From NCBI GenBank assembly GCA_030704615.1, contig JAKLZA010000273.1:1-25000 (forward strand): DNA of 25,000 nucleotides, given 5' to 3'. The stretch is from Takakia lepidozioides (taxonomy: Eukaryota; Plantae; Bryophyta). The notes under the pieces are model-generated. The model was not told the DNA's origin. It was given only the letters and a program-made list of their open reading frames with translations, and did not search any database. Below, in pieces: positions 1-25,000 of the stretch. Both the position numbers and the translations under genes were made by a program. Each line of letters begins with the position of its first letter. The stretch's first letter is position 1.

Positions 1-1071
1 GCCTTTCAGATGGATTGCCACGCTCGAGAACCCAAACCCGGCCTTTCATTGAGCTTACCACCTTGGGTAACCCATCTCAGCGAATGAGCCCATTTGTCAC
101 TAGTACGAGGGATGGCCGCCATTAGATTCTGACAAACCAGCCTGCTCCGAGGGCTAGAAAGGTGAGAAAGAGCTCTAGGGACCCACTTGGCCAACAAGGC
201 CGTGATTTGTGTTTGGGGATCTAACACCCCTAATCCCCCGTTTTTTTTGCATTGAGTAAGTTGATCCCAGCTTACTAAAGCTCTTTTGGAGGCGGAGAAA
301 GGAGTAGCACCCCAAATAAAATTCCTCATCAGAGATTTCACTTTTTTTTTATGATGGAAGCCTCAGGCGACCATACTGAAGCAAGAAACCACAAAGAGGC
401 GAAAATCACCTGGTTAGCAATCAAAGCTCTACCCACGAGAGACAAATGCAATGAACTCCAATGCACAAGCTTTCTTTTTAGCTTGGATAGGGCAGCAGCA
501 AACTTGGCATCAGAGATATTGGTCCCCACCAGCTGCCCTAAAATCTCATGAGATTCACCATCCAAAAGCCACCTCAAGCCCAATTCGATACCCCACGGGT
601 CAATGTGTGCAGCGATAGAAGGATCAGCTAGCTGGCTTAACAAACCAACCAACTTATTCCAATTAATTTAAAGGCCTGAAGCTGCACAAAATGTCTTCAA
701 AGAATTGAGGGCTGCATTGACGTTGGAAATGGAGGAGTTATTGATGAACAGAGAAGTATCATCAGCATACAACGAGGAGCGAATGGAGGAGGCGAGGTCA
801 TTTGAAGAGTTAGGAATCACCAGACCCAGGGTATCTTTTCTCTTATCCAGCAAGTGACCCAGCCCATCAGCCGTAATTAAAAAAAGAAAGGGAGGTAACG
901 GGCACCCCTGTCTGACAGACTTGGAAAGAGGGAAGGCTTTGGAAACTACACCATTAACCACCACTCTGCTTGAAGCAGAAGAGAGAAGGATTCGAATCCA
1001 TTGACGAAAGTTACCATTGATCCCAATCACTTCTAAGGCACCCAAGAGATAGCTCCAATTAATGTTATCGA
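1..1071 (-). mobile_element. Degenerate, 5'-truncated L1-clade LINE (RT and downstream region), running off the left edge
   Basis: Consecutive minus ORFs 668-1045, 338-652 and 6-341 carry DNINWSYL, VRQGCPL(P)PFLF, YADD, W...LSLVGR...NQV, V.WDQL...KKNGGLG. There is an in-frame stop at 668-670 and a frameshift at the T-run near 342-350. The RT similarity stops abruptly near 1071, inside intron-like sequence upstream of the DLH last exon. Confidence 0.9.
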
Positions 1072-1265
1072 TCTCTATTGATTTCTTTCAGAGATAACTC
1101 TACCTTTGCTGCATGGCTGTGGAGTGCGTTTTCATTTTCATGGTCTTTATAACAGAATTTGGAGGCAATTTCCAAGGCACTTTCGTTTTTAGCTAGGCTT
1201 GTGCTGTATAACCTGGAGCTGAGCTCTTTGTCTTTGACGAATTGGAAATATTTGCTGGTTTGCAG

Positions 1266-1398
1266 TTAAAAAGCTATGTGAAGATATTTCCAGACGTGAA
1301 GCATGGTTGGACAATACGATACGATGAAAACAGCAGCAATGGAGACGGCCATAGAGGCACACCAGCTCATGCTCGACTGGTTTGCCAAGTACCTCTAA
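1266..1398 (+). pseudogene. Last exon of a dienelactone-hydrolase-family (plant endo-1,3;1,4-beta-glucanase-like) gene, frameshifted
   Basis: Acceptor TTTGCAG ends at 1265. The exon reads LKSYVKIFPDVKHGWTIRYDEN (catalytic His motif HGW). After a frameshift near 1331 it reads AAMETAIEAHQLMLDWFAKYL*, with TAA at 1396-1398. Confidence 0.85.
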
Positions 1399-2698
1399 AC
1401 ATCCAAAGGCTTAAGGGTAGAAAGGGCCTGAATTATTTTCCTCCTCCTTCTGCAAGGGCCTGAATTGTGAGCTGGACTTGCAGTTTTTCCCTTTTTAGAA
1501 AGAATAATGATACTTTGTCATATCATTGTAATAAACCCTAAAGTTGTAATAAACCAAGGTTTTGGCATATACAACAATTGTATTTGATGTGCATTGAAGC
1601 TTGCATTGATCATGCTACAAGCTGCATAGATATGCCCTTGTTGGTGATGGTGAAATATTGTCAGGCTTTTCCTAACAGTTCTGAGGCAGAATTTTGATTC
1701 TCTCTCATAAGAGGCTTTTACACTATGTAAGGTCTACTGATGTAGGGTTTGAAACGGTTGAACCATAGACTTCGGGCTCCCAGCCTTGGTGCTTGGTTCT
1801 TTGGGGTGCCTTTACCCTATACAAAGAGCTTACTGACCATGCTCAATTTTCTCTGTAATGTTTAGCACAACCAAGTCCCCATGGTTTATTGGCCTTGCCT
1901 TGTAGCAGGGACTGTGCAGCACCTTAGGTCCGTATATCTCGAGTGGGTCCCAACTGGGCACACGCTCTTTATGTCCCCCATGTGCTCCATATTCCAGCAG
2001 CAGCGACTTCTACGGATTTCGGGCGCTGCATCCTCTCGGATGGCAAGTCGGGATGGGCTTGGTTCTTCGAGTCTCACAATCCGAATCTCTAGAGAGCCAT
2101 GTCTAAAATCGCCTTGATGGCTTCTTCAGCAGACCAAGGTCGCGAGGAGCCTTTCCTTCCTCCCTGATCGTAAACAAGCTGTGAAGCATGGAGCTTGGAT
2201 GCACCTCTTGGGAAGCAACAAGGTGCAAAAATTGCCTTGACACACATAGCTTACGATGACATAAACATGGCCAATCCAGTGGAAGACGGGTTGTAAAGAT
2301 TGCCCTGGTGCGCAATCGTGATAGGCAGGAGCTGTCAAACAGTGAAGATGAGCATCATATAATAAATCAACCTGCGAAGCCAAACCAAGGTGCCCATGTT
2401 CTTAGTTGGGGGAAGACTCCTGTATAGAGTGGGCTGCGCTGGGGCATTGGTGGTAATTCCTTGAAGAGAGTTGGTAGAGCCGGTGGAGACAGTGTACACC
2501 AAAATGAACACTATCTTTAAGACTGTAAAGGGGTAAAACCACATGAAAGTTAGCAAGAGAGAGCTTGAACGAAGCGCCAAGGTCGAGAGAATATGACGAG
2601 TAGGGGGGTAAGACAGAAGGTGGGGTGGGGTAGTCAGGTCGCGAGCACAAGCTTGAGTCATGGCGGCGGTCGTAGCTAAAGCTGAAGAGAGGGCCAAA

Positions 2699-3744
2699 AT
2701 TTTCTTTTACATATTAAAGTTTATCCTCTCTATTTCCTTTGAAGTTGTCTTTATTGATAACTTTTACTGTGAGGTCGAGGACCACTAAATTGCCTAATCC
2801 AAGAAGAGCCTGACATTCGATACAAAAGCTTGTGCACTGCTATAAGATCTCAAAGGAACCTTTCAAATGATCTACGATATTTAGGCAACTGTAAGCTCCC
2901 AATGACACCCTAGTGACGATTTCTGGGAGGAGTTTCATGTCTTGTGGGAGGAGAGTCAATGCCCTCTCCGATTTTTAGAAGGAGAATGACGATCTCTTGG
3001 AGGTGAATCATGCCCTCCAACGTGCCGACTAGGGGCCCACATCTGCGGGACTTCGGGGATACGCTGCCTTCCCTTTTGTTGTCAAGTGCTCTCATTGTCC
3101 ACTGCATCCCCAATGTCACCAAAGATCATGTCAAACTTTGAATTCTCCCACTTCAGAGGGTTGTTGAACACTAGTAAACATTGGTGCGAAGAATTAGAGA
3201 GAGGAATGTGTGTAAAAAGGCTGATTGCTCCTTTAGCCAGGTACCCAACACAGCCTGGTACTACATATTTCGAACCCAGCACTGGATAGTGTGGATGAAT
3301 TGCCGTCAAGATGAAGGCCCGCTAAGCCACAACTCAGCTCTCTTTATGCTAGAAAACCTTCAGCGTGCTTAAGATGAGAATAAACCAAAAAAAAAAAGAA
3401 TAAACTCATAGGACAATGTTAAATGTTCCCAAGGAGAAAGAAAGGAACTTCAGAGGAAGCCTATCTGGTCCACTTGCAGAGAAAGAGAGATGACTCCGAA
3501 CTGCACTGCAGCGCACTAAAAATCATCTCCCAATTTCGGTGGGTACCTAATGTAATGCACGTTTGGGTCTAGAGAACATCCTTATCTTAAAGATCAGCAA
3601 GTGTTCTCCTTTCAATATTAGATCACAGTAGCCTTGAATGAGGTCAGGCATGAAGGTTTGAATAATAGTGATGGGCAGTTCATTCACCATGGAATGTAAT
3701 TTTTGATTCACAAACTTTGAGGTACATGTATCTGCAAATTTGGT
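2699..3744. repeat. About 1.05-kb segment, copy 1 of a direct repeat (copy 2 at 11393-12475)
   Basis: Colinear high similarity from 'tttacatatt..gtttatcctc' to 'gtatctgcaaatttggt'. Near-identical ORF translations occur in both copies (e.g. 3082-3309 vs 11770-11970). Confidence 0.95.
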
Positions 3745-4133
3745 GGTCAAGTGACTGACAGATTCATTGTTTGGTGACCGCAGAGACCACCGTTGGAGTA
3801 AAAGCACATGTCCAGAATGGCCAGGCCACAGACTGCTAAGCCACCCCATCAGTGTGCTGAAATTCATGTAAAATTGATAATAATATAATTAAAATTATAA
3901 ATAATTTCAGAAAATACCAGTGAACAGTATGATACATTGACTGAAACTCAAGTATGAGAGGGTTGCAGTTATGAGTATGCGACTGTGTCAAGGTCAACAG
4001 TAGCAGGATGATGCAGGTGTTTCATATGCCCGAACTTCAGCATGCACAGTAGAGTACTAATCTTTATCAGTGACAGGTTCTCATATTCTGGCGCCTTTTC
4101 ACTGCCAACAGATTGTTTGCAGCAAATCCTGTA

Positions 4134-4192
4134 TTACATCAGCTGGGTTTTCTGTTGAAAATCCGCTCGTGTATTTTGCAGACGGGCCTTTT
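4134..4192 (+). repeat. About 55-bp local duplicate of the DUF2921-like fragment (second copy about 4894-4955)
   Basis: cagctgggttttctgttgaaaatccgctcgtgtattttgcaga vs cagctgggttttctgttcaaaatccgctcgggtattttgcaga. Confidence 0.9.
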
Positions 4193-4334
4193 TAGCAATT
4201 GTCACATGATCTGAGGTGGAATCTTAGTACGATTAGGGTCTGATAGAGTGACTGGTCACATTTTCCAAAGCCCTTGTGTATTTGATGAGTTTCAGGGCTC
4301 ATCAGAATTGCTTGCCATGATAAGTTTCCCATCA

Positions 4335-4478
4335 ATGTGGCGAGCCTTGCTTGGTGCCTGCAGAATACATGACAATGTGGAGGACATAGCAGAACGTGCA
4401 GCAAACTGGCTTCTCAAGTGGGATCCACATGGTGCTGCTACTTATGTGCTGCTATCAAACATCTATGCTTCAGCAGGT
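4335..4478 (+). pseudogene. Isolated fragment of a PLS-class PPR protein (E domain)
   Basis: MWRALLGACRIHDNVEDIAERAANWLLKWDPHGAATYVLLSNIYASAG matches the canonical E-motif (W.ALL.ACR.H...YVLLSNIYA..G). No upstream PPR array is present. Confidence 0.9.
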
Positions 4479-4875
4479 GAGATGATCAAGCACAGTGAGA
4501 CAAATGATGGAGAACAGAGGTATCTGCTGCAATTAAAGGTCATCTCAAACATCTTACTGTTTTAATGCTTTTTTTATAAAGAATTCACAAACACTGTGCT
4601 GGTGGCCTTTGATCTCTCTTTGCTGTTAGGCACACAGATTGAAGGTGATCAGCTTTCTTTTGTTCTCAGGAAGAAAAGCCTGTTTCGTGTTGGCTCCAAC
4701 ACCTGTGCAAGGCTTGGCACTAATTGGTGGGCTGTCTCCAACTTCCTTCCACAGGATTAATCTTAGCTGCATTGACCTCATGTTAGACCTACAAATTTGT
4801 GGGTCTTGCTAACTCAGGGTAGGGTCTCTTCAAGCAAGTAGGGTCTCTGGAAGCAAGCAACGAGAATATTTCAAA

Positions 4876-5090
4876 ATGGGAGCTCAGTTGAAGATTACAA
4901 CACCAGCTGGGTTTTCTGTTCAAAATCCGCTCGGGTATTTTGCAGAAGGTCTTTATAATCCCAAGGATGGGAAAATGTACATGAAGGGCTGTCGACCAGT
5001 AGATGCCAATTGGACGCTGCTCCAGGACAATGCAGATTCCTTAGATGATGGGCTTCACTATTCCCTTGAAATTGTTCTGGAGTACCCCTC
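4876..5090 (+). pseudogene. Fragment of a plant DUF2921-like protein
   Basis: FAEGLYNPKDGKMYMKGCRPV...LDDGLHYSLEIVLEYP resembles the AEG.Y....G.M...GCR....G.DC..E..VEYP segment of DUF2921 proteins (from recall). Confidence 0.65.
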
Positions 5091-5114
5091 AGGTTTGTTT
5101 GTGTTTGCAATGCG

Positions 5115-5257
5115 CATTGCATGTGCAAGCTTGGCGGCCCTGGAAAAGGGCAATTATATGATCCATGGTGACATTGTCAAAGCTCGAATTGTATTAGATG
5201 CCATTCTGAACAGTACCCTCATGGACCTGTATGCCAAATAAGGATTGTTTCAGGAGG
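5115..5257 (+). pseudogene. PPR (L/S motif) fragment
   Basis: IACASLAALEKGNYMIHGDIVKARIVLDAILNSTLMDLYAK*G matches ACA.L.ALE.G..IH..I.K.......N.L.D.YAKCG, with the Cys codon replaced by TAA. Confidence 0.85.
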
Positions 5258-6411
5258 ACATGATCGCAAGGTTTGCTGTTACATTCAAGTGACAGGGTTG
5301 CTGTTGCGTGTTTGCACTAACTTTGGGTACTACATTCGTGGACATTTTGCAGATACATGCAAGCTTAATCCGACCCACAACAGGAGCAATCGTGTCATTA
5401 GGAAGGGAGAACCGCTAGGATGGAATTATAATTAGGGTGAAGATTGGCTTTTTGTGACTTTCTTGACAAGATTGGTAGGTCGACGATTTCTGGGAATTCT
5501 CCGAGACCAAGTTCCGGCCTTCTAAGCACCACGGCATCAGGTGCATATCTATACGACATTCAGTTTGGGCGGTTATATGATCACTGCACGAGCATTTCTG
5601 GAAAGGCACATGTTAGAATGAAAAGTCCTTTGTGTATGTGCCCTGTCAACTGTCGGCAGGGTCTCAGGCCTGCTGAGTTGTTGACGGAACCTGCCCTCAC
5701 GCCTGGGTTTTGAGTTCTCATTCCAAGGTTGTGGAGAACAAGGTCACCACTGTCTATTTGGTAAGGCTGCATTACAGAGTCAATCATGCCCTTTGAAAAA
5801 CCTTTGTACATGCTTGATTGCAGCTATGTGTGCTCTGCTTCTGTGTGTGCTGAGCAAATTTTCACACATGTTGGTGGCACATGCAACGTAGGATGCTAGT
5901 CCGCAAATTCCTTCGCATGCTTAGGATCGAATGGTCCTGCAAGTCGTTGAGGAGTACTGTGGTAATTATCTACCTTGTTAGTGCCATGTTATGAGCTAGG
6001 ACCGAGACTGCCCTTAAGATATTTTTATGCTCAGTTTCTTCTTTGTCATGGTTTTCATCTAAGAATTATCTTAGACTGATTTTTCTATTTATTAATCATC
6101 CTCCGGGTTCCTTTTAGGTAACTAGTGCATCTATAGCACATGTGCAGACATTGTTAGCAAGCTATTATGTTGGTCCACTGCAAATACGACAGTTGAAAAC
6201 TATTCCAGTGTCAGTAATTATTAGTTTGATTGACGTCTTCGGTCTAAATTGCATAGCTTGATCCCATGAAAACCTAGCAGTTGGTATGGCAGTTGTAATG
6301 TGCTGCTCCTAGGATAGTTACAAGTGATGATGGTGGAAGTGCCTTCTGACCTCTCTTTGCGGTGTCTAATTAGGTGTTGACTATATTCACATAGGAGTTT
6401 GAATTGGAGCT

Positions 6412-8371
6412 ATGGCACGCACTGCCATGCCTGTAAGGCATCTGGCCACCAAGGCGGCCTGCAAGTCCGCTCCAGCTTTTCGGGGAGAGGCAACTGCAAG
6501 ACGCCTACCCTACGCAAGTCCGCTCCAGTTGACAGAGGGGAGGATCATTCTGAGGGGGAAGATGGTTCTGAGGAGGAAAGTGGCTCTGTGGAAGAAGATG
6601 ACTCTGCCGAAGAGGATCAAATTGGTAAGTTGCAGGGGATTAAATGAGTATTCATTTTTTATTGTAGAATTTTTGTACTGTAATATGGTAACATTCTTCA
6701 AACAGATGGTGACTTTGCTAGTTGTATCTCTTTGAGAACGAGTCATGACTTTGTTTTCACAAATACCAAATATTTGTTAATCTTCTGTTAATGTCTTACT
6801 TTACTGGCACCAATGTGTGTAGGTTCACCAACGGTGCTTACGGTAGGCGCTCAGAGGCAGCTCCTTTTCACAAAACTTTTGAGCGCTCTTTCGGATGAGA
6901 AGTATGGGACGTTTGCCGCAAGTGAAGTAATCCCACCTTCTCAGAAAGGATCTATCCTAGAATTGTGTCTTCCTCTCTATACCATAGACATTGTTAAACT
7001 ACGTGCTGTTGGTGAGCAGTTGGCCTTTGGATGGCAGATGAATTTCTCCAAATTGACCTTTCCTGGGACACCAGAATTCATTTCGAAAATTATACAGCAG
7101 TGGGCTTTGAAGGCAGTCCGCGTATTGGGTCGGTACGGAACTGCTGTGCAACTGGAAGCCCGCCCTGATAAGCTTCTGCTCTTTGAGAGAGGTGGCCACT
7201 TTAAGTTTTGTGGAGATAAGGAGAAGGCAAAAGGAATTTTTGCAACATTTATTATCCAGCTTCCTACCGAAGAGGGTTATAAAGGGGGTGAATTAGTGGT
7301 TCGCCGCAACAACTCGACAAAGACATTTAACTGGCTCAATCGGATTAGCAGAATTGGCTTTTGTTACAGTGTCTTCTTTGGCGATTGTGACTATGAGGTG
7401 CGCAGAATAATTTCGGGCACTCATGTGTGCTTGATGTTTGATTTGGTAAGGCTTGATCCATCTTCAGATGAGGCTTTGCATCAAGCACTGATTTCCAGTA
7501 AAGTGAGAGAGGCTGAGGCTTCATTGCAACCCTGGTCGCAAGATGTAATGAGCGAAGATATCAAATCTTTTGTAAGAAATTGGCTTTTCCATTGGAGCAT
7601 CGTTATTAGGGAAACAAGTTATCATTTGCTGGGTTGAAGGGAGACGACAACATTGTGGCAGAGGTATTAAGGAGTTGTCAAAACAAAAATGGAGAGAGGT
7701 TATTGGACCTGCACCTCTGTCAAGTAACTAAATATCAGCATGGCAATTATGTGGAGATTGATGAACGTGATAGATACAATTATGGCCATGATTCTTCTTC
7801 TGAGGACTTAGTTGATGACAGTGCTAAGGATCATATTATGCGGGATGTTGGACGAGAAGAAATTTCTATCAAAGGTTGGATTGGATTGGATGACAAGGAG
7901 ACTGTGGCTTTCCAGAAAGTGCAGATGGATTTGAAGAGGGAAGTTGTTGTGGGAGAGGGAATGGAACCTTTTTGGGCTAAACCGGATGCAACAAAAGTAT
8001 AGGAGGTACAAATATGAGTCTGGAAACACTCTTGAGCACTGGTACCATAGAGCCATGATATTGGTTTGGCCTAAAAGCGTTGCAAGTTCACTTGCTTGTG
8101 AAACAAGTGTTTCTGGAGCACTAGACCTGTTGGAATCTAGATTGGGGATCAGTGACCCAAACTTTCGAGTACATTTACATCAGATTGTGTGCTACTGTGC
8201 GAACAATGCATCTAGAGTGTGGAAGCATCTAATGAGGTTGGCCGGCATGATAAGAAGAGAGAAAGGCTCGACACGGAGGATGCTGGACTTGACGTCACGA
8301 GGAAGAGAGACAAGAAGACAAAGAGTCACACAAGCAATATCATCGATTTGTCTTCTGATGTCGATGAATAG
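6412..8371 (+). pseudogene. Two-exon gene: histone-H3-tail-like N-terminus, acidic tract, 2OG-Fe(II) oxygenase-like domain, NLS/SIM-like C-terminus; several disruptions
   Basis: Exon 1 (6412-6624) reads MART..VRHLATKAACKSAPA, then after a frameshift LRKSAPVDRGEDHSEGEDGSEEESGSVEEDDSAEEDQI. The intron is 6625-6822 (GTAAGT...TGTAG, phase 1 at both ends). Exon 2 has KLLLFERGGHF..GD.EK..G.FATFIIQLP..GY.GGELVVR, FFGDCDYEV..I.SG, LEHRY..LSFAGLKGDD and GNTLEHWYHRAMILVWP. Frameshifts lie near 6490, 7570, 7995 and 8222, with an in-frame TAG at 7607-7609 and a probable true stop at 8369-8371. Confidence 0.8.
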
Positions 8372-9444
8372 TCTTACAATGTGTTTTTGGAAAGATGTCT
8401 CATGGTGTTGAAGCTTTTGGTATATTGAATCTGGTATCAATCTGCCAGATGAATGCTGCTGGCTAGCCAGGTTTATTGGATTCCAAACGAGTGTGGCCGC
8501 AATGTTGGTAAGTTTGTTGTAGCAAGAACATTGTCCATTAGTAGAAGAGTCGCGCTACTCTCAATAGTTGATCAGGAGCAACATGTAAATTGCTTCAACT
8601 TTGAGTCTATTTTCCTTGCAGTTCTCCTGCAGTGTTAGATGGTATAGTTGTGCACTGACTCTTTGTTGTGGTAGTGTACCTGAATTTTGGCTTTCTGATT
8701 TTAAACAAGGTATTAATCAGTACGAAGGAGATTAGGTAGGATCCTAAAACAGAGTAGTGTGTGTTGGAACTTGGAACTTGTGAAAGTTGTGTGTGGGTTT
8801 TTCTTCTTGTCTCATGCAGATTCATTTTGAATGAATAATCTTTTGATCGAAAAGAGGCCGGAGTTCTTCTTTGGTTTGTGAAGTAGATGGTGTCATTGAT
8901 GTGTTCAGAAATTGCCTCGATTCTGCTTATTCTGTTACCACGAGTTGAAAGAGGTCTGATGACTCTCTGGAGCTGTCTGGTTGATGTGCTATTGCAGTTG
9001 TGGGCTAAGTTCAAGTATGACTGATATGTTAAATACCCTAGTAAGTTGTTGACTCATGAACAGTAATGAGTCATTGACTGAATATAGTTGTGACTTGTGT
9101 TGTGATATATTTTTCTTTTTTATTTTTAATCATGAAGAATCCGTCTTTTGTTGCCGAATTTGACTGAGCTTTTCAAGAGTGATATAGGTCTGAAAACTCT
9201 AATTTGATAATACTGTAGTTTGATACCGAGGAGTTTAGGTCTCACTTGCTCTGTGGCTTGGCAGGGGTTTTTGAGGCCCATGCAATCTTGAGGTGCTTAT
9301 TTTAGAGTCTGCTTTTAAGATTGGGTTCTCATGCTCTCAATTCCTGATTGCTTCTTGTATTATGCTAGTTCAGGAATAATATGTTGTGTGGAGTTACGAA
9401 GGTGAGACGATGCTTGCTAGATTGTTGACTTCCACTGTGAATCA

Positions 9445-9910
<466 letters not shown>

Positions 9911-10358
9911 TGTCCAAATGTGTCCCAGTATAGAGCTACTATGTCAGTGGTGTACAGGTTTATAACTCCAGGACAGACAATGAGGTGCCATCATCCCCCA
10001 GGACTGTGCCCTCAAAACTCATCATAGCCTCTGTTCTAGGCATCTTTTGAGGATGAGCATGGCTGTCTCTGCATCAGTTGTTTTAGGTTGATCGGTTCTA
10101 AGCAGGCTTTGGAAAGGCTACTCTCTGTTTCTATCTTCAGTCTAGGTGAAAATATCAGACATCACTTGGGGCTCCATAGCAGGAGCCAGTTTCTCGTGGG
10201 GATATGGCTTACAGCTTGGTGTAAAGAGTATGACAGGAAACTGGCTGACAAAGTGGCAGATGAGGGCTACCTGGTGGTGGTCCCGAATTTTTTTGGTGAA
10301 GATCCTTACAGGCCTGGAGCTCCAAGGGAGGAATGGATTGCAAATCACCCTCGGGGCC

Positions 10359-10405
10359 CTCTCTCTCTCTCTCTCTCTCTCTTATGAGTACAATCTCTCT
10401 CTCTC
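10359..10405 (+). mobile_element. 13-bp 3'-terminal micro-copy of the RTEX-like LINE inside a (TC)n microsatellite
   Basis: (TC)n-CTTATGAGTACAA(10381-10393)-(TC)6. The insert is identical to the 3' terminus of the element at 18612-18624 (minus strand). Confidence 0.85.
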
Positions 10406-10458
10406 AGAGACACACACACATGTAGACCCTTCAGGATCATCAAGGATGCTGTCCAGCA

Positions 10459-10595
10459 CCTCTGTTCACAAACTTTGAAAATCTTGAGGCTGAGCCTAAA
10501 GCCCTGGGGATCTAATGGTTGGGCAGCTCACACACAACAGATTGATGCTTGTGTGAAGGATGTCTCGAGGAAATCTGGAAAGCCCAAACCAATTG
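10459..10595 (+). mobile_element. Older internal fragment of the RTEX-like LINE 3' region
   Basis: aactttgaaaatcttgaggctgagcctaaagcc...cacacacaacagattgatgcttgtgtgaagga aligns to the reverse complement of about 18750-18890. Confidence 0.85.
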
Positions 10596-11392
10596 TTCAG
10601 GTGAAGTCAAAGTGGAATGTGCACCAGTGAAGACATGATGAGTTGGAGAGCTTTGCAACCAGATGAGTAGCAAGCAGGGGCTGTAGCCTAGATTGGATGG
10701 CTTTAGGATATTCCTTCACTGTGAGGGTGTGGCTTTTTAACAACCTGTGTGATGGTGATGCAGTCTGAATCAGTAGGTGTTGCAAAGCAGTGTGTGGAGG
10801 AAATTAAGGCCAAAGGAATAAGCTCCTTCGGTGTAGCAGGCTTCTGTGGGGGAGGTGTTACTGTTTAGCTGTTCTGATTGTTTTTCTTTCAAGCTTTACT
10901 CCTGGTTCTGTCGTCATTTGCTGGATATGCTCAACATTTATCTGGTCCTGCCCCTTTTCCAAAATTGCTGTTGTAACATCCACGATATATAAACTAATAC
11001 AGTTGCCTCTCAGACTGTCCATATTTGGATCTGTCTTTGATGATATATCTTTAGTGTTTGTGCAGCAAAGTTGCAGTTCTTCTTGGAAAGGAGGAGATTA
11101 TTAAAGGGGTCATGCAGCTGCATCCCTCCCTGCTTGAAACTTCAGACTACGAAGGCCAGTCCATTGCCGTAGTCTGTGAGGAGTTATGGTTTTATTTTGC
11201 GTTCACTTTCCAAATATTTTTCTGTATGCTTGTAATCTTCAGTGCTTAGCAAATTCGGATCCATCTCCATTTTTTTCCTCTCTTTTCTTGCTTGTTCCAA
11301 GTGCAGAAGAGATAAGTCTGGAAATCCTCATTAGCTTTCTGACTCGCATAAGGCCTTCCGATTGTGACTCATCTGAGCTTGCTAACTGCAAC

Positions 11393-12475
11393 TTTTCCTT
11401 TACATATTGGAGTTTATCCTCCTTTATAGTTGCCTTCATTGATCACTTTTACTGTGAGGTTGAGGACCACTACATTGCCTAATCCAAGAAGAGCCCTGAC
11501 ATTCGATACAGAAGCTTGTGCATTGCTGTAAGATCTCATGGAACCTTGATCTACTATATTTAGGCAACCGTAAGTTCTCAATGACACCCTAGTGACGATT
11601 TCTGGGAGGAGTTTCATGTCTTGTGGGAGGAGAGTCATGCCCTCTCCGATTTTTAGAAGGAGAATGACGATCTCTTGGAGGTGAATCATGCCCTCCAACG
11701 TGCCGACTTTTAGGAGGAGAGGGGCCACTTCTTCGGGATTTAGGGGATACGCTGCCTTCCCTTTTGTTGTCAAGTGCTCTCATTGTCCACTGCATCCCCA
11801 ATGTCACCAAAGATCATGTCAAACTTTGAATTCTCCCACTTCAGAGGGTTGTTGAACACTAGTAAACATTGGTGTGAAGTATTAGAGAGAGGAATGTGTG
11901 TAAACAGGCTGATTGCTCCTTTAGCCAGGTACCCAGAACAGCCTGGTACTACATATTTCGAACCCAGCACTGGATAGTGTGGACGAATGCCATCAAGATG
12001 AAGGCCCGCTAAGCCACAACTCAGCTCTCTTATGTTAGAAAACCTTCAGCGTGCTTAAGATGAGAATAAACTCATTGGACAATGTTAAATGTTCCCAAGG
12101 AGGAGAAATGAAATGGTGCTTTATAACGTCCGCGGAAAGCTCAATGAGCTTATGGGACAAAATGGAAGAAAACATGAGAGAGGAACTTCACAGCTTACCT
12201 AGTCCACTTGCAGAGAAAGAGAGATGACTCAGAGCTGCACTGCAGCATACTAAAAATCATCTCTCAGTTTTGGTGGGTAATGTAAGGCACGTTTCGGTCT
12301 AGAAAACATCCTTATCCTAAAGACCTCAGCAAGGGGTCTCCTTTTAATTAGATCACAGTAGCCTTGAATGAGGTCAGGCATGAAGGTTTGAATAATATGT
12401 GATGGGCAGTTCATTCACCATGGAATGTAATTTTTGATTCATAAACTTTGAGGTACATGTATCTGCAAATTTGGT
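11393..12475. repeat. About 1.08-kb segment, copy 2 of the direct repeat (copy 1 at 2699-3744)
   Basis: Colinear with copy 1, but with an extra insert of about 75 bp at 12103-12179. Confidence 0.95.
12103..12179 (-). mobile_element. 5'-truncated 3' end of a second non-LTR-type element with a (CATTT)n tail
   Basis: Its reverse complement matches 16940-17031. It is absent from the paralogous site near 3433-3443 in repeat copy 1. Confidence 0.8.
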
Positions 12476-12614
12476 TCTTTCAATTGCAAAATATAGTTGG
12501 TTAAAATATTGTAATATTAAAAGGGCGAGGGCTATGCTCACCCAGCTACACATACAGCAGTAAGTTTAATTGGCTGTCTCTAAGTCAGCTTTATTCTTGA
12601 CCATCAGAAGTGGT

Positions 12615-12924
12615 TCTCGAGGCTGAGCCTCAAGCCCTAGCCCTGTTGGGGTCTAACTTTTGGGCTGCTCACACACTTCTGGGTATGACAGGGTATAACA
12701 GAAACTACATCAAGGCTTAGCTATGACAGCAACTGTTCCTTGGTTTGTGCGAACTTAAGGCTTTCTAGAGGATATCTGCAAAGCCCGAACTAGTTGTTTA
12801 TATCAAGGTGTCTCACTACTGGAGTGAGCCCCTCACAAAGGTAGTGCCTACTCCCTATGTTCCCGTGCAAACTGGGCGCGAGGTCTATGGCCACAAGGCT
12901 ACGGCAAACCAAGTCTTATGAGTA
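12615..12924 (+). mobile_element. 5'-truncated, diverged RTEX-like LINE copy with a 13-bp target-site duplication
   Basis: Aligns to the last ~250 bp of the 18612-21320 element and ends ...ggccacaaggctacggcaaaccaagtcttatgagta. It is flanked by CATCAGAAGTGGT at 12602-12614 and 12925-12937, and carries an internal unrelated stretch of about 70 bp. Confidence 0.9.
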
Positions 12925-12971
12925 CATCAGAAGTGGTCTAGTGATGAGAAAGGAGGACGTGGTGGATGTAC

Positions 12972-14239
12972 CATGTCCAGCAAGAGTTGGTACTTAAAAT
13001 CCAGCAAATTCCATCGCTCTTTGAGGTCCTTCATTTCCCGTGCTTGAGATGTAAACTGGTCGAGATCTTTCTTCTGCACAGTATGCAAACAATTCATGCT
13101 TTGAACACTCATTTCTGCTCATTTCTGTAATCTCCGTCTTGCAAGGCTCCGAAAGGAGAACCTAAAAAAATAGTTCTTTAGTTGAAAACTTGTTTGGAAT
13201 GGACCTGCACGTAAAGGTACCAAGTGCTGTATTAAACCCCACGAAACTTCAACAATTGAGCACAATGGTCCCGTTCGAATGGACAGGGAATGCATGTACA
13301 AATATGCCCAGCTTCAATGACAGCCGCTAATGTATTACGGACGTACAGTCTGGAATGATGACTCTAAAATGTCTTTTGTTGCAGGATCAATGGTCTGGAA
13401 ATATTCATGATATGTACCATTTTTCGCCTGTCTCGGCGAAGTTGGACAAGCTCTTGTTCAAGGCTCTCGCCACTGGCTGGAAAGTCGGGAACTTCATATT
13501 CTGCATGGATAGGGCCCACTTTTTGAGTTCACGGAAGATGCGGTGTAGCTTCATGTCCACATGGAGAATATCAAACACCCGCGCCTCGAACTTGTAGGAC
13601 TCTCGTGGGGACATATTATGTATCCTTGCAGGGCTCAGATGAGTCTCCGCTTCTTATTATTTAAGACCTCTACCCCAATGCAGTTGGAGATGGTGGTTTG
13701 AAACTCTGCAAGCTGGATGGATTGAACTTTAAAAGACATGACATGATCAAGGATCTAGTCCATAATCTGGTGAAGTGGCAGAGAAACTGCAAGGAAGTGG
13801 AGCATCTCTGGAAGTTGGTGGATGTATGGTGTAGGATTTGAAATCGGCAGAACAGAGCAGACCTGGTGACCATACACAATCTTGAAAGGTAAGGTGATGG
13901 CCACCCAACTGAAGGGTTATGGGGCCCATGTGTGCGGCTTCCGCCATAGCCGCCTCCGACCGCGGCAACCTGTTCTTGCTGCGCATCCATTACTTCCATC
14001 CCACACCAGCACCTCTTTAGATTTCATCAATTTCGTTGGACTTAAAATAATACCACTATGCTTTAGTGCAAAGCCTGAAAACTTGTATGACAAACAGGAG
14101 AAAGAAGAAGAAGAAGAACAACAACAAGAAGAAGATCAAGAAGAAGATGAAGAAGATCCTCCCTTCGGAACCAGCATTTCGAGGTTTTGGACGTGTAAGG
14201 GGAAGAGGAATGGACGAACCTGAACTTGAAGACACCCAT
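12972..14239 (-). pseudogene. Chibby-like (basal body/ciliary coiled-coil) gene, probably damaged; predicted exons 14239-14220, 13978-13863, 13161 to about 13111, 13073-12972
   Basis: The spliced reading is MGVFKFS|KNRLPRSEAAMAEAAHMGPITLQLGGHHLTFQDCVWSPG|SPFGALQDGDYRNEQK..|KKDLDQFTSQAREMKDLKERWNLLDFKYQLLLDM|. This resembles the Chibby motifs G.P.M.L.G..L.F..G.W and NLL..K...LLDM. Phases match across introns 1 and 2. The exon 3 donor is not recognisable (TGA in frame, 10-bp tandem duplication), and no terminal exon was found. Confidence 0.6.
14102..14156 (+). repeat. Compound (AAG)n/(AAC)n microsatellite in predicted Chibby-like intron 1
   Basis: aagaagaagaagaagaacaacaacaagaagaagatcaagaagaagatgaagaaga. 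Confidence 0.85.
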
Positions 14240-14393
14240 GTTGCAATTGATGGCTAATTTCAACGTGTATGCTCAGTATTGCAGTATGCGTCTAAGTAGC
14301 TACTGAAACACAGAGAAAGGGAAAATTACAAAGAAACCGAACAGAAGTTGTGAGTTTTTAAACTGAGTGATGTCCAATCTTTGTACATAATAT

Positions 14394-14395
<2 letters not shown>

Positions 14396-14470
<75 letters not shown>
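14396..14470 (+). repeat. Pure (GA)37 microsatellite between divergently oriented genes
   Basis: An uninterrupted 75-nt GA run. Confidence 0.98.
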
Positions 14471-14472
<2 letters not shown>

Positions 14473-15253
14473 GAGGGGGGGAGAGCGCCCCCAGCGCGCA
14501 GCCAGTAACAGAAGCAGTTTTGCAGAAGTGGGTGGCGCATCGTCTTGTAAGTTAGCCGTGATTCAGTTGGTTGCACATGAAGGTGGCAAGGCCACATGAC
14601 CTCTACTGTAGTACACAATACATTAACGGCCATGCTCCTTAAGTTACCGAACCCCAGGCCCCGGGAAGATTCCAATATCTCGGGATATACCTAAGGGCTC
14701 CAGACTCACATCACAATACTGGACACAGGGTCGCTAGAACTAGGAGGAACCATTCCGTGATGAGCTGCTTGTTTTTTCCTCTAAAAGTCACCTTTGGCCT
14801 TCCAATGTACACTAAGTTAGGGGCTGATATTTGATACTAATCCCTTTGTGTTACGGATATGGATGTCGTGTCAAACATTCCCCACCTCTTTTTGTTTTTG
14901 GATGTTATGTAGTACATGCCACTGTGCGTGGTCACTGTTGAAGTCCGAAAGGAGAGCTCCGTGGAAAGGGCCTGTTGTCATGGCAGCCATGTGGCTTCCA
15001 CTTTACTGTGCGAGTACAGTGTCTACACTTGGCGAGGAGGAGAAGCAGTGTCTGCAAGGTCCTGAAAATTGCCAAGTGTAAAGGATGCAAAAAGTTCTGG
15101 TCTTTGCATTGTATGTACAGCTCGTGTCTTGTCACTCTTTGGGCCTCAGCTTCCTGTCCCCCTTCTCTCTCTTTCTTTTTCAGTTGCTGGGCTCTTGTGT
15201 TAAGCTAACTATCATTGGCAGCTGGTAGCAAGCGAGGCAACAGTGTCGCAGCT

Positions 15254-18200
15254 ATGCTGTCTGCTAACGTCCCTACCTCATTCTTGTTGCTGGGTTCCAA
15301 AAGAAGCAAACCGGTATGCTCATCTTCAAGCCCCCCTGAATTTAGCTCACAGCAGTTGAAGCATCCATTAATTCATTGTAGGCAGAAGGGAAATAGCAGG
15401 GAAAATTGCCGCACCATGTTTTCGTCTGACTTCAATTCAAGTCTTTCAATGGTCACGGGACTCGGGAAATCACTTGTTCAAAGACCCGGGCAAATGGGTA
15501 GCCAAACTGACCAAACGTGTGAGAATCCTGAGGTATCCAAGGCCAACAGACGGGAAGAATTAAATGGCTCAAGTACCCAACAAAAGGATTCAAGACGTAC
15601 GCCTCAAGAGGAGCAGAAATTAGATTGGGAAAATCTGCCGACCCTACCCGAGGAGGTGGATGCCTCTTCTAAGCATCCATTAGACCCTCATAGACCAAAT
15701 TTCAGCCCCCTCTTGCCAGAAGCATTGCGGCCATATCCTTCGTTTGAGGGCTGGTTCAGCCGGCTCTGGGACCCTTCAAGTGGGCTGAGCGTGGCCGTGG
15801 TTATGGCTACCAATTATGCGACAGACGAGAGCCAGGTCACCCTTCTCTTCACGCCAGGGCCGCACGAGGTTGGGAAAGGCAATGGGGCTTCCAAAGGGGA
15901 CAGAGAGAGCATCACGTCCGGGTACACTTATGCTGTGGCCGTCAAAACAAAGGTGGGTCTATTCTCCCTCGACTGTTGTCCTACTGTGTGCCAGATCTTC
16001 TAATTTGGGACCTTGCTGGCTGAGAGACCGGCTGCGAGCTCGCTAAACAGTTTGATACTGAGATTAACATCCAGCTGGGAGCTTTAATTTTGCAGGGACC
16101 ATCCCGCACAGGCAATGGCAATGCTTTGGCACTACATTTGTGAGGGAATTCCCTGAAGATAGTATTATGCTACGCTGTAGTCGATTCAAACTTAAGTTGA
16201 ATCAATCAATTCTCTTTTCCTGTGTATATACAAGATGATCAGTATTTTGTGCAGGTTCATCATCCTTGCTGTTCAGGAATGTGGCATAGGTAATTTTGCA
16301 TGACGCAGAAATCTCAGAAGGACTTGAAATCTCATGCTTGAAATCGGAATGCTAGCTCCGTCAGAGCTTCCTAAGAGAGGAGAACCCATTCAGACACTTC
16401 CACTGGGGGGCCAGTAGGGGGAGGATGGGCGAGAGTTAGAAAAGAGAAACAAGTTCATAAGGAAGGAACTTCCCGTTCACTGATGCCCAAAAACAAAAAG
16501 GGGGCAGGTGGGCAGGGGACATATGAACTTTCAGTATTTCTGTGAATGGTGGGTTTTGGTGGATGTGTAGGATGCAAGGTTCTCAGAGATGGAAAATGCG
16601 GAAGAATGGGACGAGAATAACTTGGGACTGGAGCCGAAGGGCTTCGAATGGGAGGCCCGCAGGGTAGGCCGCATTGTAGTCACCCCCCACGTAACTGATA
16701 TCGATGTCACTGTGGAAGGCTACAATTTCAAAGCACATCTGACCAAAGAGGTCTTCTCTTCTCCCCCTTTGTTTGTTATACGGTTCTCTCCCATAAGATC
16801 CTTCTTCTTCTCTCTCTCTCTCACTGAAGTCTTCCACTATGAAGATCAGAAATGCTTGGCACTTGCCTGCACTAGGCTCTCACCCTTAGACAATCACTCG
16901 AGCTATAGTTTTTATCTTTGGCTCTGGTTTTGTTTGGTTTCTCATGCTTTCTTCCGTTTTGTCCCATAAGCTCTATGAGCTTCCCGCGGACGTTATAAAG
17001 CACCATTTCATTTCATTTCATTTCATTTCTCTTTGTTTCTCTCTAGCCTCTTCCTTTCCTTCGGGGAGTAGTTAAATTTTTCCATCTTCTCTTCCTTCTC
17101 TGGGCTTGTGTTCGAGCATGTAGACTCAAAACATTTTGTATCCGTCTTGTTTTGTGTTATGATTACTCACACTTGGATCTCTTCTGTGTGCCATTTGTAT
17201 AGTTGCTGTGGGATGCTCATAAATCAGAGAAGGGCCCTGAAGGGTGGGCAAGATATGTGACCATAATCCCCACACACTGGTATGTATACAGTCTTGGATC
17301 AACTTGCGAATATAGCTTTTCAAATCCAGAGAAGGGCATAAACAACTCAGGCGTTGGGTGGGCACATTTTGAGAAGAACTGGGGTCAGACCTTCCCAGCA
17401 GGGCATGTCTGGTTACAGGCCTGCACAGCAGAAAATACTTCTCAGGTTTGGTGCTTCAGAACTTGGACTTCTTCTGAAACCATATTACTAAAGAAAGAAC
17501 CTTGATAACCTGCATGGGAAGCCCAAAGACAACCCAAGACAGCTGCCAGGACGGCCTATGAGACCCAATGGAGTGAGATTGAAGTGCAGACAGAAATGCT
17601 CACCCATGCACAGTTGCTATAGAGCAGAAAGGGGAGGCAGATAATCAAACACCATTTGAACTAAACTTACTAAATCCAACCTGCGAAAAGTTTTGAATGA
17701 GGCCATCAAGGTCATGGAAGAGAAACTTGCATGATGGCCACAGAAAAAGAGGGACCTGGATCGACCTAGAAGAGATCTGTGAATGTTGAAGATCAAAATC
17801 TCCCTGCGTCCCAAGTGGGCTGATTTTTACATCCTGGGGTCTTGCAGCTGCTGTGTGCAGGAGCGTACTTCAAGACCCCAGGGGGCAAATTGGAATCACC
17901 CTACATCTTTTCAATGGCCTATCGCTCAGCCACCCTGCAATTGGATTTTCGAACAAATGATGTGGGCATAGTGTTCAAAGACATTCATTTTGCTCCCCTC
18001 GAGAGCCGCTTCTCTGTCACTGCAGTTGGCCCATCACACACCGTGGAGGTGAGTTCTCTCTCTCTCTGTCTCTCTCTCTTCAATGGCCACAAGGCTAGTC
18101 AATGGCCACAAGGCTACGGCAAACAACGTCTTATGAGTACAATCTCTCTCTCTCTCTCTCTCTCCCGCTCAAACTGGGCGCGGGGTCAATGGCCACAAGG

Positions 18201-21200
18201 CTATGGCAAACAACGTCTTATGAGTACAATCTCTCTCTCTCTCTGCCCTTTTCCTCTCCACAACTGGTACACCTCTTACAATGTGGAGGGCTGTAGAAGC
18301 ATTGCTGGACTCAACCTACATGCATTTGAGTATGATGTCAAGGGCAGCCATCAACAGTGAATTCTCTGTAACCCTATTCTTGTGGGCTGTGTGAGAGTGC
18401 CGTGGTGCTTTCAGGAAGAGTGTCATATAAGGCAAAAACCGATGATGAGTCGGGAGGGTTAAGTATTTCAGAGGGAAGTATGAGCCATTCACTGTATCAT
18501 TTCTCTTTCATATGCACCTCAATGGTCGTTGCACTGCTGCTGTGCAAGACCACGTGCCTGTGATTGCATGGCCATTCAGTGTGGAAAGAATAAGACACAG
18601 AGAGAGAGAGATTGTACTCATAAGACGTTGTTTGCCGTAGCCTTGTGGCCATTGACCCCGTGCCCAGTTTGAGCAGGAACAAAAGGGACAGAACCTACCT
18701 CTGTCAGGGGCTGACATTGGTAGTGTGACTTACCATCATATATAGAATTAATCCGGGTTTCCCAGATGTCCTCTAGAAATCCCTTCACACAAGCATCAAT
18801 CTGCTGTGTGTGATTTGCCCAAAAACTAGGCCTCAGGAGGGCCTGGGCTTTTGGCTCAGCCTCGAGACTTTCAAAGTTGTTAAACAGGGGTACAGGCACA
18901 ATTCCCTTGATAGAATTGAAGAGAGCGTCTCTTTGGTGAGAGAACCCCGGACAGTGTATCAGAAAGTGAATACTGTCTTCAGATTGCCCACACAGCGGGC
19001 AATTGCACTCTCCCTTTCCTCTCTGCTTCTGTTTGCTGTTCAAAGGTAGGCTTCCTGCCCCGAGTTTAAATTTCAGTCTAGTGCCGAGAGTGGGTAGACC
19101 CTTGAGGTCATCCAAGATGTCCTCCCCCATGTCACTGACTGGAAACAAGTTCAGGGAAGTTTTCTGCCTAACCTCATTTTCATCAGACAATCTCATGGCA
19201 ACAGACATGGCTGAGGACACTACAGCCTCTAAGTCAGATTTATCCAGCAGGGTCAAGACTTGCGGATCCAGGTCCAGGTCCTTGAGGATCTCTTCTACTC
19301 TCTTCTGCCAGGACTTAGCCTGTTTGACAGGGCGGTCCTGTTTCCAAGATATAGAGTCGATTAACTTAGGATATCTGGTGTTGGGCATATGTTGCAGCTG
19401 ACCCCACCATCTGACCTTGAATTCATCTCGTCGGGAGCTTAAGGACGGAATGCCAAACTCACCCCGAACAGCCACATTGGCTGTTTTGGAGCATGCTGAC
19501 ATACACTCCTTAAGCACCCCCACTTGAATGGATTCTAGAGACTTTGCCTGGTTGGAGTTATCAACCCATTAGCAGATCCGTACTCCAAGGCAGGTCTAAT
19601 AACGCGACAAAGCATGGTTTTCTTAACCTCAGAGTTGACCCCTCTGCAGTGGAAAAGTTTAGTGAGCCCCAGAGCTTTGCCCTTGCCAGTTTGAACAACT
19701 TTCCGGATATGTGCATCCCAATTACAATTGGAGGAGAACTCAACGCCCAGGTAAGTGTAGGAAGGGAGGACCGGGATCTCTTGGCTACCCCACTGCCACT
19801 TAAGATCACTTCCTCCCTCTCCTCTGTCGTTGACTGCTACCACTGCACATTTGCTGACATTAGCCTCTAGCCCCCAAAGATCAAAGTATCTCTTCGCGCA
19901 ATCAATCAACTCCTGGAGATTGGTTGGAGTCTCCCCTATGCCTGCGAAGTCATCCGCAAACATAAGGGCTGGTATGGTGGTATCACCCACCCTTAACCCA
20001 AATCCCTCACTTTCCACATCCTCGAGGAGTTGATTGATGAAAACATCGAAGAGCAGAGGGGAGAGAGTACATCCTTGAGCTACACCTTGGTCTATGTCAA
20101 AGAAGTTGGACTTCTGTCCGTTAACAGTGACACAGCTTTTGGTGTGAGCATACAAGTTGTGGACAACTCTCCACATCTTTCCCTTGATCCCACAAGACCA
20201 GAGGCGGAACCATAGGCCATCTCTCCACACTGTGTCATAAGCCTTTTTGACATCCAGGAAAAAGACATAAGTGGGTTTCCCTTCTTTTTTCCTTCCCTGG
20301 ATAATCTGGCTTAGAGTGAAGATATGATCCACACAGCCCCTGTTTCGCCGAAAGCCAGCTTGGCCTTCGTGGAAACAACCTCTAGACTCCAGATCAACCT
20401 CGAGACGAGTATTTATAACTCTGCAGAATGTCTTGCCAACAGCATTGAGGAGCGTGATGCCACGGTAGTTCCCCGGTTCTTCTCTGTCACCCTTCTTGTA
20501 TAGATTGACAATGACCCCCTGTCGCCAGCGAAAGGGGATCATTTCAGTCTTCCAGATAAGGTTAAAGAGGAGAACTAGGGCCTCTATCATGGGATCGCCA
20601 CCGTGCTTGATAACCTCGTTGACAATACCATCAGGTCCACCAGCTTTATATCCATTTAAATGTTCAATTGCTTCCACAATCTCAGAAGAACTAATGGGAG
20701 CATTATAAGCCATTGAAATATACTCCAGTTCATCAGGGCTGTTTGAATCATAGGAACAGTTTTTCCAACTGTGTCCCTCCATTCAGCAGAAGACCCCTCA
20801 CTGTTAGACCTAGAAGTTCTGCCAAGGATACTGTAGTGAGTTTCAAAGGTTTTGACAATGTCAACCGATGAAGTCACCACTGCACCTTTAGTAGTCTTCA
20901 GCGCTTGTACTTGCTGACCGTTTTTCGGCTTGTACAAACGTTGAAGGGCCAACCAGAATTTCTTGTCATTACCACCATGGTGGTTTGAGTTTATTTCACT
21001 GTATAACTTGTCCCAGTATAATTTCTTCTGAGACCTAACAAACTGATTGATATCTTTACGGAGCTGGTAGTACCTCGCCCGCAATTCTCTGTTGGTTTCC
21101 AAATTGCAGCACTCTTTATAGAGGGCTCGTCTCTCAGCTATCTTGAGTTTAATCTCATTAGTCCACCAATTAACTGCTCTACTGCAGACAATTAGTTTCC

Positions 21201-21319
21201 TCCCAATGATCTTGTCAGCCACGGAGGAAACGAAACTCTCCCAAGAGTCCACTGCTCTTTCGACTTCATTTCTTGCGTTAACAGAGCGTGACTGAAGTTC
21301 TTGGAGCGATTGGACAAAA

Positions 21320-21373
<54 letters not shown>

Positions 21374-21894
21374 TAGCTTGTGTGTGTGTGAGGGAGAGAG
21401 GTTCGTTGTCCTCACTTGAGATGATATCAGCTCTTTCGCTTTGAGATTGAAGAAGACACAACATTTAAGGATCACTTGTGTTGTTCATATCACCACAGGA
21501 AAAAGAGGGATAGATCTTAAATTACTGGTCATGGAGATGGGAATGAAAGTCTCAAAAATTGGATGAGGGTAGAGTTCTAATGGAAAACATGAACTTGCCA
21601 TCCTTCATGCAGGTCACCGGTTATGCCCCATATGACACATTCTCCGAACCCATGTTGGCCCCTGTCACCAAACTGGATTGGGAGCCAGCATGCCGAGAGT
21701 CTTACCTGGCCACTGCAGAAGTTAAAATTTATGGGCACTTGGCATGGGGTATTGGCGGCAATAAAAAACTTGTGGAGCAGCAAACATTTGAATCGGCGGG
21801 ACTTGAGTTTGGGGAGGATTTACTGATGCAAGCCATACAGGATCAAGATATAGAGAAGAATGTGAGTGAACAGCAAGAGGCACCCGCCTACTAG
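15254..21894 (+). CDS. Tocopherol-cyclase-like protein, 534 aa, 5 exons (15254-15952, 16571-16750, 17203-17445, 17848-18048, 21613-21894)
   Basis: All four introns are GT-AG and phase 0, with no internal stops. Motifs include FEGW, GPEGW...HWYVYSLGS, AHFEKNWGQTFP.GHVWLQ, RESY.A.AEV and FESAGLEFG. The Ser-rich basic N-terminus resembles a transit peptide. The start codon is inferred as the first in-frame ATG. Confidence 0.85.
16940..17031 (+). mobile_element. 3' end of the (CATTT)n-tailed element in intron 2 (5' boundary unknown)
   Basis: tctcatgctttcttccgttttgtcccataagctctatgagcttcccgcggacgttataaagcac followed by (CATTT)5 at 17004-17028. Matches 12103-12179 in inverted orientation. Confidence 0.8.
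18055..18245 (+). mobile_element. Stack of tandem RTEX-like 3'-end micro-copies separated by (TC)n
   Basis: (TC)n, an 18-bp piece (18080-18097), a 45-bp piece (18098-18142), (TC)11, a 65-bp piece (18165-18229), then (TC)8. The two longer pieces end CTTATGAGTACAA. Confidence 0.95.
18599..21322 (-). mobile_element. 5'-truncated non-LTR retrotransposon (RTEX-like; RT plus C-terminal CCHC), 2.7 kb, antisense in intron 4
   Basis: Motifs: WW...I, KAGGPDGI, NYRGITLL, QAGFR, DVKKAYDTVWR, QGCTLSPLLF, FADD, YLG, LEYGS, AVRGEFG, CPLC...ED..HFL..CP. Frameshifts lie near 20770 and 19570. The TGA at 18618-18620 is followed by GTACAA(TC)n. The reading frame runs up to the GA tract starting at 21321. The clade call rests on motifs only. 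Confidence 0.92.
21321..21398 (+). repeat. (GA)n plus (TG)n microsatellite abutting the LINE 5' truncation point
   Basis: A GA run at 21321-21373 followed by a short TG run. Confidence 0.95.
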
Positions 21895-21948
21895 CGAGAG
21901 AGAGAGAGTGGTGTCCTACAGTCCAGCATTCATTTTGATAGAGACGCT

Positions 21949-21979
21949 CCTTGTGGCCATTGATCTCATCCCCAGATTG
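21949..21979 (-). mobile_element. Degenerate RTEX-like 3'-end remnant between GA tracts
   Basis: ccttgtggccattga-N7-cccagattg vs element ccttgtggccattga-N7-cccagtttg (same spacing). GA runs lie at 21896-21908 and 21984-22012. Confidence 0.65.
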
Positions 21980-22240
21980 GGAAAGAGAGAGAAAGAAAAT
22001 GAGAGAGAGAGAACAAATTGTTTGTGAATCCTCAACCACCTTCCCACCTCAAAACAGATCGTCTGCATGCTCCTTCCTGATCATCCTGCCTCACTGTTAC
22101 TCGGTTGCAGTAACTAAACATTACCTCTTGTACCAGTAATAAAACACACCAAAGAAACACTAGCCCCAGCAACTGGAGACACTTTACCTTTAACTATATA
22201 GCAGATAAATTTTTTGTTTTGTTTTTCAATAAGGAAAACT

Positions 22241-22317
22241 GGAGCGACAGCTCACAATTCAGGACTTTTACTACAGAGGAGGGGGAAAAATGAACCCCCT
22301 TTCATATAAGCCATGAA
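22241..22317. repeat. About 75-bp diverged repeat (second copy 22770-22843)
   Basis: ggagcgacagc.cacaattcag...gaggagggg...aacc..c.tttcata...ccatgaa in both copies. Confidence 0.8.
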
Positions 22318-22769
22318 CCTTACAGGAGGTACTACATAGCTACAAAACTATACCATACAGGACACAGTAGCAGGATTTGAAAGTACTGAAAATACTGAAA
22401 ATAACCCCTTTCAAAGTACCTCTTTCAAAATAACCCCTTTCAATTGACATTTCAGAGTCCCTTTAACGAAATAAAAATAAAACCCATCAACTTTCCTATG
22501 TCCCAATTTTGGTCACAGTTGGTGGAAACAGCTTACAGCCAAAATTAGACATGTTTGATCTGTGTAGCAGACAACTGCAATGTGCGTGCTAACAACTTCC
22601 AAATGCATTTGCAAGTCTTGTTTTCATTTAGGCCTCTTCGTTCGTCATGCATTGCTACTGTATTTACGCATTTACCACATTTTGCAGGCTGGTTTAGTAA
22701 GTTTACTTCTCTACAACGCTACAGTTTGATTGATTTGTTTCCTCATTACGTTATTATTCAAGGGAAGAG

Positions 22770-22918
22770 GGAGCGACAGCCCACAATTCAGCCTTTTAAG
22801 AGGAGGGGACTCGAAGAGTAACCTTCCTTTCATAGACCATGAAGGCAGGAGACTGGAAGGTAGCGTGATTCAAACCCAGGTGGCACAGTGTGCACTATCC
22901 AATTGAGCTACCAACTGC
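22770..22918 (-). mobile_element. Putative tRNA-derived SINE remnant (Pol III A/B boxes followed by the repeated 75-bp body)
   Basis: Minus strand: TAGCTCAATTGG (A box, 22910-22899) and GGTTTGAATC (B-box-like, 22876-22867). The spacing is too short for an intact tRNA. The downstream part is repeated at 22241-22317. Confidence 0.5.
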
Positions 22919-23150
22919 TGGTCTCTAATAATCCGGTGCTGCAAACATGGAGATACTGCATAAAGTCGAAGGAAGTCTCAAATCGTTAATTCATGGATCC
23001 AGTGTGGAGCCCAACTGCAATATGGGCTGCCCATTTGATGGGCTGCCGCTGTGCCTGATCAGATTCAAGTCTAGCTCATGTGAAAACTGATGTACAGGGA
23101 AGCTTGAAGAACTACTATATCATCAGCAGTAGTTGTTCTTGCTCATCAAG

Positions 23151-23171
23151 TTTAGGTTTAGGTTTAGGTTT
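23151..23171 (+). repeat. (TTTAGG)3.5 telomere-like short repeat
   Basis: tttaggtttaggtttaggttt. Confidence 0.6.
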
Positions 23172-25000
23172 CATAATTCAAGCGCTATTCATATTCAATG
23201 CAACCTGATGACTGCTGCACTGAACTATCAGCCGCGCTTGTTACCTTAACTTATTATATGTTTTCAGACAATTAATCGCCCTTATTTTGAAGGGTATGAA
23301 GGTTGTCGTGATCGACTGGCTACCTGGACATGATATTGACACGAATCCGTCTGTCTTGGGCCCCGGAAGATTGTCCCCTGCATTAAGACTTTGAAATCGA
23401 CCATCAGTGCACACGGATGTACGCCTTGTTACTTGTTACCTTCAAAGCTCTAGAAATGCACTGGATTTGTCGTATGGAGTTAAAACAAGTGGATTCATTA
23501 ATGAGCATATAGTGAAACGAACCCGCAGCACAACGGTCCACAACCCAGACTTCTCAAGTCAGGCTAACTCACATGAGGGAGCTCCAACAAGCTTCTTTCG
23601 TGCAGCTGGCAACCGACGAAAGCTACGCTAGGCTACTTACCTTGTCACTGGCAGGTCGATCACACAGTCTACAGAGACCACTGCAACCTTCCGACTCTGC
23701 TAGGCTCTCTAGCAATTGCACAAGGAATAACTTAACTTTGGAAAGAGACTCAGACTTGCGCAACCCAAAAATCCTGGCAGGCTTCGCAGCGCACACAACA
23801 CGACAGGCGACCTCATCACTCTCCCCGCCCGCGACGGGGCTCACGCAACCCTAATAATCATCGCCGCTCATGCCACCATTACTGCTCATTCTGTACCCCA
23901 ACCCACTCATTACTCGCTGCGCATTCTGCTCCTCCTTTGTCTCTCCAACATCTGCCTATATATTGCCTGCGGCTCCTGCTCTTCGGTGAACAAACGCATG
24001 TGCGCAGCAGTAAGATAAATGGAAGATGACTCTTGTCATCTACCAAAACAGATGAAATGCTGTAGGTCAACCTTTAACAGTTATCCCTCCGTTTCTGCGC
24101 AGCTCAACAGACGACCATTTAGGGGGGACGACGGCGCAATGGAAGGCAGCGCATCGAGTAATAAAAGTCCCCCAACAGCCATCTTGTTTGAAATACTCCC
24201 CGCATCGTGGACCCACCAACCAAACTTTAAGATACGAGGAATGTGGTGACTGCTTATTATCCTCTTGCCAGAATCTGGCAGCCAGATTCACTCTCCCTCG
24301 GATTTCATCACCACCATTCAATGATTTGTTGACTCGCAAGTTATGAAGTGTCAGCGATGTGCGCGAGGCGGAGTCAACGACATGACTGCCACGATAACTA
24401 TAAACCAGCTGCTCGTCGCACCAATCTTCATCTCGGATGGCGTTGGTGACTCGTGAAAGCGCGAGCGAGAATGAGACACTGAATGCGCGCTGTGATGGAT
24501 CATGGGCCGGCCCGCTGCTCATCAACGCCACGCCACTCACACCAAACTATCGTATCTCTGGCATTCAACGCCGGACCGCCGACCACACTGACGGAAACCG
24601 TTGGACAGACACTCACGTACGTCGACGGCCCCACGTACCATCACACGTACACCTCGCATCCCGTGTCTTCGTCCGTCAGGGACGCACGTCGACGCGTCTG
24701 TTCGTCCCCCGCTCTCCGTCTGCCGGCCCGCTGCAGCTGGCGGCGGGGCCGGCGCTCATTTACCCCCGCCGCTCCGCTATGTTTAGCGGCGGTGACGTGG
24801 CGCTGGCCCTGTGCTTGGTTGGCCCAGCTTCATCCCGCACGTGGCGCATTCAATAGTCGTCAACCCTCGGCTTTATTCTCCTTTTGACTCTCTACTTTCG
24901 CTTTATTTTCCACATCCTTTGTTGTGGGATCTCTCTCTATCAGCGCCCTTGTATCCACATTAACTTAACAACAGTAGACATGAGATCTACTTGTTGTCGA

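What the first reader, a model, noticed from the sequence alone, without database searches (positions are those of the whole stretch)
6412..8371. Histone H3-tail mimic spliced to a 2OG-Fe(II) oxygenase-like domain, with NLS-like and SIM-like ends
Seen: exon 1 encodes MART and RHLATKAA(C)KSAPA, which correspond to H3 residues 1-3 and about 18-31. The K27-S28 context is kept, and R26>C is a single CGC>TGC change. There is no histone fold. An acidic tract follows, and the donor G|GTAAGT (6624/6625) and acceptor TAG|GT (6822/6823) are phase-matched, joining exon 1 in frame to the oxygenase exon. An alternative frame at 8228-8371 gives KKRERL...RKRDKKTK...IIDLSSDVDE* (bipartite NLS-like, SUMO-interacting-motif-like). 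Known: 2OG-Fe(II) oxygenases include chromatin demethylases and hydroxylases, and ARKS-type histone mimics can be modified by or bind histone writers and readers. Inference: the ancestral gene encoded a nuclear protein carrying its own H3K27-like decoy or docking peptide. I do not recognise this architecture. This copy is broken.
Basis: partly seen in the sequence, partly recalled or inferred. Interest (0 to 1): 0.82.

Follow-up and report, generated by a model that had tools for sequence, protein, structure and literature searches.

The report
Histone-H3-tail exon on dead moss oxygenase
This is a transcribed but broken moss gene whose first coding exon was copied from the tail of histone H3 and spliced onto a prolyl-hydroxylase-like nuclear protein; two related copies show the fusion in frame, so the odd architecture is real, although whether the histone-like tail ever acted as a chromatin decoy is untested.

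Summary
Exon 1 (6374-6624) starts MART and then matches histone H3 residues about 15-34. In PDB and 5.8-billion-protein searches its only non-self matches are H3.

An RNA-type contig from another accession shows the predicted GT..AG intron (6625-6822) and a further 5'UTR intron.

The downstream domain folds (pLDDT 88) as a prolyl-4-hydroxylase/PHD-type 2OG oxygenase. It belongs to a large uncharacterised PF13640-like family, which includes Ceratodon, Calypogeia and Adiantum proteins. The NLS-like and SIM-like tail is the family's genuine C-terminus.

Two related loci in another assembly carry the same H3-like, acidic exon in frame with the oxygenase. More distant relatives start at exon 2.

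The H3-like segment evolved about as slowly as the enzyme domain (pN 0.23 against pS 0.54).

This copy is a pseudogene:
- a 53-bp duplication frameshifts exon 1;
- there is a TAG at 7607;
- about 827 bp are deleted;
- two 1-bp indels are specific to this accession.

Three of the four catalytic positions are also substituted here, so this subfamily was probably not an active enzyme.

A decoy or docking role for the tail remains inference. All three H3-tailed copies seen are damaged.

The scan noted a second H3-exon copy heading a RING gene elsewhere in this genome (s1-454531).

The parts
5934..5961 (+). 3' end of an upstream non-coding (5'UTR) exon; donor G|GTAATT
   Evidence: Spliced contig of run X5 joins 5960/1 to 6373/4 with GT..AG ends; sequence read.
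5962..6373 (+). 5'UTR intron (412 nt)
   Evidence: Joint that skips 412 nt, GT..AG, in X5 contig 7.
6374..6624 (+). First coding exon: H3-tail-like peptide followed by an acidic Ser/Glu/Asp tract. It is frameshifted internally.
   Evidence: The homologous exons in L001 and L002 are in frame.
6412..6489 (+). ATG and the H3-derived coding stretch MART..(A)MPVRHLATKAACKSAPAFRGE, matching H3 residues 1-4 and about 15-34
   Evidence: The listed PDB phmmer hits are all histone H3. A profile search finds only H3 fragments apart from the query's own ORFs.
6461..6566 (+). Direct repeat with copies starting at 6461 and 6514 (spacing 53 bp, 2 mod 3). It duplicates the (R/C)KSAP codons and shifts MART out of frame with the rest of the gene.
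   Evidence: the repeat finder family D2; three-frame translation; absent from L001 and L002; present in accession X5.
6531..6613 (+). Acidic tract built of 18-bp (6-codon) repeats, of the type SEGEDG/SEEESG/SVEEDD/SAEEDQ
   Evidence: the repeat finder family D1. Homologous acidic tracts are present in L001 and L002.
6625..6822 (+). Phase-1 intron (198 nt), about 80% identical to the L001 intron
   Evidence: RNA joint with GT..AG ends; alignment with L001.
6823..7564 (+). Prolyl-hydroxylase-like 2OG-Fe(II) oxygenase domain (frame 0). Family positions H129, H190 and R200 read C (7209-7211), Y (7392-7394) and H (7422-7424); D131 is kept (7215-7217).
   Evidence: AF2 model, pLDDT 87.8; Foldseek hits to P4H/PHD2/PKHD structures; column counts; 2202 relatives.
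7564..7565 (+). Site of a 1-bp deletion (frame 0 to frame 2), specific to this accession
   Evidence: X5 has an extra C after 7564, while DNA run X1 agrees with the window. L001 also has the extra base.
7607..7609 (+). In-frame TAG (HRY*GNK); L001 has AAG here
   Evidence: No difference is listed in X5 at this place.
7988..7993 (+). Site of a 1-bp insertion (frame 2 to frame 0), specific to this accession
   Evidence: X5 leaves out 1 base at 7993. L001 lacks a base at about 7988.
8227..8231 (+). Breakpoint of an internal deletion of about 827 bp (about 275 codons; frame 0 to frame 2), relative to L001 11319-12146
   Evidence: blastn of the window against L001; P0001 sequence. A loose end at 8229 in X1 points to a paralog without the deletion.
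8231..8371 (+). True C-terminus of the family: basic clusters KKRERL (8252-8269) and RKRDKKTK (8300-8323), SIM-like IIDLSSDVDE (8339-8368), stop at 8369-8371
   Evidence: Homologous to the P0001 C-terminus ..HDRKRQRQ..RKKDKKT..FIDLSSED. The motif recurs across the family.
8372..8786 (+). 3'UTR (approximate end)
   Evidence: X5 and X6 contigs reach 8507 and 8786. Homology with the region downstream of the L001 gene.

Best explanation
The locus is a transcribed, spliced, unprocessed pseudogene. It belongs to a small moss subfamily of a large uncharacterised family of prolyl-4-hydroxylase/PKHD-like 2OG-Fe(II) oxygenase proteins (PF13640-like, about 750-970 aa). Eukaryotic members of that family often end in a basic cluster plus a [VI][VI]DL[TS] motif.

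In the ancestor of this subfamily, a copy of the 5' part of a histone H3 gene (start codon and tail codons up to about G34) became a new first coding exon. That exon was extended by an acidic Ser/Glu/Asp repeat tract. It is spliced in phase 1 to an acceptor that already lay just upstream of the family's original start codon (MV[TP].E). That original ATG has since been lost in the H3-tailed copies.

The encoded protein was an H3-tail-like peptide, then an acidic tract, then the P4H-like domain, then a long C-terminal region ending in NLS-like and SIM-like motifs. It was under purifying selection.

In the window/L001 branch the iron and 2OG ligands are substituted, so that protein most likely acted as a non-catalytic nuclear binding protein.

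The window copy was then disabled by:
- a 53-bp duplication in exon 1;
- a nonsense codon;
- an 827-bp deletion;
- two further 1-bp indels in this accession only.

Today the locus most likely makes only a non-functional, NMD-prone RNA.

Shown: the anatomy, the splicing, the homologies, the lesions and the past selection. Inferred: the route of exon acquisition, nuclear localisation, SUMO binding, and any histone-mimic role.
For: - Splicing and transcription.
- Only H3 matches the exon-1 peptide.
- In-frame H3-like, acidic exon with the same phase-1 donor and acceptor in L001 and L002.
- Family size and closest relatives. P0001 is 77% identical; Ceratodon, Calypogeia and Adiantum proteins are at 33-50%.
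- PF13640 reaches its gathering score in relatives P0004, P0005 and P0061.
- P4H/PHD fold.
- Catalytic columns: H129, H190 and R200 are 119-120 of 128 in the family and D131 is 124 of 128. The window has C, D, Y, H and P0001 has H, E, Y, L.
- Past purifying selection: window against L001 gives dN/dS 0.25 (CI 0.19-0.33) over 456 codons.
- Window against L002: domain dS 1.5, dN 0.34. The H3-like P16-A29 segment has pS 0.54 and pN 0.23; T22-A29 has 4 synonymous and 1 non-synonymous difference.
- Lesions.
- More distant relatives start at MV[TP].E directly behind a phase-1 acceptor.
- Monophyly of the three H3-tailed copies is not rejected (AU p 0.29).
Against: - No intact H3-tailed copy was seen. 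L001 has a 1-bp deletion in exon 2, though this could be an assembly error. L002 has several in-frame stops.
- The free tree places L002 weakly outside window+P0001 (84/79).
- The H3-tailed architecture is documented from only two sources (the window's organism and one ENA assembly). I could not show that these are different species.
- The source H3 gene was not available, so the route of acquisition and an H3.1 or H3.3 origin remain open.
- The segment tested for selection was chosen after it had been seen.
Confidence: 0.72

Rival explanations
1. The H3-derived tail was a working histone mimic. As an H3K27-type (ARKS) peptide on a nuclear, SUMO-binding scaffold it was bound or methylated by K27 writers or readers (PRC2, ATXR5/6-like enzymes, chromodomain proteins), or it served as a pseudosubstrate for its own P4H-like domain. 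In this it would resemble EZHIP, JARID2 K116 or PALI1 in animals. The window copy is a recently dead member of that functional family.
For: - TKAARKSA is kept between L002 and the window despite near-saturated synonymous divergence (4 synonymous and 1 non-synonymous change; pN 0.06 against pS 0.63).
- Over P16-A29, pN is no higher than in the enzyme domain.
- ARKS is intact in L002 and in the second repeat copy of the window.
- The conserved NLS-like and SIM-like C-terminus fits a nuclear protein.
- K27-type mimics are known regulators of PRC2 (PMC6513997, PMC8319299).
Against: - L001 has lost the motif: LATKA became LPINQ and the ARKSAP codons are absent, while the rest of its ORF stayed under selection.
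- The K4-K14 part of the tail is deleted in all copies.
- The in-frame copy in the window reads ACKS.
- All three copies carry disabling lesions.
- There are no binding or methylation data.
- The sample is small and the segment was picked post hoc.
Confidence: 0.22
2. The H3 piece is a neutral passenger. A partial duplication of an H3 gene supplied a promoter, a 5'UTR intron and a start codon to the oxygenase gene. The few histone-like residues were carried along without a function of their own and are simply wearing away.
For: - There are different deletions in the tail in different copies, and the motif is completely lost in L001.
- The original start ATG downstream of the acceptor is lost in the H3-tailed copies only, which fits a swap of start codon.
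Against: Under neutrality, and at the synonymous divergence seen between L002 and the window (pS 0.54-0.65), about 18 non-synonymous differences would be expected in P16-A29; 7 are seen. The acidic tract and the splice phase are also conserved.
Confidence: 0.4
3. The present-day transcript still has a product. The MART ORF as spliced encodes a 78-residue peptide (H3-like head, basic out-of-frame body, stop 7 codons into exon 2) that could act as a small histone-tail-like protein or as a regulatory upstream ORF.
For: - The transcript is made and spliced in a second accession, and exon 1 is identical there.
- The ORF starts at the first ATG of the exon.
Against: - The out-of-frame part has no relatives, and the duplication that creates it is absent from L001 and L002.
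- There are no translation data.
- Identity of 251 nt between accessions is not significant, given 7 differences in 1530 nt elsewhere.
Confidence: 0.05
4. Chance or artefact: an independent H3 pseudogene or transposon fragment lying next to an unrelated gene, or frameshifts that are assembly errors in an otherwise intact gene.
For: - The two 1-bp indels are absent from accession X5.
- The window is rich in LINE fragments.
Against: - RNA joins the exons, and related loci have the same junctions in frame.
- An independent DNA contig set (X1) agrees with the window at both indels.
- The duplication, the TAG and the deletion are shared by X5.
Confidence: 0.03

Closest known systems
Prolyl 4-hydroxylase / PKHD-type 2OG-Fe(II) oxygenases (Pfam PF13640 2OG-FeII_Oxy_3; P. 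putida P4H 4j25/4iw3, PHD2/EGLN1, YbiX/PiuC-type 3dkq)
   Same: The double-stranded beta-helix fold is the same (Foldseek E 4e-7 to 1e-5). Relatives of the window protein reach the PF13640 gathering score and keep HxD...H...R. Some metagenomic members are named 'YbiX-like dioxygenase' by their source.
   Different: The window protein has C-x-D...Y...H at the ligand positions and does not match PF13640. The family has a long extra C-terminal region of about 500 residues with no Pfam match and an NLS/SIM-like end. No member is characterised, and the substrate is unknown.
Histone H3 (N-terminal tail, residues 1-34)
   Same: MART plus P16-G34 has 13 of 20 identical residues in the window. In L002, R8-A29 is nearly complete, including APRKQL.TKAARKSA. 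The resemblance comes from descent (a copied exon), not convergence.
   Different: There is no histone fold (no PF00125 match). K4-K14 (window, L001) or about six residues around K4-K9 (L002) are deleted. The tail is followed by an acidic repeat tract and an enzyme-like domain.
Endogenous H3K27-type histone mimics: EZHIP, JARID2 K116, PALI1 (PMC6513997, PMC8319299); H3K9-type: G9a, LIG1 (own knowledge)
   Same: It is a short ARKS-like motif on a non-histone nuclear protein.
   Different: Those mimics are short convergent motifs with shown binding to PRC2 or to readers. Here a 20-30-residue stretch is truly H3-derived, sits at the very N-terminus as in H3 itself, and has no functional data. It is in a plant.
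Chimeric genes formed by partial gene duplication or exon shuffling; the worn H3.3 exon copy heading a RING gene in the same genome (scan note s1-454531)
   Same: A 5' fragment of one gene supplies the start codon and first exon of another. The same donor gene family (H3) is involved in the same genome.
   Different: The recipient gene differs. Here there is RNA evidence for splicing and there are paralogs that share the fusion. I did not check the RING case.

Membership tests
2OG-Fe(II) oxygenase superfamily, P4H/PKHD branch (PF13640) | Double-stranded beta-helix fold | tested here: met
   The AF2 model with a 128-sequence alignment has pLDDT 87.8 and pTM 0.80. The top Foldseek PDB hits are P4H, PHD2, PKHD and vCPH, probability 1.00.
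2OG-Fe(II) oxygenase superfamily, P4H/PKHD branch (PF13640) | HxD...H iron-binding triad | tested here: not met
   The window has C129-x-D131 and Y190, where 119, 124 and 120 of 128 relatives have H, D and H. The closest relative, P0001, has H-x-E and Y.
2OG-Fe(II) oxygenase superfamily, P4H/PKHD branch (PF13640) | Basic residue (Arg/Lys) that binds the 2OG C5 carboxylate | tested here: not met
   The window has H200 where 120 of 128 relatives have R. P0001 has L.
2OG-Fe(II) oxygenase superfamily, P4H/PKHD branch (PF13640) | Match to the Pfam model at its gathering score | tested here: not met
   The window pieces and P0001 give no PF13640 hit. Relatives P0004 (28.8 bits), P0005 (28.5) and P0061 (32.8) pass the 27-bit cut-off. 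Homology of the window to these relatives is secure (E 1e-47 to 1e-52).
Histone H3 | N-terminal tail sequence | tested here: met
   The listed PDB hits of the exon-1 peptides are all H3 tails. The match is partial: residues 1-4 and about 15-34.
Histone H3 | Histone fold (PF00125) | tested here: not met
   No piece of the locus matches PF00125. The tail is followed by an acidic tract and the oxygenase-like domain.
Histone mimics (functional class) | ARKS/ARKT-type motif in a non-histone protein | tested here: inconclusive
   ARKS is intact in L002 and in the out-of-register second copy of the window. The copy in frame with MART reads ACKS, and the motif is absent in L001.
Histone mimics (functional class) | Binding to or modification by histone writers or readers | not testable with these tools
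   This needs peptide methylation or pull-down assays.
SUMO-interacting motif | Hydrophobic core [VI][VI]x[VIL] flanked by acidic residues or Ser | tested here: met
   The window has IIDLSSDVDE at the C-terminus. Equivalent motifs (VIDLT, IIDLT, VIEID, FIDLSSED) end about 14 of 86 long family members (12 by the pattern search plus P0001 and P0003 by eye), against 0.3% of internal 18-residue windows. SUMO binding itself was not tested.
Unprocessed (duplicated) pseudogene | Introns retained and disabling lesions relative to intact relatives | tested here: met
   Two introns are used in RNA. The lesions are a 53-bp frameshifting duplication, a TAG at 7607, an 827-bp deletion and two 1-bp indels. 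Three of the five lesions are shared by a second accession.

The most novel reading that the evidence does not exclude
Mosses hold a gene family in which a true copy of the histone H3 tail (K18-K27 region, ARKS kept) has been maintained by selection at the N-terminus of a catalytically silent prolyl-hydroxylase-like, SUMO-binding nuclear protein. This would be an endogenous plant H3K27 mimic that titrates, recruits or is methylated by PRC2 or ATXR5/6-type writers or their readers. Such a plant counterpart of EZHIP or JARID2 would have arisen by exon capture rather than by convergence.
Probability: 0.2. Interest if true: 0.85.

Novelty: new variant of a known kind. Interest (0 to 1): 0.55.

Why it matters
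Histone mimicry is known from viruses and a handful of animal regulators, where short motifs arose by convergence. Here a 20-30-residue piece of H3 itself was captured as the first exon of an unrelated nuclear protein, and it appears to have been kept under constraint across old paralogs.

If an intact member exists and the tail is read or written like H3K27, it would give a natural, genetically tractable decoy for studying Polycomb or ATXR5/6 specificity in a haploid model plant lineage. It would also be a clean example of exon capture creating a regulatory peptide.

The work also draws attention to a large, widespread, uncharacterised P4H-like protein family with a conserved SIM-like C-terminus. 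If the tail is only a passenger, the locus is an instructive but ordinary chimeric pseudogene.

Tried and rejected
- Pfam on all six ORF pieces gave no significant hit.
- A word-index search with the 270-aa piece found nothing; the length filter excludes the 750-970-aa relatives.
- A single-sequence AF2 model was useless (pLDDT 38) and was replaced by an alignment-based model.
- A profile of the family against PDB sequences gave only a marginal PKHD hit (E 0.08).
- A profile of the exon-1 peptides against 5.8 billion proteins found only the query's own ORFs and H3 fragments, and no further H3-tailed family members.
- The metagenome scan found 16 loci, all distant relatives (42% identity or less) without an H3-like exon.
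- tblastn with the exon-1 peptides found no H3-like exon in the sequence held upstream (about 1.5 to 10 kb) of the Ceratodon, Calypogeia, P0003 and P0005 genes.
- The N-terminal extension of Calypogeia P0162 resembles the KSAPV-acidic part only marginally (shuffle p about 0.01). I treat it as a lead only.
- The transposon-cargo idea: homology between the window and L001 is confined to about 4.2 kb. I saw no transposon protein inside that unit, and the Ceratodon member sits among ordinary genes, so I did not pursue it. Terminal repeats were not searched.
- Literature searches found no description of an H3-tail/oxygenase fusion.
- Exons and frame pieces were searched separately by reference.
Full report
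**What is in the sequence**

The window comes from a moss-like plant genome. It holds LINE reverse-transcriptase fragments and a DUF2921 gene fragment nearby.

At 6412 an ATG opens MARTAMPVRHLATKAACKSAPAFRGE. phmmer of the first 30 residues against all PDB chain sequences returned 89 matches. The 60 listed are all histone H3, aligned to H3 residues 15-35, with a best E of 0.06. The match is P16, L20-A25, K27-A31 and G34, plus the MART start. R26 is replaced by Cys (TGC).

The acidic tract that follows (6531-6613) is made of 18-bp repeats. It lies in another frame. 'GCAAGTCCGCTCCAG' occurs twice, at 6461 and 6514. The spacing is 53 bp, which is 2 mod 3, exactly the shift from the MART frame to the acidic and oxygenase frame. 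The second copy reads LRKSAPV, so it keeps the Arg.

Frame 0 has a TGA at 6378-6380 and no ATG in the exon. The MART ATG is therefore the only start that could ever have served the long ORF.

**Transcription and splicing**

Contigs of run X5, from another sample of the same organism, behave as RNA. One 451-nt contig joins 5934-5960/1 to 6373/4-6623/4 to 6822/3-6994, and both joints have GT..AG ends.

A second X5 contig runs unbroken from 6978 to 8507. It carries an extra C after 7564 and lacks one base at 7993. Those are exactly the two places where the window changes frame. DNA contigs of X1 agree with the window at both places.

The two 1-bp indels are therefore real and specific to this accession. 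The 53-bp duplication, the TAG at 7607-7609 and the contiguity across 8228 are shared by X5.

**The protein family**

The window pieces give no Pfam hit. An exhaustive HMMER search nevertheless finds 2202 relatives.
- The best is P0001: 760 aa, 77% identical, from an ENA assembly (locus L001).
- Next, at about 50%, come proteins that include Ceratodon purpureus KAG0569730 ('Fe2OG dioxygenase domain-containing').
- Calypogeia fissa and Adiantum proteins follow.

Several relatives reach the PF13640 (2OG-FeII_Oxy_3) gathering score.

With a 128-sequence alignment, AF2 gives a confident model (pLDDT 87.8). Its best PDB matches are Pseudomonas prolyl-4-hydroxylase, PKHD-type oxygenases, PHD2 and a viral collagen P4H. 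The domain is thus a P4H/PHD-type 2OG oxygenase fold, not a JmjC demethylase.

The nearly invariant family positions H129, D131, H190 and R200 read C, D, Y, H in the window and H, E, Y, L in P0001. Both proteins also share a 14-residue loop deletion. This branch had therefore probably lost catalysis before the window copy died.

**The C-terminus**

P0001 ends ..HDRKRQRQ..RKKDKKT..FIDLSSED. This matches the window's frame-2 tail at 8231-8371. The window lacks about 827 bp (L001 11319-12146) just upstream of that tail.

A pattern search found basic clusters followed by VIDLT, IIDLT or VIEID-type endings in 12 of 86 long family members, and P0001 and P0003 add two more by eye. Only 0.3% of internal 18-residue windows match. 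The NLS-like and SIM-like end is thus a genuine, conserved family feature.

**Is the H3-like exon part of the gene family?**

Yes, for a subfamily.
- In L001, 470 nt upstream of the P0001 ORF, lies MARTASSARQLPINQEDHSKEEGGSAEEDDSAQEDQM. It has the same G|GTAAGT phase-1 donor, an intron about 80% identical to the window's, and the same acceptor.
- In L002 (the locus of P0024, same ENA assembly, 55-57% identical, HxD/H/R intact) the upstream exon reads MQRTSTMGFAPRKQLFTKAARKSASIYGEKDYSAEENNSAEDEK. It ends in a phase-1 donor and reads in frame into the oxygenase exon.
- The L002 peptide matches H3 residues 8-32 at E 3e-5, and all listed hits are again H3.

The acidic tracts of the three loci are homologous.

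More distant members (P0002, P0003, P0004, P0005, P0022, P0164) begin at a Met just inside exon 2 (MV[TP].E..QRQQ). Where sequence is available, that Met sits directly behind a phase-1-compatible acceptor. I found no H3-like exon in the upstream sequence held for their genes, about 1.5 to 10 kb.

In the H3-tailed copies that Met codon is gone (ACG in the window, GTG in L002).

The simplest reading is that a 5' fragment of an H3 gene was captured upstream and spliced into a pre-existing 5'UTR-intron acceptor. I know from the literature that plant replacement-H3 genes have a 5'UTR intron just before the ATG (Chaubet-Gigot et al. 2001, listed in PMC1482700). The three loci also have one. I could not compare them with a moss H3 gene, so this remains inference.

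In the maximum-likelihood tree, window and P0001 pair with 100% support. L002 sits weakly elsewhere. A tree that holds the three together is not rejected (AU p 0.29).

**Selection**

| Comparison | Result |
|---|---|
| Window vs L001, 456 codons | dS 0.57, dN 0.14, omega 0.25 (bootstrap 0.19-0.33) |
| Window vs L002, domain | dS 1.5, dN 0.34 |
| Window vs L002, H3-like P16-A29 | pS 0.54, pN 0.23 |
| Window vs L002, T22-A29 | 4 synonymous, 1 non-synonymous difference |

The window/L001 branch was constrained for most of its history despite the lost ligands. The H3-like segment is no faster than the domain, so it was translated and constrained in at least these two lineages.

Against a strict requirement for the tail, L001 has turned LATKA into LPINQ by non-synonymous changes and lacks the ARKSAP codons.

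The numbers are small and I chose the segment after seeing it.

**State of the copies**

| Copy | Lesions |
|---|---|
| Window | 53-bp duplication, TAG at 7607, 827-bp deletion, two 1-bp indels, plus in-frame deletions of 9-14 codons |
| L001 | One 1-bp deletion early in exon 2; otherwise a 760-codon open frame |
| L002 | At least four in-frame stops and a frameshift |

I saw no intact H3-tailed gene. A loose end in X1 at 8229 translates to ..NLVIIGNPS, like P0001 ..AIIGNVPANEAS. This shows another paralog in the window's organism that lacks the 827-bp deletion. I could not retrieve it.

**Verdict**

The architectural inference is supported: H3-derived tail, acidic tract, 2OG-oxygenase-like domain, NLS/SIM end. 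The copy is a transcribed pseudogene. The enzyme-like domain of this branch is probably inactive.

The decoy or docking role is an attractive but untested idea, to which I give about 0.2. I found no description of such a fusion in the searchable literature.

An earlier scan note (s1-454531) reports another worn H3 exon heading a RING gene in the same genome. That hints that H3 5' fragments are recurrent donors. I did not check it.

Noticed in passing
Family-wide (P0026, P0045, P0061, P0096, P0097, P0121, P0130, P0133, P0164, P0001, P0003): Eukaryotic members of this uncharacterised P4H-like family repeatedly end in a basic cluster followed by VIDLT, IIDLT or VIEID, a classical SUMO-interacting-motif shape. 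This suggests a conserved nuclear, SUMO-linked role for the whole family.
   Followed up: partly
P0150 (Naegleria gruberi XP_002675419), residues 383-637: A protein annotated as 'type IIB DNA topoisomerase' carries this oxygenase-like domain behind its N-terminal part. It also ends in a basic cluster plus EIICIDD.
   Followed up: no
L010:1-330: Upstream of the P0022 gene lies a mini-ORF MAMARMKLRSSQESHQK that ends in a phase-1 donor (G|GTATCA). It sits about 270 nt before a phase-1 acceptor in front of MVPTE. This may be a badly worn counterpart of the H3-like exon in another organism.
   Followed up: partly
L007:6001-6180 (Calypogeia fissa P0162): The N-terminal extension ..EQKSPSVSNGEEDHGS.. 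resembles the window's RKSAPVDRGEDHSEG (shuffle p about 0.01) but is contiguous with the ORF, with no intron. It could be a remnant of the same exon in a liverwort, or chance similarity between two acidic stretches.
   Followed up: partly
window:8229-8444: DNA contigs of X1 show 2-4 times the local depth here and break at 8229, 8262 and 8327. One loose end encodes the part of the protein that the window has deleted, so at least one further paralog exists in this organism.
   Followed up: partly
window:5268-5605 and L001:8619-8926: There is a conserved block (about 72% identical) upstream of the gene in both loci. It is partly covered by an X5 contig (5400-5643). It may be a promoter or an additional 5' exon.
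   Followed up: no
window:4876-5238 (+): An ORF matches DUF2921_N (E 2e-8). It is a fragment of a plant-specific gene just upstream of the locus.
   Followed up: no
window:671-1045 (-), 18621-21252 (-): These are LINE reverse-transcriptase ORFs (RVT_1, E 1e-9 and 1e-33). The second belongs to the element already noted by the scan (s1-473963).
   Followed up: no
L002:1-1287 and 17540-17872: The H3-tailed pseudogene in L002 lies between piggyBac-like (DDE_Tnp_1_7) and hAT (Dimer_Tnp_hAT) ORFs, so the neighbourhood is transposon-rich.
   Followed up: no
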